From a virus (taxonomy: Duplodnaviria > Caudoviricetes): a stretch of 64,000 nt of DNA. Shown here in pieces: positions 1 to 64,000 of the stretch. The translations under genes were made by a program, and so were the position numbers. The notes below the pieces were generated by a model. That model saw only the letters and a list, made by a program, of their open reading frames with translations, had not been told where the DNA came from and made no database searches. The stretch is taken from positions 17,575 through 81,574 of IMG/VR virus record IMGVR_UViG_3300034410_000474; one strand, written 5' to 3'. Each line of letters begins with the position of its first letter. Position 1 is the stretch's first letter.

Positions 1-129
1 CAATTTAAACATGTACCCAAAACAGGAGATTTTATGATCTTTCCAAGTTTTACTTACCATCACGTAAATCCTTACCTTTCCTCACTACGGATGTGTATAC
101 CGGTAGATCTCTTTCTACACAGAGGATAA
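1..129 (+). CDS. C-terminal fragment of probable 2OG-Fe(II) oxygenase-like protein (partial at window edge)
   Basis: Frame 1 reads QFKHVPKTGDFMIFPSFTYHHVNPYLSSLRMCIPVDLFLHRG*; GDxxIFPS..H.V.P..R pattern of the DSBH oxygenase C-terminus. Confidence 0.6.
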   Translation, partial: QFKHVPKTGDFMIFPSFTYHHVNPYLSSLRMCIPVDLFLHRG

Positions 130-133
130 AACA

Positions 134-141
134 TATAAATA
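134..141 (+). promoter_or_regulatory. T4-type late promoter TATAAATA
   Basis: Exact consensus upstream of ORF 218 (SD GGAGA). Confidence 0.8.
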
Positions 142-217
142 GAACTAATAAAGATAAAGTTCAAACAAAATAAATAACCTAACTATTATAGTTATATTAA
201 CAATTGGAGAATAAAAA

Positions 218-634
218 ATGGCTCTTACATTAGAATACTCAATTACTAGTCTTAAAGTAAAAGATGAAGTAAACGCAGATGGCGAAACGCTGCCAAACGC
301 AGTTGTTCAGACATATTGGAAAGTTGTTGGCACCGATAATGGTGGTAATACTTCTGATTGGGCTGGTGCAACTCCTTTCACAGCTGCTAACGTTCCTGCT
401 GGTTCATTTACTGCTTTCGAAGACTTAGAAGAAGCAACAGTAGTTGGATGGGTTCAAGCAATCGTTGATGGCGATGCTGGTTACAAACAGCATATCACTG
501 ATCAACTACAACGTCAGATTGATGAAGATCTTGTCGAAGAACGCGCCATGCCTTGGGCTGAGGATGTTACACCACCTCTACCTGATGACGCACCTGGAGC
601 AGAAGATCCCGCTCCTGCAGAAGGCGGCGAGTAA
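218..634 (+). CDS. Small phage protein, likely tail-fibre-associated
   Basis: SD GGAGA; W-K...TD..G...G.T.F...F..FEDL.E..V..W pattern typical of small marine phage fibre-associated proteins; acidic Pro-rich tail. Confidence 0.55.
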   Translation: MALTLEYSITSLKVKDEVNADGETLPNAVVQTYWKVVGTDNGGNTSDWAGATPFTAANVPAGSFTAFEDLEEATVVGWVQAIVDGDAGYKQHITDQLQRQIDEDLVEERAMPWAEDVTPPLPDDAPGAEDPAPAEGGE

Positions 635-653
635 TTAGATAAAGGAATCTATC

Positions 654-980
654 GTGAATTATACTTGGAAAATTTCAAAGCTTGGATTAACTGATCAAAT
701 GAGTACAGACGACGTCTTACTCGAAAATGCGATCGTTAATGTTAAGTGGAAAAGAATTGCGACAGATACTGATGGATTAAAAGCGAGTTACCTCGGTAGT
801 ACTGATTTGAATGCCGCTATTTTGGCGGCAGACTTTGTTGCATTAAACGATGTAACAGCTGAAAACGTTACTAGTTGGCTCGAGGCTGCAATAACAGCAA
901 ATGGAATTGCAAAAATCGATGCTAAATTAGCAACAAAAATTGAACGAAAAAGATTGCGTAGTATCTCACCTTCCTGGTAG
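654..980 (+). CDS. Paralog of 218..634, likely tail-fibre-associated (GTG start)
   Basis: Shares WK..TD.DG..G.T..F.AL.DVT.E.V..WL pattern; SD AAGGA. Confidence 0.55.
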   Translation: MNYTWKISKLGLTDQMSTDDVLLENAIVNVKWKRIATDTDGLKASYLGSTDLNAAILAADFVALNDVTAENVTSWLEAAITANGIAKIDAKLATKIERKRLRSISPSW

Positions 981-981
981 A

Positions 982-989
982 TATAAATA
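982..989 (+). promoter_or_regulatory. T4-type late promoter TATAAATA
   Basis: Exact consensus ahead of the 1026-4065 sugar-modification genes. Confidence 0.8.
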
Positions 990-1025
990 AACTAAACAAT
1001 CAATCTTTTATATTATGGAGGTGAC

Positions 1026-2072
1026 ATGCACGATTTGCATATGGGTGGCTTAGCGGCTTGGGCTTTGAAAAGAGGCGGGTCGCTCCATCCAATACTATTA
1101 CCAAAATCGGTAACCGGTAATGAAACCGGAATTATGAATCCGTCGATCTATTCCCACAAGGGAAAGCTTCTTCTTAACATAAGACATATCAACTATATTC
1201 TCTATCATTCAGAGGGTAAGCGGTTTCCACATCAATGGGGACCATTAGTCTATATTCATCCCGAAAACGACGTAACTTTAACAACTCATAACGTAATGTG
1301 TGAGCTTGACAATAACCTGAATCTTGCATCTGCTCAAAGAGTAGATATGGCTTTAGATACTGGCAAGCCTACGTGGAACTTTATTGGTTTAGAAGATGCT
1401 CGTTTATTTGAGTGGGATGATAAATTATATCTTTGTGGCGTACGAAGAGATTGTTATGATGATAAAGGTACAGGTCGTATGGAACTATGCCATATTGATC
1501 AAGTAGATGGTAAATGGACAGAGATTTCTCGACATCCTATTCCAGCTCCTGGTGATGATGGTTCTTTCTGCGAAAAGAATTGGATGCCTGTTTTAGATGA
1601 ACCTTATACTTTCGTTAAATGGTGTAACCCAACTCAAGTCGTTAAGTTTAATATTGAAGAAGGTACAACTGAAGTTGTATATGAAGATACTTCAGAACGT
1701 GCACCATTTGAAAAAGATTTCCGTGGTGGTTCACAAGTATTAAGATTAAACGATGACCAGCGCATGGCATTCGTACACGAAACAAATCTATTAAGAGATC
1801 CCTTTGGTCGTAAAGATGGTGACTATTCTCATCGCATATTGGTATGGGATAATGATTGGAACTTAATCCATGCATCTCGTAAATTTCATTTTATGGGTAC
1901 GTTCTTTGATCATGTAACAGGTATTGATTACAATATTGAGTTTGTTACTGGAATGTGCGTACATCCTGAAACTGGAGATATTCTGGTATCTTATGGATTC
2001 CAAGATAATGCTACGTTTATTTTAAGACTTCCTCATAAGTTGTTCTTAGACTTTTTGAATAGTAAGGTATAA
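1026..2072 (+). CDS. Beta-propeller glycoside hydrolase/phosphorylase-like protein (GH130-like)
   Basis: NPSI, GLEDARL, EKNWMP, RGGS, SYGFQD motifs; SD GGAGG. Confidence 0.6.
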   Translation: MHDLHMGGLAAWALKRGGSLHPILLPKSVTGNETGIMNPSIYSHKGKLLLNIRHINYILYHSEGKRFPHQWGPLVYIHPENDVTLTTHNVMCELDNNLNLASAQRVDMALDTGKPTWNFIGLEDARLFEWDDKLYLCGVRRDCYDDKGTGRMELCHIDQVDGKWTEISRHPIPAPGDDGSFCEKNWMPVLDEPYTFVKWCNPTQVVKFNIEEGTTEVVYEDTSERAPFEKDFRGGSQVLRLNDDQRMAFVHETNLLRDPFGRKDGDYSHRILVWDNDWNLIHASRKFHFMGTFFDHVTGIDYNIEFVTGMCVHPETGDILVSYGFQDNATFILRLPHKLFLDFLNSKV

Positions 2073-2074
2073 TT

Positions 2075-3307
2075 ATGAAATTTGATATAAAACTTTTAAA
2101 TGATGTAGTATTAGATTACGATAACCCCGATAAAATATACGCATTAGCAAGACAATACGATAAACTCGAACAAGGATCAGGAGCACATAGCTTTTATTTA
2201 AGAGCTGCTGATATGTCGCCAGGTAAAACCTTTGAGGAAAAATGGTTACAATATAAATGTATGATACTTTCTTCGATGATTTATCAAAGAAATGAAAATC
2301 GTAATCAAAGTGTTCAAGGATTATTAAAGATTGCAATTGCAACATTACCAAATAGACCTGAAGCTTATTACTTTATGGCTAAACTTAAAAGAGATCAAGA
2401 AGATTATCGTGAAGCAATAATGTATGCTCAAATAGGTATGCAGTTTGAAGGTCAAGAGTACCTTGATAACGATGTTGGTTATCCTGGTGATAATGCATTA
2501 AAAGTATTATATGCTCGTTGTAGATGGAAAACCGATGGTAGAGATGATTCAAAGAACCTTGCATTTGATTTAAAATATAAGAATAAATTAAACAAAAAAG
2601 ATGAAAAGGCTGTTAATGCTTTATTGGCAGAACACGGGTATCCAAGTACTCTTGCATATGACCCATCATTATTTGGTCAATATAAATTTAAGTTTGATGG
2701 CCAAGAAGATATAAAGACTAACTATTCTCGTCATTTCCAAGATATGTTTGTACTATCTGTATTAGATGGTAAGCGTGACGGTACCTTTATTGAAATCGGT
2801 TCTGGACATCCTGAGCTATTTAATAATACATTATTATTAGAAAGAGACTTTGGATGGCGTGGAATTAACATCGATAGTTCAGAAAGATTTGCTCATATAT
2901 TCTCAAGACATCGAAAAACTAATATGATCCATGCTGATGCAGCTGGTACAGATTATGGTACAGTATTTAAACAACAATGTTTAGAACAACATATAGATTT
3001 TTTAAGAATCAATTGTGAATATGCATCTATTGAAGCTTTAAAGAATATTCCGTTTGCTAAACACGAGTTTGGTATTATTCAGTTCCAGCATAACGCAACT
3101 TGGTGGGGAGATCAATTTAGAAAAGAATCTCGAGAGATACTGCAAAAGATCGGATATATACTATTAGTAAGTGATGTTGCAGTAGATAATACTCAAAACT
3201 ATGAAGATTGGTGGGTACATCCAATGCACGCAAATCGTAAACAAAATATGAAGTCTAGCAATAAGATAAACTTTGCTTGGGACTATATGATGGAGAATGT
3301 TAAATGA
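2075..3307 (+). CDS. TPR-repeat plus FkbM-like SAM methyltransferase fusion
   Basis: N-terminal helical repeats (PNRPEAYYFMAKL); C-terminal QDMFVL..LDGKRDGTFIEIG motif. Confidence 0.65.
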   Translation: MKFDIKLLNDVVLDYDNPDKIYALARQYDKLEQGSGAHSFYLRAADMSPGKTFEEKWLQYKCMILSSMIYQRNENRNQSVQGLLKIAIATLPNRPEAYYFMAKLKRDQEDYREAIMYAQIGMQFEGQEYLDNDVGYPGDNALKVLYARCRWKTDGRDDSKNLAFDLKYKNKLNKKDEKAVNALLAEHGYPSTLAYDPSLFGQYKFKFDGQEDIKTNYSRHFQDMFVLSVLDGKRDGTFIEIGSGHPELFNNTLLLERDFGWRGINIDSSERFAHIFSRHRKTNMIHADAAGTDYGTVFKQQCLEQHIDFLRINCEYASIEALKNIPFAKHEFGIIQFQHNATWWGDQFRKESREILQKIGYILLVSDVAVDNTQNYEDWWVHPMHANRKQNMKSSNKINFAWDYMMENVK

Positions 3308-4065
3308 AACCAGTATTGATAACAGGAGGATTTGATCCTCTACACTCAGGCCATATTGCATATATGAAAGCAGCTAAAGAACTTGGCTCTATTTTATATG
3401 TGGGTGTTAATTCTGATGAATGGTTAACTCGTAAGAAAGGTAGACCATTTATGTCACTCGAAGAAAGAATGGCAATTATTAAAGAGATTGGTTGTGTAGG
3501 ACACGTATTCTCATTTAATGATGATGACGATACTGCTATTAATGCTATCGAATATGTAAAGTATTCTGCTCCTCGTAACGCTGAAATCATTTTTGCAAAT
3601 GGTGGAGATCGTACAAAAGGTAATATCCCTGAAATGTTTAGTGGAGGAGATCAAGTAAAATTCGTATTTGGTGTAGGTGGAGATGATAAAAAGAATAGCT
3701 CATCTTGGATTCTAAACGAATGGGATAAACCTACTACTCAAAGACTCTGGGGTAAATATCGAGATCTTGATTCTAACGGTCATTGGAAAGTTAAAGAACT
3801 CTCTATTGATGTAACTAAATCTCTATCTGATCAACGACATTTTAAACGTTCAGAACATTGGCATATTGTTGATGGAGAGTTAAGAATGGAACTTGCGTTT
3901 GGAAATGGTTACTCAACTAATAAGATCTATAAAACTGGTGACAGTATCGATATTCCGATAAATACTTGGCATAAAGCAACTAATGTTGGAGACCGACCTG
4001 TCAAGGTTATTGAAGTTTGGATGGGTTCAGAACTATCTGAAGATGATATAGAAAGAAGATCTTAG
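3304..4065 (+). CDS. Cytidylyltransferase-like domain fused to cupin (mannose-6-P isomerase type II C-terminal-like)
   Basis: ITGGFDPLHSGH (HxGH), GVNSDEWL.RKKG, FANGGDR; C-terminal RLWG.Y, QRHFKRSEHW, IDIP..WH. Confidence 0.8.
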   Translation: MKPVLITGGFDPLHSGHIAYMKAAKELGSILYVGVNSDEWLTRKKGRPFMSLEERMAIIKEIGCVGHVFSFNDDDDTAINAIEYVKYSAPRNAEIIFANGGDRTKGNIPEMFSGGDQVKFVFGVGGDDKKNSSSWILNEWDKPTTQRLWGKYRDLDSNGHWKVKELSIDVTKSLSDQRHFKRSEHWHIVDGELRMELAFGNGYSTNKIYKTGDSIDIPINTWHKATNVGDRPVKVIEVWMGSELSEDDIERRS

Positions 4066-4089
4066 TAGTGTTTTAAGGATGATAATCCT

Positions 4090-4118
4090 ATTATACCATA
4101 GTTCATCGCGGGTGTCAA
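4090..4118 (-). promoter_or_regulatory. Sigma70-type promoter firing antisense into 3304..4065
   Basis: Minus strand TTGACA-CCCGCGATGAACTATGG(17)-TATAAT with extended -10 TG. Confidence 0.75.
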
Positions 4119-4127
4119 CTGTTATTT

Positions 4128-4135
4128 TATAAATA
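4128..4135 (+). promoter_or_regulatory. T4-type late promoter TATAAATA
   Basis: Exact consensus before ORF 4167. Confidence 0.8.
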
Positions 4136-4166
4136 TGTATAAATTAATCTATAAACAAAGGAGACG

Positions 4167-4577
4167 ATGATGGCTTTTCAGTTATCAGTAGCCGCAAGAA
4201 ACGCTACTTTAGCCGCGATCGAAACAGAAGTTGGTATTAACCCTATTTTAACCATCAATACTGGTACAAAACCTGCCGACGCAGCTACTGCAAACACAGG
4301 TTCAGTTCTAGCAACTATGGTTCTACCAAGTGATTGGTTGGGTGATGCTACTGCTGGATCTATTGCATTATCAGGTACTTGGCAAGATTTATCAGCCGAT
4401 GATTCTGGTACTGCTGGATATTTCAGATTGCATAATAACGCTGGCACAGTATGCCATATGCAAGGTACTATTACTGCCACAGGCGCTGGCGGAGATATGC
4501 AGTTGGATAATACTAACATTGCAACAGGTCAGCAAATTAATATTACCACGTTCACAATCACAGCTGGTGGGGCTTAA
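4167..4577 (+). CDS. Virion structural protein (Ala/Thr/Gly-rich)
   Basis: Late context, SD GGAG; ARNA.L...TG..P...SGTA.YFR pattern of small phage structural proteins. Confidence 0.55.
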   Translation: MMAFQLSVAARNATLAAIETEVGINPILTINTGTKPADAATANTGSVLATMVLPSDWLGDATAGSIALSGTWQDLSADDSGTAGYFRLHNNAGTVCHMQGTITATGAGGDMQLDNTNIATGQQINITTFTITAGGA

Positions 4578-4599
4578 CTTTAACATAAGGTAAAGCCAC

Positions 4600-5190
4600 A
4601 TGTCTGCAAATGGTGCTGTTACTACAACATTAGATTTTGAATACTTTGGCGGCGGCGTCATTCAAGTATCAGGAGAAGTATCAGGTTTAATTGATAATTC
4701 TTTTGTGTTTGATGGCCGCGTACCTGTTTTTGGTCACATCGAACCAGTTACTATTGACTTTGGATTTAGTGCTGGTATTGAAACACCTACAATTTATGGC
4801 ACCGTTGAAAATGCAAGCTTTGATTTTACCTCATATAGTTTTGTAGAGTTTGGTGTACAACGATATCTTTCAGTAGCAAATAACACATTATTTGATTATA
4901 GTGCTACTTCCGAAGGTTATGTTACAACTCACGTAAACTTTAATCCCACTTTAGACTTTAACATTGATACACACATCTATGTATTCTCATTAGGTGATGG
5001 TGAAGGCACGTATTCTTTCAGTGTTGAAGGATTAGGTTTAAATGTATCTACAAGAGAATATTCAAAAACTGGCGGAAACTATGTTACTTTTGATGGAATC
5101 GACAATAATGACTATAGAATAGTTGATTCAAAGAATGGAATTAAATTAATTAGCAACGGAATATCACAAGCTGATATCATACAGACATAG
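4600..5190 (+). CDS. Hypothetical virion protein, beta-rich
   Basis: ORF in late structural cluster. Confidence 0.5.
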   Translation: MSANGAVTTTLDFEYFGGGVIQVSGEVSGLIDNSFVFDGRVPVFGHIEPVTIDFGFSAGIETPTIYGTVENASFDFTSYSFVEFGVQRYLSVANNTLFDYSATSEGYVTTHVNFNPTLDFNIDTHIYVFSLGDGEGTYSFSVEGLGLNVSTREYSKTGGNYVTFDGIDNNDYRIVDSKNGIKLISNGISQADIIQT

Positions 5191-5242
5191 TTTGCTTTTA
5201 ATAAATATCTAATAAATAAAAGTAAAACTCGGAGATAAACAA

Positions 5243-5575
5243 ATGGCGGCTAGCTTTTACATAAAACAAAACGACACTGCACCGTCTATTGAGGCTGGCC
5301 TTACAGATTCTAACGGTAGAACTAAATCTATGGCCAATGCTTCTGCAGTTAAGTTTCATATGAAAGACGAGAATGGAAACATTCTTATCGAAAACGGTCT
5401 TGGAACTATTAAGAGTCCTACAAAAGGAATCGTTGCTTATGAATGGCAGACAGGAGATACTGCAAATTCTGGTATCCATAGTGCAGAATTCCAAGTAACG
5501 TATAATAACGGTCAAATCGAAACTTTCCCTAACACTGGTTATATTAAAGTAATCGTTAAAGACGAATTGGCTTAA
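5243..5575 (+). CDS. BppU-like (baseplate upper protein N-terminal domain) protein
   Basis: FYIKQNDTAP...VAYEWQTGDT...AEFQVTY.NG.IETFPN.GY. Confidence 0.65.
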   Translation: MAASFYIKQNDTAPSIEAGLTDSNGRTKSMANASAVKFHMKDENGNILIENGLGTIKSPTKGIVAYEWQTGDTANSGIHSAEFQVTYNNGQIETFPNTGYIKVIVKDELA

Positions 5576-5587
5576 AAGGAAAAACAA

Positions 5588-6331
5588 ATGGCACAACCAC
5601 AATCAAGAGAAGAATTTAAAGATTATATTTTAAGAAAAATCGGTGCACCAGTTATCGATATTAATGTGTCTGAGGAACAAGTTGAAGATCGTGTAGATGA
5701 AGCCGTTTCTTTTTGGAGAGATTATCACTATAACGGTAGTCAACAAGTATATCTTAAGCATCAACTTACAGCTCAAGATGTAGAGAATGGATATATTAAC
5801 TTACCGGCAGGATTGCTTGGTATTTCATCTATCTTTCCATTAGATACTTCTATTTCTACCGGTAGCGGAATATTTAACGTAAACTACCAATTCGTTTTAA
5901 ATAATCTTAATGATCTTACAGGTTATACAATTCAAAATTATTATATGACTATGTCGCACTTATCATTCTTACAAGAATGGTTAGTAGGCTTAGCTCCTAT
6001 TCGTTACAACAAACATGTAAACAAACTTTATATCGATGCTGGTAAAGCATCTTTCAGAGAAGGTAAGTATATCATCGTTGAAGCATATGATGTTATTGAT
6101 GAAGATGCTTATCCTGACGTGTGGGGAGATCGTTGGTTACAAAACTATTCATCAGTTCTTGTAAGAGAACAATGGGGTCTTAACCTTACTAAGTTCACTA
6201 ACATGCAGTTAGTTGGTGGCGTTAGCTTTAATGGCGAACAAATTCTGCAAGAAGCAAGAGCTGAAAGGGAAAAAATGGAAGAAGAAGCAATCCGGACTCT
6301 TCAACCTCTCGCCCACAATTTTATTGGATAA
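5588..6331 (+). CDS. gp13: Neck protein gp13
   Basis: PQSREEFKDYILRKIGAPVIDINV, WGLNLTKF, GGVSFNG; synteny. Confidence 0.92.
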   Translation: MAQPQSREEFKDYILRKIGAPVIDINVSEEQVEDRVDEAVSFWRDYHYNGSQQVYLKHQLTAQDVENGYINLPAGLLGISSIFPLDTSISTGSGIFNVNYQFVLNNLNDLTGYTIQNYYMTMSHLSFLQEWLVGLAPIRYNKHVNKLYIDAGKASFREGKYIIVEAYDVIDEDAYPDVWGDRWLQNYSSVLVREQWGLNLTKFTNMQLVGGVSFNGEQILQEARAEREKMEEEAIRTLQPLAHNFIG

Positions 6332-6334
6332 AAA

Positions 6335-7015
6335 ATGGCAACGAATTCGTACTTCAGAAATTACGACAATTTCAACGAGCAGAATCTAATTGACGACCTT
6401 GTAATCGAATCAATTAAAATCTATGGCGTTGATGTTAAATACCTGAGTGGTCAATTTAACAATGTTGATAAAATCTTTAATGAAGATGATACACCTCTTT
6501 ATGATGAGATGTATGGCTTTGAAGTATATGTGAAAAATGTCGATGGCTTCGAAGGTGAAGGAGATTTCTTATCTAAGTTTGGTTTACAAATAAGAGATCA
6601 AGTTACATTTACAGTCGCTATCAGAACATTTGAAAGATATGTTACTCGTAAAGATGCAGAAAAAGTACGACCAAGAGAAAACGATGTTATTTGGTTACCA
6701 CTTAATCAGAAAATGTATAGAATTACTTATGTAGAACATGAAAGCGTATTCTATCAATCTGGTAAGTTACAAGTTTACGATATTAAATGTGAACTTATGG
6801 AATACTCAAACGAAAGATTCGATACAGGCCGATACGAAATCGATCATTACTTTGATGATATTAAATCCACAACTGATGTTGTACAAACTCTTGAAGATGT
6901 TGCTAACAACGATCCAATTGCTCAGAACTTTGAATTCGAAAAATTAGCCGATGATATATTAGACTTTTCTGAAGTTGATCCATTCAGTGAAAACATTAGC
7001 ATAGAGGATTCATAA
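6335..7015 (+). CDS. gp14: Neck protein gp14
   Basis: EQNLIDDLVIESIKIYG, FLSKFGL, RPRENDVIW, DFSEVDPF. Confidence 0.92.
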   Translation: MATNSYFRNYDNFNEQNLIDDLVIESIKIYGVDVKYLSGQFNNVDKIFNEDDTPLYDEMYGFEVYVKNVDGFEGEGDFLSKFGLQIRDQVTFTVAIRTFERYVTRKDAEKVRPRENDVIWLPLNQKMYRITYVEHESVFYQSGKLQVYDIKCELMEYSNERFDTGRYEIDHYFDDIKSTTDVVQTLEDVANNDPIAQNFEFEKLADDILDFSEVDPFSENISIEDS

Positions 7016-9102
7016 TGGCTATTGCAAATTACTTTTATAATGAAACTACAAGACGATATGTAGCTTTATTCGGTACATTGTTTAATCAATTAAAGATTGA
7101 AAGAAACGATAATGCCGGTAACTTAGTACAGTCAATGATTGTACCATTGTCCTATGCACCATTCCAAAAAGTTATTTCAAGACTTAGAGAAGATCCTGAT
7201 CTATTAAACAGTACAAGACCTGCAATAAGCTTACCTCGTATGTCTTTTGAGATTACAAGCTTAAACTACGATCCACAACGTAAAATTGGATCTACTCAAA
7301 AGATGACAAAGAGACAAAAGCCAGAGTCTGAATCATCTCGTAATTTTGTACATGCTTCAGTACCATACAATATAGAATTTTCTTTGTACATTATGACTAA
7401 GTATTCAGAAGATGCTACAAAGATTATGGAACAAATTATTCCATTCTTTACTCCTGATTGGACTGTTACTGCTAAGATGGTTAACGATCTAGATCCAATC
7501 GATATTCCAATTATATTGAACTCAGTAACAACCGAAGACTTATATGAAGGTGACTACGAGTCACGTCAAACCATACTGTACACACTCACGTTTACTTTAA
7601 AAGGTTGGTACTTTGGACCAGAGAAGAAACAAAAAGTAATTAAGTTTATCGATATTGATATGATGACTGACACAGCATCAAATGCTCCTCGTCAAGAAGG
7701 CATTACTATTAAGCCAGGTTTAGATTCAAACGGTAATCCACTTACAGAAGATGGTATAGGCGTAACTGCGGTTGCAAACACTACGAATGGTACTATATCT
7801 GGTATTACAATTACAAATGACGGTGAAAACTATAATCCTAATAATGATATATCAGTAACTATTGCTGCACCTGATACATTAGATGCTAGCATTTCTCCAA
7901 ATATAGTAGACACTGAGATCACCTCGTTCACCATAAATGAAGGTGGAGGGTACTACTCTAGCCTGCCAAGTATTACTATAAGCGAGCCAGATATGCCTGT
8001 AACCAATGCTACGGCTTCACAGCAACTATCTGGAAGCACCATTGGATCAATCACAATAGATGAAGGTGGTACATATTATAACTCAGCAGGTATTACGATA
8101 TCAGAACCACCTGCAAAATCTCCCTATGTTAAATTTGGAGATGACGCTTTATATCACGCTAATCATACTGACACTACAACCTTACATACAACTGGAATCA
8201 ACTTCGTAACTGCTGGTAGTGGTTATGCTATCGAGTTTTGGATATATCCAACAGAATTCCACGCAAACGATAATGTTATTCTGCATATGCAAGGTAATAA
8301 TATGAGAATCGAAATTGAAAACGGAACTCTTGCATTATTCTATGCGACAGGTGGAGCACCTTGTAGATCTACACCAGAAGTAATAGTCCTTAATCAATGG
8401 AATCATTGTCGTGTTGAACACTTTGGTGCAACGGCAAGATGGTTAGTAAACGGTGTAGCAGATGATGGTACTTCAGGACCACAAGGATTCTTACTTGGTG
8501 GTGGAGCAACTGTTGTTGCCGGTGAACGTTCTGCAAATGAAAGATCTTTCCTAGGTGCTTTGGATAATATTACTATCGGTACAATTAGTTCATTAACACC
8601 TGCAGGAACATATACAATACCAACAACTCCACAAAGTGGTGGAGACTATACTGGTAACTTTGATAAAGATATCGCAACTGCCGATGTTGTAGTTACAAAT
8701 GGAGAAGTAGTTTCTGCTACTATAACTAATCCTGGCTCAAACTATGATGCCAATACAGTAATTACAATTACAGCACCAGATTCTACTCCTGCTAATTTCC
8801 AAGCATCAGTTACTCCAGTTCTTACCGACGGAACAGTAAGTGGAATAACGATAAATAACAGTGGTAGGTTCTATGCTACGGCTAATGTTTCAATATCATC
8901 TGCTGTTGCTAATACTGCTACTGCAGAAATAGTAATAGACGGAACAGGACAAGCAAGTGCGATTAACGTAACAAATGCTGGTTCTGGATATAGAACACCT
9001 CCTGTAGTTACAATCGGCGGACCTGCTGCAACATCAGTTCCATATACACAAATTGAATTTGATGACGACTGGGGTATTATTACGATATTTGAGGATGCAT
9101 AA
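7015..9102 (+). CDS. gp15: Tail terminator/sheath stabiliser gp15 with about 425-aa internal insertion (repeats + LamG-like domain)
   Basis: YFYNETTRRYVALFGTLFN, VPLSYAP, LPRMSFEI, QIIPFFTP; conserved DDDWG tail retained at C-terminus. Confidence 0.9.
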   Translation: MAIANYFYNETTRRYVALFGTLFNQLKIERNDNAGNLVQSMIVPLSYAPFQKVISRLREDPDLLNSTRPAISLPRMSFEITSLNYDPQRKIGSTQKMTKRQKPESESSRNFVHASVPYNIEFSLYIMTKYSEDATKIMEQIIPFFTPDWTVTAKMVNDLDPIDIPIILNSVTTEDLYEGDYESRQTILYTLTFTLKGWYFGPEKKQKVIKFIDIDMMTDTASNAPRQEGITIKPGLDSNGNPLTEDGIGVTAVANTTNGTISGITITNDGENYNPNNDISVTIAAPDTLDASISPNIVDTEITSFTINEGGGYYSSLPSITISEPDMPVTNATASQQLSGSTIGSITIDEGGTYYNSAGITISEPPAKSPYVKFGDDALYHANHTDTTTLHTTGINFVTAGSGYAIEFWIYPTEFHANDNVILHMQGNNMRIEIENGTLALFYATGGAPCRSTPEVIVLNQWNHCRVEHFGATARWLVNGVADDGTSGPQGFLLGGGATVVAGERSANERSFLGALDNITIGTISSLTPAGTYTIPTTPQSGGDYTGNFDKDIATADVVVTNGEVVSATITNPGSNYDANTVITITAPDSTPANFQASVTPVLTDGTVSGITINNSGRFYATANVSISSAVANTATAEIVIDGTGQASAINVTNAGSGYRTPPVVTIGGPAATSVPYTQIEFDDDWGIITIFEDA

Positions 9103-9575
9103 TGAGCGACGAAAAGATTTCTTCTGCACTTGGGATTAGGCCAATGTCAGAAATAGATGAAGATGAAAAGAATGTTCCAGTAGTAGCAAAGGCTACTGAA
9201 GACAAAGCATTACCTGCTGTTGTCTCTGAGCAAGATGATGAGAACTTAGAAGATATCGAAGCTGTAAGAAAAAATGTTGCAGACGTTATTGAAACAGGTA
9301 AAGATGCAATGATGGAAATGCTAGAAATTGCAAAACAATCTGAACAACCTCGAGCATTCGAAGTAGTTTCTACTTTAATGAAAACTCTTCTCGACGCCAA
9401 CAAAGATTATGCAGACATATCAACTAAAAAGAAGTTTGCTAAAGAAGAAATAAACGCTCCCAAAGAAGCAGCCCAAACAAACACTGTAAATAATAATCTA
9501 ATCGTATCGACAGCAGATTTACTTAAGATGCTGAAAGATCAGAAACCGGACGATGATGGTGTAATAGATGGGTGA
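9102..9575 (+). CDS. gp16: Terminase small subunit gp16
   Basis: PRAFEVVSTLMK, NNNLIVSTADLLKML; synteny. Confidence 0.88.
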   Translation: MSDEKISSALGIRPMSEIDEDEKNVPVVAKATEDKALPAVVSEQDDENLEDIEAVRKNVADVIETGKDAMMEMLEIAKQSEQPRAFEVVSTLMKTLLDANKDYADISTKKKFAKEEINAPKEAAQTNTVNNNLIVSTADLLKMLKDQKPDDDGVIDG

Positions 9576-11163
9576 TGGATATTTAGGAAACACTCACCTT
9601 AAAAAGGTTCAAGAACAAATTGAATGGACGCCAGATCTTGTTCAAGAATATATGAAGTGTGCTGAAGATCCTATTTACTTTGCAAAAGAATATATTAAAA
9701 TTGTACATGTGGATCGAGGATTAGTTCCCTTTGATATGTACGATTATCAAAAAGAGATTTGTGATAAGATTTTTAAAGAAAGAAGAGTTGCAGTTTTAAC
9801 AGCTCGTCAGTCAGGTAAGACCACAACAGCAGTGGCAGTTATTCTACATTATATCTTATTCAATGAATTTAAAACTGTAGCTATCCTTGCGAATAAAGGA
9901 GATGCCTCTAGAGAGGTTATGGCTAGAGTTAAGTTAGCATATGAAGCATTGCCAAAATGGTTACAGCAGGGCATCGAGGAGTGGAATAAAGGTAACATAG
10001 CACTCGAGAATGGATGCCAAGTACTAGCAGGAACAACATCTTCCAGCGCTATTCGTGGTAAATCAGTTAACTTTCTATACCTAGATGAGGTTGCCTTTAT
10101 TGAAGGATACGATGAGTTTTTCGCATCAGTATATCCAACTATTTCATCTGGTGAGAGCACTAAGCTATTAATGACTTCTACACCTAATGGATTAAATCAT
10201 TTTTGGAAAACCTGTAAAGGAGCCAAAGAAGGTACAAACGGTTATGAATATCAAGAAGTAATGTGGTATGATGTTCCTGGTCGAGATGATAAATGGAAAC
10301 GAGAAACACTTGAAGCTTTAGATCACGATGAACAAAAGTTTAACCAAGAATATTGTTGTGAGTTTCTTGGTTCTTCGGGTACACTTGTTTCAGGAGCTAA
10401 GCTCAAAGAACTTTATGCTGAAAAACCTATTGCTCAAAGCGAAGGGTTTATTCAATATGAAAAACCTGAAAAAGATAAAAATTATGTAATAACTGCAGAC
10501 GTTGCAAGAGGTAAAGGTTTAGATTATTCAACTTTTACTGTTTTTGATATTACTGATATGCCATATAGACAGGTCGCTGTTTATAGAGATAATTATATCG
10601 GTCCAATAGATTTTGCATCTGTATTGAATAGATGTGGTAAACTATATAATGAAGCAGGTGTATTAGTAGAAATTAACGATATCGGCGGGCAAGTTGTCGA
10701 TGTTTTACACATAGACTATGGTTATGAGAATTTACTTTATACGCAAAACTCTGGGCGGAGTGGTAAAGTACTTAGTGGCGGATTCGGAAAAAACGTAGAA
10801 AATGGTATAAGAACAACAAAACTTGTAAAGGGAACTGGTTGTTCTATGTTAAAAATGCTCGTTGAACAAAACCAATTGTTTATACGAGACCATGAAACAA
10901 TACAAGAATTGAGCAGGTTTTCTAGAAAAGCTAACTCATTCGAAGCAGAATCCGGTTTTCATGATGATTTAGTAATGAATTTAGTATTGTTTGCTTGGAT
11001 GACCGAGCAGGCCTACTTTAAAGATATGACTGACATAAATACATTAAAGAAGCTCAGAGAAAAAACAGAAGAGCAAATTGAAGAAGAAATGCTACCGTTT
11101 GGTTTTATCGATGATGGAGACAATGATGATGGATTCTATCACGATGATGGCCTTCGACTATGA
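9568..11163 (+). CDS. gp17: Terminase large subunit gp17
   Basis: ARQSGKTT Walker A, LDEVAF, STPNG, HDDLVM nuclease motif. Confidence 0.97.
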   Translation: MGDGYLGNTHLKKVQEQIEWTPDLVQEYMKCAEDPIYFAKEYIKIVHVDRGLVPFDMYDYQKEICDKIFKERRVAVLTARQSGKTTTAVAVILHYILFNEFKTVAILANKGDASREVMARVKLAYEALPKWLQQGIEEWNKGNIALENGCQVLAGTTSSSAIRGKSVNFLYLDEVAFIEGYDEFFASVYPTISSGESTKLLMTSTPNGLNHFWKTCKGAKEGTNGYEYQEVMWYDVPGRDDKWKRETLEALDHDEQKFNQEYCCEFLGSSGTLVSGAKLKELYAEKPIAQSEGFIQYEKPEKDKNYVITADVARGKGLDYSTFTVFDITDMPYRQVAVYRDNYIGPIDFASVLNRCGKLYNEAGVLVEINDIGGQVVDVLHIDYGYENLLYTQNSGRSGKVLSGGFGKNVENGIRTTKLVKGTGCSMLKMLVEQNQLFIRDHETIQELSRFSRKANSFEAESGFHDDLVMNLVLFAWMTEQAYFKDMTDINTLKKLREKTEEQIEEEMLPFGFIDDGDNDDGFYHDDGLRL

Positions 11164-11171
11164 AAAGCTCA

Positions 11172-11202
11172 TATAAATAGCAAATCGAGTAATTTATAAA
11201 TA
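11172..11202 (+). promoter_or_regulatory. Two tandem late promoters TATAAATA (11172-11179, 11195-11202)
   Basis: Exact consensus twice before gp18. Confidence 0.8.
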
Positions 11203-11259
11203 GAAACAGTTATAACAATTAAATTAAAACGCGTTTCTAATTAAATAAAGGAGAAAAAC

Positions 11260-13209
11260 ATGGCTTTTTCCGTAAGTCCTTCCGTCATTGTTCGTGAAGT
11301 GGATGCGAGTCAGGCAGTACCAGGCGTTGCAACAGCTCCAGCGGCAATAGCTGGCATATTCAAGTGGGGTCCAACTAATGATCCTATTTTAATTACTTCC
11401 GAAAATCAATTAGTAGATCGCTTTGGTACACCAACCGACGACAACTACGAGACATTTTTCACAGCAACAGACTACCTCTCATATTCAAATGCCCTTTACG
11501 TGGCACGAGCAGATGATGGATCATTAACCGCCTCAGGTACTACCGAAGTACTTGATGCAAATAACAACGTAATTGCAGAAGACAGTACATATGCAGCTTT
11601 TGACGCTAAATACGCTGGTGCTTTAGGTAACTCAATTGAGGTATCTTGGGCCACGGCAGGTTCCTTCACGGATACCGTAGCAGCTGTAGGTGATATTGAA
11701 AATAATGGAATTTCTAACAACTCAGTAACACAGACAATTGATTTTAATGCTTCAGCGTTAACCTTTGAAACTGCAAATACAGTAGCAGCCCCATCAGTAT
11801 ATGTTGGCGATGTTCTTGTAATTGGTAATTCAAGTGTTGGATTCCAAGAGATGACCGTAGCTACAGTAGAGTCTACTGATATCGATGAAGAATTCGGTTC
11901 TGGTAACACTGCAGTAACTGTAACAGTTGGTACTACAACTGCTCTTACATTCACTACAAGATATACACTCGCTGAAACAGCCTTAACTAAAGTTTCTATT
12001 GTTAAGAAATGGCAACATAACTCGTTGTTTGGTAAATCACCATCAGCTGGAAATGTTCACATTGCTGTTATCGATAAAGATGGTTTGATTTCTGGAACAC
12101 CAAACACAGTACTAGAAGTATTTGAAAACTTATCTTCAACAGTAGGTTCAGTTGATCCACAAGGTGCATCTAACTATTATCCTAATGTTATTGAAAACAG
12201 ATCATCTTGGGTTAAAGTGGCTAACACCGCTGTAGTCGATGCTGGAATTGCTCAAAGCGCAGTAAATTCTGTTAATGCATATGAAAGAATGTCAGCCGGT
12301 ACAGACGCTTCAACTGAAAGTAATGCAACTTTAAGTGCATTAGCGTTTGCTTGGGATACATTTAAAAATACAAACGAACTGGATATCGCTTTCGCCCTAC
12401 AAGGCAAGGGTGATGATGATGCAGTTAGAGCTAACTATATTGTTTCTAACATTGCTGATTACAGAAGAGATTGTGTTGCTTTCCTATCGCCTTCAAAAGA
12501 AGCTGTAGTTGACGAATTAAAAACCAACGAAAAAATGACCAAAGCGATTGCATATCGTAATAAGGTTCAGAACTCTTCTTACGCATTCATTGACAGTGGT
12601 TATAAATATAGGTATGATAAGTATAACGATTCATATCGTTGGACACCACTAAACGGTGATATGGCTGGTTTAGCTTCAAGGGTAGATCCTTGGGAATCTC
12701 CAGCTGGTTACAGAAAAGGTATTATTAAGAATATTGTTAAATTAGCATTTAACCCAAGTAAGCCTCAAAGAGATCAACTATATAGCTCGGATGTTAATCC
12801 AGTTATGTCTCAGGCAGGTCGTGGAATTGTTCTATTTGGTGACAAAACAGGTCTTGGACTACAAAGTGCATTCGACAGATTAAATGTTCGTAGATTGTTC
12901 ATCTCAGTTGAGAAATCAATCGCAACAGCAGCAGAAAGCTTCTTATTCGAGTTTAATGATGATTTCACACAAACTCAATTCAAGAACATAGTCGATCCAT
13001 TCTTAAGGGATATACAAGGTCGTCGTGGTATTATTGATTATAGAGTCGTTTCTGATTCTACAGTTAATACCCCCGAAGTTGTAGATGCAAATAAGTTCCG
13101 TGCAAGCATATTCATTAAACCAGCACGTTCTATCAACGTAATCGAATTAACATTCGTTGCAACTAGAACCGGCGTTGAGTTTGACGAAATTGTTGGTCAG
13201 ATCGCATAA
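11260..13209 (+). CDS. gp18: Tail sheath protein gp18
   Basis: SPSVIVREVD, FKWGP, WESPAG, GDKT, RLNVRRLF, IKPARSIN. Confidence 0.97.
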   Translation: MAFSVSPSVIVREVDASQAVPGVATAPAAIAGIFKWGPTNDPILITSENQLVDRFGTPTDDNYETFFTATDYLSYSNALYVARADDGSLTASGTTEVLDANNNVIAEDSTYAAFDAKYAGALGNSIEVSWATAGSFTDTVAAVGDIENNGISNNSVTQTIDFNASALTFETANTVAAPSVYVGDVLVIGNSSVGFQEMTVATVESTDIDEEFGSGNTAVTVTVGTTTALTFTTRYTLAETALTKVSIVKKWQHNSLFGKSPSAGNVHIAVIDKDGLISGTPNTVLEVFENLSSTVGSVDPQGASNYYPNVIENRSSWVKVANTAVVDAGIAQSAVNSVNAYERMSAGTDASTESNATLSALAFAWDTFKNTNELDIAFALQGKGDDDAVRANYIVSNIADYRRDCVAFLSPSKEAVVDELKTNEKMTKAIAYRNKVQNSSYAFIDSGYKYRYDKYNDSYRWTPLNGDMAGLASRVDPWESPAGYRKGIIKNIVKLAFNPSKPQRDQLYSSDVNPVMSQAGRGIVLFGDKTGLGLQSAFDRLNVRRLFISVEKSIATAAESFLFEFNDDFTQTQFKNIVDPFLRDIQGRRGIIDYRVVSDSTVNTPEVVDANKFRASIFIKPARSINVIELTFVATRTGVEFDEIVGQIA

Positions 13210-13236
13210 TAAATATATTTAAAAGGAGAAAGCAAC

Positions 13237-13770
13237 ATGGCATTTAACATCAATCAGTTCAAATCAGAACTTGTCGGTGGCGGTGCACGTCCTACGCTCT
13301 TCCAATGTCAGATCACCAACCCAGTTAATACAGCTGCCGATATTAAAGTGCCATTTATGGTACGGGCAGCTGGAATTCCTGAGTCCACAGTAGGTCAATA
13401 CACCGTACCTTACTTTGGACGTCAGGTTAAGTATGCTGGCGATAGAACATTTGCAGACTGGACAGTAACCGTAATCAACGACGAAGACTTCGCTATAAGA
13501 AACGCAATGGAAGAGTGGATGAACTTCATTAACTCTCATGATTCAAACGCAAGAGGTTTACCTCAACAGTACAAATCTAACGGGCAAATTACCCAGTTTA
13601 GTAAAGATGGTTCGCCATTACGTACTTATGTTTTTGAAGGCATGTTCCCTATTGCTATCGATGGCATTCAGATGGATTGGTCCGCCACCGATTCTATCGA
13701 AGAATTTAGTATTACATTCCAATATGATTTATGGAGAGTTGAAGGTAATACTGGCGTACCAACTACATAA
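13237..13770 (+). CDS. gp19: Tail tube protein gp19
   Basis: GGARPTLF, YFGRQVKYAGDRTFADW, IEEFSITFQY. Confidence 0.96.
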   Translation: MAFNINQFKSELVGGGARPTLFQCQITNPVNTAADIKVPFMVRAAGIPESTVGQYTVPYFGRQVKYAGDRTFADWTVTVINDEDFAIRNAMEEWMNFINSHDSNARGLPQQYKSNGQITQFSKDGSPLRTYVFEGMFPIAIDGIQMDWSATDSIEEFSITFQYDLWRVEGNTGVPTT

Positions 13771-13797
13771 TTTATTATATAATGTGAGGAATGAAAA

Positions 13798-15375
13798 TTG
13801 AGATTATTTGGATTTGAAATAAATCGTGATTCTGGCGAAGAGATCGTAGCTCCGGTCTCCTTCGCTGAACCACAAAATGATGACGGTGCAATTACCGTCG
13901 GTAACGCTGTGGGAGGTTTCTACAGTACTATTCTAGATTTAGAAGGTACTGCAAAAACTGAATCAGAGCTTGTGACAAAATATCGTGGCTTAGCTATGAA
14001 CCCAGAAATTACTCAGGCGGTGGATGAAATCGTTAATGAAGCAATTTCTGTGGATCTAGAAGATAAAGTTGTAGATATTATTATGGACGATTCAGATCTT
14101 CCAGATAAAGTTAAAGAAAAAGTATCAGAAACATTCCAAGAAGTTCTTACCTTATTAGATTTTACTAATAAAGGCTATGATACATTTTCAAAATTCTATG
14201 TCGATGGTAGAGTAAACTATCACTGTATCATCGATAACGACAATTTAAAAGACGGTATTAAGGAACTACGATATGTAGATCCACGCAAACTTAAACTTAT
14301 TCGTGAAATGGATAAGAAAGGTACCGATCAACATTCAGGAATTCCAGTCAAAAAAGTTAAAGCTGAGTACTATATGTATTCAGAAAACGGTTTTGGTAGT
14401 GAAAAAGGTTCAGGAACATCAGGCTCTCAAGGCTATAAAATCGCAAAAGATTCTATTGCTAGGATAACGTCAGGTCAAATGAGTGAGAATAACGCTCTTG
14501 TTCTTAGCCATTTGCATGCTGCTATTAAGCCTATCAATCAGTTAAGGATGCTCGAAGATGCAACAATCATTTATACTCTTACTCGAGCTCCTGAGAGAAG
14601 AATCTTCTATATTGATGTCGGCAACTTACCTAAGTCGAAAGCTGAACAATATCTAAGAGATATGATGGTTCGTCATAAGAACAAGCTACAGTACAATTCA
14701 TCTACTGGTGAAATTACAGATGCTCGTAAAATGATGACTATGACTGAAGATTTCTGGTTCCCACGTAGAGGTGGTGAAAGAACTACTGAAGTAGATACAC
14801 TAGCCGGTGGTAATGCAGCAGGTTTAACTAACGATGAAAACCTACAGTACTTCCAACGCAAATTATACAAATCACTTAAAGTTCCGTTATCACGTTTAGA
14901 GCCAGAAACAATGTACTCATTCGGTCGTGTTTCTGAAATTACTCGTGACGAACTTAAATTTAGCAAATTCATTCAACGTTTAAGAAATAGATTTTCTGGA
15001 TTGTTTACACAAGTCTTAGAAAAGCAACTTATTCTTAAAGGTATTATGACACCAGAAGAATTTGCAGAAGTTAAAAATCAACTTAGATATGACTTTATTC
15101 AGGATAACTATTTTTCTGAATTAAAAGAAGCTGAAATTGCTCGTGAAAGATTAACAACTCTAAGAGAAGTTGATGAGCATATTGGTACTTACTATTCTAG
15201 AGAATGGGTTCGTAAGAATGTTCTTAGAATGTCAGACGACGATATTAAGTCTATGGATAAACAAATTGCAGCTGAAGCGGCAGCGGCTGAACCTGAAGAA
15301 GACGAACAAGATGATCAGGACAACCAATTCCAAAGTAACAGCGCAAGTACAGATTCAAAAACAGTTAATGGATAA
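13798..15375 (+). CDS. gp20: Portal protein gp20 (TTG start)
   Basis: YVDGR, ELRYVDPRK, RAPERRIFYIDVGNLP, EDFWFPRRGG. Confidence 0.97.
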   Translation: MRLFGFEINRDSGEEIVAPVSFAEPQNDDGAITVGNAVGGFYSTILDLEGTAKTESELVTKYRGLAMNPEITQAVDEIVNEAISVDLEDKVVDIIMDDSDLPDKVKEKVSETFQEVLTLLDFTNKGYDTFSKFYVDGRVNYHCIIDNDNLKDGIKELRYVDPRKLKLIREMDKKGTDQHSGIPVKKVKAEYYMYSENGFGSEKGSGTSGSQGYKIAKDSIARITSGQMSENNALVLSHLHAAIKPINQLRMLEDATIIYTLTRAPERRIFYIDVGNLPKSKAEQYLRDMMVRHKNKLQYNSSTGEITDARKMMTMTEDFWFPRRGGERTTEVDTLAGGNAAGLTNDENLQYFQRKLYKSLKVPLSRLEPETMYSFGRVSEITRDELKFSKFIQRLRNRFSGLFTQVLEKQLILKGIMTPEEFAEVKNQLRYDFIQDNYFSELKEAEIARERLTTLREVDEHIGTYYSREWVRKNVLRMSDDDIKSMDKQIAAEAAAAEPEEDEQDDQDNQFQSNSASTDSKTVNG

Positions 15376-15411
15376 ATATAATCAAATTAAACCAAATTTA
15401 GGAGATTCCCA

Positions 15412-16524
15412 ATGAGGTCCTTTAAAAAATATATAGCAGAAGTTGCTCAGCCAAGAGAAAAGGGCGCTCACGAAGAGCAGGCTTTTAAAGATCAACACGT
15501 ATACGAAGTTGTTCCGCATCCAGTTGCATTAGATACACAATTCACTGGTGACATTCAACAAGCAACCCGCCCTGCAGATCAAAAAGGCGATGCTGCTTAC
15601 GACCAAGCTTATTCAAAAGGCGTATTCGAAGAAAGCGCTGAAGAAGCTGTATCTGAAGCTTTATCACCAAAGCAAAAAGAACTTGATCACGACAAAGATG
15701 GCGACATCGATGGTAAAGATCTTGCAGCTTTAAGAGCTAAAAAGAAAAAGAAAACTGAAGAAGTAGAAGCTGATCTAGAAGAAAAAGTAAAGCATTCTGA
15801 TAAGCATATTAAAATGGCCATTGGTATTGCATCTGATAAAAGATACAAAGGTGGTAATATGACTGGCGCTGTTAAGGCTATGAACAAAATGAAGCCTGGT
15901 ATTTCAGATCATCCACAAGTTGCAGCAGTTCTTAAAAGACAAAACGAAGAGTTTGTTGCATTAGAAGAAGATATGAATAAGGTTCATACTGTTGATATCG
16001 ATCATACTGGCGAACATGATTCAGCTGCTAAAAAGCATAACATTACTATTAAGAAATCTAAAGGTACTGCTGATTCACACTCTGCTACTGGTAAGAAAAA
16101 AGATCTTCAAAAGTATTTAGCACACCATTATGATTCAGCTGAAGATGCAAAAGATATTCATCCTGAAGTACATGAAACAACTATGTCTGCCGTTAAAAAG
16201 CCAGTAACAATGACTGGTCCAGATGGTAAGACTCGTACAGTTATGAAAACTACTAAAGTAAAAAATACTGACGATCACGGACAAGATAAAATCAAAACAA
16301 ACGAATCTATTATCCAAGAGTTAGAAGAAAATATCAAGTTTAAAGTTGGTATGCTGAGACTTAAAAATGGTAAATCAGTAGTTCTTAAGAAGCAAGACTC
16401 AGACTTATTAACTCAAATGTTTAAAGATCTTTCACCTACAAACCGTAGAAAACTTGGTGCAGTAGCTATGAAAGACGAAGCTGGATTTAAAGAAATCCTT
16501 GGATTTGCAAGAGAAGCGTTGTAA
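15412..16524 (+). CDS. Prohead core/internal head protein (gp68-position), highly charged
   Basis: Lies between gp20 and gp21; many L/V-x-E motifs (gp21 cleavage-type); EF-hand-like DHDKDGDIDGKD. Confidence 0.6.
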   Translation: MRSFKKYIAEVAQPREKGAHEEQAFKDQHVYEVVPHPVALDTQFTGDIQQATRPADQKGDAAYDQAYSKGVFEESAEEAVSEALSPKQKELDHDKDGDIDGKDLAALRAKKKKKTEEVEADLEEKVKHSDKHIKMAIGIASDKRYKGGNMTGAVKAMNKMKPGISDHPQVAAVLKRQNEEFVALEEDMNKVHTVDIDHTGEHDSAAKKHNITIKKSKGTADSHSATGKKKDLQKYLAHHYDSAEDAKDIHPEVHETTMSAVKKPVTMTGPDGKTRTVMKTTKVKNTDDHGQDKIKTNESIIQELEENIKFKVGMLRLKNGKSVVLKKQDSDLLTQMFKDLSPTNRRKLGAVAMKDEAGFKEILGFAREAL

Positions 16525-16526
16525 AA

Positions 16527-16769
16527 ATGGCCTGGGTAGAAGTTCCTGGATCATACCACGCTGTTAGCAATACTCATATTTGGGAGTATGATAACGCCGC
16601 CACAGCAGCAAGTACATATGTAGATGCTAATGGAACAACGGCAAATGGCATAAGAAGTTTTACACCACCGGGTGGAACCGCACAAGAAATATACGTAAAG
16701 GTGCGTAAAACAGGTGAAACCGCAGAACGCGGCGAGTTAAGTAAAACATATTATGACGCAAGAGTATAA
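16527..16769 (+). CDS. Hypothetical head-cluster protein
   Basis: ORF between core and protease genes. Confidence 0.5.
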   Translation: MAWVEVPGSYHAVSNTHIWEYDNAATAASTYVDANGTTANGIRSFTPPGGTAQEIYVKVRKTGETAERGELSKTYYDARV

Positions 16770-16776
16770 AAAGAAT

Positions 16777-16784
16777 TATAAATA
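16777..16784 (+). promoter_or_regulatory. Late promoter TATAAATA
   Basis: Exact consensus before gp21. Confidence 0.8.
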
Positions 16785-16815
16785 TAACTGAATAGTATAA
16801 AGATAGAGGCACAAA

Positions 16816-17508
16816 ATGAAACTTATTACAGAAGTTGTAGAAGAATGTAATGTTATTACAGATCTCAATGAAGAAACTGGCGAAAAGTCGTACTTCATTG
16901 AAGGTATCTTCATGCAAGGAGATATCAAGAATCGTAACGGGCGCATTTATCCTTCTGCGGTTCTAGAAAAAGAAATGAATCGTTATAATAAAGATTTCAT
17001 TGGTACTAAAAGAGCACTTGGTGAGTTGGGACACCCCGATGGACCAGCTATTAACGGAGATAGAGTATCACACCTTATCACCGAAATGTCAAAAGATGGC
17101 TCTAATTTTACCGGCAAAGCAAAGATTTTAGGTACTCCGATGGGTAACATCGTCAAAACATTAATGGACGAAGGTGTTCTTATTGGTGTATCTACAAGAG
17201 GACTTGGTTCTGTTAAGCAAGGCAAAGACGGAATCATGGAAGTACAAAACGATTTCCATTTAGCTACTGTTGATATTGTAACAGATCCATCTGGACCGAA
17301 TTGTTTCGTAAATGGCATTATGGAAAATGCGGAATATTTCTACGATATTGCTTCAGGTAACTGGCTTCCTCAGGACGTTTCGGTTGAAGAAGTAATTGAA
17401 GAAATCCAGCAAACAGTAGAGAAAGAAGTTAGAAGAACAGTTCGTCGAGTAGATGAAAGCACAGCCGCTGCGTTATTCGAGCGATTTGTGTCTGGTCTTA
17501 GAAAATAA
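16816..17508 (+). CDS. gp21: Prohead protease gp21
   Basis: IEGIFMQGDIKNRNGRIYP, GELGHP, GVSTRGLGS, DIVTDPS. Confidence 0.97.
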   Translation: MKLITEVVEECNVITDLNEETGEKSYFIEGIFMQGDIKNRNGRIYPSAVLEKEMNRYNKDFIGTKRALGELGHPDGPAINGDRVSHLITEMSKDGSNFTGKAKILGTPMGNIVKTLMDEGVLIGVSTRGLGSVKQGKDGIMEVQNDFHLATVDIVTDPSGPNCFVNGIMENAEYFYDIASGNWLPQDVSVEEVIEEIQQTVEKEVRRTVRRVDESTAAALFERFVSGLRK

Positions 17509-17566
17509 CTTTTTAATAAATAGTAAACATATAGAATAACCAATTAAGTTAAAAGGAGTAGAACAT

Positions 17567-18547
17567 ATGTCAAATGAGTTAGACGAAAAGTTCGTTGAGA
17601 AATCTGGTGGCGACGTTGTTCCTGCAGCAGAAGTGCAGGATACCGTATCTCCAGAAGGCGGCGAAATCAAGAAGAAAAAGGCAGATGTCAAAAAATCAGT
17701 AGATCCAAAAGCTGACAAAGTAGACAAAGTCACTCCAGGCCAAGGCGCTGTTGCAGAAGAAGCTGAAGAAGCTGATGCTGAAGCGGTTGTTGAAGAAGTA
17801 GTTGAAATTGAGGAATCAATCCAAGCTATGTTCGAAGGCGTGGACCTCTCAGAAGAATTCAAATCAAAAGTAACATTAGTCTTTGAAGCAGCTGTTCATG
17901 AAGCAGCAACTGCAAAAGCTGAAGTTGTAATTGCAGAGAAAACTGAAGCTCTAGAAGTAGAGATGAAAGAATCAGTAGATACTGCAGTTGAAAAAATCGT
18001 TGAAAATCTTGATTCTTATCTCGACTACGTAGTAGAAGAGTGGATGAAAGAGAACGAGCTTGCTATTGAAACCGGCGTTAAGGTAGAAATGGCAGAGTCA
18101 TTAATGACTGGTCTTAAAGGATTATTCGAAGAGCACAACATCGAAGTCGATGATGAAACTATCGACGTAGTTGCTGGCTTGGAAGAAGAAGTTCAAGAAC
18201 TTAAGACTACTGCTAATGAAAAGATCAGTGAAAACGTTGAACTACATAAGCAGATTGCATCACTTAATGCAGATAGAGTATTTGACGAAATGACCGAAGA
18301 CTTGACTATCACCCAGCGTGAGAGACTTAAAGTTCTTTCTGAGAAACTCGACGTACAAGATATTGCGGAATACAAAACCGATCTTTCAACACTTAAGGAA
18401 TCTTTCTTTGCTAAGAAAGCTACTGTAGTTGAGGAAGTTGAGGAAGAGCAAGAAATCATTACTGAAGAAACAGCGGTTAAGAGACCAGTCTCTGATCACT
18501 CTTCAATTAATGCTCTCGTTGAGTCTCTAAACGCAAGAAACAAATAA
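17567..18547 (+). CDS. gp22: Prohead scaffold gp22
   Basis: LSEEFKSK..VFEAAV, LDSYLDYVVEEW..EN.LAIETG; acidic coiled coil. Confidence 0.93.
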   Translation: MSNELDEKFVEKSGGDVVPAAEVQDTVSPEGGEIKKKKADVKKSVDPKADKVDKVTPGQGAVAEEAEEADAEAVVEEVVEIEESIQAMFEGVDLSEEFKSKVTLVFEAAVHEAATAKAEVVIAEKTEALEVEMKESVDTAVEKIVENLDSYLDYVVEEWMKENELAIETGVKVEMAESLMTGLKGLFEEHNIEVDDETIDVVAGLEEEVQELKTTANEKISENVELHKQIASLNADRVFDEMTEDLTITQRERLKVLSEKLDVQDIAEYKTDLSTLKESFFAKKATVVEEVEEEQEIITEETAVKRPVSDHSSINALVESLNARNK

Positions 18548-18563
18548 CCCAAAACAATAATAT

Positions 18564-18571
18564 TATAAATA
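18564..18571 (+). promoter_or_regulatory. Late promoter TATAAATA
   Basis: Exact consensus before gp23. Confidence 0.85.
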
Positions 18572-18611
18572 GATCCAGATAGAACTTATTTAAACAAGGA
18601 GATAGACAATT

Positions 18612-19955
18612 ATGGCACAGTCAAACTATCAAGCTCTTGTGGAGAAGTGGGGCCCCATTTTGGAGCACGACTCTTTTTCACCAATTGCAGATCAACACAA
18701 GAAATCTGTCACTGCGACAATTCTTGAAAACACAGAAAAGGCTCTCGTAGAATCAGGTGATATCTCTGCTTCTATGACTGGTCTTCTTAGCGAAACTACA
18801 GTAACAGGCGATGGCGGCTTCGGTTCAGCTTCAACTGCTGCTGGTCCAACTGCTGGTTACGATCCAGTATTAATCTCATTAGTACGTCGTGCAATGCCTA
18901 ATCTTATGGCATACGACATTGCTGGTGTACAGCCAATGACAGGTCCAACAGGACTTATCTTTGCAATGCGTTCAACTTACACTAACCAAGCTGGCGGCGA
19001 AGCTTTCTACAACGAAGCTGATACTGACTTCTCTGGTACAGGTGCTCATAGCGCGAAACTAGGCGAAGGTTCAGAAACTACTGGTGTAGGCCTTGACACT
19101 GACGATGCTGAAGCATTGGGAACTCTCCCAATCGTAGGCGGAACCGGTGCTGCTGGTGACCCAGTTGCTCCAACTACTTCATTCGGCGAAATGGCCTTCT
19201 CAATCGAGAAAGTTACGGTTGCTGCGAAGTCAAGAGCTCTGAAAGCTGAATACACTACTGAGCTTGCTCAGGACCTTAAAGCAGTTCACGGCTTAGATGC
19301 TGAAACTGAATTAGCCAACATTCTCCAGTCTGAAATCTTAGTTGAGATCAACAGAGAATTGGTTCGTACAATCTACTCAAATGCTGTTGCTGGTGCAACT
19401 GCTACCGCCGCTCCGGGTACATTCGACTTAGACGTTGATGCAAACGGTCGTTGGTCAGTAGAGAAGTTCAAAGGTTTAATGTTCCAAATCGAGCAAGAAG
19501 CTAACGCTATTGCAAAAGGAACCAGACGTGGTAAAGGTAACATCGTAATTTGTTCTTCAGACGTAGCTTCTGCATTACAAATGGCTGGTGTTCTTGATTA
19601 CACTCCTGCTCTTAACTCTAACAGCTTATCAGTAGATGATACAGGTAATACTTTTGCTGGTGTTCTTAACGGACGTTACAAAGTATATATCGATCCATAT
19701 GCTGGTTCAAACTACTTAGTAGTTGGTTATAAAGGTTCTAGCGCATTCGATGCTGGTATCTTCTATTGCCCATATGTTCCATTACAAATGGTTCGCGCAG
19801 TTGGCGAGAATTCATTCCAACCAAAAATCGGGTTCAAAACTCGTTACGGTATGGTATCGAATCCTTATGCTAAAGGCATTACTCAAGGTTCAGGCGCATT
19901 GGATGCAAATTCAAACGTTTACTACCGTAGAGTGGGTATCGCAAACTTATTCTAA
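18612..19955 (+). CDS. gp23: Major capsid protein gp23
   Basis: DPVLISLVRRAMPNL, GVQPMTGPTGLIFAMR, SRALKAEY, YCPYVPL, GFKTRYG. Confidence 0.98.
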   Translation: MAQSNYQALVEKWGPILEHDSFSPIADQHKKSVTATILENTEKALVESGDISASMTGLLSETTVTGDGGFGSASTAAGPTAGYDPVLISLVRRAMPNLMAYDIAGVQPMTGPTGLIFAMRSTYTNQAGGEAFYNEADTDFSGTGAHSAKLGEGSETTGVGLDTDDAEALGTLPIVGGTGAAGDPVAPTTSFGEMAFSIEKVTVAAKSRALKAEYTTELAQDLKAVHGLDAETELANILQSEILVEINRELVRTIYSNAVAGATATAAPGTFDLDVDANGRWSVEKFKGLMFQIEQEANAIAKGTRRGKGNIVICSSDVASALQMAGVLDYTPALNSNSLSVDDTGNTFAGVLNGRYKVYIDPYAGSNYLVVGYKGSSAFDAGIFYCPYVPLQMVRAVGENSFQPKIGFKTRYGMVSNPYAKGITQGSGALDANSNVYYRRVGIANLF

Positions 19956-20014
19956 GTTAAGATACAATAATAAGAAGGGTGGGTTAAACCACCCCCACTA
20001 TTATAATAAGAATT

Positions 20015-20040
20015 AGAGAGACTTCGGTCTCTCTTTTTTT
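20015..20040 (+). terminator. Intrinsic terminator after gp23
   Basis: AGAGAGAC-TTCG-GTCTCTCT-TTTTTT, cUUCGg tetraloop; a second hairpin GGGTGG/CCACCC lies just upstream (about 19977-19994). Confidence 0.92.
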
Positions 20041-20791
20041 ATGCGAGATAATCGCTAAGTTTGTGGACTTTATTGAGGAAGTCATTATAAGCGCTCGTGA
20101 CTTTATAATGATTGTAGAAGAAATACTTATGGATTCTTTCCCACAATGATTTTTCTACCATAGGATAACCAAACGAGAATACAATACACTCGTAATGTTT
20201 ATAGTTGCGCCACATCTGAATGTTCCAGAACTTAGTAAGTTCCTCATCAGTATATGGCTTTTCGCGTCTTTCCATTTGCGAAACGTTATCAAAGTTATGA
20301 TCATCGTATACTATATGCAAAGTAATACCACCCTCAGACCACCACGGAACCTCGCTGCAGGGTCTTTCTACTGAGTTAATGGTATTATCATACCAATGAA
20401 TATCACATCTGAGGTCTTTCATATCCCTTATAAACTGACCTTTCTGTGCTTTATTATTGAATACTACGCCAATATATCGATGCTTAGAATCAGCATGACC
20501 TTGGCAGCTGGTAAATGTTAGATACCCTTTTTGTTGAAGAGCAAGGACTGCATCTTTAACTCCTGGCTCGAGATTCTTTTCCATAATATCAGAATACTGA
20601 CTTACGAATGTAGATACATATTTACCAAACTCGTCTTTAAACACGTACGTACGACCATTATCAAAATGCTCATTACCTTTAACGAACATAGCATAATGGT
20701 GACAATCTTCGGGAGTATTTAAAGCTGGTATAGTTTCTTCTTGAACGTATTGTTGTTCGTACTGAACTCTATACTCATACTGAGTTTTCAT
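20039..20791 (-). CDS. Hypothetical protein with T..SCQGH motif
   Basis: 250-aa ORF, SD GGAG. Confidence 0.65.
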   Translation of the reverse strand: MKTQYEYRVQYEQQYVQEETIPALNTPEDCHHYAMFVKGNEHFDNGRTYVFKDEFGKYVSTFVSQYSDIMEKNLEPGVKDAVLALQQKGYLTFTSCQGHADSKHRYIGVVFNNKAQKGQFIRDMKDLRCDIHWYDNTINSVERPCSEVPWWSEGGITLHIVYDDHNFDNVSQMERREKPYTDEELTKFWNIQMWRNYKHYECIVFSFGYPMVEKSLWERIHKYFFYNHYKVTSAYNDFLNKVHKLSDYLA

Positions 20792-20810
20792 TGTGGTGCT
20801 CCATAACTAT

Positions 20811-20834
20811 AAAAAAGGAGAGCCTTAGCTCTCC
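20811..20834 (-). terminator. Intrinsic terminator
   Basis: GGAGAGC-TAAG-GCTCTCC-TTTTTT on minus strand. Confidence 0.85.
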
Positions 20835-20844
20835 TCTTTATTTA

Positions 20845-20979
20845 TTACAGTCCTAAGATACCAAATAGATTAAACCATCCCATCGAAGTTCCAATAATGA
20901 CTGGTAATCCAATCATTGTAAAAACGATAATAAGAAAAGCTAATCCGACACCTTTATTATGATACGGTTCCTGATCCAT
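20845..20979 (-). CDS. 44-aa membrane protein (below ORF-track cutoff)
   Basis: MDQEPYHNKGVGLAFLIIVFTMIGLPVIIGTSMGWFNLFGILGL*, overlaps end of upstream gene. Confidence 0.6.
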   Translation of the reverse strand: MDQEPYHNKGVGLAFLIIVFTMIGLPVIIGTSMGWFNLFGILGL

Positions 20980-21268
20980 CTGAATCCTTTCCGAGCTGTA
21001 ATGGCTCCATAACTGCTTCAGCAAATTGTAAGAACTCTTCGCTTTTAGCTGCTTCTTGTGCTAAATTAGACGCATGATAGATACGTGCTAACTTATTAAA
21101 GTCTTTCTTTGGCACTAAACAATCTTCGAGAATTTTCTCTGCAATTGCTTTCATATGATCTTTTTCAGCTTCTACTCTTACCATTGAATTCGACATTTCT
21201 TTCAGAGCATTCTGAATTTGTTGCCTATTCTTTTCGGTAATTATAGTTGGTAGTGTTTCATCACTCAT
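20957..21268 (-). CDS. T4 DsbA-like dsDNA-binding protein
   Basis: I..A.KE.SNS..R.EAE.D....I...FNKLARIYH..N pattern; SD GGAG. Confidence 0.7.
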   Translation of the reverse strand: MSDETLPTIITEKNRQQIQNALKEMSNSMVRVEAEKDHMKAIAEKILEDCLVPKKDFNKLARIYHASNLAQEAAKSEEFLQFAEAVMEPLQLGKDSDGSGTVS

Positions 21269-21279
21269 TGTATACTCCT

Positions 21280-21426
21280 TTAAGATACACTTATAACATA
21301 ATTAATTAAAGCCATTGCACCAAACATAAAAGCTAATACAACGAATTGTACTATTGAAGCATATGCTGCTTGCCTTATTGGATGTACATCAGCCAGTTTT
21401 TCTATTACTGATTCTTGTTCTTTCAT
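21280..21426 (-). CDS. 48-aa single-TM protein (below ORF-track cutoff)
   Basis: MKEQESVIEKLADVHPIRQAAYASIVQFVVLAFMFGAMALINYVISVS*. Confidence 0.55.
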   Translation of the reverse strand: MKEQESVIEKLADVHPIRQAAYASIVQFVVLAFMFGAMALINYVISVS

Positions 21427-21495
21427 TGACACAAGTCCTCGTAAATGCCAGAATACTTTCGATGATGACTTTGATCAGCATCGTGTATTTTGATT

Positions 21496-21918
21496 TTATA
21501 GTTTCCCATCTTCTCTAAGTTGGGCCCTGATTTTTGTTGCTGAGATTTCATGAATCTCTTTTCCAAGATCGTGCTCGGTAAAAGTATAGCCGACACCTCG
21601 ACCATAGCTAATATCCACAATGTTAGGAACGCAAATAATAATATACTCGTGACCATTATAATAACCCTCCGCCGCTAGTCCGGCTTCAATTTGTTCGATT
21701 ACTTTTATTTCACCAAAGGGATTATCAGACTGATCAACGGTACGTCCACCGCCTGCATCTTTATCTGTTATCCCGCCTACGTCTCTGACCATAATTGCAA
21801 CTTGTCCAGTGACTTCTAAGGCCCTTTTAAAAAGAGCTGTATGTCCATCGTGCCAAGGTTGCCAACGCCCTAGCATTTGAGCTGTGGGCTTCTGATAGTC
21901 AAAATATTCTTTCATCAT
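21496..21918 (-). CDS. Small HxGH nucleotidyltransferase (cytidylyltransferase-like), APS-kinase-associated
   Basis: LGRWQPWHDGH, VPNIVDISYGRGVGY, ISATKIR. Confidence 0.8.
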   Translation of the reverse strand: MMKEYFDYQKPTAQMLGRWQPWHDGHTALFKRALEVTGQVAIMVRDVGGITDKDAGGGRTVDQSDNPFGEIKVIEQIEAGLAAEGYYNGHEYIIICVPNIVDISYGRGVGYTFTEHDLGKEIHEISATKIRAQLREDGKL

Positions 21919-22142
21919 GATTCATCTTTCCTCCTTAAACCAATTTTGATGTACTTATACCACAATCTTTCGTGACCATAATACAAGACGAATTTAATGA
22001 TAAGATCAGCAACAAATACAAGTCCGATTGCTTTTGGCGGTAAACCAAAGTACCACGCTATTAAAACTGTTGTTACACTAGCTATTATACGCCAAGTTAT
22101 TGCTTTTGTCAAATGACGAATTGGTCTTACTGATTCAGTCAT
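21915..22142 (-). CDS. DUF2061-type small membrane protein
   Basis: RHL.KAITWRI...K.VLYY.HER.W signature. Confidence 0.8.
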   Translation of the reverse strand: MTESVRPIRHLTKAITWRIIASVTTVLIAWYFGLPPKAIGLVFVADLIIKFVLYYGHERLWYKYIKIGLRRKDES

Positions 22143-22582
22143 TTTTGATCTCGTTTTTCGCTGTGCTTTCTTTGCATGAATACTGATATAACCTGCATCA
22201 AAGTTTGATGAGTATCATCGAACCATTCTGAAACTTTGTAATCACATTGAGTAGGAGGTACGAACATTTTATTTGTATCTTCGTAACGTCCCTCTTCAAT
22301 AGTATCCATCCACACAGTAAAATCTGGATTGAAAGCTAATCTCGCTTCCTCGGTTGGACAAACAAAATCTGTAACTGCAATTGCTCCGGCTTTAACTGCA
22401 CCGTCGCTTAAATGTCTCATACGATTTGCTTGTCTCATACGACCTTCAGGAGTAAAATCCCAGTCGTTATATTCTTCGCGAACTTCGTCTGCATTAATGT
22501 GAACTGCACCTAGCAATTCAGCAAGAGGTTTTGCCAGTGTCGTCTTACCTGAACCTGGCAATCCAAATATCAAGATTTTCAT
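22139..22582 (-). CDS. cysC: Adenylyl-sulfate (APS) kinase-like protein
   Basis: GLPGSGKTTLA P-loop, NADEVR, DWDFTPEGRMRQA.RM, DFVCP; short form. Confidence 0.8.
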   Translation of the reverse strand: MKILIFGLPGSGKTTLAKPLAELLGAVHINADEVREEYNDWDFTPEGRMRQANRMRHLSDGAVKAGAIAVTDFVCPTEEARLAFNPDFTVWMDTIEEGRYEDTNKMFVPPTQCDYKVSEWFDDTHQTLMQVISVFMQRKHSEKRDQK

Positions 22583-22602
22583 TTCTTCTCCTTTAGAACA
22601 TG

Positions 22603-22633
22603 AAAATGAGGAGCAGGGCGAACCATACTCCTC
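22603..22633 (-). terminator. Probable terminator with UUCG loop
   Basis: GAGGAGTATGG-TTCG-CCCTGCTCCTC-ATTTT. Confidence 0.7.
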
Positions 22634-22643
22634 GATTGTTTCA

Positions 22644-23603
22644 CTAGGCTGCTTCTGCCATTTCCAAAGCGATGTCTAATGCATCTACTTTTTTCTTGGC
22701 GTTTCCACCAAACCATGCGGCATGCATTCTAGCATCTGCTGTACGGCATAGCTCGTGGTCAGTCATATAAGTTACTGCGTTATATGCATTCCACCAAGAG
22801 CCAGGACGGAAGTGATCACCAGGTTGGTTCTCAACAAACTGCATCGCCTGTTCTGCTGTACGTGATAGAGTCTTATCTTCTCTTGAAGATGTGCCAAACA
22901 CTTTAGCCATAAAGCGTTCCAGTGCTGCTTGGTCTTTGTATTGCTTAGAACCAAGAAACTCTGCAGCTTCTTTGAATTTCTCAACTTTGTTGTGAGATAA
23001 GCCAAGTGCTTGCTTAACGACTTCAGCGTCAAACTTTGAACGGTGGTTGATACGAATAGATGGTTGGTTCTTTTCGTTAAGAGCCACTGCCAAAGTGTTA
23101 TTGCAAACAACACGTTCCATTACGAACTTAACATCGATTGCTTTACCATATTGGTGCGGATTAGAAAAGAGCATGTAACCACGAACTTCATCACCATTGA
23201 ATAGAGAGAAGCCGTCTTTTACGTCAGCCAACGCCCATACAATTTGTCCGTCTTTAAGAGAACCAGCTGTATCCATTACCATATCGCCAGCTTTTACGAA
23301 ATCTGTAAAGAAGTCGAAAGCTTCGGAGTTTTGTACTGGATTCCAACCTGGACCAACTTGTGTAAGGACTTTGCTGTCACTAGAGCGGACTAGAGCTTGC
23401 TGGCCGCTTAGGTGGTTATCACCTTTGTGCCTGAAGATAGTGTCGATTTTCTCGACTTCCCAGTCTAGACCTGCAGCAATTTGCATTTCACGTGGAGTCA
23501 TATCGTCTGATACTGGAGTACCAAGACCGTGCCAAGGGAGACCCTTGCTTTCGCGATAAGCCATTTGAGCTTCGCCGTTAATCATTTCTAATTCATGTGC
23601 CAT
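22644..23603 (-). CDS. DUF932-family (phage/plasmid TIGR03299-like) protein
   Basis: PWHGLG, AGLDWEV, VQNSEAFDFF, TAGSL..G..VW.LA, RVVCNNTL, W.AYNAVT. Confidence 0.85.
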   Translation of the reverse strand: MAHELEMINGEAQMAYRESKGLPWHGLGTPVSDDMTPREMQIAAGLDWEVEKIDTIFRHKGDNHLSGQQALVRSSDSKVLTQVGPGWNPVQNSEAFDFFTDFVKAGDMVMDTAGSLKDGQIVWALADVKDGFSLFNGDEVRGYMLFSNPHQYGKAIDVKFVMERVVCNNTLAVALNEKNQPSIRINHRSKFDAEVVKQALGLSHNKVEKFKEAAEFLGSKQYKDQAALERFMAKVFGTSSREDKTLSRTAEQAMQFVENQPGDHFRPGSWWNAYNAVTYMTDHELCRTADARMHAAWFGGNAKKKVDALDIALEMAEAA

Positions 23604-23639
23604 AATATAGTTTCCTCAGTTTTTTCAATTTGTACGAAC

Positions 23640-23668
23640 ATTATATATCTTTTAAGATTAAATGTCAA
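23640..23668 (-). promoter_or_regulatory. Early sigma70-type promoter
   Basis: TTGACA-N17-TATAAT. Confidence 0.88.
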
Positions 23669-23686
23669 CTGTTTTTTGCAATTAAT

Positions 23687-23896
23687 TTAAAAAGAAATTG
23701 CTGGTTGAGATAACGGATCTTGAGCATCGAGGATGTCCATTAGATCTACTTTCAATTGAGCAATAAGCACTTTAGTTTCTTGTGGTATTGCGTTTGGTTT
23801 AATGCTTTCGATTGTAGCGAAAGCGTTTTGTGCAGCTGATAGAGCCTGCATTTTTTCAGAAATTTTAGCGATTTGCATTTTGTAATCCTTTATCAA
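23687..23896 (-). CDS. Hypothetical early protein
   Basis: Follows promoter at 23908; SD AAGGA. Confidence 0.55.
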   Translation of the reverse strand: MIKDYKMQIAKISEKMQALSAAQNAFATIESIKPNAIPQETKVLIAQLKVDLMDILDAQDPLSQPAISF

Positions 23897-23907
23897 TTTA
23901 CTAGATA

Positions 23908-23936
23908 ATTATATATCGTTTTAAAACGATTGTCAA
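23908..23936 (-). promoter_or_regulatory. Early sigma70-type promoter
   Basis: TTGACA-N17-TATAAT. Confidence 0.88.
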
Positions 23937-23944
23937 CAACTTTT

Positions 23945-24307
23945 TTAAGAAATTGTTAATTTATCAAAACTTTTTTCACCTGAAAGATTGCATACATTCC
24001 ACTCGATGCCGTCCCACAAGTACAAGAAATCAGCCCAACATTCGGTACCAGCATCGATAAAATCTCGATATGAGTCGAATGTTTCTGCAGGATCTGAATT
24101 TACTGCTGAGCTTTTAGACTCTGCGTAATCGTTACTTAAAGAAGAAAGATAACCACCCTTTGCAACTAGATCTGCAGAGTCGCTATCATTGTAGCTTTCG
24201 AGTAGAGTTTTGCCAACACCAGAGATATAGCCATCATAGTGGCAGTAACTTGCTGTGACGTTTCTTGTTTCTTTATCGAAGCTTCCAATCAGTGAACGTG
24301 TACCCAT
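23945..24307 (-). CDS. Conserved hypothetical early protein
   Basis: MGTRSLIG..YCHYDGY..GVG..L; own promoter and SD. Confidence 0.7.
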   Translation of the reverse strand: MGTRSLIGSFDKETRNVTASYCHYDGYISGVGKTLLESYNDSDSADLVAKGGYLSSLSNDYAESKSSAVNSDPAETFDSYRDFIDAGTECWADFLYLWDGIEWNVCNLSGEKSFDKLTIS

Positions 24308-24338
24308 AATTTGATTCCTTTATTTAATTTATGAGACT

Positions 24339-24367
24339 ATTATATATCTTCTAAGAACAAATGTCAA
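24339..24367 (-). promoter_or_regulatory. Early sigma70-type promoter
   Basis: TTGACA-N17-TATAAT. Confidence 0.88.
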
Positions 24368-24812
24368 CTGTTTTTTTGATTTTATTTGATAAAAATTCAA
24401 ATTTATTTTCGACATCGATATCAGGAATAGGGTCGAAACCCCAGTGAAGAAGAGCTTGTCGTTGTTTACGACGCTTAGAAAGATCGCCATTACCGTTCTT
24501 TTTTACTTGAGCTCCGTGCCTTGCACCAAACGATTTCCAACGTTTAATCTGATGAGCATCTAGAGCCTCTATTCGACGTCCTTGGTAATACCTTAGATAC
24601 CATTGAAACCAACCCATCGGATCTTCAGGGGTGATCCAGCCCTTCTCTTGCCACATCTCGAGTGGTTGAGAAGCACCTTCCATAAACAAATTTTCTTTGG
24701 TAATTGTGGGTCTCACAAGGAAATCTGGATTAGTATCTTTGTAGTATGAACCATCAAAGATACCAAGTTCCAGCATTTCATAGGGAGTAAAAGTAGGGTT
24801 AAACTCGTTCAT
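24351..24812 (-). CDS. Conserved hypothetical protein
   Basis: TPYEMLELGIFDG, DPMGWFQWY.RYY.GRR, RQALLHW. Confidence 0.7.
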   Translation of the reverse strand: MNEFNPTFTPYEMLELGIFDGSYYKDTNPDFLVRPTITKENLFMEGASQPLEMWQEKGWITPEDPMGWFQWYLRYYQGRRIEALDAHQIKRWKSFGARHGAQVKKNGNGDLSKRRKQRQALLHWGFDPIPDIDVENKFEFLSNKIKKTVDICS

Positions 24813-24915
24813 AAGTTGTCCATACTACGTTGATGTAATGAGCGTCGAGATGTTCGCGATATTCCATTGCGTCAAATATGCAAGTAAATATCGCACCATT
24901 AATATCGTAAATCAT
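24799..24915 (-). CDS. 38-aa hypothetical protein (below cutoff)
   Basis: MIYDINGAIFTCIFDAMEYREHLDAHYINVVWTTYERV*, start coupled to upstream stop. Confidence 0.45.
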   Translation of the reverse strand: MIYDINGAIFTCIFDAMEYREHLDAHYINVVWTTYERV

Positions 24916-25217
24916 TACGAACGAAGCTCATAGCCAAGAGTTAACTCAATGAATTGAGTGCCAAGATCTTTAGCAAATGCAACTACAAGCTCTTCTCTAG
25001 GAGAAGTATCCATGTAATCAACGTGTTGAGAAAGAGCTTCAGCATCTGACTGTCTGAATAAAGCAACTGCTTTTTTGAAATCGTCACGATCTTCTCTGTA
25101 CATCTCAGCAAAATCGTCGTGACCTTGATCAGCGTACTGATCGTATTTGTTGATAAGTTGTTCAACGTTAGAAAGATTTGATTCGATCCAGAAAGCTACA
25201 GTGTTCATTTTTATCAT
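24915..25217 (-). CDS. Hypothetical early protein
   Basis: Own promoter and SD AAGGA. Confidence 0.65.
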   Translation of the reverse strand: MIKMNTVAFWIESNLSNVEQLINKYDQYADQGHDDFAEMYREDRDDFKKAVALFRQSDAEALSQHVDYMDTSPREELVVAFAKDLGTQFIELTLGYELRS

Positions 25218-25238
25218 CCTTTATCAATTTATATATAC

Positions 25239-25267
25239 ATTATAAATCATCTTAAAAGAAATGTCAA
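25239..25267 (-). promoter_or_regulatory. Early sigma70-type promoter
   Basis: TTGACA-N17-TATAAT. Confidence 0.88.
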
Positions 25268-25307
25268 CGATTAATTTCACTTTTTTTCAATTTATTTTGA
25301 ATTATTT

Positions 25308-25673
25308 TTAGTGATCTACTTGCGATTGCATTGGTAGAGCATCGATCATATCCCAAGCATATTTGCCATAGCCAGATTTTACGATGTTTACTACGTCAGC
25401 ATAAGGACCTTTTGTGTCGTCACTAATTTCAGCTACGAAACAATTTGCGCATCTTCGTTTGAGATAGATACGAGCATATTCTTCAGCGTCTTCTCTATCG
25501 AAAAAGCCAACAGCTTTGGTAATATCTAAAACATTATTTGTTGAGAATAGAGCAACTAACCGTGGATCTGATGGAGATCTATCCATAAAAGACATATCGT
25601 CGTTCTTTGCAGTACCGAGGAATATGCCTTCTTCTGGATCGATGATGATATATTTTTTAACCATCTCATTCAT
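25308..25673 (-). CDS. Hypothetical protein
   Basis: ORF in coupled early operon. Confidence 0.6.
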   Translation of the reverse strand: MNEMVKKYIIIDPEEGIFLGTAKNDDMSFMDRSPSDPRLVALFSTNNVLDITKAVGFFDREDAEEYARIYLKRRCANCFVAEISDDTKGPYADVVNIVKSGYGKYAWDMIDALPMQSQVDH

Positions 25674-25860
25674 AATATTTGATAAGCTCTATTTCGCCAT
25701 TCTCATCTCGGCTTGTTTTAATGTAACCGTCTGCAATAAGGCGATCGATGGTCGATTCTATGATAAGAGTTGTATTATCACGTTCGTTATTTCTTTGCAT
25801 CCACATTCCAACCAGTGTAAAAATAACTGCTGTAATTAATATCCATACTTCTGTGATCAT
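25666..25860 (-). CDS. Small N-terminal-TM protein
   Basis: MITEVWILITAVIFTLVGMW; ATGA overlap with upstream gene. Confidence 0.6.
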   Translation of the reverse strand: MITEVWILITAVIFTLVGMWMQRNNERDNTTLIIESTIDRLIADGYIKTSRDENGEIELIKYYE

Positions 25861-26429
25861 GCTATTATTTCTCCTTGATAGCCTTGCCACCACGATGGAG
25901 CTGATCTTCCTTTAACCCATTTAGCAAAAGGTTTAGCTTCGTGATAATAGTTTCGATATGCTTCGACAGCGTCGCCTTTAACAACACATTGAGGATATTG
26001 AGACATTGCTTGAGCGAACTCAGTTAGTCCAATATCAGGTATGTTGTTCGGCGCCTCGGATAGAAGCTCGTTTAGTTTTATATATGTCAGATGTTCTTTC
26101 TTAAAACGAAATCTGAATTCATCACAAAGAGCAAGAAAATGCTTAAAGTGCCAATCATAGTTACCTTTAGACTCCATTGTCCACTTAGTACAAGGATGTC
26201 CAGCATGAACTGATTTGTACATAACAGCTTCTCGATTAGAGTCTGGTAACAAGTAATGTTTCACCATTGTCTTGCCAGACTTTGAAGGTGCTTTGTACAC
26301 TTCGCCATCAAGCATACGATGAGCAGTGGAGAGCATTTGAGCTGACTCCACGATCATTTTTGGAATGTGTTTGTCACACATCATTTTTGCCGATTCAACA
26401 GGGCATTCTGATAATACGAATACGTTCAT
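25857..26429 (-). CDS. Pyrimidine-dimer DNA glycosylase (DenV/Pyr_excise)-like protein
   Basis: MNVFVL...P...A...CDKH..KM..ESAQMLSTAH, HPCTKW, AYRNYY. Confidence 0.75.
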   Translation of the reverse strand: MNVFVLSECPVESAKMMCDKHIPKMIVESAQMLSTAHRMLDGEVYKAPSKSGKTMVKHYLLPDSNREAVMYKSVHAGHPCTKWTMESKGNYDWHFKHFLALCDEFRFRFKKEHLTYIKLNELLSEAPNNIPDIGLTEFAQAMSQYPQCVVKGDAVEAYRNYYHEAKPFAKWVKGRSAPSWWQGYQGEIIA

Positions 26430-26656
26430 TACTTAACCCAGATGTGGTTATACTTTGGAGGTAAATCGCTGCACGTATATGCATCACCTTCAGCATAATT
26501 AGTTACGCCAATACATTCATTGGTCGAATAGCTTACTTTAACATCAGGAATAGATAACATGCTATTGACTGAGTTTGCCAAGAAGCAAACACCAATAATG
26601 CAAAGAGTACCAATAATAAGAGTTGATTTTGAAATTTTCATAGCGTTTACCTTCAT
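26429..26656 (-). CDS. Small exported/membrane-anchored protein
   Basis: N-terminal hydrophobic helix; two Cys. Confidence 0.55.
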   Translation of the reverse strand: MKVNAMKISKSTLIIGTLCIIGVCFLANSVNSMLSIPDVKVSYSTNECIGVTNYAEGDAYTCSDLPPKYNHIWVK

Positions 26657-26659
26657 TTT

Positions 26660-26800
26660 TTATTTATTTGATTGATCTAATTCAGGTTGAGGAGATTCGA
26701 AATCAAGATCAGTCATTGGCTCAGACGAACCATCGTTTGCCATTCCATCGAATTCAGTATCGATAAGTTCTTGAGATACGTCTTCATATTTGATTTGCAT
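26660..26800 (-). CDS. 46-aa acidic protein (below cutoff)
   Basis: MQIKYEDVSQELIDTEFDGMANDGSSEPMTDLDFESPQPELDQSNK*, SD AAGGA. Confidence 0.5.
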   Translation of the reverse strand: MQIKYEDVSQELIDTEFDGMANDGSSEPMTDLDFESPQPELDQSNK

Positions 26801-26814
26801 TGCGCAGATCCTTT

Positions 26815-27033
26815 CTATTGAGCTAAGAATTCGTCAGCAGATTTATCAAACTGCTCACATATTTCGTCAAGTGGTATTGCACCACTTTCAGTTTCAAGAT
26901 TAAGAAACACATCGGCTTCTACAAAATTCCAATTGATACTGCCGTCTGAATTGATGTTCTCGTCAGACTTAACCGCAGCGGCGAATACGTCGTTAAACAT
27001 TGGTAGCCAGAGGCTTTTAGATTGAATTTGCAT
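26815..27033 (-). CDS. Hypothetical early protein (acidic)
   Basis: Own promoter and SD. Confidence 0.65.
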   Translation of the reverse strand: MQIQSKSLWLPMFNDVFAAAVKSDENINSDGSINWNFVEADVFLNLETESGAIPLDEICEQFDKSADEFLAQ

Positions 27034-27062
27034 ATTTGGTTCCTTAATTAATTTATAGGTTT

Positions 27063-27091
27063 ATTATACATCATCTAAAAAGAAATGTCAA
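27063..27091 (-). promoter_or_regulatory. Early sigma70-type promoter
   Basis: TTGACA-TTTCTTTTTAGATGATG-TATAAT. Confidence 0.9.
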
Positions 27092-27099
27092 CGGTTATT

Positions 27100-27330
27100 T
27101 TAAATTACTTTCATATAATCTGAAAAGAATTCAGAATGACCGCTATGCTCGAAGTATATAGTGTCTTCGTAGTTATCAGTATACTTGAAGTGTTTGTACT
27201 GATAAGTCTCAAAATTAAGCTTACAAAATTCGATTGCTTGAGATCTCCAATCAGAGTGGAATTTGACTGGATTGTTCTCTCCACTCATCATCCACTTCTG
27301 TTTGTACTCGAAGATCTCTACCGGAGTCAT
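27100..27330 (-). CDS. Hypothetical protein
   Basis: ATGA-coupled ORF. Confidence 0.6.
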   Translation of the reverse strand: MTPVEIFEYKQKWMMSGENNPVKFHSDWRSQAIEFCKLNFETYQYKHFKYTDNYEDTIYFEHSGHSEFFSDYMKVI

Positions 27331-27641
27331 TCTATTAGACCTTTTCCTTTAGCAACCTTGAGGATCACTTCATCCATTCGTGGTTCAGTGATTTCTTCGA
27401 CTGCATCCCAGTCAATATTGCGGTATTTGAGTTGAGACATAACACCAGGAAAGTGCCTTGCAACTTGACGACTGACTGAATTACAACCAGCGTTGTTGTA
27501 AATATCGTAGTAGGCATTAACCATTTTACGCAAACGTTCAATGTACCTATCGTCTGCTTCGCCCATCATAGGGATCTGGCCAGTCAGTTTATCAGCCAGA
27601 TCTTGATATTTACCTTTGTTGTTCCAATAAGTATTGCTCAT
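27327..27641 (-). CDS. Hypothetical protein
   Basis: YWNNKGKYQ..AD.L...IP..G; YYDIYNN. Confidence 0.65.
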   Translation of the reverse strand: MSNTYWNNKGKYQDLADKLTGQIPMMGEADDRYIERLRKMVNAYYDIYNNAGCNSVSRQVARHFPGVMSQLKYRNIDWDAVEEITEPRMDEVILKVAKGKGLIE

Positions 27642-27943
27642 TATGCAACCCTCCTTTTACGTGGTTTAAAACCAAGTTGTTCCATTGCTCCTACTGGAGA
27701 ATCGTTTTGCTGAAGTTCAATATACTTCTCAACAGTACAATTCTTTACCAAGAAGTTGACCCAAGATTTCCAAGGCTTCGAACCATACTTGAAACGAGCA
27801 ATAAATGTAGGCTGTGGTTTGCCAATCCAAGATGGGTGACAGTCAGGACGAGCCACTTCCATATTTACAGATAACTCGTGGCGTCCACGATACATTAGAT
27901 ACATACCATCCCAAGTGAATTCGTCTTTGATAAATGCAGTCAT
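27641..27943 (-). CDS. Hypothetical early protein
   Basis: Own promoter and SD. Confidence 0.65.
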   Translation of the reverse strand: MTAFIKDEFTWDGMYLMYRGRHELSVNMEVARPDCHPSWIGKPQPTFIARFKYGSKPWKSWVNFLVKNCTVEKYIELQQNDSPVGAMEQLGFKPRKRRVA

Positions 27944-27973
27944 ATTTTGGTTCCTTATTTAATTTATATAGAT

Positions 27974-28002
27974 ATTATACATCATCTAAAAGCAAATGTC
28001 AA
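27974..28002 (-). promoter_or_regulatory. Early sigma70-type promoter
   Basis: TTGACA-TTTGCTTTTAGATGATG-TATAAT. Confidence 0.9.
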
Positions 28003-28015
28003 CTGTTTTTTTCAT

Positions 28016-28195
28016 TTAATTTGATTTATTTTTAAAATAATACAATAATTGTGCACAAAAGACTGCTGCGACGGGAGTTCCGATAAGATATAGCACAATC
28101 AGGAGCATATCAGCATGGCCGTAGTATATTCTCTCATAAGCCATCATACAGACAAGCGCCACATACCAGATAAGAGTAAGTATCTTAATCTTCAT
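28016..28195 (-). CDS. Small two-TM membrane protein
   Basis: MKIKILTLIWYVALVCMMA...LLIVLYLIGTPVAAVF. Confidence 0.55.
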   Translation of the reverse strand: MKIKILTLIWYVALVCMMAYERIYYGHADMLLIVLYLIGTPVAAVFCAQLLYYFKNKSN

Positions 28196-28328
28196 TTTCT
28201 TTCTTCGCTGGTATCTCAATTACCGTGTTTCCACGATTATCTTTAGTATCAGACATAAAGCATTCAACATCTTCTTTACGAGTAGCAATTGCCAATACGT
28301 TGCCAGATTCACTTTTAACTATATACAT
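28185..28328 (-). CDS. 47-aa hypothetical protein (below cutoff)
   Basis: MYIVKSESGNVLAIATRKEDVECFMSDTKDNRGNTVIEIPAKKENED*. Confidence 0.5.
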   Translation of the reverse strand: MYIVKSESGNVLAIATRKEDVECFMSDTKDNRGNTVIEIPAKKENED

Positions 28329-28332
28329 AATG

Positions 28333-28566
28333 TTATGACTCCCAGATTGAGGTTTTGATAAATTCCATGTCAGTGTTGACGCCCAAGACTTGAGATGCTA
28401 ATTCGTCGAGGTAGTCGAACTTTTGAGATTGGAATAAGTAAACAGGATTGCCGCCAGCAGGACCGTTGGCATTAACTAAAGTGGCTGTACAGCCGTGATC
28501 TTTTGCGAATTGAGAAACTTCTGATTGAGTTGGCTCGTGAGATACGTCAAGTTCTATATTATACAT
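28333..28566 (-). CDS. Hypothetical early protein
   Basis: GPAGGNPVY.F motif; own promoter. Confidence 0.65.
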   Translation of the reverse strand: MYNIELDVSHEPTQSEVSQFAKDHGCTATLVNANGPAGGNPVYLFQSQKFDYLDELASQVLGVNTDMEFIKTSIWES

Positions 28567-28592
28567 TTTTATTCCTTTGATTTGATATATAC

Positions 28593-28621
28593 ATTATACA
28601 TCATTTAAAAGCAAATGTCAA
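28593..28621 (-). promoter_or_regulatory. Early sigma70-type promoter
   Basis: TTGACA-TTTGCTTTTAAATGATG-TATAAT. Confidence 0.9.
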
Positions 28622-29290
28622 CTAAATTTTATATATTTCTTTGTATTTTTTTCGAACAGATAAGAAGTGCTCGAGATAGTCAAAGGTATTTACCTTAAAG
28701 ACTTGAGCTTCGTGACCATCTACAGCAATGAGAATTACTGCTTGTTTGATTGCCACGCCTGTTCTTTCTAGGAAAGCTGCAGCGTAAAAGCATGCTTGGA
28801 TAAAGTAACCTTCAATCCATTCTTCCTTTTTAGGTTTACGTGAGGTTTTAAAATCGATGATAGATAACGTACCATCGTATTCAGCTATACAGTCGACCTG
28901 ACCAGCTGTTTTAAGTTTATCGCTATAGAGAAAAACTTCTTGCATCCATACATTATCTAAACGACCGTCTATGACTTGTCGTAAATCATTAAATGTATTG
29001 AGATTAGCAGGCATTTGTTTGCCTCTCCAATCTTCTTTGTTATCGATGTAATCTTCAGCAAGTTTGTGAACTGCTGTTCCACGACCAGCTGCTTGACGAG
29101 AGATCTTATTAGCTTCTTCTTCGCCAACTCGAGCTCGCCATGCCATAATACCTTCTTTTGAAAGTATTCCTAGAACTGTTGTGATTGATGGATATGCGTT
29201 ACCTTCAGGAGTAAAGTATCTCCGGCCTGCTTCAGTAGTTTTCCGAGTTAGAGCCGGTAACTCTATGCCGTGTTCGACGTGTGTAAACAT
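28622..29290 (-). CDS. PD-(D/E)XK exonuclease (Cas4-like fold, T4-like phage type)
   Basis: YPSITTVL, RGTAVH, AGQVDCIAEYDG..IIDFKTS. Confidence 0.88.
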   Translation of the reverse strand: MFTHVEHGIELPALTRKTTEAGRRYFTPEGNAYPSITTVLGILSKEGIMAWRARVGEEEANKISRQAAGRGTAVHKLAEDYIDNKEDWRGKQMPANLNTFNDLRQVIDGRLDNVWMQEVFLYSDKLKTAGQVDCIAEYDGTLSIIDFKTSRKPKKEEWIEGYFIQACFYAAAFLERTGVAIKQAVILIAVDGHEAQVFKVNTFDYLEHFLSVRKKYKEIYKI

Positions 29291-29313
29291 AGTATAGCCT
29301 CATTTTGTATCAT

Positions 29314-29355
29314 ATAGTTGACATTATATCACATAAGAAGCGAAATGTCAACTAT
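29314..29355 (-). promoter_or_regulatory. Early promoter embedded in 12-bp perfect inverted repeat
   Basis: ATAGTTGACATT-N18-AATGTCAACTAT; minus strand TTGACA(29351-29346)-N17-TATAAT(29328-29323). Confidence 0.85.
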
Positions 29356-29358
29356 TTT

Positions 29359-31335
29359 TTAATTCAACGATTCCCACGCGAAACCAGTATATACTTCGAG
29401 CTTTTGGTTACTAGTATTCCAAAGAACCATACCTGCCACTGCTGTAAGCGCGTTACGTTCAGTAGTTGTAAATTGACCAAACTGAACTGGTAATTCATCT
29501 ACAATAACTGCTCTGTTAGTACCTTGGTTATCTGCAAAAACACTAATACCATAAGTACCAGCCGAAGCTCCGCTTACCATCAGGTCAATTCTATCTTCGT
29601 ATGAATTATTTGTACCACCGACTCGTATGGTAGATCTTGTTGTAGTTCCAGCAACGTAACTAATTTCCATTGGCACCGCGCCGTCAGTATTTTCAATTGC
29701 GTATCCAGCTGGATCTAAATCTGCAGAAAGAGTACTTAAATCTGCTGGTTCAAATGTAAATTCAGAAGTTACATCAGAATATGTTAACGTACCACCTGCG
29801 TTTGGAGAACCAGTAGTTACTGAGAAGTCAGAAGCAGAAATTCCGTTATCTGGTCCTTGAAGACCTTGAACAGATTGAATACCTTGGAAACCTTGAACAC
29901 CTTGAGTAGCAATTGGACCGATTAGACCTTGAGTACCTTGGAAACCTTCATTACCTTGAATACCTTGTGCACCAACTCCGTCAGTACCAGTCGCGCCTTG
30001 AAAACCACCTGCTCCTTGTAAACCATTTGGCCCTGGAACAGCTTCACCTTGAATACCTTGTATGCTTAAACCTTGTGTACCCTGAACTCCTTGTGGTCCA
30101 ATATCTCCAACTAAACCTTGAGCACCTGAACCTGTTAAACCCTGAACGCCCGGATCACCAATACCGGTAACACCTTGGATACCTTGAACAGAACCTGCTG
30201 GTCCTTGAACACCTTGAGGTCCATCTGGTCCATCTCCACCATCTCCACCAAGTAATCCTTGAATACCAGTTGTACCTTGGATGCCTTGAGCACCTTCGCC
30301 TTCAGGACCTTCTTCTCCAGGTCCACCTTGAATACCCTGAATACCCTGCAATCCGAATCCTGCTGGACCGTCTGCACCTTGAACACCTTGAGCTCCTGCA
30401 GCGTCTGTACCTTGCATACCTTGGAAACCAGGTTGTCCATCATTACCTAATGAACCTTGAACACCTTGTGTACCTTGGACTGTAGCACCCGCTGGAGCAG
30501 ATGGTCCTTGGATACCTTGAGCACCAGATCCGCCATCGTTACCAGTAGTTCCTTGACTACCGTCTGCACCTTGAATACCTTGAGAACCAAAACCAGTTAA
30601 ACCTCTTTCGCCTTGAAGGCCTTGAACGCCTTGGTTACCAGCGCCTCCGCCACCTCCGCCTTCAGGTCCTTGAATACCTTGGTTACCAGATAATCCAATA
30701 CCGTTTGTACCTTGAGCTCCAGTAAAACCTTGAAGACCGTTTCCGCCAGTTTGACCAGTGAAACCTTGAACACCTTGTGCTCCGCCTCCACCACCACCGC
30801 CATCGGTAATTCCGTAACCTGCTAATGTAGTTGGTGTATTTGTAATTGTGCTCCAATCTTGGTTATGTCCAGATGGAGGAAAAGATGATGGTACGCCAGT
30901 TAAACTTGAATATGCAAAATCTTGAGTAAGACCTGAAGCTGCAATTGTAATACTGTCGTTTGTTGAATTTGTTGTAAGAGTAATATTTGAACCAGCAATG
31001 AACTCTACGGTATCTGTTGCTGTATCTGCGGAAACACTTGCTTGACCTGAAACTGATAAAATACTGAAAGCGTTTTGGTTAACGTCACCGCCACCGCCTC
31101 CGCCGCCAGAACCTAGGTTACCCCAAGCACCGTTTTGATATCCTTCAAAGGAATTAAGACTTGTGTTGTATCTTAAGTAACCATCTGATGGTGAACCGTC
31201 TCTTGCGCTCGTATCGCCGGCTGGAATTTGAATAGATCCTGTTGCACTTGTACGTGGAGCAATAGCATCAAAGTTATCGTCCATTTCGTCATAAGTTAAG
31301 GCTGAGCCTTTATCATTTCTTTTTGTAATTGACAT
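29359..31335 (-). CDS. Collagen-like fibre protein
   Basis: N-terminal KGSALTYDEMDDNF virion-attachment motif; about 320-aa interrupted G-X-Y repeat; C-terminal TTERNAL..GMVLWNT...KLEVY. Confidence 0.85.
   Translation of the reverse strand: MSITKRNDKGSALTYDEMDDNFDAIAPRTSATGSIQIPAGDTSARDGSPSDGYLRYNTSLNSFEGYQNGAWGNLGSGGGGGGGDVNQNAFSILSVSGQASVSADTATDTVEFIAGSNITLTTNSTNDSITIAASGLTQDFAYSSLTGVPSSFPPSGHNQDWSTITNTPTTLAGYGITDGGGGGGGAQGVQGFTGQTGGNGLQGFTGAQGTNGIGLSGNQGIQGPEGGGGGGAGNQGVQGLQGERGLTGFGSQGIQGADGSQGTTGNDGGSGAQGIQGPSAPAGATVQGTQGVQGSLGNDGQPGFQGMQGTDAAGAQGVQGADGPAGFGLQGIQGIQGGPGEEGPEGEGAQGIQGTTGIQGLLGGDGGDGPDGPQGVQGPAGSVQGIQGVTGIGDPGVQGLTGSGAQGLVGDIGPQGVQGTQGLSIQGIQGEAVPGPNGLQGAGGFQGATGTDGVGAQGIQGNEGFQGTQGLIGPIATQGVQGFQGIQSVQGLQGPDNGISASDFSVTTGSPNAGGTLTYSDVTSEFTFEPADLSTLSADLDPAGYAIENTDGAVPMEISYVAGTTTRSTIRVGGTNNSYEDRIDLMVSGASAGTYGISVFADNQGTNRAVIVDELPVQFGQFTTTERNALTAVAGMVLWNTSNQKLEVYTGFAWESLN
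29838..30790 (-). repeat. Gln-rich collagen G-X-Y repeat (QG.QG)
   Basis: Repeated GIQG/GVQG/GAQG/GLQG; DNA motif accttg recurring on + strand. Confidence 0.9.
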
Positions 31336-31760
31336 TACGTTGTTTCCCCTAGATCATTGTAGTATTGGCCCACGTACGAACTAAAACCACTGCTGATTGA
31401 TGTATCTGTTAATTCTAAATAACCTTCTTGTACATATCCGGCAGCAGCATACAATCCACTGTCTGGATATTCTATATTTATATAACCGCTGACAACGTAA
31501 TCTGGGAATGTATAAGCAAGGGTAACTTGACCTGCTGGGCTTACATATCCTGGGTTATCTACAATATAGTCGTCTGCCATATAGGCAAAGAATTCTTTTT
31601 CTGTTGGTGTAAGTAAATAATCATCGATAGTCTCACCTTCAGGTAATGGAGAAGGTGGAGTAAAATTATAAACTAAAGCGTTTAGCGCAGCTCGTGTTGG
31701 TGAACCTGGCGCTGAGTTTTCTATGTCAGCAAATATCTGCGCGTAGTTTAACTTAGGCAT
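31335..31760 (-). CDS. Probable virion protein with YV..GY repeats
   Basis: DYIVDNPGYV, DYVVSGYI, GYVQEGYL; coupled to fibre gene. Confidence 0.55.
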   Translation of the reverse strand: MPKLNYAQIFADIENSAPGSPTRAALNALVYNFTPPSPLPEGETIDDYLLTPTEKEFFAYMADDYIVDNPGYVSPAGQVTLAYTFPDYVVSGYINIEYPDSGLYAAAGYVQEGYLELTDTSISSGFSSYVGQYYNDLGETT

Positions 31761-31763
31761 TTC

Positions 31764-32060
31764 TTATTTCCAAGCAATAACGGTTGAAGATCCGCCGGCT
31801 GATACATTTGGTGGAAATGATCCGTGACCACTTGTAGCATCAAACATTCTATGGACTGGAATACCTTGTGCAGTTACAAAGGCTGAACCGCCAACTGCAA
31901 AGTCGCCGCATGCAGTTGCTCCACCGACAACAACTACAGGAATACCATTAGCTGTTACTCTTGAGTTGGGCGAAGCCACATATGGCGTTGCGTGAAATGG
32001 ATTAGGTGTTGGACTTGCATGTCCAAAGTGTCTATCCACAAATAATCTTGTTACAAACAT
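31764..32060 (-). CDS. PAAR-domain spike-tip protein (gp5.4-like)
   Basis: RVTANGIPVV..G...ACG...GGS..V.AQGIPVHR..D...HG. Confidence 0.85.
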   Translation of the reverse strand: MFVTRLFVDRHFGHASPTPNPFHATPYVASPNSRVTANGIPVVVVGGATACGDFAVGGSAFVTAQGIPVHRMFDATSGHGSFPPNVSAGGSSTVIAWK

Positions 32061-32081
32061 TTTTATATCCTATTAAAGTAA

Positions 32082-32101
32082 GAATGCCCCGAAGGGCATC
32101 C
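32082..32101 (-). terminator. cUUCGg hairpin after phoH (possible leaky terminator)
   Basis: GGATGCCC-TTCG-GGGCATTC followed by weak TTACTTT. Confidence 0.6.
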
Positions 32102-32114
32102 TTGTTTTTGGCTG

Positions 32115-32867
32115 TTAAGCCGCGACTTGTAATCTTTCCTTTGCTAATATATATTCTTTTACGAGTCCTGACCGAACGATATCATCCGGTGTAAACTGAA
32201 TAGTGTCGAAGCTATCCACTCTTTTGATAACGCGTAAAAATTCTTTAAGTCCGGAAACTTCTGCTCGATTCCTAGATGTCGCTAAGTCATCTTGCCTTGT
32301 GTCTCCGCAAAATACAATCTTGGACGATTCTCCTACTCGTGTGATAATTGTATCTAATTCGTGGTATGTCATAGATTGACATTCGTCTACAATAATAATT
32401 GCGTTATCGAATGTTAATCCTCTGACGAATGAGGACGTCATAAACTTAACCATGCCTTTTTGTTGAAGTATTTGATATGCATCTCCACGACCGAATAAGT
32501 CGTTGACGATATCTGAGTAGGGTACTGAATATAGTGCCTCTTTTTGCTCTTTGCTTCCTGGCATGAAGCCTTGTTCGCGTGTCTGAACTGCAGATCTAAC
32601 TACGATGATTTGTTCATATCCTCCTTTCTTAAGTACGTCGTTCAGTGCTAAATACATAGCACACATCGTTTTACCTGTACCTGCTGTCCCGATGGCCGCG
32701 ATATTGTATCCTGAATTATAAGATTTAAACATATCTCCCTGAGTTGGTGTTAATGGTTTAATTTGTCTCATACCAAAGTTTTGATTTAAGATACTTACCA
32801 TGTGCTCCTGATCTCTTGATTGACGTTGTTTTTCTCTTCTGGATAATCTTCGCTGTTTAGCTGCCAT
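32115..32867 (-). CDS. phoH: PhoH-family ATPase
   Basis: GTAGTGKT, GFMPG, SFVRGLTF, IIVDECQ, GDTRQDD, IVRSGLVK. Confidence 0.95.
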   Translation of the reverse strand: MAAKQRRLSRREKQRQSRDQEHMVSILNQNFGMRQIKPLTPTQGDMFKSYNSGYNIAAIGTAGTGKTMCAMYLALNDVLKKGGYEQIIVVRSAVQTREQGFMPGSKEQKEALYSVPYSDIVNDLFGRGDAYQILQQKGMVKFMTSSFVRGLTFDNAIIIVDECQSMTYHELDTIITRVGESSKIVFCGDTRQDDLATSRNRAEVSGLKEFLRVIKRVDSFDTIQFTPDDIVRSGLVKEYILAKERLQVAA

Positions 32868-32910
32868 TGAACTCTCCTAGTTGTTATAGGATACATCATT
32901 CAAATTCAAA

Positions 32911-33147
32911 TTACCAAGTATTGATGTTATTCCTTTTGTGGTGGTGTTTTACGTTTCTGAGAACATCACGAAATCCGTCATCAGGCTTTTTAAGCCCAAG
33001 ACGGTGCGCATCTCCAAGTGATGGAGGGCGTACAATTCTTTGTGATAAGTGCGGGTTATCTAGCTTGAACTGATCAAGCTCTGCGATCTTCATTGTGACT
33101 TCAACAAGATCGTTAGTGTTAGTGTTTTCAAATGTATATGTAGGCAT
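32911..33147 (-). CDS. FmdB-like protein lacking zinc-ligand cysteines
   Basis: MPTYTFEN...; KPDDGFRDVL; SD GGAG favours start at 33147. Confidence 0.7.
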   Translation of the reverse strand: MPTYTFENTNTNDLVEVTMKIAELDQFKLDNPHLSQRIVRPPSLGDAHRLGLKKPDDGFRDVLRNVKHHHKRNNINTW

Positions 33148-33169
33148 ACATTCTCCTATGTTATAATAT

Positions 33170-33201
33170 AAAAAAAGCCAACCCATAATACAAGGTTAGC
33201 T
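33170..33201 (-). terminator. Intrinsic terminator downstream of a late promoter
   Basis: AGCTAACCT-TGTATTAT-GGGTTGGCT-TTTTTT. Confidence 0.7.
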
Positions 33202-33237
33202 TAACGAATTTTTATGTTAGGCTTGTATTACTGATTA

Positions 33238-33245
33238 TATTTATA
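33238..33245 (-). promoter_or_regulatory. Late promoter TATAAATA
   Basis: Exact consensus on minus strand. Confidence 0.75.
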
Positions 33246-33265
33246 ATCGAGCCAAGCTGGAAACC

Positions 33266-33865
33266 CTATTCTCCGGTGATTTTTTGATAAATTTCTTTCC
33301 AGTTTTTAGCTCGAGTTAGACCATCATTCTTAGGATCACGATTAAAAGTGTGATCTACAAGGATTGAGTCTAGTCCAAGTTCGTTACCAAGCCATGCATT
33401 TTCTGGTTTATCTTCGATCCACCAACATCCACTACCACGATACTGTTCCAATGCATCATCTTTATCAGCACCTGTATCTAAGTAGACAAATGTATCGAAA
33501 ACACTTGGTCCAAACATTTCGATTAGATTTTTAGTACGTAAATGCTGAGCATAATAGTCGTTACTTAAAGAACTGATAACACGGAATACGTATCCATGTT
33601 CTTCGTGTAGCTTTTTAACGTACTTGATAGTATCACGTAAAGGTGGTAAACAACGTATCCAAGCTGACTCGTTGAACATTCGAACTAGACGTTCTTTTTC
33701 AACTTCTTCTAGACCATAACGTATTGTAACGTCGTAGCTATTTTCGCCACCTTCGACTGTTTTATAGCCGTGTTTTTCCATCCATTGCGTAAATGAGAAG
33801 AGCCAATCAAGAAGGACTCCATCTACGTCTGTTAAGATTACTTTTTCATTTAGATTCATATTCAT
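33266..33865 (-). CDS. HAD-superfamily 5'(3')-nucleotidase-like phosphatase
   Basis: DVDGVLLDW motif I; WIEDKPEN motif IV. Confidence 0.85.
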   Translation of the reverse strand: MNMNLNEKVILTDVDGVLLDWLFSFTQWMEKHGYKTVEGGENSYDVTIRYGLEEVEKERLVRMFNESAWIRCLPPLRDTIKYVKKLHEEHGYVFRVISSLSNDYYAQHLRTKNLIEMFGPSVFDTFVYLDTGADKDDALEQYRGSGCWWIEDKPENAWLGNELGLDSILVDHTFNRDPKNDGLTRAKNWKEIYQKITGE

Positions 33866-33894
33866 ACTTTCTGTTTAATTTAATTTATATTACT

Positions 33895-33931
33895 ATTATA
33901 ACAAAAAAGGGATTGAATGTCAACCCCTTTT
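33895..33931 (-). promoter_or_regulatory. Early promoter whose -35 lies inside a terminator-like hairpin
   Basis: AAAAAGGGGTTGA-CAT-TCAATCCCTTTTTT then TATAAT at 17-bp spacing. Confidence 0.8.
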
Positions 33932-33952
33932 TCACTTTAATTTGAAATTAAA

Positions 33953-34315
33953 TTATGAAGCGAACTTCATTTTAGCTTGAGTTGGCGAACATTTGTAACG
34001 CTTTCCTGTAGTACCGCATGTGTACTGGTAAGGATAAGCTTTTGCTCTTGAGTTATAACCAGTTAAGGTATCACCATTCGAGTTAGTCATTTTAAGACCA
34101 GCTGATTTTGCCATAGCTTCAAGCATCATATCAGACCTAGTAACACCACCTTTGATTTTAGCTTCTACCTTGATAGTAACTTCAGCATCTGAGAACCGCA
34201 TGTTACCAACGTTAATATCCAAGTTAGCTTTAACAGCGTACTTGTTCATTACTTCTTGCATTTCTGAACGAAGAGCTTTAAGAGTAGATTTGTCAAATTT
34301 AGCATATTTAGTCAT
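33953..34315 (-). CDS. Hypothetical early protein
   Basis: L.GYN.RA..YP motif; own promoter. Confidence 0.7.
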   Translation of the reverse strand: MTKYAKFDKSTLKALRSEMQEVMNKYAVKANLDINVGNMRFSDAEVTIKVEAKIKGGVTRSDMMLEAMAKSAGLKMTNSNGDTLTGYNSRAKAYPYQYTCGTTGKRYKCSPTQAKMKFAS

Positions 34316-34347
34316 AGTATATTTCCTTTTTGATTGATTATGTATAC

Positions 34348-34376
34348 ATTATAAACTAGTTCGAAGCGATTGTCAA
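34348..34376 (-). promoter_or_regulatory. Early sigma70-type promoter
   Basis: TTGACA-N17-TATAAT. Confidence 0.88.
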
Positions 34377-34447
34377 CTGTTATTTCACTTTTATTTGAAA
34401 TTAATTTGAATCGTTTCTAGTAGTCCTTTTCCTCATTTGTTATATAC

Positions 34448-34476
34448 ATTATAAGTCATTTAAAAGGAAATGTCAA
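34448..34476 (-). promoter_or_regulatory. Second early promoter exactly 100 bp upstream, no obvious own gene
   Basis: TTGACA-TTTCCTTTTAAATGACT-TATAAT. Confidence 0.85.
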
Positions 34477-34500
34477 CTGTTTATTTCACTTTAAAGTGAA

Positions 34501-34698
34501 TTATTTTGACTTTTTTGGCTTTCTTTTGATGTTATTGTTGTCATCATACCAACGATCTGAGAACTTTTGACGACGAGCCTCTTTTACTGCTCGCTGCTTG
34601 CCACTTTTGTTCTTACCATTCGTTTTGTAATCTTCGTCAGTACCCCACTCATCATCTTCCCAAGCGTCGCGGAATTTCTTGATGCGCTTCTTACTCAT
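34501..34698 (-). CDS. Small basic hypothetical protein
   Basis: K/R-rich ORF downstream of rnh operon. Confidence 0.55.
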   Translation of the reverse strand: MSKKRIKKFRDAWEDDEWGTDEDYKTNGKNKSGKQRAVKEARRQKFSDRWYDDNNNIKRKPKKSK

Positions 34699-34715
34699 GT
34701 TGATTTACCCTTATA

Positions 34716-35141
34716 TCATTCTTTTATTAAGTTTGGAAATGCTTCTGTTATAACTTTCTTAGATAACCCTTTAAATGGCTTCTTAGATATCATCTGAACC
34801 AGCGTTTTAGCATCGTCATTGTCTACATCTTCTAATAAACTAATGAATAGCTGCTCACGCTTAATTTGCTTCAAATTATCATATCCGCCACCTTCAACAA
34901 AAATTCTTAGACGACGAGCCTCTGAATATAACAGTGCTTTTGCTTCGTCTTCATATTCATTTTCATTCCACGGTGGTGGAGTATCAGGTACTAAGAATTT
35001 AATATTACTGTCATATGTATAAGATATGATAGTTCTCAAAGGCTGATTGTCATGCTTTTGAAGGAATGCTACCTTCGCCTTAGCTGATTTCTCTGCACCT
35101 GCTCCAGCGAGTATTTCGCTGATTGATATTCGTACCGCCAT
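34716..35141 (-). CDS. Conserved T4-like phage hypothetical protein
   Basis: ISEIL, PPP, E.RRL..F..GG, RE..FI.LLE, EAFP. Confidence 0.8.
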   Translation of the reverse strand: MAVRISISEILAGAGAEKSAKAKVAFLQKHDNQPLRTIISYTYDSNIKFLVPDTPPPWNENEYEDEAKALLYSEARRLRIFVEGGGYDNLKQIKREQLFISLLEDVDNDDAKTLVQMISKKPFKGLSKKVITEAFPNLIKE

Positions 35142-35142
35142 G

Positions 35143-36003
35143 TTAAAAGTCCTGTATGTCTGTGATCAAGTGCTTTAATTTCTTTTCTACAAAGAAGTTG
35201 AATAGGCGTTCCCTGCCAACACTTGATTCTTTATTATATGATTCAAGAACTAAATCTTGATACTTTTGTGGAATCTGAGAAAGGTCGATCATCATTTTAT
35301 TACGATGGAATCGACGAAGAGTTTCTTCATCCATAACCTCTGGGCCTTGTGAATAAAGTGCTAGACGCTTTTTAGTCATAGGACTTTGACGTTCACCAAC
35401 AGCCAAGCAATTATCTGGGGATAAGATGTTTGGAACACCATCACCGGTATCACCCTTTAGAATATGCTCATTGAGATAGTTAACGGGCTGATCATTACGA
35501 ATCCAGCGTTTGCGGATAGGATCATACTGATCGACGTTAGCATATTTTTGCAACTGGATAAAATCCTTATCAGCTGAAAGAATCAAGAACTTTTCAGAAC
35601 CAATGTTCAATTCAGATCCATATTCATTAATAACTGCACCGATAATATCGTCAGCTTCACAATGTTCAATATGGATTACTTTATAAGGAAAGTACTCATC
35701 CATTTCAGAACGCACGTTATTCATAATTTGAAATAGTGCATTCCAATCCATGCCTGATTTATCCCTACCAGCTTTACGATTTGCCTTGTAGTAAGGATAT
35801 GCCTCTTTGCGCCACGTATTTTTACCGTCGCAACAAACTACGATTTCACCATACTCTTCTGAGAATTTTTTACGGTTTGATCGTATTGAGTTTAAAAACA
35901 TGTGGCGAATGATATTTTCATCTGCTGCCACATCTGTGTGGTTACCAATGCTTGCAAACAGCGAAGCCAGGATAACCTGATTGTAGTCTACTAATATAGC
36001 CAT
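35143..36003 (-). CDS. rnh: T4-type RNase H / 5'-3' exonuclease
   Basis: ILVDYNQ, YKANRK, EADDIIG, SADKDF.QL, GDTGDGVPN. Confidence 0.95.
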   Translation of the reverse strand: MAILVDYNQVILASLFASIGNHTDVAADENIIRHMFLNSIRSNRKKFSEEYGEIVVCCDGKNTWRKEAYPYYKANRKAGRDKSGMDWNALFQIMNNVRSEMDEYFPYKVIHIEHCEADDIIGAVINEYGSELNIGSEKFLILSADKDFIQLQKYANVDQYDPIRKRWIRNDQPVNYLNEHILKGDTGDGVPNILSPDNCLAVGERQSPMTKKRLALYSQGPEVMDEETLRRFHRNKMMIDLSQIPQKYQDLVLESYNKESSVGRERLFNFFVEKKLKHLITDIQDF

Positions 36004-36037
36004 AATATTTTCCGTTTTAATTTAATCTACATAATCT

Positions 36038-36066
36038 ATAATAAACTATGTAGATGTAATTGTCAA
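36038..36066 (-). promoter_or_regulatory. Promoter of rnh overlapped by 9-bp inverted repeat
   Basis: TTGACA-N17-TATTAT; ATCTACATA(36025-36033)/TATGTAGAT(36047-36055). Confidence 0.7.
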
Positions 36067-37028
36067 CCCTTATTTTCAGCGACAGCCTTTTCTCTTAGGA
36101 GTTTAGTCCATAGATGACCGAAGGTGTCGATGTCGTTAGGGACAAGACCAAATTTGTCTGATCTTGTAAACCGGTTAAAGAATTGAGGATCGTTCTTCTG
36201 AGCCTCGAGTATACTTTTACCGACTGCATAAGCCATTGAAGCATGAGCTGTTGGATCTTCGGTATAGTCATACATAATTGTAGCATTACTTGCTGTTTCA
36301 GCGAGTGCGCCATAATTTGGATGAATACATATCAATCCAGATCGTATTGCTTCAATCAACGCGATACACGATGTTTCTTTCCATATGTTAGGATATAAGA
36401 ATACGTGCGAGTTATCTAATGCTTTAAGTACCTGATCGTTAGGAACAGAACCGTGATACGTCATCTTTGGATGATTGTGTATCTCTGTAAACAATTTAAC
36501 GTATGGATCGTCTCTTTGAGGCCAACCATAGATAGCAAATGATGAATACACGTCGAGATGAATATTATCATATTCTTTTGTGAGTGCGTCAAATGCTGGT
36601 ACTAAAAGTTCTAAACCACGATGTGGAGTAGTGTGATAGATAAATCTAATTGTTTCCGTATTCTTTTCTTCTGCTTCATAACGCTTTTCAATAGCATTAG
36701 GAATAACCGAACATTTAGAATATGGAATTTGAAAGTACGTAATGTACTGATCACGTTGCCATGCTGTAACAAAAACAAAGTGATCGAATTTCTTCCATCC
36801 ACCGTCTTGTAAGATCGCATTTTCAGGATCTTCAGCAAGGTCGTGACAATACATTATATTAAGAACGTCTTCAGGAATATCCCTTGGACGCGAAAAATGA
36901 ATTGCAAACCCATTTAGCAATTCTGGTTGAACGGTGTCGAGAAGACGCTTTCGCATCATCTCGGTACCACCCTTTGAATTTTTAGATAGTTCGGTCTCTA
37001 CGACGTCACCATTGTAAATCATGCTCAT
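36063..37028 (-). CDS. Glycosyltransferase, GT-B fold (GT4-like)
   Basis: GGTE, IPNAI, YHTTPHRGL..L, ETSCIALIEA, GALAET. Confidence 0.88.
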   Translation of the reverse strand: MSMIYNGDVVETELSKNSKGGTEMMRKRLLDTVQPELLNGFAIHFSRPRDIPEDVLNIMYCHDLAEDPENAILQDGGWKKFDHFVFVTAWQRDQYITYFQIPYSKCSVIPNAIEKRYEAEEKNTETIRFIYHTTPHRGLELLVPAFDALTKEYDNIHLDVYSSFAIYGWPQRDDPYVKLFTEIHNHPKMTYHGSVPNDQVLKALDNSHVFLYPNIWKETSCIALIEAIRSGLICIHPNYGALAETASNATIMYDYTEDPTAHASMAYAVGKSILEAQKNDPQFFNRFTRSDKFGLVPNDIDTFGHLWTKLLREKAVAENKG

Positions 37029-37031
37029 TTA

Positions 37032-37298
37032 TTACTCCACTTGAAAGCTTTTCAAAGAGTCCCAGCGGAATGAGCGCCATCCAGGTGCATTTACATCATA
37101 CACAGCTAGAACACTTGGGTTAGGTTTTTTAGGTGCCGGTGGCGTTTCACCTTCGGCAAGTACTTTTTCTACTACTGCTGGCAGAAGATCTGCTTTAAGT
37201 GTAGCCTGCATTACACGCTCATCGCCATTTACTTTTGTAAAGGTAATTGAACAAACTCCGTTATGGAGGGCAGTTTTGATTTCATCTTGATTTAACAT
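37032..37298 (-). CDS. SH3/WYL-like beta-barrel protein (DUF2693-type)
   Basis: ITFTKVNGDER.M.ATL, VYDV...WRSFR.DS. Confidence 0.8.
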   Translation of the reverse strand: MLNQDEIKTALHNGVCSITFTKVNGDERVMQATLKADLLPAVVEKVLAEGETPPAPKKPNPSVLAVYDVNAPGWRSFRWDSLKSFQVE

Positions 37299-37308
37299 AG
37301 TATAGCTC

Positions 37309-37935
37309 CTATTTCACATTAATATTTATTTCATTTTCATAGATCTCTTCTAGAGCTTCATTGAAGTCTTTAAGAGTTGAGTTATTGTGTACTCTATATG
37401 ATATTACATCAAACTTATGAGGAAGTACATACTTTTTTTCAACTTGTGTTGGTTTATTTAGTATATATTCTTTAGTTATGTTACCATCAAAGTATCTACG
37501 AGAGTCAGACGAGAAGTCGTGACCTTCACGGGTAAGTTGTACTAGGCGAAAGTTTTTATTGCCAACTTTTTCAACTACCGGTAATAACTCATCGATAAAG
37601 CCGCCATCAGAAATTGCATAGTCTTTCGATAAATCAATTTCATCTGCTACGAGTTTACCAAAGTAATCTAAACCCATACGAGGTTTGATCTTTTCTTCTG
37701 AAACATAGATCATTGCCTCGCGACAGGACATGTTTCCAAGCCAATACGTTGGAACTTCTTTTAAAGAACGATCATTATATCGTTCCATAAACCATTCCGA
37801 TCCAACATTAAAGTACTTAATTGTTTCTTTAAATAGCTGATACTTGAACGAAAGGTGTTTATATCCTTTAGCTTTAAAGTAATCAGCAGCGTGGTCTTTT
37901 CCACAGGCCGGTGGCCCATTAAACAGTACAATCAA
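37309..37935 (-). CDS. Deoxynucleoside monophosphate kinase-like protein (gp1-like)
   Basis: NGPPACGKD, SFK..L, REA.I..SE..KP..G..YFG, ISDGGF..E. Confidence 0.75.
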   Translation of the reverse strand: MIVLFNGPPACGKDHAADYFKAKGYKHLSFKYQLFKETIKYFNVGSEWFMERYNDRSLKEVPTYWLGNMSCREAMIYVSEEKIKPRMGLDYFGKLVADEIDLSKDYAISDGGFIDELLPVVEKVGNKNFRLVQLTREGHDFSSDSRRYFDGNITKEYILNKPTQVEKKYVLPHKFDVISYRVHNNSTLKDFNEALEEIYENEININVK

Positions 37936-37937
37936 AC

Positions 37938-38183
37938 TTAGGCTCCAAACTTATCATTAACTATTGCTTGCAATTCAGTTGAAAAAGCATTTTTGAGCTC
38001 AGAGTCAGTTATACCAACCATAATAAAGTCTCGATCAGAGGAGGTTAGATAAGGCATAGCATCAGCCATAGAACATGCACCACTTTCATATAGTGCTAGA
38101 TCTTTTGGATCAACTGAAATGTTTCTTGTACGGGATTTACCGGTAAGAACGCTTTTACGAGTTACAATCATAATATTCTCCAT
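37938..38183 (-). CDS. Hypothetical protein
   Basis: R.S.LTGK...AMP.L....R.FI..GIT pattern; promoter at 38210-38238. Confidence 0.65.
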   Translation of the reverse strand: MENIMIVTRKSVLTGKSRTRNISVDPKDLALYESGACSMADAMPYLTSSDRDFIMVGITDSELKNAFSTELQAIVNDKFGA

Positions 38184-38241
38184 TGAAAGATAATAAATTT
38201 ATATTATCTAATATAACATACATTCAGCAAAATGTCAACTG

Positions 38242-38652
38242 TTATTTTAAACTTTTTACGTGGTTCCTATGTATTTTACATTGGATGATACCGTTGTAAT
38301 AGTCGTCTCTTAACAAAACATCGTGCTCAAATTGATACTTGGCTTCTAAATAACCAAGTTCACCTTTACTTTTACATAAGGTTAAGATTTCACGGTGAAA
38401 ATTATCTGCACCTTTTTCCTCAACCATCAATTTAACTTCTTCAGAAGACCCATAGTATTTTTGCCAATCGGTTTCTTTTACTACAGTTCTTCGTCTTTTC
38501 TTACCTTTAAGCGGTGGTAACTTTCTTTTTGATGTAAGTAATTTCTTACCCACATATTTCATGTCGTTTGATCGATCAGTGATAAGGTAAACAAACCCTA
38601 CCCAATCTTCAATCATTTCAGAGGTGAATTCCTCACCTTGGTACAACCACAT
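38242..38652 (-). CDS. GIY-YIG-family endonuclease (single domain)
   Basis: GFVYLIT...KYVGKK, DWQKYYGSS, REIL, E..YQF, YYNG. Confidence 0.8.
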   Translation of the reverse strand: MWLYQGEEFTSEMIEDWVGFVYLITDRSNDMKYVGKKLLTSKRKLPPLKGKKRRRTVVKETDWQKYYGSSEEVKLMVEEKGADNFHREILTLCKSKGELGYLEAKYQFEHDVLLRDDYYNGIIQCKIHRNHVKSLK

Positions 38653-38655
38653 AGC

Positions 38656-38689
38656 AACTCCATAGTTTATTCATATAGAGTTATTTATA
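38656..38689 (-). promoter_or_regulatory. Late promoter overlapping an SD-sequestering hairpin
   Basis: TATAAATA then AACTCTATA-TGAATAAAC-TATGGAGTT with GGAG in the 3' arm. Confidence 0.8.
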
Positions 38690-38690
38690 G

Positions 38691-38879
38691 TCAGTAACCA
38701 CCGCTCTTAAACCAGCCTTTCCCTTTGAGTGCAAACCCACCGCTTTCGGAAGGTTTAATTACTTTCTTTAATTCCTTTGCCTTACATTCTGGACAATCTT
38801 TAAGTGGATCATCGCTGATCCTTTGAAGTATATCAAATTCATGTCCGCACTTTTTACATTCATATGAATATGTTGGCAT
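38691..38879 (-). CDS. FmdB-family zinc-ribbon protein
   Basis: MPTYSYECKKCGHEF...CPEC...LKG.GWF. Confidence 0.9.
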   Translation of the reverse strand: MPTYSYECKKCGHEFDILQRISDDPLKDCPECKAKELKKVIKPSESGGFALKGKGWFKSGGY

Positions 38880-38886
38880 AAGTCTC

Positions 38887-40026
38887 CTATTGCAGTACGT
38901 CTACAATTACTTGAGCGATTTCTTTAAATCGTGCTTCATCATATCCACGAGTAGTTTCAGCTGCAGTTCCGATACGAATACCACTTGTTTCCATAAAGGA
39001 ACGAGGATCGTCTGGTACTCCGTTTTTATTTACTGTAATACCAACTGCTTCCAATCTATCTGCAGCTTCACGACCACTATATTTGCTTTCACTTAAATCC
39101 ATTAAGATGATATGACTATCAGTACCACCAGTTAAAACTTTGAAACCGTATTTATTGAATACATCACACATTGCTTGAGCGTTCTTAACTACTTGGGCTG
39201 CATAATTATTAAAATCTAAATTAGAAGCTTCGATAAAACACTGAGCCTTTGCTGCAATGATATGCATCAATGGACCGCCTTGCGTGCCTGGGAAAATAGC
39301 ACTATTAATTTTACGTGTATAGTCTTTATTGTTCCACAGAATGATCCCACCACGAGGGCCTCGCAGTGTTTTATGTGTAGTTGATGTAACAACATCTGCA
39401 TAAGGAATTGGACTATCATATACTCCACCGGCAATAAGACCAGAATAGTGAGCCATATCGACGAGTAGCATTGCGCCTACTTCATCAGCAATTTCTCTAA
39501 ACTTTGCCCAATCAATTTGTCGAGGATATGCACTTGCTCCAGCAATAATCATTTTAGGTTCAAGCTCAATAGCTTCTTCTCTAATTTCATCATAGTCAAG
39601 ATAGCCGTTTGCATCTACTCCATATGTGTATGAACTAAACCAAGCACCTGATACATTTACTTCAGCACCATGCGATAAGTGTCCACCACTTGCAAGATCC
39701 ATACCGAGTACTTTATCGCCAGGATTCAAAAATGCTTTAAATACAGCAAGATTAGCGTTTGCTCCAGAGTGTGGTTGTACATTTGCATAATTGCATCCAA
39801 ACAATTCGCATACTGTATCGATTGCTAATGTTTCAATACTATCTGTATTTTCACATCCATTATAGTACCTACGTCCAGGATAGCCTTCAGCGTATTTGTT
39901 AGTAAAGATACTACCAGACAATTCCATAACAGCTTCACTTGCAAAGTTTTCACTTGCAATAAGCTCTACAGTTTCTGATTGTCTAGCAGATTCTTTTGCT
40001 AGAATTTCTAGAATTCTATTATCCAT
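38887..40026 (-). CDS. glyA: Serine hydroxymethyltransferase
   Basis: ELIASENF, NKYAEGYPGRRYY, NVQPHSG, GGHLSHG, TTHKTLRGPRGG, FPGTQGGP, GIRIGT. Confidence 0.97.
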   Translation of the reverse strand: MDNRILEILAKESARQSETVELIASENFASEAVMELSGSIFTNKYAEGYPGRRYYNGCENTDSIETLAIDTVCELFGCNYANVQPHSGANANLAVFKAFLNPGDKVLGMDLASGGHLSHGAEVNVSGAWFSSYTYGVDANGYLDYDEIREEAIELEPKMIIAGASAYPRQIDWAKFREIADEVGAMLLVDMAHYSGLIAGGVYDSPIPYADVVTSTTHKTLRGPRGGIILWNNKDYTRKINSAIFPGTQGGPLMHIIAAKAQCFIEASNLDFNNYAAQVVKNAQAMCDVFNKYGFKVLTGGTDSHIILMDLSESKYSGREAADRLEAVGITVNKNGVPDDPRSFMETSGIRIGTAAETTRGYDEARFKEIAQVIVDVLQ

Positions 40027-40031
40027 TATTA

Positions 40032-41153
40032 TTAATCCTCTCGTTGTCCGAAACCCCAGTCAATAACAACTGGGAACCTTGGTATGCCATCAGGCGTTAA
40101 TTGAAAGTAACGTAATGTTGCCCAATCAGGCGATACACCTGACTCGAATAATGACGCCATTACAGTTTGATTGCCTCTTACGCCAGCTCCAAACTCTTCG
40201 CCATCTTTTTCTAAGACGAATCGTTTGATATGACCGGCCCAATTGCCTTTTCCTTCTTCTACCCTTAGAACATTAAATTCTTCAGTGATAAATTCTTTTC
40301 GTTTTAAAAGAGTTTTTGATCTTTTATTTTGTTGATACGGATCGTTAGTACGTATCATTTGACCTTCATATCCATCTTCAGTATATTCACCGTATAACTC
40401 GTCCATTTGTTCTTGATTTGAAATAGAACGGGTTGATACACAATGGATATGATCGAGATCACCCACAGATCTTATAGAACTAATACGCTTTTTAAATACA
40501 GCTTTTTCTGTAACAAGATCATATACGTGATATTCAACTAAACCTTTAGCCTCGATAATATCTTCTGGCTTTGGTTTACTCTTACGAACTAATGATGTGA
40601 TCTTATTAAAATTATCTTTAAGATCATGATTGTATAATTCACCATCAAGTATTGCGCCTGGATTGCGATAAAAATAAGGCTTTAAAGCTTCGTGGATATG
40701 TGGTACGCCAAGTATCTCTTTACCTGAACGAGACCATAATCCATCAGCTCTTGCAATACAACGAATGCCATCAAGTTTTGGTTGAGAAAAATATTCATTG
40801 TTATCCCAATCAAACTTAGCATCTTCGTATTTTGCTGCCAACATTGGCTTAACTTTTTCGAAGTTATCAATTTCTTCTATATTACGAAAATAACCACGTT
40901 CAAGTTTCTTTTTAAAGTCTGCCAACATTTCAAGTTCGGCTTGTTGTTGCAAAGATGTTTCATTGGCTTTACCAATATTCTTTTGCTCTACAATTTTCCA
41001 ACCGGACTCAACCTGTTTGCCTTCTTGTAAACCAGCAATGGCTCTCCAATAGTAGTTACCTTCACTTTCACTTACTTCACCACGCCACATTCGAACTCCA
41101 CCTTTAGAGTCTCGTTTGTAGAGTGGCGCTGTTCCTGCAATAATATTATTCAT
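40032..41153 (-). CDS. lig: ATP-dependent DNA ligase
   Basis: KPMLA, QPKLDGIRC, LDGELY, YEGQMIR, LLKRKEF, GIPRFP. Confidence 0.93.
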   Translation of the reverse strand: MNNIIAGTAPLYKRDSKGGVRMWRGEVSESEGNYYWRAIAGLQEGKQVESGWKIVEQKNIGKANETSLQQQAELEMLADFKKKLERGYFRNIEEIDNFEKVKPMLAAKYEDAKFDWDNNEYFSQPKLDGIRCIARADGLWSRSGKEILGVPHIHEALKPYFYRNPGAILDGELYNHDLKDNFNKITSLVRKSKPKPEDIIEAKGLVEYHVYDLVTEKAVFKKRISSIRSVGDLDHIHCVSTRSISNQEQMDELYGEYTEDGYEGQMIRTNDPYQQNKRSKTLLKRKEFITEEFNVLRVEEGKGNWAGHIKRFVLEKDGEEFGAGVRGNQTVMASLFESGVSPDWATLRYFQLTPDGIPRFPVVIDWGFGQRED

Positions 41154-41596
41154 TAGCGCCTCATATTTGCTATGTCTTTTGCTTGTTCTGTTCCTCGCAT
41201 GATTGGAACTGCGTTTGATTTGTGCATTGTTCCGATTCCGACAATAAGATCTCCGGTATATTTTGGGTTTTCTTTGAGTCTTCCAGAACCTGGAACTGTA
41301 TCCGACGTCTTGAGCGTTGGTGCGCTTGGATACTGCGTCGTGTTGCGGACATACGATTGTGGCGGGACATAGGGTTTAAATTCCTTCTTTTTGGGTTTAT
41401 ATTCTCCAAAGACGTATGACATATAGTCACTAAATTCTTTGAACTGTAAATCGTGCATATGCTTTCTTCGCATAGCTTTATTATGTTGACGCCACTTAAC
41501 TTCCATATCGGACAGTTGCTTCTGGGTAAGCTTACGCCTACCTTTCTTCGTCGATTTTCCGTGTATTTGTACACCTTTAATCATATGCATTGACAT
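41153..41596 (-). CDS. Conserved T4-like phage hypothetical protein
   Basis: YTG..I.GIGTMHKSNAVPI. Confidence 0.75.
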   Translation of the reverse strand: MSMHMIKGVQIHGKSTKKGRRKLTQKQLSDMEVKWRQHNKAMRRKHMHDLQFKEFSDYMSYVFGEYKPKKKEFKPYVPPQSYVRNTTQYPSAPTLKTSDTVPGSGRLKENPKYTGDLIVGIGTMHKSNAVPIMRGTEQAKDIANMRR

Positions 41597-41631
41597 GATA
41601 AAGACCTCGCTTTCTTCATAATATAGATACC

Positions 41632-41660
41632 ATTATACAACAAAGGCTGACAAATGTCAA
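41632..41660 (-). promoter_or_regulatory. Early sigma70-type promoter
   Basis: TTGACA-N17-TATAAT. Confidence 0.88.
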
Positions 41661-41669
41661 CCTTTATTT

Positions 41670-41927
41670 TTACAAACTGTAACCAGTTCCGGTATATCCC
41701 GTGTCTTCAACATATTTGATGAGTTCATTATATCCACCAATATGTTCAGAGTTAACGAATATCTGAGGTACACTTCTTACTGTACCTGTTGCTCTATCCA
41801 TTAGCTCATTTAAAGTATCTTGACTGATACCAACATCTTTATATTCGAACTTTAATTGTCGTTCTTTTGCAAACGCTTTTGCTTTTGTGCAAAAACCACA
41901 GTTTGCTTTACCGTAAATTGTAATCAT
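41670..41927 (-). CDS. nrdC: Glutaredoxin (NrdC-like)
   Basis: CGFC, SVPQIF, IGGYNEL. Confidence 0.92.
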   Translation of the reverse strand: MITIYGKANCGFCTKAKAFAKERQLKFEYKDVGISQDTLNELMDRATGTVRSVPQIFVNSEHIGGYNELIKYVEDTGYTGTGYSL

Positions 41928-42154
41928 TCTTTATCTCCTAAAATATATGCTCCCTCTGGTAGTTTAAAGGAAGTCAAAAACATGTGCATCATTTGTGGCG
42001 ACATGACTATGTAGTGATGTCTATCGAGATCGTGATCCCATTGTCTTAAATAGACAACATCATCGTACATAATACATTGAAAATCTTCATATTCCGCCGT
42101 GGGATCTAAAACGGTTATAGCAGTTTCGTCCCACTCCATCTCTACTGTAAACAA
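41924..42154 (-). CDS. Hypothetical protein
   Basis: Coupled ORF. Confidence 0.6.
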   Translation of the reverse strand: MFTVEMEWDETAITVLDPTAEYEDFQCIMYDDVVYLRQWDHDLDRHHYIVMSPQMMHMFLTSFKLPEGAYILGDKE

Positions 42155-42349
42155 TCAAATCCATCCTAACTTTGTTGCGTTGTGGATTATGATCATAAAG
42201 CATGTTGCAATATGTACTGTCCACCAAAACGTTCTTATTATTGCGACAACATCAGCTTGCCTATCAGATTCTCCTACTTTTTCTCCTAAGCTCTGTGCCC
42301 ATATACGCCACCATTTATTCAGTCTCTTCTTAATCCCAAAGTCCTTCAT
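42155..42349 (-). CDS. Small membrane protein
   Basis: WRIWAQSLGEK...AD.VA.IRT pattern. Confidence 0.6.
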   Translation of the reverse strand: MKDFGIKKRLNKWWRIWAQSLGEKVGESDRQADVVAIIRTFWWTVHIATCFMIIIHNATKLGWI

Positions 42350-42944
42350 AGTATTTTCCAAACAATTTAAAACCATTTGACATTCTTTTTTGATGAGCTT
42401 TTCTGCCTTTCTCGTCAGCTCTAATCAGCCTCAAACCAAATGCCCCCGTCTCGTCTTCGCCGTAATCGTAGTAATCTTCTAACCAATCATCTCTACATTT
42501 TTGTTCAAACGCCCAGATCATTTCATCAAGTACATATTCCCACCTATCATGATGAAACTCATCAGTATCGTTTGCGTTTTCTATTGCTTTAGCACTTGTT
42601 GATTTAAGTCTTTTTGGAACATCAACATCGTCCACATGTGGAGAACCATGCTTAGTTTCTTTTAATTGAATTAACATTGGTAGTATAATATGAGATAAAG
42701 TACTGTCCATACTCCAAGTATCTTGTGGATCAATTGTTACACTAACCTTCTGTTTTCTTCTATCAAACCATATACGATTAAAGAAATTATATACATCTTG
42801 ATAGAGTTTGTCAACGGCTTCCATATAATAATCTGCAAAGTCACCTTTGTCAGGCCATTGATTAAAACCATATTTATTATTCATATGCTTTTCATACATT
42901 GTGCTAGTTAATCTACTAGGATATTTACCAATCTTAATTTTCAT
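42330..42944 (-). CDS. Conserved phage hypothetical protein
   Basis: DTWSMDSTLSHII.PML..L, W.YVLDEMIWAFE, LFGKYY.GLWD. Confidence 0.8.
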   Translation of the reverse strand: MKIKIGKYPSRLTSTMYEKHMNNKYGFNQWPDKGDFADYYMEAVDKLYQDVYNFFNRIWFDRRKQKVSVTIDPQDTWSMDSTLSHIILPMLIQLKETKHGSPHVDDVDVPKRLKSTSAKAIENANDTDEFHHDRWEYVLDEMIWAFEQKCRDDWLEDYYDYGEDETGAFGLRLIRADEKGRKAHQKRMSNGFKLFGKYYEGLWD

Positions 42945-42946
42945 TT

Positions 42947-43654
42947 TTACCCTGCCGTGTCGGCCATTTGTGTAAGTTTATTATATGTGTCACGCCAATC
43001 TTTTACGTGATAATTCTTTCCACGTTTGTTTGCTTTTGCCAGTGGATAGTCATTACCGCCTGGCTCCATTTTGTCTCCAAAGAAACGAATATCATCGTCT
43101 TCATTAAAGTCTTCTAAAATTTGTCTTTTGTCGCCGCCAGTTCTACCGATATCTATACCAGTTTCACCACCAACAGTTGCGGTAATATTTTCGAATTCAG
43201 AATTAATTTGATATGCAATACTCTCGCGTTCACGGTTTAATTCATCATACTTAACATATTCAGCTCTTTCATCCATAGTCGCATTACGACCAACTATAGA
43301 AAAGTTCCACATACCTCTTCTTTTTTCGATATGATTACCTGTTCTAAGAGGAAATAAACTTGCTTGCAACCAACCAAGTAATAAATTCTCTAAGTCTTTT
43401 GGTGCAGTAAACGACTTAGTGTTAACCCGTTTACCGCGATGCCATACGTCATTACCTTGACAGTTATAGCAAGTTACTACGTTTTCGCATATCTCTGGAC
43501 CAAGCTGCTCGAGTGTTTTATCGTAGTCACTACCAGTAACTAACCAAACACTATTTTTGCTTATAAAGTCTACAAACCATAATCTAAATTCTTCGTCAAT
43601 TCTACTTCTGCTTGGTGTAAGTGTTCCATCGACGTCGAAAACGTATCTTATCAT
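42947..43654 (-). CDS. HAD-IIB (eukaryote-type) phosphomannomutase-like enzyme
   Basis: FDVDGTLTPSR, LVTGSD, HIEKR.GM.NFSI.GRN, GGETGIDI, FFGDKMEPGGNDYPL. Confidence 0.88.
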   Translation of the reverse strand: MIRYVFDVDGTLTPSRSRIDEEFRLWFVDFISKNSVWLVTGSDYDKTLEQLGPEICENVVTCYNCQGNDVWHRGKRVNTKSFTAPKDLENLLLGWLQASLFPLRTGNHIEKRRGMWNFSIVGRNATMDERAEYVKYDELNRERESIAYQINSEFENITATVGGETGIDIGRTGGDKRQILEDFNEDDDIRFFGDKMEPGGNDYPLAKANKRGKNYHVKDWRDTYNKLTQMADTAG

Positions 43655-43845
43655 ATTTCATCCGTTCTAATACACATCATTCCTACACCAGGTGTTGGTG
43701 GAGTATATTCTTGCATAATCAAGTAACCTGCAAATTCGCACGCTTCTCTAGACTCAAAAGCCTTTATTTTAGAATAGTGCATTGAGTCGTCGCCGCCTGA
43801 ATTAGACTGCAGAACGACTACTAAGAATAAAGTAAAATAACTCAT
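43651..43845 (-). CDS. Small exported protein
   Basis: N-terminal hydrophobic segment; F...E.C motif. Confidence 0.5.
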   Translation of the reverse strand: MSYFTLFLVVVLQSNSGGDDSMHYSKIKAFESREACEFAGYLIMQEYTPPTPGVGMMCIRTDEI

Positions 43846-44021
43846 TATTCATGTCCTGTCCAATGCTTTCTATCATGTGCTTTGCGAGCAAGTTGAGAAA
43901 ACCTTTCAGCCACACGACTGATAAGTTCATTGTTTTCCCTTGCTGCTAAGTTATGCAAGAAGCTTTCGAGTTCACCATCTTTTTTACGGATTTCAGTGGT
44001 ATCATAAATATCATTTTTCAT
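43845..44021 (-). CDS. 58-aa hypothetical protein (below cutoff)
   Basis: MKNDIYDTTEIRKKDGELESFLHNLAARENNELISRVAERFSQLARKAHDRKHWTGHE*, overlapping both neighbours. Confidence 0.55.
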   Translation of the reverse strand: MKNDIYDTTEIRKKDGELESFLHNLAARENNELISRVAERFSQLARKAHDRKHWTGHE

Positions 44022-44304
44022 AATTGATTCCTAACCAGTTTCCTATTTTTGTTTTTAACCAACCAGATTCTTGTTTAAGTACAAGACCATAATCAGTTAC
44101 TTTTAAAATCTCTTCACCAGCAACATTTATTGAAACATCATTATATGTTATATCGTCAATAGCATACGTATTAAGAGTTCCAATTTGCATGTTCATATTA
44201 TATGAGTAAGTAAGGCCGTTTTCGGTTCCTGAATAGTCTAAAGGTAATTCGATCTGCTCAGGATAGAGATCGTAAAATTTAAATTCCATTTGTTTATTAA
44301 ACAT
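44011..44304 (-). CDS. Hypothetical protein
   Basis: Start at 44304 preferred (short overlap with upstream stop). Confidence 0.5.
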   Translation of the reverse strand: MFNKQMEFKFYDLYPEQIELPLDYSGTENGLTYSYNMNMQIGTLNTYAIDDITYNDVSINVAGEEILKVTDYGLVLKQESGWLKTKIGNWLGINYEK

Positions 44305-44707
44305 GTTCGCATACCCTTTGTCTGAGATCGCTTGAACTAAATCTATGATCTCGTTTATTGAAATAGAGATCAATATCGCGTTTGCGGCAAATATCTTTAC
44401 CAGTAAACTCTTTATCTCTATACTCTTCTCCTAATATTCTAACATCAATATCGAGCATTGTCAATATGTCTTCGACATCTTTTTCACAATTATATGGAAT
44501 AATTTCATCAACATAACGAACACCATTAAGTTGTGTATAGCGTTCTACAATTGTTTGAACAGGAGCTTTTTTATCATCACGATCTTGACTTGGATCCATT
44601 TGTAATCCACAGATAAGATAATCACATTGAGATTTTGCTTCTCTTAACATCGATACATGTCCAGCATGTAATAGATCAAAGGTACTAAATGTAATCCCTA
44701 CAATCAT
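44297..44707 (-). CDS. Glycerol-3-phosphate cytidylyltransferase-like (TagD-like)
   Basis: TFSTFDLLHAGH, ERY.QL...YVDEIIPY, GEEY, FSSSDLR. Confidence 0.88.
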   Translation of the reverse strand: MIVGITFSTFDLLHAGHVSMLREAKSQCDYLICGLQMDPSQDRDDKKAPVQTIVERYTQLNGVRYVDEIIPYNCEKDVEDILTMLDIDVRILGEEYRDKEFTGKDICRKRDIDLYFNKRDHRFSSSDLRQRVCEHV

Positions 44708-45438
44708 GATTGAATCCTCTTATTATAATCTATTGCCTCACTAATAATAGACAAATCGCAACTTATTCTTTTTGCAGATTCGACTATGGCCGCAGTATCT
44801 TTTGGAAAGCAATGCCCACCAAAACCACGTTCATCGGTAACTTTACTGTGGCTGTCACCAATGCGCCTATCTTTAGTTATAAAACGAGCAACTTCGTGAT
44901 AGCTAATATCAGACTTTTCGCATAAATCATAAACTTGATTAAAGAAAGCAACTTTAGTAGCTAAGAAACTATTGCGCATATACTTAGCAACAATCAAAGC
45001 TTCAGGAGTTCCAACCTCTACATCTACATTAAGACGTTCAGCTAAAAGTGTACTCCAAAAAGAAATGTTACCACCACCAATATAAACAACGTCTTGATTC
45101 TTAAAATCTTCCAATGCATTTTGAGCACGTAAGAACTCAGGTGAAAATGTAATTGATCTATCAGGAAACATTCTTTGTATTTCAGACCAGCCTTCGAGAG
45201 ATATAGTACTTTTGATTAGAATAGGAGCATCAGGAGACATTTGTATTGCATCATAAACGTTCTCCATATAACATGCTCCGGTTCTACTTTCTGGAGTACT
45301 TACTGCAATAATTACAGCATCTGCATATTGATTAATATCTTTAGAACCTAATGCAGGATCATACACATGATAATCGTCCGAGAATGCTAATGCATGTGCT
45401 CTACCTACGAAACCATATCCAAAAATCTGTACCTTCAC
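44704..45438 (-). CDS. Short UDP-glucose/GDP-mannose dehydrogenase-family protein (probable GTG start)
   Basis: GYGFVG, IKST, SPEFLR, KY..NSFLATKV.FFN, GFGGHCFPKD; lacks usual C-terminal domain. Confidence 0.85.
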   Translation of the reverse strand: MKVQIFGYGFVGRAHALAFSDDYHVYDPALGSKDINQYADAVIIAVSTPESRTGACYMENVYDAIQMSPDAPILIKSTISLEGWSEIQRMFPDRSITFSPEFLRAQNALEDFKNQDVVYIGGGNISFWSTLLAERLNVDVEVGTPEALIVAKYMRNSFLATKVAFFNQVYDLCEKSDISYHEVARFITKDRRIGDSHSKVTDERGFGGHCFPKDTAAIVESAKRISCDLSIISEAIDYNKRIQS

Positions 45439-45758
45439 GTGATAATCCAATCAATATCCATAATATTCTTTGGTTGTTCATCCATAGGAATAAAAAGATC
45501 ATGCTCATAATTCTTTATTACAGCCCACCCATACGATGTTGCGCCATAAGAATCTTTCCAACACTCATAGGTTGAGCCTGAATGACCATCAAAGTAATAC
45601 TTTTCATCGTCTTCAGTTACTTTTACGACACCAGAGTTTAATCTCCAGTCGTCGCCATTAAAGGGATTACCTTTTATCCAAGTACCAAACACTCTATAAT
45701 GAGGATCAGTTCCTTCGATCTTTACAAGCATCCATTTGTCTGGTCTGTATTTACTCAT
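45435..45758 (-). CDS. Conserved phage hypothetical protein
   Basis: PDKWMLVKI, WRLNSG, GHSGSTYEC. Confidence 0.7.
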   Translation of the reverse strand: MSKYRPDKWMLVKIEGTDPHYRVFGTWIKGNPFNGDDWRLNSGVVKVTEDDEKYYFDGHSGSTYECWKDSYGATSYGWAVIKNYEHDLFIPMDEQPKNIMDIDWIIT

Positions 45759-46098
45759 CTTTGTCTTGCCAAGCGTTAATAAATTCGAGCTTTTGTTGAC
45801 GAGTCCAATCTTTCAGATAATCGTTGTCTCTATCCCAGATGTTTATAATGCGTTCTTCATCAAGTAGGAATGTATCAACAATTTGTTCGCCAATCCATTT
45901 TTGAGAAAACTCTCGTACGTTTTCACATGTAACACTATCGTTAGCCCATTCAATTGGTTTACCCATTGGACCTTCACTCATAATATCTACATCTGGATTT
46001 GTTTTTTGTAATTCAGATACGGGTACAACATACCTTTGCCTGAATTGGCTTACAGTTGTTACAACCACGTAGAGTTCGTTGGGATCAATTTTCGACAT
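45751..46098 (-). CDS. Hypothetical protein
   Basis: VSQFR.RY.V, EFSQKW.GE.I. Confidence 0.65.
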   Translation of the reverse strand: MSKIDPNELYVVVTTVSQFRQRYVVPVSELQKTNPDVDIMSEGPMGKPIEWANDSVTCENVREFSQKWIGEQIVDTFLLDEERIINIWDRDNDYLKDWTRQQKLEFINAWQDKDE

Positions 46099-46492
46099 TT
46101 ATAAATTCTCCATTTTTTATTTTAAAGACGCCATCAAGACCTGTAGACCTGATATAGACTCTACCACCATCAATCATTTTACCGTCTATAAAGAGGCAAT
46201 CATGATGGCAAGAAGAGTAATACCAGTTATTATCTTTATCTTGAATCATACCAAACTCAAAGTCTTCAACAGAATCAGCATCTGTAATCATCAAGCTATC
46301 TTTTGATTTGTATAGACCAAAGTATTTATTGCCAAACTCTGGATGTGGTGTTTCCCTATAGAAAATGTCCAAAGGTTGGTCACTATTCTTTAAATCAGTA
46401 GTAACTACATACTTTACTGGTACTCCATCCTTTTTAGAATAGAGTTCTTCGATCTTATCAGTATCAAATATTTTCGGATGTTTTATATCCAT
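46085..46492 (-). CDS. Hypothetical protein
   Basis: HPEFGNKYFG, YS..HHD, IDGGR.Y.R. Confidence 0.7.
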   Translation of the reverse strand: MDIKHPKIFDTDKIEELYSKKDGVPVKYVVTTDLKNSDQPLDIFYRETPHPEFGNKYFGLYKSKDSLMITDADSVEDFEFGMIQDKDNNWYYSSCHHDCLFIDGKMIDGGRVYIRSTGLDGVFKIKNGEFINVEN

Positions 46493-46520
46493 AGATCACC
46501 TTTTGCATAATTTAGTTAGT

Positions 46521-46549
46521 ATTATATCACAGTTAGTCGTCAGTGTCAA
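46521..46549 (-). promoter_or_regulatory. Early promoter encoded within the last codons of the ClpP-like gene
   Basis: TTGACA-CTGACGACTAACTGTGA-TATAAT. Confidence 0.8.
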
Positions 46550-47156
46550 CTGATTCTTTTTCTGCCTTTTTGAACTTCCTATCCATTACTTTAACTTTCT
46601 TCTTTAAACGTTTAATGACTTCGTCACCATCCATCCAGATGTCTTTGTTATCAAGAATAGAGGTAATCTCTTTTTCAGTCAAGAAATCAGAATAAACTTC
46701 TCGTAATAGCCTTTCAGCCCAATCTTTTTCGTGAGCTAGACGATCATACATTTCACCACCTTTACCAACTACACCGCTCGAATAGTTATGAAACATAAAC
46801 ATAGAGTGCGGTGATACTTCGAATTGATGGCCGTGTAAGAAGATTAAAGTTGCTGCACTCATACATGCACCTTCAACTGAGACAACAATATTTGCCGCTG
46901 TCTCAGAAAGTACTCGCATAAACTGAATGGCTGTAAAGAGATCGCCACCAGATGAGTTAATGTAAAACTTTAAAATATCGTTTTCATTCGCAGAACGAAT
47001 CGTATCGAACCAATCTATATAATCTTCGGATGATTCGATGTCACCACTAAGATAAAACTCGTGTATGTTAACACACTGTTTAGATATGATGCGATTGCCT
47101 TGGGCTACTGGTGGCTTTATTAAATCCATCAGATCTATTTGTTTAGCTTTTTTCAA
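46533..47156 (-). CDS. ClpP-like peptidase
   Basis: YINSSGG, GACMSAATLIF (Ser), MFMFHN (His). Confidence 0.85.
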   Translation of the reverse strand: MKKAKQIDLMDLIKPPVAQGNRIISKQCVNIHEFYLSGDIESSEDYIDWFDTIRSANENDILKFYINSSGGDLFTAIQFMRVLSETAANIVVSVEGACMSAATLIFLHGHQFEVSPHSMFMFHNYSSGVVGKGGEMYDRLAHEKDWAERLLREVYSDFLTEKEITSILDNKDIWMDGDEVIKRLKKKVKVMDRKFKKAEKESVDTDD

Positions 47157-47157
47157 G

Positions 47158-47673
47158 TTAATTTCCTTTTATTAATTCTATATTCAGTGGAGTAAAGTTT
47201 ATCTGTTCTACACATGCACAAAAATAAGGACCTTCAGGAGAAGGATTTGTATGTATGTGTCCGTGAACATTTATCTTTGGTTCTTTAAATCTGTGCTTCT
47301 CAGCAAGTGTGCTTCCATGCAATGGCGTATGAGTAAATATGAACCCTTCCATATCTATCCATAACTGCATATCTTTAAAGAATGGTGCAAGATGCTTTAC
47401 GTTATCGTGGTTACCGATCGCAAGTCTTTTCTTACCTGGCAACTTAGCAAAGTTTGCTTCCATCCATTCTACTTTGTTGTGACCAAATAACACATCACCA
47501 CAATGTATCACAGTATCATTAGGACCAACAACACTAACCCAATTATCCATCATGCATTCGTTCATTTGCTCAACAGAGTCAAACTCACGGCATGGTTTAT
47601 TAAGATAGTCTTTAAATTCTAATATATTTGCATGATTAAAGTGTGTGTCACTTATAACAAATATGTTGCTCAT
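47158..47673 (-). CDS. Calcineurin-like metallophosphoesterase
   Basis: SDTHF.H, CGD, GNHD, THTP, HGHIH. Confidence 0.92.
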   Translation of the reverse strand: MSNIFVISDTHFNHANILEFKDYLNKPCREFDSVEQMNECMMDNWVSVVGPNDTVIHCGDVLFGHNKVEWMEANFAKLPGKKRLAIGNHDNVKHLAPFFKDMQLWIDMEGFIFTHTPLHGSTLAEKHRFKEPKINVHGHIHTNPSPEGPYFCACVEQINFTPLNIELIKGN

Positions 47674-48203
47674 TTCTGCTCCCAGCGATAATAAATGTGT
47701 GCTCCAATGCGTCCAACCATCTGAAGACTTGAAGCCCAGAATGGATCTACATATGTAGCGTGATAGTGCGTTGCACCTTCTGTAATTCCGCGATAATCTC
47801 CAAAGTTAATCATTGAGAAAGCAATTGATTGTGCTTCCATCCATTTATCTTGATCTACTGGAGTATCGCTTTTTCCGTCGCAATACCAAGAGAATTGGCA
47901 AACTCTTTTTCCTGGGATGTAGCCATCTTTTACTACACCACAAATTGAGCTAGGGTATCTACGATCTAATGTTCTATTTATTACTACGTCAGCAACTGCT
48001 ACTTTATCTGCGAAGTTACTTCCACGTGCTTCATAATATACATTAAGAGCTAAACAATGCATTTCTTCAGACTGAGCCTGTTCCAATGCTGCTAATACTG
48101 CTTCTGATTCTGCTTGAGATTTTGCGTATATCGGTGTTATAATGGTCCCTACTAAAATAGAGAAAGTGATTAAACCGGATACTAGGTTCTTATATTTGAT
48201 CAT
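47670..48203 (-). CDS. SleB-like cell wall hydrolase (Hydrolase_2)
   Basis: CLALNVYYEARG, AVA.VVINR, CQFSWYCDG, GATHYHA.YV.P.W, IGAHIYY. Confidence 0.92.
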   Translation of the reverse strand: MIKYKNLVSGLITFSILVGTIITPIYAKSQAESEAVLAALEQAQSEEMHCLALNVYYEARGSNFADKVAVADVVINRTLDRRYPSSICGVVKDGYIPGKRVCQFSWYCDGKSDTPVDQDKWMEAQSIAFSMINFGDYRGITEGATHYHATYVDPFWASSLQMVGRIGAHIYYRWEQK

Positions 48204-48232
48204 TTTATATCTGCCTCAATTTTTATAATATC

Positions 48233-48261
48233 ATTATAAAACATTGAAAAGCAAATGTCAA
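48233..48261 (-). promoter_or_regulatory. Early sigma70-type promoter
   Basis: TTGACA-N17-TATAAT. Confidence 0.88.
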
Positions 48262-48264
48262 CGA

Positions 48265-48498
48265 TTAATTTAAGTTATTTAACATATTTTTTAGGCGCCA
48301 AAGAAGGGTTTTTGTCTCTACAGTGTCATTCCAACACTCATCTCGTGACGTTATATCAGTTAAAAGTTCTTTTAACATCATATTTTCCTGCCTCAGAGCA
48401 TCATTATCTCTGAGAGCAGATTGTTTATCTTTCTTATGATGGTCTATTTCGAGCTGTAGACCTTCAACCGTTCTTTCGTTTATTTTTACCTTTGCCAT
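48265..48498 (-). CDS. Small coiled-coil protein
   Basis: Heptad-like ORF overlapping upstream gene end. Confidence 0.55.
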   Translation of the reverse strand: MAKVKINERTVEGLQLEIDHHKKDKQSALRDNDALRQENMMLKELLTDITSRDECWNDTVETKTLLWRLKNMLNNLN

Positions 48499-50059
48499 TT
48501 GGCTTCACCACTCCATACTTCTTAAAGAATGCGTAATCACTTGCGTATGCGCGTTTAATAAATTCGATTTGTTCTTCTGAAAAGTCATCAGCAGTAATCT
48601 CTTTATTAGTAACGTTATGAGCTACATCGATATCAAAGAACTCATTAACATCTTCACGTTTTACTACTTCAAATTCATCAAAGTTTTCAGTATCAACAAA
48701 TCTGCATTGTGGATGGAAATGATGTACTTGATGTCCACCAGTAATCTTATTTAAATTACGGAAGAACAAATCAATCTTTTCTTCTTTTGAGAGTAAAGTT
48801 AAATCCTTATCGAAAGAAGAGAAGATGTCTCTACCATAATCATAATAACGTTGTTTTGGAGTTAAGTAAACATTTATTAATGAGATGAAACGATCGATTG
48901 GATCAGTAAAAATCATAATAGGTTTTTTGTTTTCTTTAATCAATGTATTATAGAGTCTTGTTCCACGCATTACTTGAATACGCTTTGGATAACTTTCTTT
49001 AATAGTTACTGAACAAGATCGTGGGACTTCAAACCAAAGCTTTTCGTGATTGTTTTCAAGATCATACATTAACGGCCATTCTAACTTTTGGCACCAATAA
49101 CAATTACAATCGTTAAATGCATATGTTGAATTAATATCTACTTCAGGTAATAAGAAATCTTTTACAAACGGTGTATCAAAAATAAGATCAGGTAATAGGC
49201 TATGCGGATAGCGTTTAAGTATATGGTCAGTATTACTATCAGGAGCAATATTACCTTCAACAGGTTCTGTAGTATCTACGAATTGTTTATAATCTGCATA
49301 TCCACCTTCACTATGCCATTTAAAGCTATCGAATGCATGAGCAAACGAATCAGCTTTTGTTTGGCGTTGTTGTGACGATCCCATCCATGCAAAGTGCCAA
49401 CCCATATCTTCTTGAATAATACCTTGATTTGTTGGAAACCGAATTGGAATGCTAATGTTACCACATCGAATATTACTTAGTTTGCAATGTAACAATTGTT
49501 CTTTTGTTGCAAAGAACATAGCACGTTTCCATATAACCGGTACATCATTTCTATGGTGGATACGTAAATCAGCACGACCTTGTAGATATACTAATGGAAT
49601 TTTAATTATAATGTTTGGATGATTGTGGCATTGTTGTGCTACCCATTTAATATGCTTTGGATCGATAATCTCATCTGCATCTCCATAAATGAATACGTCA
49701 CGCTTATCAAAATCACGTAAGGCATTCATTACAGCATCTTTTTGCAAACGTTCTCTTACTCTAGCATATAGAGATTCTTTGTTATTAGCATTTACACCTG
49801 CGTTTCTTCGATCAATTTCGAGTATTTCGAGATCTTCTGTTTCAGGAATATCATGCTCTACATAGATAATCTTTTCAATCGGTAGTCCAAGTTTACGAGC
49901 AACTTCAGGAAATTTGCGATCTACATCTTTACCAGCATGTGTCTTATTTGACTCAACGATAATAAACTTATCTACATGTTCTTTTAATAAGTTAACACGT
50001 AAATAGAGTAGCTCTTCTCCATAGGGAGCAAACCAAGGAAAACAATCTACAATCTTCAT
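48464..50059 (-). CDS. GT17 (GnT-III-like) glycosyltransferase fused to a sulfotransferase-family-2 domain
   Basis: N-terminal VDCF..ELL.LR..L..VDKFIIVES, DADEI, GWHFAWMG; C-terminal VPRSCSVTIK, FTDPIDRFIS, HFHPQ, Y.SDY.FF. Confidence 0.78.
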   Translation of the reverse strand: MKIVDCFPWFAPYGEELLYLRVNLLKEHVDKFIIVESNKTHAGKDVDRKFPEVARKLGLPIEKIIYVEHDIPETEDLEILEIDRRNAGVNANNKESLYARVRERLQKDAVMNALRDFDKRDVFIYGDADEIIDPKHIKWVAQQCHNHPNIIIKIPLVYLQGRADLRIHHRNDVPVIWKRAMFFATKEQLLHCKLSNIRCGNISIPIRFPTNQGIIQEDMGWHFAWMGSSQQRQTKADSFAHAFDSFKWHSEGGYADYKQFVDTTEPVEGNIAPDSNTDHILKRYPHSLLPDLIFDTPFVKDFLLPEVDINSTYAFNDCNCYWCQKLEWPLMYDLENNHEKLWFEVPRSCSVTIKESYPKRIQVMRGTRLYNTLIKENKKPIMIFTDPIDRFISLINVYLTPKQRYYDYGRDIFSSFDKDLTLLSKEEKIDLFFRNLNKITGGHQVHHFHPQCRFVDTENFDEFEVVKREDVNEFFDIDVAHNVTNKEITADDFSEEQIEFIKRAYASDYAFFKKYGVVKPNGKGKNKRKNG

Positions 50060-50062
50060 TAC

Positions 50063-50662
50063 TTACTTCCTTCTTTCTAGTATAGTTAAACCATTACAAT
50101 TTTGTTTGTGCTTTCTAAATTTCCATTGAGGATTAGCGATAATGAACTCAATAATAGCAGGTAATAATCCTTGATTATCCATTGCTTTACGATTAGGATT
50201 TGCAGCCCAATCAACTTGCTCATCACGTACTCCATATGTATGAGTATCGTGAAATGCTAGATATTTACGAGCAGCATTACCGTGCAATTTAAGTTCTTCT
50301 CTTAATTGCTGTTGGCTGTGCCAAGTATCAATAAAGATTAAGTCGGTTGGCTCAATAAGAATACTCAGCGTATTTGCTTTAACATATTCTACATCTTTAC
50401 CAACCTTCTTAGCAATTTTGAATAGATTCATTAGAGGATCGTGTATTTCAAGATCATATGCTCTTAATGATACAGGCGCTTTAAGAAATGCTTTTGTACT
50501 TGCACCAAAACGACTGCCAAACTCAGTAACGTGAGTACAATCTTCTGCAAGAGTTAATAAGTCGTGAAGATGTTCATCAATATCTGACTTAGTACTCTTT
50601 TCTTTTTGATACTCATTTTCTATGAGTTCGTTCCATTCACTTAAATTCATACGTCTAACCAC
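50063..50662 (-). CDS. Class I SAM-dependent methyltransferase (Methyltransf_24-like)
   Basis: VTEFGSRFGAST, DLIFIDTWHS, FHDT. Confidence 0.85.
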   Translation of the reverse strand: MVRRMNLSEWNELIENEYQKEKSTKSDIDEHLHDLLTLAEDCTHVTEFGSRFGASTKAFLKAPVSLRAYDLEIHDPLMNLFKIAKKVGKDVEYVKANTLSILIEPTDLIFIDTWHSQQQLREELKLHGNAARKYLAFHDTHTYGVRDEQVDWAANPNRKAMDNQGLLPAIIEFIIANPQWKFRKHKQNCNGLTILERRK

Positions 50663-51672
50663 CTTCTATTTTCTAATGTCCAAGTTACAACTTCAGCGAT
50701 ACGTTGATCAACTGGTCTCGGGGTCCATCCCATCTTTGCCATTCGTTCACCAGAGAGAGCATAACGAAGGTCGTGACCAGGGCGACTACTGTGGAAATCC
50801 ATGAATTCATACTTTAACTCCTTGCCTTGTGCATCGGCAATCATTTGTGCGAGTTCTAAATTGTTCAATTCAGTCGCACCACAGATATTGAACTTAGGAC
50901 ATTTAACACCGGTATTATTTTCAATGTTAAGAGTATCAGTATGTTCTAATAAGAACAGTGTAGCATCAGCAACATCTTCGGCATGAATATAATGTCGTGA
51001 TCCTGGTATTGTTTTTGTTTCATCACTGTGAATAGTTACCGTACCACCATCTCGTACATTACGAATAGTCATAGGGATAAACTTTTCTGGATGCTGTCGT
51101 TCACCAAATACGTTCATTGTATGCGTAATATAAATTGGCATATCATAAGTATTTTGGTAAGCTACTGCTAATTCCTCTCCACCAGCTTTAGATGCTGAGT
51201 AAGGATTAGTTGAATTATAACGATCATATTCGTCGTACTTAATACCTTCAGGAGCAGGACCAAAGACTTCATCAGTTGAGAAGTATAGGAAGCGTTCCAA
51301 GTTAGGTTGTTTACGAGCAAATTCTAGAATGTTACATGTACCAACAACGTTATCCATTACGAATTCCATTGGATGGTCAATTGAACGATCTACGTGAGAG
51401 CCTGCTGCCAAATGAGCAACAATATCAACGTCACCAATATCTGCTAAGAGCATTGGATTAAATTCTGCTTTTAAATCGTGAAAGATTGTACGAAGACGTG
51501 AACGTTCTTCAGGGGTGCGATCTTGTAAAAGATCATGTAATCTGTTTAGGTTACCACTATAATCTAAACGATCTACAGTAACGATATCCCAATCAGTTCT
51601 TTTGAGTACCTGGTTGATTAAGTGATGGGCAATAAAGCCACCGCCACCAGTAATAAGTATTTTCTTAGCCAT
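50647..51672 (-). CDS. NDP-sugar 4,6-dehydratase (RmlB-like extended SDR)
   Basis: ITGGGGFIAHH, HLAAGSHVDRS, STDEVFG, YSASK, RPGHDLRY. Confidence 0.92.
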   Translation of the reverse strand: MAKKILITGGGGFIAHHLINQVLKRTDWDIVTVDRLDYSGNLNRLHDLLQDRTPEERSRLRTIFHDLKAEFNPMLLADIGDVDIVAHLAAGSHVDRSIDHPMEFVMDNVVGTCNILEFARKQPNLERFLYFSTDEVFGPAPEGIKYDEYDRYNSTNPYSASKAGGEELAVAYQNTYDMPIYITHTMNVFGERQHPEKFIPMTIRNVRDGGTVTIHSDETKTIPGSRHYIHAEDVADATLFLLEHTDTLNIENNTGVKCPKFNICGATELNNLELAQMIADAQGKELKYEFMDFHSSRPGHDLRYALSGERMAKMGWTPRPVDQRIAEVVTWTLENRRWLDV

Positions 51673-51706
51673 TATATCTCCGTCATCAATAACATTTTGT
51701 AAAAGT

Positions 51707-51734
51707 ACTCCATAGATCCGAAAACCTATGGAGT
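51707..51734 (-). other. 12-bp UUCG hairpin between late promoter and epimerase gene
   Basis: ACTCCATAGGTT-TTCG-GATCTATGGAGT followed by ACTTTT. Confidence 0.75.
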
Positions 51735-51745
51735 GTTGTTAACTT

Positions 51746-51753
51746 TATTTATA
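51746..51753 (-). promoter_or_regulatory. Late promoter TATAAATA
   Basis: Exact consensus immediately after porin stop. Confidence 0.75.
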
Positions 51754-51754
51754 A

Positions 51755-52702
51755 TCAGAAATTGTATTTGATCGTAGCTTTAAAGCTATCATCATAATTG
51801 CGGTTTCCGTATGGACCCACCATTCCTTTGTCGTGATGTAAGTATACTCCATACTCCATCGGACCTTGATTATAAACTGCACCAAAGTAGTTAAAAGTAA
51901 AGCCGATATCATCGTCTTCTACTCTATGTGCTGAAAGAATTACGTCTTTAATTCCATAGTACATAACACCGTAGTCTTTACGGACATTACCACCATCGTC
52001 AAATTGTTCGTAACCTAATCCAATCGGTAATCCTACTGGATACAATGATGTTCCAATTGAATAACCACGTTGGGTTGTTTTATCTTCAGCACTAATTTGT
52101 AAGTATGATACATCAAAGATTGCTAAACGTGCTGTTGCACCTGCGTACATTGATTTGGTTTCTGGTTCATAACCTACAATACCACCAATTGGTAATTTCT
52201 TTCTTTGAAGTTTATATTGATTGAATTTAAATTCATCGTTATTAACCCAATCACCAAACGTAACAACTACTTTTTCTTTATGGTCGATACGTGAGTTTGG
52301 TTCAATGACAATTACTGGAGCTCCAATTTTAGATGTTTTTGCAAAACCTAAACGTTGAGCATCAGTTTCACCAATATATACTCTTGTATTTCCGATACCA
52401 AAGCCCATTTGTTTTTCTTGGACCGTGTTATCTAATGTACGATCTAACGAATAGTTAGTATCATACCGTGCTCCAGCACCTGCCCAGTTAAATGGACCAT
52501 CGTTTAGTTCAGTCTGAAACCCTGCGAAAACTTCCGCTCTTGAACTCATGTCACCTTCTGGCCATTCGCCATCGATATACATTTCAACATTACCATTATA
52601 ATATAGACCGGATTTTTCTTCTTCTTTTTGTTCATGTCCGTCTGCATAAACGTTTGTCGCAAATAGCGATAAGCACATCATTGTGCTAGTTATTAGTTTC
52701 AT
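51755..52702 (-). CDS. Outer-membrane beta-barrel (porin-like) protein
   Basis: Signal peptide MKLITSTMMCLSLFATNVYA; alternating beta-strand pattern; C-terminal ATIKYNF beta-signal. Confidence 0.7.
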   Translation of the reverse strand: MKLITSTMMCLSLFATNVYADGHEQKEEEKSGLYYNGNVEMYIDGEWPEGDMSSRAEVFAGFQTELNDGPFNWAGAGARYDTNYSLDRTLDNTVQEKQMGFGIGNTRVYIGETDAQRLGFAKTSKIGAPVIVIEPNSRIDHKEKVVVTFGDWVNNDEFKFNQYKLQRKKLPIGGIVGYEPETKSMYAGATARLAIFDVSYLQISAEDKTTQRGYSIGTSLYPVGLPIGLGYEQFDDGGNVRKDYGVMYYGIKDVILSAHRVEDDDIGFTFNYFGAVYNQGPMEYGVYLHHDKGMVGPYGNRNYDDSFKATIKYNF

Positions 52703-52775
52703 TTTTGAACCTTTCATATGTGGCGCATGTCCTTAAACGCCGGTTAACCGAATCTTCCCAGATTCATGTGAAGTA

Positions 52776-53195
52776 TTACTTCAGCCAGCCTATCTTTTCG
52801 CCAGCTGCGATTCTTCGCTCTGCTTCTGCCTTTGTACCAGGATATCTTGTTGCCCAAAGGATGATCAGCCCAAATGTAACGGCCATATAAATTGTGGCTT
52901 TTATATTTGCGACTGTTAGGAAAAATACTACTAATGAAGTTGACATTACGAAAACCATTAGGTATTTTGCTTTGGTTGGGTATACTCTATAAGTCCCCCA
53001 TTCTTTAATAAAAGGACCAAAACGCGAGTGGTTTAGAATCCAGTTATGGAATCTTTCGTTTGATTTTGCGAAGCAGAAAGTCGCTCCTAAGATTGGTGTA
53101 CTCCAAGGAAGACCTGGAAGAAGAACGCCTAGATATGCGACTCCTAATAAGATAATCCCTAACGTAAACCAAAATGCTTTTTTGATTTTATTCAT
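52776..53195 (-). CDS. YbaN/DUF454-family inner-membrane protein
   Basis: LG...GV.LPGLP..TP.L.A.FCFAKS.ERFHNW.L....FGP.I..W...K.K. Confidence 0.88.
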   Translation of the reverse strand: MNKIKKAFWFTLGIILLGVAYLGVLLPGLPWSTPILGATFCFAKSNERFHNWILNHSRFGPFIKEWGTYRVYPTKAKYLMVFVMSTSLVVFFLTVANIKATIYMAVTFGLIILWATRYPGTKAEAERRIAAGEKIGWLK

Positions 53196-53222
53196 AGTGT
53201 TTCCTTTCAAACTAAAGCGAAA

Positions 53223-54413
53223 TTACTTTAGTACTTCTTTTAACGCTTGCACCAATTGTATCATCATCACATCATCGTGATAAGGAGTTGGCGCAATTCT
53301 TAACCGCTCTGTTCCAGCCTGAACAGTCGGACTATTTATAGGCTGAATGTAAATACCAAATTCGTTAAGTAAACGATCACTTGCTTCTTTACATTTAAAA
53401 GCGTCATTAATCATTACTGGTACAATATGAGTACAGGAGTTTTCGTGTACTGGTATATTTGCATCAGCAAGCATTTCTTTTAATTTTGCGGCTCGCTCTT
53501 GATGTTGAGCCCTTAATCTAGGATTGTCACGGAGATATCTGATGGAGGCGAGAGCTCCTGCACAAATGACTGGAGAGGTTGATGTAGTAAATATAAAACC
53601 ACTAGCAACACACCTAATTCCATCAATAATACTAGAGTCAGAAACAATATAACCACCTTGTACACCAAACGCTTTACCAAGTGTACCATTGATTATATCT
53701 ACCCTGTCTGATAATCCTAGCTTCTGACAATAACCACCGCCTGTTTCGCCGTATAAACCTACCGCGTGAACTTCGTCGATATATGTCATCGCCTTATATT
53801 TATCTGCTAAATCAAGTATCTCTTCGATAGGACTAATGTCTCCATCCATAGAGTATACTGATTCAAAAACAATAATTGGAGTTTGATTACTCATTTGACA
53901 TGTTTGCAATGCCAATTCTAATTCTTCCATATTGTTATGTTCGAATACTGTTTTATCTGCTTTTGAATGATTAATACCAACAATTAATGATGCATGATTT
54001 TTAGAATCTGATACAAAACAAACGTTTGGAATAATTCGATTTAAAGCAATAAGAGTCCATTCATTAGCAACATATGCGCTTGTAAATAATAAAGCATTTT
54101 CTTTTTGGTGTAGAGTTGCAAGCTCTTTCTCTAATGTGACGTGATAATGAGTGTTACCACCAATATTACGAGTACCACCAGAACCAGATCCTGTTTGATC
54201 TAATGCGCTATGCATAGCACTTACGACATAATCATTTTGACCTTGGCCAAGATAATCATTTGAGCACCAATTTATAATATTCTTTGGAGCATATTTACCA
54301 TACCAAATAGAGCGAGGAAAGTCTCCCCGCTCTCTTAGTATATCATTAAATACTCTATATCGACCATCATCTTTATATTGATCTATAACCTGATCGAAGT
54401 ATTTGTTAAACAT
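53223..54413 (-). CDS. hemA: 5-aminolevulinate synthase (C4/Shemin pathway)
   Basis: [72 protein letters not shown]. Confidence 0.93.
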
Positions 54414-55540
54414 TAGAGACTGAATCCAGAAAATGTATCTTTATCAACATCTTGTTTAGTTCCACCTTGTACATATGAAGTAATCTCTGTTTCTTGTGGA
54501 GCAACTTGTACATCAGCTCCTGAGATCCATTTTTGAGTCCAAGGTAATGGATTGTTCTTAATAGAATACGGTGACTGTAATTTTACATTAGTCATACGAC
54601 GAGTAGCAATAAACTCGATATATTGATGTAGCAATTCAGCATTAAGACCGATCATAGAACCATCTCTAAACAAGTAATTAGCCCACTCTTTTTCTTGATC
54701 TACTGCGTCAACAAACATTTGAATACATTCAGCTTCTGTTTCTTCAGAGATCTTTACAAAATCTTTATCTTCTTTCTTTAAAAGTTTAAGCATCATTTGA
54801 GTAGAGGCAAGGTGCAAGTTTTCATCACGAGCAATAAGCTTAATAATTTTAGCGTTACCTTCCATCTTCTTTAATTCTGCAAAAGCCCAAGAACAAGCAA
54901 ATGATACGTAGAAACGAACACCTTCAAGAATGTTAACACTCATTAATGTAAGATATAATAGTTTCTTTAATTCGTACATATCAACTTTTACTTTTTTACC
55001 GTTGACAGTATGTGTGCCTTCACCTAATAGATTATAGTAACCAGTCATTTCAATAAGACGATCATAGTAACCTGAAATAGAATCTGCGCAATCAACAATT
55101 TCTTTTACATTCAACATCTCATCAAAAATCTTAGATGGATTAGAATAAATGTTACGAATAATATGTGTATATGAACGACTATGGATCGTTTCAGAGAACG
55201 TCCAAGTAATAATCCAGTTTTCGAGTTCTGGTAAAGAAACAATAGATCCAAAACTTTCAGCAGGTGCACGACCTTGTACTGAGTCTAATAGAATCTGTCG
55301 TTTAAGGTTAGACGTAAAAATATGCTGCTCATGCGCAGTTAATGCTTTAAAATCTTTTGCATCTTGATAGATGTCAACTTCTTCTGGTCGCCAGAAGAAA
55401 CCAAGTTGCTTATCAGTCAACTGATCAAACTGCTTGTACTTAAGTGTGTCGTAACGTTGAATTGTTGGTCCACCGGTTGGATCTAAAAAAGAACTAACGG
55501 ATGTATGGTCAACGCGGTTATTTACGTCAAAAACGCTCAT
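54413..55540 (-). CDS. nrdB: Ribonucleotide reductase class Ia beta subunit
   Basis: [42 protein letters not shown]. Confidence 0.98.
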
Positions 55541-55607
55541 TTATTTTATTCCTTTGTATGAGATACTATTACTTCTATATTATCATATAAATTAAAAATG
55601 TCAATCA

Positions 55608-57917
55608 TTAAATTTTGCAAGATTCGCAATCTTCATCATCTATTTCGCCTTGCGCGAGTTCGTCATCACCGGACATTTTATCGACATCGATTTCGCCTTG
55701 ACCATCGAACGTATTAAAATAATACAATTGCTTACCACCGTACTTATAGAACATAAGTAAGTGTTGCAATAATACGCTCATTGGTATCTTTTCGTCTTCA
55801 AAGAATTGTGGGTTATAACTTGTATTTACAGAAATTCCTTGGTCAATATATTTCTGTAGAACAGCCATAATTTTTAAGTAACCTTCAGGAGATTTTTGAT
55901 CCCACAACAGATCATATTTATTCTTTAAACGTCTGTACTCTGGAACTACTTGCTTCAGAACACCGTGTTTACTTTGTTTTACACTAATTAAACTGCGTGG
56001 TGGTTCAATACCGTTGGTAGCGTTTGCGATTTGAGCTGACGTTTCAGATGGCATAAGAGCCATTAATGTAGAGTTACGAATACCTGTTTCTTTTAATTGC
56101 TTACGCAATCCTTTCCAATCTTGACGTTCTTTATGTTTTACTAATTCATCAAGATCTTTCTTATATGTTTGGTTGGGTGTAATGCCTTGGCCATACTTAG
56201 TTTCATCAATACCAGAGATGTTACCCATTTCAATTGCAAGATCAGCAGAAGCTTTGGTAAGATAATATGCCCAAGCTTCAGCGTACTCATCGACCAATTC
56301 TAGTCCCTTAGAATCAATATCTTGATAACTTAAATCGTTCTTTGCCATCCAATATGCAAAGTTAATAATTCCAATACCGATAGGGCGACGTTTTTCTGTT
56401 GATAATTGAGCAGCAACAATTGGATAATTTTGATAACTTAACAAAGCATCTAATCCACGAACTGCAAGGTCACATGCCTTTTTAAAATCTGATGTACAGC
56501 GTATGTTACCCCAGTTAATAGCTGATAAAGTACAAAGACTGATTTCTCCTTCTTTATCATTAACATCGTTTAATGGTTTAGTTGGTAGATCAATTTCTGC
56601 ACAGAGATTTGATTGGCGAATAGGAGCAACTTCTGGTAAGAATGAACCATGCTCATTTGCATTATCAACATTTTGTAGATAGATACGACCTGTGTTTTTA
56701 CGTTCTTCCATAAACATACTGAATAGAGAAGCGGCAGGAATAGTTTTCTTACGTAATCTTGTATTGCGTTCTGCAGTTTCATATAATCTTTTAAATTCAT
56801 CTTGATCAGCATAGAATGCATCATACAAACCAGGAACATCACTTGGTGAGAACAAAGTAATATCTCCACCAGTTACTAGACGCTCATACATTAACTTATT
56901 AAACTGTACTCCATAATCCATATGACGAACACGATTATCTTCAGTACCTTTATTGTTTTTCAATACAAGAAGATCTTCTGCTTCATAGTGCCAAATAGGA
57001 TAATAGATTGTAGCTGCTCCACCACGTACGCCACCTTGAGAACAAGATTTAGTAGCAGCTTGGAACATTTTATAGAAAGGAATTATTCCTGTATGAAAGG
57101 CGTCACCTTTACGAATAGGGGTTCCAATAGCTCGTATTGAACCTCCTCCAATGCCGATTCCGGCCTTTTGTGAAACGTACTTAACAATACTTGAGCTAGT
57201 AGCATTAATACTATCAAGACTATCGTCAGTCTCAATAAGGACGCAAGAAGAGAATTGTCTTTGCGGTGTTCTAACACCAGCCATAACAGGAGTAGGCAAA
57301 CTAATATCGTGTAAACTAATAGCATCATAATAATCCTTTACATATGATAAGCGAGTTTCTTCGGGATAATTATGAAATAGCGTTGCAGCAATAAGAATGT
57401 AACACATCTGTGGAGTCTCAAAGATCTCACCAGTAACTCTATTCTGGCATAGATATTTACCACGTAATTGTTCCATTGCAACATAAGTAAGACTTTCATC
57501 TCTATCATGTTTAATAAAGCCATTGATCTTTTCCCACTCATCATCGTTATAATAATTAATGAGTTCAGGATCATAAAAGCCGTTTTCAATATTTCTTTCA
57601 ACCAATTCTTTAACAGCACAAGGTTCGTATCCACCATAAACTTCTTTACGAAGACCATAGTTGATTAAACGTCCACCTACGAACTGATAATTTGGAGTTT
57701 CTTCGCTGATGAGATCAGCTGCTGCTTTAATAAGAGTTTCTTGTATTTCTTTAGAACTAATTCCAGTGAAAAATTGTATCTGGCTTTTTATTTCTACTTC
57801 TGATGGGGAAACACCTGTAATATCGTTACACGCGTGAAAAACTACCTTATGGAGCTTTTCGACATTTAATGGCTCCTTTGATCCATCACGCTTTGCAACT
57901 TGTATAGTTTGTATCAT
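55608..57917 (-). CDS. nrdA: Ribonucleotide reductase class Ia alpha subunit with ATP cone
   Basis: KRDG, PTPVMAG, SSCVL, SNLCAEI, CTLSA, C-terminal CESCKI. Confidence 0.98.
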   Translation of the reverse strand: MIQTIQVAKRDGSKEPLNVEKLHKVVFHACNDITGVSPSEVEIKSQIQFFTGISSKEIQETLIKAAADLISEETPNYQFVGGRLINYGLRKEVYGGYEPCAVKELVERNIENGFYDPELINYYNDDEWEKINGFIKHDRDESLTYVAMEQLRGKYLCQNRVTGEIFETPQMCYILIAATLFHNYPEETRLSYVKDYYDAISLHDISLPTPVMAGVRTPQRQFSSCVLIETDDSLDSINATSSSIVKYVSQKAGIGIGGGSIRAIGTPIRKGDAFHTGIIPFYKMFQAATKSCSQGGVRGGAATIYYPIWHYEAEDLLVLKNNKGTEDNRVRHMDYGVQFNKLMYERLVTGGDITLFSPSDVPGLYDAFYADQDEFKRLYETAERNTRLRKKTIPAASLFSMFMEERKNTGRIYLQNVDNANEHGSFLPEVAPIRQSNLCAEIDLPTKPLNDVNDKEGEISLCTLSAINWGNIRCTSDFKKACDLAVRGLDALLSYQNYPIVAAQLSTEKRRPIGIGIINFAYWMAKNDLSYQDIDSKGLELVDEYAEAWAYYLTKASADLAIEMGNISGIDETKYGQGITPNQTYKKDLDELVKHKERQDWKGLRKQLKETGIRNSTLMALMPSETSAQIANATNGIEPPRSLISVKQSKHGVLKQVVPEYRRLKNKYDLLWDQKSPEGYLKIMAVLQKYIDQGISVNTSYNPQFFEDEKIPMSVLLQHLLMFYKYGGKQLYYFNTFDGQGEIDVDKMSGDDELAQGEIDDEDCESCKI

Positions 57918-57958
57918 ACTTCTTCCTTTAATAATATACTTTGATCTATCTGGTCTAC

Positions 57959-57966
57959 TATTTATA
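57959..57966 (-). promoter_or_regulatory. Late promoter-like TATAAATA before nrdA (overlaps thyA stop)
   Basis: Exact consensus; AT-rich context so chance match possible. Confidence 0.55.
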
Positions 57967-58825
57967 TTGCCATATTAGCTTTAATAGTATCATGGTGTAA
58001 ATAATTTGTCAATCTAAAAGATTTATATTCATCAATTCTATATTGACCGTTTAATTTTAATTCGAACATTCTATTAATGTCTAATGTTGGTAAGTCATAA
58101 TGATCACGTTCGAGTTGTTGTTTTACTTGTTTGAAGTGATCGTTGTAAATATGAGCATCACCAATTGTATGTACATAATCGCCTACTTCAAGTCCGCAAT
58201 GATGAGCTAGGATATGAGTTAATAAAGCATATGATGCAATATTAAATGGTACTCCTAGAAATGCATCAGCACTTCTCTGATACATTTGACAATTAAGCTT
58301 ACCGTTGTATACCCTAAACTGAGATAAGGTATGACAGGGAGGTAAAGCCATCTTATCAATTTCTGGTGGGTTCCAAGCTGAAAGAATAATACGTCTGCTA
58401 TCAGGGTTGTTCTTTAATTGATCGATAATCGTTTTGATTTGATCTGTACCACCAAAGCTACGCCATTGAGAACCATATACTGGTCCAAGCTCTTTATACA
58501 TTGAACCATTATGATATCCAAGATCTTTAGCTTGAGAATCAGCGTTTGCAGTCCATATAGTAGTTTTACCATCAAGGCTTAATCTGTTTATGCCATATGT
58601 AAGTTCAGCAAGTCTACGTTCATCGGTACTTCCTTCAAGAAACCATAGTAGTTCTGCAACTACTGATTTCCATGCAAGTTTCTTAGTAGTAACTGCAGGA
58701 AATCCTTTTTGAAGATCGAATCGCATTTGATAACCAAATATAGATCTTGTACCAACTTTGGTTCGATCACTTACATCTTCGCCTTTGTCCATAATGTCTC
58801 TGAGTAACTTATGATATACTTCCAT
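57962..58825 (-). CDS. thyA: Thymidylate synthase
   Basis: ELLWFL.G, GPVYGSQWR, ALPPCH, YQRSAD..LGVPFNIASY, GDAHIY. Confidence 0.98.
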   Translation of the reverse strand: MEVYHKLLRDIMDKGEDVSDRTKVGTRSIFGYQMRFDLQKGFPAVTTKKLAWKSVVAELLWFLEGSTDERRLAELTYGINRLSLDGKTTIWTANADSQAKDLGYHNGSMYKELGPVYGSQWRSFGGTDQIKTIIDQLKNNPDSRRIILSAWNPPEIDKMALPPCHTLSQFRVYNGKLNCQMYQRSADAFLGVPFNIASYALLTHILAHHCGLEVGDYVHTIGDAHIYNDHFKQVKQQLERDHYDLPTLDINRMFELKLNGQYRIDEYKSFRLTNYLHHDTIKANMAI

Positions 58826-59289
58826 TAATCTTTAATCCATTTTGTTATTGTTCCGAAACTTTTAATCTCCGTGCTCTCAGCACTATAGTATTCTGTAATC
58901 TTTTCTTTATCTAAGAATGTATCACATTTATAATAACCAGTCACTTCATTCAACCATAGTTCATCTATATAATATAACATAGATTCTACTAATTGAGCTC
59001 CACCGATAATCCAAACATCGTTTTTAATTTGTGGTAAGATCTTTAATATAGATTTTAAATCACCAACAACATCTGCACCTATTGGACCATTACCTGAAGT
59101 CACTACAACGTTATCTCTATTGGGTAATTTGAACGGTAAGCTTTCCCAAGTTTTGCGTCCCATAATAACTGTTGAATGTTCAGTACATTCTTTAAACCAT
59201 TTTAAATCTTCACTATTCTTTGGCCAAGGTAATCCACCGTCTTTGCCAATGCCCCATTCCTGATCGTGAGCAAGTATTCCTCTTATCAT
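58825..59289 (-). CDS. folA: Dihydrofolate reductase
   Basis: GIGKDGGLPW, DL.WFK, MGRKTWESLP, LPNR, WIIGG. Confidence 0.96.
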   Translation of the reverse strand: MIRGILAHDQEWGIGKDGGLPWPKNSEDLKWFKECTEHSTVIMGRKTWESLPFKLPNRDNVVVTSGNGPIGADVVGDLKSILKILPQIKNDVWIIGGAQLVESMLYYIDELWLNEVTGYYKCDTFLDKEKITEYYSAESTEIKSFGTITKWIKD

Positions 59290-60284
59290 GTTTTTCTCCA
59301 AGCTTGAAACTTCAACTCTGCTTGTAATCCTTTATGCGTATTATCTTCGATTAGTTTCTCGACGTTAACACCTTTGAGATGCATATCATTAATATCTTTT
59401 GCCACAACATTATCAGGCCATATACATATCTTGTAACCATTCTTGATTACACGTTCCATACGTTTATGAATCTCTTTATTACGTGGCTCAGCATCGAATA
59501 CATATATCGCATTTTCATTTGCAGAATTACCGTTACCTTCAGCGCCATTCATAGAGATAGCGTTTTCAAGGAACATACTGTCAAGTGCGCCTTCGACGAT
59601 ATAGTAAGGATGATCGAAATTAACTTTGTCGAGACCAAAGATTTTTGGTCTATCATCAAACATTATAGTTATATATCTAATTCCATCAGGGTTGAATCCA
59701 CGAGCTGATACGCCAAAACAATTGCCGTGTTCATCAACAAATGGTATAACAAGCCTTGGTTCATCTTTGCCAATATAATCAAACTTATCAGGAATAATCG
59801 TATTAATCCAAGTTTTAAACTTAGGAGCAAAGAACATTCTATAATGATGTTGAGGAGGTATTTGCCGCTTGACTACATATTTCTTAACTGGATGATCGTG
59901 ACTGAGTTGGCTAATTTTCTTTAATTCTTTAAGAGGATTTTTCTTAAATACGGGAGCTTTTGTTTTAAAATCAGTTTCTTTTTTAGTATCATCGGCGTGA
60001 GTATTTGCCACAAATTTTTCAGCAATGTAGTCATTATATAACAATGGATCGACGGTCTTCAGAAAATAATTAAAGCCCATCGAGGCACCACAGTTATGAC
60101 AATAATAGTTAAATTTGTTATCCCTTTCTAGAAGCCAACCACGGGCCTTAGAGCGGTTCTTCTGTGAATCACCACAGATAGGACATCTGAAGTTTATTTT
60201 ATAGGGATTAGTATGCTTGATCTTAAAATTATCCAGTCGACCAGATAACATCTGGGAGTACTGAATATCAACAAATTCTGCCAT
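59286..60284 (-). CDS. gp61: DNA primase gp61
   Basis: RCPICGDS...KARG..Y.CHNCG, EPRLVIP, VEGALDS, FDAEPRN. Confidence 0.95.
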   Translation of the reverse strand: MAEFVDIQYSQMLSGRLDNFKIKHTNPYKINFRCPICGDSQKNRSKARGWLLERDNKFNYYCHNCGASMGFNYFLKTVDPLLYNDYIAEKFVANTHADDTKKETDFKTKAPVFKKNPLKELKKISQLSHDHPVKKYVVKRQIPPQHHYRMFFAPKFKTWINTIIPDKFDYIGKDEPRLVIPFVDEHGNCFGVSARGFNPDGIRYITIMFDDRPKIFGLDKVNFDHPYYIVEGALDSMFLENAISMNGAEGNGNSANENAIYVFDAEPRNKEIHKRMERVIKNGYKICIWPDNVVAKDINDMHLKGVNVEKLIEDNTHKGLQAELKFQAWRKT

Positions 60285-60317
60285 AATATACACATTCCAT
60301 AGGATTACAATAATATA

Positions 60318-60353
60318 GTTGACATTATACCACAAAAGCAGCGTAATGTCAAC
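60318..60353 (-). promoter_or_regulatory. Primase promoter embedded in 10-bp inverted repeat (near copy of 29314-29355)
   Basis: GTTGACATTA-N16-TAATGTCAAC; minus TTGACA-N17-TATAAT. Confidence 0.85.
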
Positions 60354-60377
60354 GTATATTTACTTTTACTTTAGATT

Positions 60378-60406
60378 ATTATATATTAGTATTGATCAAA
60401 TGTCAA
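60378..60406 (-). promoter_or_regulatory. Second, tandem early promoter upstream of primase
   Basis: TTGACA-N17-TATAAT. Confidence 0.8.
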
Positions 60407-60900
60407 CCACCAATTAAGGCAGTCCAGTTAACTTCTGCAAACAACATAAGCACTACAAATCCGATACCCATAATATACCAACGCCACTGTTCTAATATTT
60501 TAATACGGTCATCGATTTTTGTCAACCGTACTTCAAGGGCGCCATTCATTTTACCGAGTTGAAGCATAATTTCGTCATTACGCTGTTTGCGATCAACTTG
60601 TGTTGCATTTGCTAGCTTTTCGTGATCTTGTCGAGAAGATTTACGATGGTCTTCGAGGCGACGGTGGAGAACTTCCGTGCGAGCCTTATCTTCTTCTTTA
60701 TGTTCTGCTATTCTCTGTTCTAGATCTTCGAGTTTATCGGCCGTGTTCTTTAATATTTCACCTTGAACGGCAACTTTTTGAGATACCTCAGTCATCGCTT
60801 CCAAAGCTGTGTCGAATCTTCCGAAGAACTTTTCGATCTGCTTAATATCCTTTTTGATCAGTTGGACATCTGTGTTTAAACTCGTATCTTTGTCTGACAT
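60403..60900 (-). CDS. Coiled-coil protein with C-terminal TM helix, holin candidate
   Basis: LEQWRWYIMGIGFVVLMLF; adjacent to spanins. Confidence 0.5.
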   Translation of the reverse strand: MSDKDTSLNTDVQLIKKDIKQIEKFFGRFDTALEAMTEVSQKVAVQGEILKNTADKLEDLEQRIAEHKEEDKARTEVLHRRLEDHRKSSRQDHEKLANATQVDRKQRNDEIMLQLGKMNGALEVRLTKIDDRIKILEQWRWYIMGIGFVVLMLFAEVNWTALIGG

Positions 60901-60988
60901 AACTAGAATTTATTCCTCGTTTAAAATAGAAAAAGCCCCGGAATTACTATTAATCACAGGGCCCACAACATTCTATATTCAGTTCTAT

Positions 60989-61345
60989 TTATTCATCAAA
61001 CGCATTCTCATACAATATAATAATACTTTTTTGTTGACTAATATAGGCTCTTAAATCAGAAAGATTCAATGCTATTTTTTCGTAGTCTTTTGCGGTTAAA
61101 GCAAATAAAACTTTATCATCTTTTAACTTATCAAATACTTCATCAATGTTATCTTTTGTTACAATAACAAATTCGACGTCTCTTAAATCAAGAGCATCAG
61201 GATTTGATACGATTGGTTTTGGTGGGGTTACGTATTCAGTTTCAGTTATTATCTTCGCTGGTGGCGCCACTGGAGTCGATGAGCACGCCGCTAGCAATAA
61301 GATCATCGTACAACCAAGGACACTCGCTGTTAAATGCTTTACCAT
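60989..61345 (-). CDS. Outer-membrane lipoprotein spanin (o-spanin, Rz1-like)
   Basis: Lipobox LLAA|C, Pro-rich segment, overlaps i-spanin end. Confidence 0.75.
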   Translation of the reverse strand: MVKHLTASVLGCTMILLLAACSSTPVAPPAKIITETEYVTPPKPIVSNPDALDLRDVEFVIVTKDNIDEVFDKLKDDKVLFALTAKDYEKIALNLSDLRAYISQQKSIIILYENAFDE

Positions 61346-61763
61346 TTTTTGCGTTCCTCTCTTTTTCCGTCAATAGAGCACCAGATACAATTTCAAAACA
61401 ACGATTTACTTTCGCTGATGCATTGTTAACAACTCTTTCAACTAGTCCAGGTTTAGCAGCAGCTAATGCTCCTAAATCATGTTTACCTAATCTATCTTTG
61501 AGTTGATTGTTCTGAGAACGAATTTTACTGAAACTTTCTTGAAGTTGTGTATATTGTTCTCGTTGACGCTCGAAGTTAGACTCCATCTTAGCAATGGTAT
61601 CTATATTTTTAAGATTTACTTCTTCGAGTTTGTCAACATTAGCCGTTAACGTAGCATTATATGCAGTTAACGTTTCGATTTTAGTTTGAGTGACGTCATA
61701 GTACCACGCACCGACGCCACCCATTACTAATATGATCAGACCTGTATACATGAACGAAGGCAT
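61242..61763 (-). CDS. Inner-membrane spanin (i-spanin, Rz-like)
   Basis: N-terminal TM, long coiled coil, two C-terminal Cys. Confidence 0.75.
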   Translation of the reverse strand: MPSFMYTGLIILVMGGVGAWYYDVTQTKIETLTAYNATLTANVDKLEEVNLKNIDTIAKMESNFERQREQYTQLQESFSKIRSQNNQLKDRLGKHDLGALAAAKPGLVERVVNNASAKVNRCFEIVSGALLTEKERNAKNGKAFNSECPWLYDDLIASGVLIDSSGATSEDNN

Positions 61764-61771
61764 AGTTTAAA

Positions 61772-62140
61772 TTATCCGCAATAAGAAGCGTATAATCCTT
61801 CAGCTTTAGAGCCAGCACAACCGTACTTCTCTTTCATAGCTTTTAGTACTTCAGCTTTTGAAGAACCTTTATCGTTCATAGCCTTCATTGCTTTGCCTAC
61901 TTTTTCATCATCTTCGTCATCGTCATCGTCGTCGTCATCAGATTCGTCTTCACTAGACTCATCTTCATCATCGTCGTCGTCTTCATCTTCGTCATCATCT
62001 TTGCTTTTAGCTTCCATCATTTCGACGTACTTTTCTTCAAGCTTAGTAGTGATGCGAGTCTGAATTTCTTCTTCGAATGCCTCTTTCATTTCGAGAGGGC
62101 GACCTGCCATTGCTTCTGCAACTATTTTTTCTAAAGACAT
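61772..62140 (-). CDS. Acidic late protein, gp67-like N-terminus with poly-Asp/Glu tract
   Basis: MSLEKIVAEAMAG.P.EMKEAF...I..KLEEK; long D/E run; late promoter 62175. Confidence 0.6.
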   Translation of the reverse strand: MSLEKIVAEAMAGRPLEMKEAFEEEIQTRITTKLEEKYVEMMEAKSKDDDEDEDDDDDEDESSEDESDDDDDDDDEDDEKVGKAMKAMNDKGSSKAEVLKAMKEKYGCAGSKAEGLYASYCG

Positions 62141-62174
62141 GTTAATCTCCTTTGTTTAATCTTGTATTGTTATC

Positions 62175-62182
62175 TATTTATA
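62175..62182 (-). promoter_or_regulatory. Late promoter TATAAATA
   Basis: Exact consensus ahead of 62140 and the spanins. Confidence 0.78.
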
Positions 62183-62183
62183 A

Positions 62184-63044
62184 TTATCCGAACATCTTGG
62201 CTTGAGTCGCAGGGCCTACTATACCATCGGCTACTAGTCCATTGAGTTTCTGCCACTTTTTAACTGCTGTTAATGTACCAAAGCCAAAGTCTCCATCAGC
62301 TCCAATACCCAACGCTTTTTGCATTGCTGCAACGTCATCACCTTTCATTCCCTTACGTAATGTTCGAGAACTAGATGTTGTTTTCTTTTTACCGCTTGAG
62401 CTACCGGTCTTACATTTACCTGCAAGAATAGCTTTAGCATCTTTGTATCGCTTATCCCGATCTTCTAATCCAATAGTACCACCATTAATTTTCTTGGTAA
62501 GTCCTAGGTTATCGTCATTATCGGCATAACGCTCTAATTTGTTTGTTTTCCAGAACCAACATGCTGATTCAATAGCACCTTTAGGAGTTGCTACGTATTC
62601 TGCTGCTTCTTCTGCTGTGATTCCAATTGACTTTGCGAATGCTGTATAATTATTTCTGCCTGTAAGTTGCTTAATGCCACGGCCCCTAAATCTCCAACCG
62701 TCCCCAGGTTCTGTATTACCCAAGGCACCTCGTTTAGACCGGAATTCATCTTGGTAGACGTAGTTTGCAATCTCTTTAGGATTGCGAGCATAATCTTTCG
62801 CATTTCGTTTTCCTTTTCCAAAATAACGACCAAACACAGAATTAAGTGCTTTTTCGCTATAGTTTAAGTTTTCTTCAAGGCGCGTAAAGTCAGCCGACTC
62901 ATGTGCGCATTGTGCCATAAACCCTGCAACACGAAGATCTGTATTGATCTCATATTCTTCAAATAAAACGGTGGCAGCATCGTACCACTCTTCTGGATTT
63001 TTATTACGAGGAATCATAGCGCTAAATTGTTCTAGTGTAATCAT
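62184..63044 (-). CDS. GH19 (chitinase-like) endolysin with C-terminal peptidoglycan-binding domain
   Basis: AGFMAQCAHES, LEENLNYS, GDGWRFRGRG..QLTGRNNY, SACWFW, INGG..GL.DR; LRKGMKG.DV..Q..LG..DG.FG..T. Confidence 0.92.
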   Translation of the reverse strand: MITLEQFSAMIPRNKNPEEWYDAATVLFEEYEINTDLRVAGFMAQCAHESADFTRLEENLNYSEKALNSVFGRYFGKGKRNAKDYARNPKEIANYVYQDEFRSKRGALGNTEPGDGWRFRGRGIKQLTGRNNYTAFAKSIGITAEEAAEYVATPKGAIESACWFWKTNKLERYADNDDNLGLTKKINGGTIGLEDRDKRYKDAKAILAGKCKTGSSSGKKKTTSSSRTLRKGMKGDDVAAMQKALGIGADGDFGFGTLTAVKKWQKLNGLVADGIVGPATQAKMFG

Positions 63045-63637
63045 TTTGTAGGTGCTCCCATTATATCTCTAAGTCTTTTCTTCTTATCTGATTTATTAGA
63101 CTTAGTCCATTTCTTTTGTGCTTGTTTAGACATATGACCAGCGTCCATGCCTGCTATTCCACCAGCGCCTACTGAGTTAGCGGCTGGTTCTTCTTCAAGT
63201 TCAGGTTTAGTGTTAATTTTTTCAAATAAAGTTTCAACTTCTTCATTTAAAGCCTTGACATCTGCGTCTTCTTTGATATAATTGACATATCGGTCATTAA
63301 ACAACAGTAATGATTCTTTTAGCTGTTCATCAGTAAGGTCTTCGTTAAGTAATGATTCATCGCTGAAATGATTATATTCTTTGATTAAGAATAAGGCAGC
63401 AGCATAAGATGCAAGCTTAGAACCGCCACCAGGAACTTTAGCTAACAATCTTTTCATGTTTCGTACCATCACATCAAAAACACCGAATGCCTTCTTTTGT
63501 TTAGGATCTCGGTCTTTCTTTTTGATTAATACGTTACCATCAGCGTCTATAACGCCTTGCTTAAAGCCTTCCCACTTATTAAATGGAGTAGCTAAACGTC
63601 TTACAAATTGATAAACTAAAAATAGATCTACGACCAT
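63041..63637 (-). CDS. Conserved T4-like phage protein
   Basis: VDLFLVYQF.RRL.TPF..W..G.ID..GN; LEEEPAANSVGAGGIAG. Confidence 0.75.
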   Translation of the reverse strand: MVVDLFLVYQFVRRLATPFNKWEGFKQGVIDADGNVLIKKKDRDPKQKKAFGVFDVMVRNMKRLLAKVPGGGSKLASYAAALFLIKEYNHFSDESLLNEDLTDEQLKESLLLFNDRYVNYIKEDADVKALNEEVETLFEKINTKPELEEEPAANSVGAGGIAGMDAGHMSKQAQKKWTKSNKSDKKKRLRDIMGAPTK

Positions 63638-63638
63638 T

Positions 63639-64000
63639 TCATATTCCCTTAAGTGTTTCTGATATTGAGTTATCAGAAGCAATGTTATCAGCAGCAAGAC
63701 TTACATCATCGTACTGAATAATACCTGGCATAAAGTTCAAATATTCTACGAACGGTTTTAAACAATCATGAAACTCGTGGAGCTTCATAAAAAGCATGTT
63801 AGTTGCTTCCGGTCCAAATACATTATAAATTATGATCAGGTGATTCAGAATCAACCTTTCCTTTAAGTCGTCATCTTGTCTATATCTACCAAATAGTTTA
63901 CGTAGATATTGAAATCGCTTTAGGTCCTCTTCGAACTCAGAAACGTCTGAGCATTGAGGGTTATCATAATGTTTTGATGCAAACAACAGAAAAGTTGATT
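63639..64000 (-). CDS. Conserved T4-like phage protein (open at window edge)
   Basis: STFLLFASKHYDNPQC..EFEEDLKRFQYL, ERLILNHLII.YNVFG; frame open to 64000. Confidence 0.8.
   Translation of the reverse strand, partial: STFLLFASKHYDNPQCSDVSEFEEDLKRFQYLRKLFGRYRQDDDLKERLILNHLIIIYNVFGPEATNMLFMKLHEFHDCLKPFVEYLNFMPGIIQYDDVSLAADNIASDNSISETLKGI

Follow-up and report, generated by a model that had tools for sequence, protein, structure and literature searches.

A predicted 5-aminolevulinate synthase and a DUF454/YbaN-family membrane protein form a conserved two-gene module in a marine T4-like phage and its relatives

The locus described here raises the question why a phage carries a gene for 5-aminolevulinate synthase (ALAS), followed by a gene of the DUF454/YbaN family, and why both are placed directly behind the small subunit of its ribonucleotide reductase (RNR). 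The window, i.e., the whole stretch of 64,000 nucleotides which was analyzed, belongs to a T4-like myophage, as a portal, a major head protein, a sheath and a large terminase were identified with PHROGs. It originates from an IMG/VR record of 81.6 kb that is rated 38% complete. The relevant features, in the order of the minus-strand gene run, are the following:

60324..60406, minus strand: two tandem, perfect matches to the sigma-70-type promoter (TTGACA-17-TATAAT, 12/12 each), called by consensus match alone and located where the gene run begins whose last members are ALAS and DUF454
58825..59301, minus strand: dihydrofolate reductase (PF00186, 112.7 bits), in the ALAS/DUF454 gene run
57962..58825, minus strand: thymidylate synthase (PF00303, 340 bits), in the same run
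55608..57917, minus strand: class Ia ribonucleotide reductase large subunit NrdA with ATP-cone (PF02867, PF00317, PF03477)
54413..55540, minus strand: class Ia ribonucleotide reductase small subunit NrdB (NF006576, 526 bits vs. a cut-off of 346; phrog_86)
54409..54413, minus strand: TAATG, shared by the nrdB stop and the ALAS start, read from the sequence
53223..54413, minus strand: predicted viral 5-aminolevulinate synthase (valaS), 396 aa (TIGR01821; PDB alignment; 454 IMG/VR relatives; PMC11480375)
52776..53195, minus strand: DUF454/YbaN-family inner-membrane protein (predicted), 139 aa (PF04304; alignments; AF2 model; ALAS linkage)
51755..52717, minus strand: predicted secreted protein, porin/YgjJ-like, 320 aa, the next gene downstream of DUF454

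The open reading frame of DUF454 spans positions 52776-53210 on the minus strand. Its most likely start is the ATG at 53195, which is preceded by AAAGGAAAC, so that 27 nt lie between the ALAS stop and DUF454.

With regard to the enzyme, the 396-aa gene product is, judged by its sequence, a true Shemin-type ALAS. It reached 553 bits on TIGR01821 (5-aminolevulinate synthase; EC 2.3.1.37) and thereby passed the equivalog cut-off of 338.55 clearly, whereas its scores on the models of the sister alpha-oxoamine synthases were all below the respective cut-offs (BioF: 308 vs. 426; Kbl: 297 vs. 460; SPT: 223 vs. 500). The best solved relatives were the bacterial ALAS structures 7x98 (E 6e-131) and 2bwn (E 3e-117), as compared to 1e-55 for Kbl. 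In the alignment with 2bwn, the phage residues K247, D213, H216, H140, R20, T363 and R372 correspond to K248, D214, H217, H142, R21, T365 and R374, and they are invariant among 11 viral ALAS sequences. On the basis of the Rhodobacter capsulatus enzyme, we take these positions to be the PLP lysine, the catalytic His/Asp/His and the glycine- and succinyl-CoA-binding residues; the ALAS-type residues in place include the PTV-loop Thr and the succinyl-CoA Arg. The earlier note on this DNA had proposed a Shemin-type ALAS in which the PLP and catalytic motifs are kept, and both parts of this proposal are borne out. That the enzyme is instead a Kbl, BioF or SPT-like alpha-oxoamine synthase and forms a product other than ALA appears extremely improbable in view of these scores and residues and of its position nested within the alphaproteobacterial ALAS in the tree, even though all of these enzymes share a common PLP fold (PF00155) and the existing assay was made on a family member (PMC11480375) rather than on this exact protein.

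Phage ALAS is already known as valaS/vAlaS from the study of Wegner et al. (2024, Nat Commun, PMC11480375), which also assayed it by complementation. The vAlaS of the freshwater phage CB_2 rescues an E. coli ALA auxotroph and produces ALA, the known heme-feedback site is reported to be absent in vAlaS, and valaS genes were found singly or together with hemO and pcyA/X (PMC11480375). The idea that the phage overrides the host control of the tetrapyrrole flux, which was put forward for the present locus, agrees with the hypothesis and the assay of that study. E. coli, in which the characterized vAlaS is functional without a phage DUF454, has a ybaN of its own. As DUF454, YbaN and nrd appear neither in the text of that study (PMC11480375) nor in its supplementary files, the DUF454 partner and the RNR-adjacent placement are not described there, and it is the DUF454 companion, not the ALAS itself, which is the little-noticed point.

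The enzyme has 454 relatives in IMG/VR. PHROGs contains no family for ALAS and likewise none for DUF454, and when 50,697 deposited phage records were searched with the ALAS by tblastn, the only matches were of the BioF/Kbl type with at most 34% identity and came mostly from bacterial DNA filed as phage, i.e., no valaS-carrying isolate was found among these records. In the ALAS tree, the phage protein, encoded on a contig with T4-like structural genes, groups with the phage-encoded ALAS in a viral clade (SH-aLRT 98), which contains three chromosomal sequences (Neisseriaceae, Francisella MAG). This clade is sister to Pelagibacteraceae (support of 99) inside the alphaproteobacterial ALAS, and the donor clade is thus alphaproteobacterial.

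The second protein matches PF04304 with 91.5 bits (cut-off 35.1) over model positions 1-114 of 115. On the E. coli-type equivalog NF007818 it reached only 66.6 against a cut-off of 163 and it is therefore a member of the DUF454 family, not a YbaN orthologue. The AF2 model (pLDDT 83) is all-helical with hydrophobic helices at residues 3-25, 32-45, 74-95 and 98-116, and a Foldseek search of this model against the PDB gave no match (best E 1.3). Viral DUF454 proteins are just 24-32% identical to the aligned bacterial members and have a conserved C-terminal tail of their own (RYPGSxxExxRRIxxGxKIGWxK), which is absent from those members. Judged solely by the positive-inside rule, this virus-specific tail and the conserved C/H/W-rich loop would be cytoplasmic, with four predicted transmembrane helices. 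The loop spans approximately residues 44-73 and the tail approximately residues 117-139.

What cellular DUF454 proteins do is hinted at by iron. The ybaN gene of E. coli belongs to the Fur regulon (PMC7157518, PMC2189734), DUF454 of Avibacterium is upregulated under iron restriction (PMC7970244), and fusions of DUF454 to TonB_C and to ABC transporters exist. Roughly one third of the sampled Pseudomonadota genomes carry DUF454, which was also found in single cases next to a ferrochelatase and next to a TonB-dependent receptor; the ferrochelatase adjacency has no generality (0/51 Pseudomonadota genomes, nearest distance 7 kb). The bacterial neighborhoods are heterogeneous (30 Pseudomonadota genomes; Pfam tally of 104 flanking ORFs, to which high-GC shadow ORFs add noise), and no heme/iron family dominates around these 30 bacterial DUF454 genes, the recurring contexts being DnaX/apt (three times) and HemN-like (twice). 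The statement that YbaN genes often neighbor heme/iron genes hence holds to a small degree: the Fur regulon supports the link to iron, whereas two HemN-like neighbors in 30 genomes and the ferrochelatase count speak against a frequent adjacency.

The pairing of both genes was surveyed in IMG/VR. Of the viral-type ALAS loci, 76 are followed by 1.5 kb or more of DNA, and 64 of these have DUF454 downstream on the same strand, directly adjacent in 37. Conversely, 62 of 80 viral DUF454 loci contain an ALAS, which is located directly upstream in 61. Adjacent pairs occur in 88 loci, whose flanks make up 31 different combinations from 22 gene families on the upstream and 18 on the downstream side, and loci which keep the ALAS pair have DUF454 identities down to 39%. 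In some loci other genes (AOX, 2OG oxygenase, Cpn10) are inserted between the two, and in some other lineages the intervening genes encode membrane proteins of 274-279 aa; despite insertions, the separation never exceeds 2.6 kb and the strand remains unchanged. Exceptions are 12 ALAS loci with enough flank but no DUF454 and 11 DUF454 loci without ALAS. In bacteria, DUF454 was found within 8 kb of none of 73 ALAS loci, in none of the 81 sampled Pelagibacterales genomes and in none of the four genomes that bear the nearest bacterial ALAS. ALAS and DUF454 are thus a conserved two-gene module which was assembled on the phage side, and the order of ALAS followed by YbaN, pointed out earlier for this single locus, is conserved. 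As the tree has a basal viral clade without DUF454 and a remaining clade of 48 rows with DUF454, the pairing has one apparent origin and its conservation is partly inheritance.

The porin-like gene behind DUF454 is a neighbor in a single lineage (L001, L004, L011, L164-L170) and stands outside of the conserved pair. Its 320-aa product has a signal peptide and a C-terminal Phe, as read from the translation, and yielded Atlas feature matches to YgjJ and Porin_4/8 clusters (0.95-0.96) but none in Pfam, NCBIfam or PHROG. It is unrelated to the 274-279-aa proteins mentioned above, and a homologue was not found in 41 Pelagibacterales genomes in a search run without a positive control.

A further question is whether the position behind nrdB has a meaning. 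The TAATG at 54409-54413, in which the nrdB stop overlaps the ALAS start, is real, as the earlier note had stated, and a co-management of iron with the RNR had been proposed there. According to this reading, ALAS and YbaN would be functionally coupled to NrdB, with iron being shared between the di-iron RNR center and heme and translational coupling setting the stoichiometry. The overlap also exists among the closest relatives, several lineages have ALAS immediately behind an RNR gene, and the Fur regulation of E. coli ybaN (PMC7157518) would fit. Yet among the 23 loci which have this type of class Ia NrdB, the overlap is kept in only six, the others being gapped by 2-781 nt. Many of the 22 upstream gene families are not RNR genes, and many pairs lack an upstream RNR altogether; a co-management of iron with the RNR is therefore not supported. 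Moreover, the RNR upstream of the pair varies by lineage between class Ia NrdAB, ATP-cone-NrdB plus NrdA, and NrdA plus Grx-NrdB. The latter two architectures have been reported for Mn-using class Id enzymes, and ALAS itself uses no iron. We consider a functional coupling to NrdB very unlikely; the placement is local synteny without a functional tie to the RNR iron center.

Between the genes of the DHFR-ThyA-NrdA-NrdB-ALAS-DUF454 run no terminator-like site was found, which suggests that ALAS and DUF454 are probably co-transcribed with the upstream genes. The sole terminator-like site on the minus strand, a hairpin at 54333-54309, is located inside the coding region of ALAS and was disregarded. 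A T4-type late promoter motif, TATAAATA, inside ALAS (53333-53340, 138 nt before DUF454) was treated as a chance match; among distinct sequences of relatives, only 3 of 101 have such a motif in the 200 nt before DUF454 and 5 of 99 in the 100 nt before ALAS. Four RNA-labelled seawater runs, of which two libraries are probably DNA, contained only short Logan contigs of relatives with 88-97% identity. Two Logan contigs of relatives bridge the ALAS/DUF454 junction, which, being contigs, cannot show transcripts.

Regarding the host, an alphaproteobacterium is a reasonable guess. All 81 Pelagibacterales genomes searched lack DUF454. The capsid does not discriminate between hosts, as four phage groups are nearly equidistant (Sinorhizobium phiM12: 64.5%; OM43 phage Melnitz: 62%; Pelagibacter HTVC008M: 61.7%; cyanophages: about 61%).

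Taken together, we regard it as likely that the pair is an auxiliary module of this marine T4-like myophage, in which valaS feeds the tetrapyrrole synthesis of the host and a virus-specific DUF454 protein is selected to stay beside it. In such a module, valaS would condense glycine and succinyl-CoA to 5-aminolevulinate, and this ALA would enter the heme/tetrapyrrole synthesis of the infected cell without being subject to the control of the host. The pair, situated at the end of the minus-strand DHFR-ThyA-NrdA-NrdB run, would probably be co-transcribed from the sigma-70-type early promoters, and ALAS would be translated by re-initiation at the nrdB stop. DUF454 would be dispensable for the catalysis by ALAS and may act at the membrane on the consequences of an altered ALA supply; our committed guess is tetrapyrrole/iron handling, sensing or trafficking, or the docking of ALA-pathway enzymes.

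DUF454 might also have nothing to do with valaS and stay beside it as a passenger by shared descent only, as would be the case for a membrane protein which acts in superinfection exclusion or in the timing of lysis. The single apparent origin of the pairing, the occurrence of each gene on its own and the heterogeneous bacterial neighborhoods would fit to this, but the pair survives 31 flank combinations, insertions leave it close together on the same strand, and cellular DUF454 has the above links to iron (PMC7157518, PMC7970244; TonB_C/ABC fusions). In addition, DUF454 has other tetrapyrrole neighbors in phages without ALAS. A stand-alone GlutR_dimer (PF00745) mini-ORF directly adjoins DUF454 in three such lineages and lies 3.9 kb away in a fourth, these GluTR-dimerization mini-genes occurring in two arrangements, and one further locus without ALAS (L234) has a divergent heme oxygenase beside DUF454. 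A mere passenger is therefore unlikely, and we prefer the selected two-gene module. It is a tentative and rather doubtful extension of it that DUF454/YbaN is a dedicated membrane part of ALA/tetrapyrrole homeostasis, which phages deploy along with a device for taking over the ALA step of the host, this device being a feedback-free ALAS in some of these phages and a stand-alone GluTR dimerization-domain protein in others. The latter might serve as a decoy or modulator of the C5-route enzyme.

As viral ALAS is already an established auxiliary metabolic gene, another copy adds little. The added value of this locus and its several hundred relatives lies in a clean comparative signal: although the genomes were extensively shuffled, DUF454/YbaN has remained next to the enzyme with which tetrapyrrole synthesis begins. 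This suggests that for a safe rewiring of the heme supply by phages the enzyme alone is not enough, and it corrects the tempting idea of a heme synthesis tied to the RNR iron center. With DUF454 located beside ALAS, a GluTR-domain mini-protein or a heme oxygenase, the function of YbaN becomes directly accessible to tests, both of phenotypes (ALA, porphyrin, heme, iron) and of binding partners (ALAS, GluTR). A role of DUF454 in ALA/tetrapyrrole homeostasis would, if true, be the first functional handle on this family, which is Fur-regulated in E. coli.

Compared to known systems, the phage ALAS aligns over its full length with the bacterial ALAS (HemA/AlaS) of Alphaproteobacteria (Rhodobacter capsulatus 2bwn, 7x98), with all catalytic and substrate residues kept, and stops about eight residues short of the end of the 403-aa chain of 7x98. 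The DUF454 protein shares with E. coli YbaN and PF04304 the character of a small helical membrane protein and the core motif LPxLPxxP ... CFAKSSxRxHxWL..H..FGP.I..W, and the viral forms differ by their low identity (24-32%), the extra C-terminal tail and, unlike most bacterial members, a site beside ALA/heme genes. In relation to the published valaS (PMC11480375), the locus represents the same enzyme family, likewise carried on contigs of uncultured aquatic, T4-like (pelagimyophage-like) phages, and its identity of about 55-59% to the ALAS of Pelagibacteraceae matches the statement of that study; the assayed vAlaS is from the freshwater phage CB_2, whereas the present locus belongs to a marine lineage. 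As PF01126 and PF05996 (hemO, pcyA/X) had no match in the 81.6-kb record (38% complete), it does not show the three-gene cassette and corresponds, as far as the fragment reaches, to the published individual valaS form. Cyanophages likewise carry genes of the tetrapyrrole pathway (ho1, pebS, pcyA/pcyX; PMC11480375). These act after heme, in its degradation and in bilin formation, whereas the ALAS-DUF454 module would act where the pathway begins and includes a membrane protein in addition.

The window makes up 64 kb of an 81.6-kb IMG/VR record that is rated 38% complete. Its GC content is about 35%, and T4-type portal, scaffold, major head protein, tail sheath and large terminase genes are found among its plus-strand genes. 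Most of the plus-strand structural genes are preceded by TATAAATA late-type motifs. The minus strand carries an uninterrupted run of nine genes, from a 349-aa open reading frame (ORF) to an NAD-dependent epimerase:

60406-60378 and 60352-60324, minus strand: two tandem perfect sigma-70 consensus matches (TTGACA-17-TATAAT), 54 nt apart, before the 349-aa ORF
59286-60335, minus strand: 349-aa ORF, opening the nucleotide-metabolism run
58825-59301, minus strand: DHFR
57962-58825, minus strand: ThyA
55608-57917, minus strand: NrdA with ATP-cone
54413-55540, minus strand: class Ia NrdB
53223-54413, minus strand: PLP enzyme of 396 aa (5-aminolevulinate synthase, ALAS)
52776-53195, minus strand: DUF454 (YbaN) protein
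51755-52717, minus strand: secreted protein of 320 aa
50647-51672, minus strand: NAD-dependent epimerase

No terminator-like sites were seen between the genes of this run. The stop codon of nrdB and the ATG of ALAS overlap as TAATG, and the ALAS stop lies 27 nt before the DUF454 ATG at 53195, which is preceded by AAAGGAAAC. The nrdB-hemA-YbaN arrangement described in the earlier note is thus real. In the window's lineage and several relatives the gene for the 320-aa protein lies directly 3′ of DUF454. This protein, which has a signal peptide and a C-terminal Phe, yielded no match in Pfam, NCBIfam or PHROG; its language-model features are near the YgjJ and porin clusters (0.95-0.96), and it resembles a beta-barrel of the outer membrane, encoded by the phage.

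Judged by its sequence, the 396-aa enzyme is an ALA synthase. It reached 553 bits against the NCBIfam equivalog TIGR01821 (cut-off 338.55), and its closest solved structures are the bacterial ALAS 7x98 (E 6e-131) and that of Rhodobacter capsulatus (2bwn, E 3e-117), with Kbl next among the solved relatives (E 1e-55). The models for BioF, Kbl and serine palmitoyltransferase each scored far under their own cut-offs. In the alignment with 2bwn, K247, H140, D213, H216, R20, T363 and R372 of the phage enzyme correspond to K248, H142, D214, H217, R21, T365 and R374, and all seven residues are invariant across 11 diverse viral sequences. The hemA assignment with retained catalytic motifs was therefore correct.

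The window ALAS is a new member of an already published viral family. Viral alaS (valaS) has been described in marine and freshwater phage contigs clustering with pelagimyophages, where it occurs solo or accompanied by hemO and pcyA/X; a freshwater phage valaS rescues an E. coli ALA auxotroph and produces ALA, and valaS proteins share about 55% identity with Pelagibacteraceae and miss the heme-feedback site (Wegner et al., 2024, Nat Commun; PMC11480375). Our data are in line with this: there are 454 relatives in IMG/VR and thousands in a large protein database, and no true ALAS among the 50,697 deposited phage records searched.

To assess the DUF454 partner, 87 viral-type ALAS loci were surveyed (80 from IMG/VR and seven short contigs in MAGs of unrelated phyla). 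A same-strand DUF454 gene follows ALAS in 64 of them, directly adjacent in 37 and at a distance of 0.8-2.6 kb in 27; it is missing in 12 loci whose downstream DNA extends for 1.5 kb or more, and 11 end too soon to be scored. Conversely, among the 80 viral DUF454 loci closest to that of the window, ALAS is present in 62 (directly upstream in 61), while 11 have at least 4 kb of upstream DNA without it. In the separated loci the inserts are other auxiliary genes, namely alternative oxidase/PTOX (PF01786), 2OG-Fe(II) oxygenase, Cpn10 co-chaperonin and ClpP-like protease (L017:7200-7763, L039:3203-3772, L053:7199-7795, L033:8012-8275, L039:4820-5455), and a recurrent membrane/coiled-coil protein of 274-292 aa without family match. 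The seven MAG contigs (L081-L087; Saprospiraceae, Vibrio, Crocinitomicaceae, Polynucleobacter, Neomarinimicrobiota and Flavobacteriales), which carry viral-type ALAS and DUF454, are mostly short (1-20 kb), except for L086, which lies close to one end of a contig of 335 kb; they probably represent phage DNA that was binned with bacterial MAGs.

In the ALAS tree a basal viral clade (L058, L064, L072, L076, L077) lacks DUF454 and the remaining clade of 48 rows has it, which suggests that the pairing probably arose once and was later kept. With a single origin, raw pair counts prove less. The adjacent pair occurs, however, in 88 loci with 31 flank combinations (22 upstream and 18 downstream gene families), with DUF454 identity down to 39%, and this retention despite flank turnover argues for selection on the pair. 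The pair is phage-made: DUF454 was absent within 8 kb of genuine bacterial ALAS (0/73 loci), from the four genomes with the nearest bacterial ALAS and from all 81 sampled Pelagibacterales genomes, and was present in 51 of 151 Pseudomonadota genomes. Viral and bacterial DUF454 proteins share 24-32% identity, and the C-terminal tail RYPGSxxExxRRIxxGxKIGWxK, conserved in the viral proteins, is absent from the aligned bacterial members.

The earlier note inferred that the phage co-manages iron with its ribonucleotide reductase (RNR). Beyond adjacency nothing favours this. Of the 23 loci in which ALAS is preceded by the same class Ia NrdB, six have the TAATG overlap, five have other tight junctions and 12 show gaps of 258-781 nt. 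In other lineages ALAS follows either ATP-cone-NrdB plus NrdA or NrdA plus a glutaredoxin-NrdB fusion. Two related phages have unusual RNR small subunits shortly before valaS (L005:3000-4319 and L017:4681-5991), one an NrdB bearing an N-terminal ATP-cone, the other an NrdB bearing an N-terminal glutaredoxin domain. Many ALAS-DUF454 pairs have no upstream RNR. As junctions vary and the RNRs differ or are absent, the position of ALAS after nucleotide-metabolism genes reflects shared synteny of one T4-like phage group. The earlier interpretation thus stands in part, as a tetrapyrrole module, and not as an RNR/iron coupling.

Among cellular members of the family, E. coli ybaN is a direct member of the Fur regulon with a predicted cluster of Fur sites (PMC2189734; PMC7157518), iron restriction induces an Avibacterium DUF454 gene (PMC7970244), and an E. 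coli ybaN mutant was found in a C. elegans screen tied to an iron-deplete diet (PMC12706066). That YbaN often neighbours heme/iron genes, as the earlier note states, finds weak support in bacterial fusions of DUF454 to a TonB C-terminal domain, an ABC ATPase and a full ABC exporter half-transporter (P0332, P0307 and P0341, respectively), in one gene 3′ of ferrochelatase and in another adjoining a TonB-dependent receptor. On the other hand, ferrochelatase was adjacent to DUF454 in none of 51 Pseudomonadota genomes, and the genes flanking DUF454 at 30 bacterial loci were heterogeneous, HemN-like in two. The half-transporter fusion is one gene of a two-gene operon for an ABC exporter. AF2 models the window DUF454 as an entirely helical protein (pLDDT 83) with four hydrophobic helices, and the PDB has no match to this fold.

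On the C5 route, ALA formation involves glutamyl-tRNA reductase (GluTR). In two ALAS-less phage loci, L210 and L203, a stand-alone ORF of 92-96 aa directly upstream of DUF454 matches the GluTR dimerisation domain (PF00745; 37.6 and 35.4 bits, cut-off 22.9). An IMG/VR scan for this mini-protein yielded eight loci, none with ALAS, and four lineages over the Pfam cut-off (L210:7718-8008, L203:5365-5643, L283:4001-4252, L280:4001-4240; 84-96 aa, 29.7-37.6 bits). In three of these lineages (five loci) DUF454 and the mini-protein gene are direct neighbours, DUF454 being either downstream and overlapping (L276-L279) or divergently oriented (L283), and in the fourth lineage DUF454 lies 3.9 kb away. 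Phages may use the mini-protein as a decoy or modulator acting on the host's C5-route ALA enzyme. A heme oxygenase gene (PF01126; L234:7408-7962, minus strand) adjoins DUF454 in divergent orientation on a phage contig of 266 kb; ALAS is absent within 8 kb.

A HemA phylogeny, proposed in the earlier note for tracing the donor, places viral ALAS in a single clade (maximum likelihood, SH-aLRT 98), sister to Pelagibacteraceae (support 99) within alphaproteobacterial ALAS. The donor clade points to SAR11-like Alphaproteobacteria, and this host class is a reasonable guess. DUF454, however, is not a SAR11 gene, capsid similarity is about equal to phages of Sinorhizobium, OM43, Pelagibacter and cyanobacteria, and some valaS phages are predicted on gammaproteobacterial hosts (PMC11480375). 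Nested in the viral clade are three chromosomal ALAS genes from outside the Alphaproteobacteria, those of two Neisseriaceae (L088, L092) and a Francisella MAG (L089), on contigs of 96-500 kb and 57-63% identical to the window enzyme; they may be phage-type ALAS transferred into cells. The genomes of L088 and L089, the two searched, contain no DUF454. ALAS-like genes sharing 44-49% identity with the phage enzyme occur in many Bacteroidota MAGs (Chitinophagaceae, Cyclobacteriaceae, Saprospiraceae) and some Actinomycetota and Burkholderiales MAGs (L105-L160), so that by sequence the ALAS-like family is not limited to Alphaproteobacteria. At least six studies have seawater metagenomes with near-identical copies of the window stretch; RNA-labelled runs yielded short contigs of relatives only, which are no proof of expression of the window locus.

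As neither heme oxygenase nor bilin reductase was found in the 81.6-kb, 38% complete record, the locus corresponds to the published 'individual valaS' form (PMC11480375), as far as the fragment extends. The DUF454 partner is absent from that account and is the part added here: a conserved, phage-assembled valaS-DUF454 pair, and a parallel pair of a GluTR-domain protein with DUF454.
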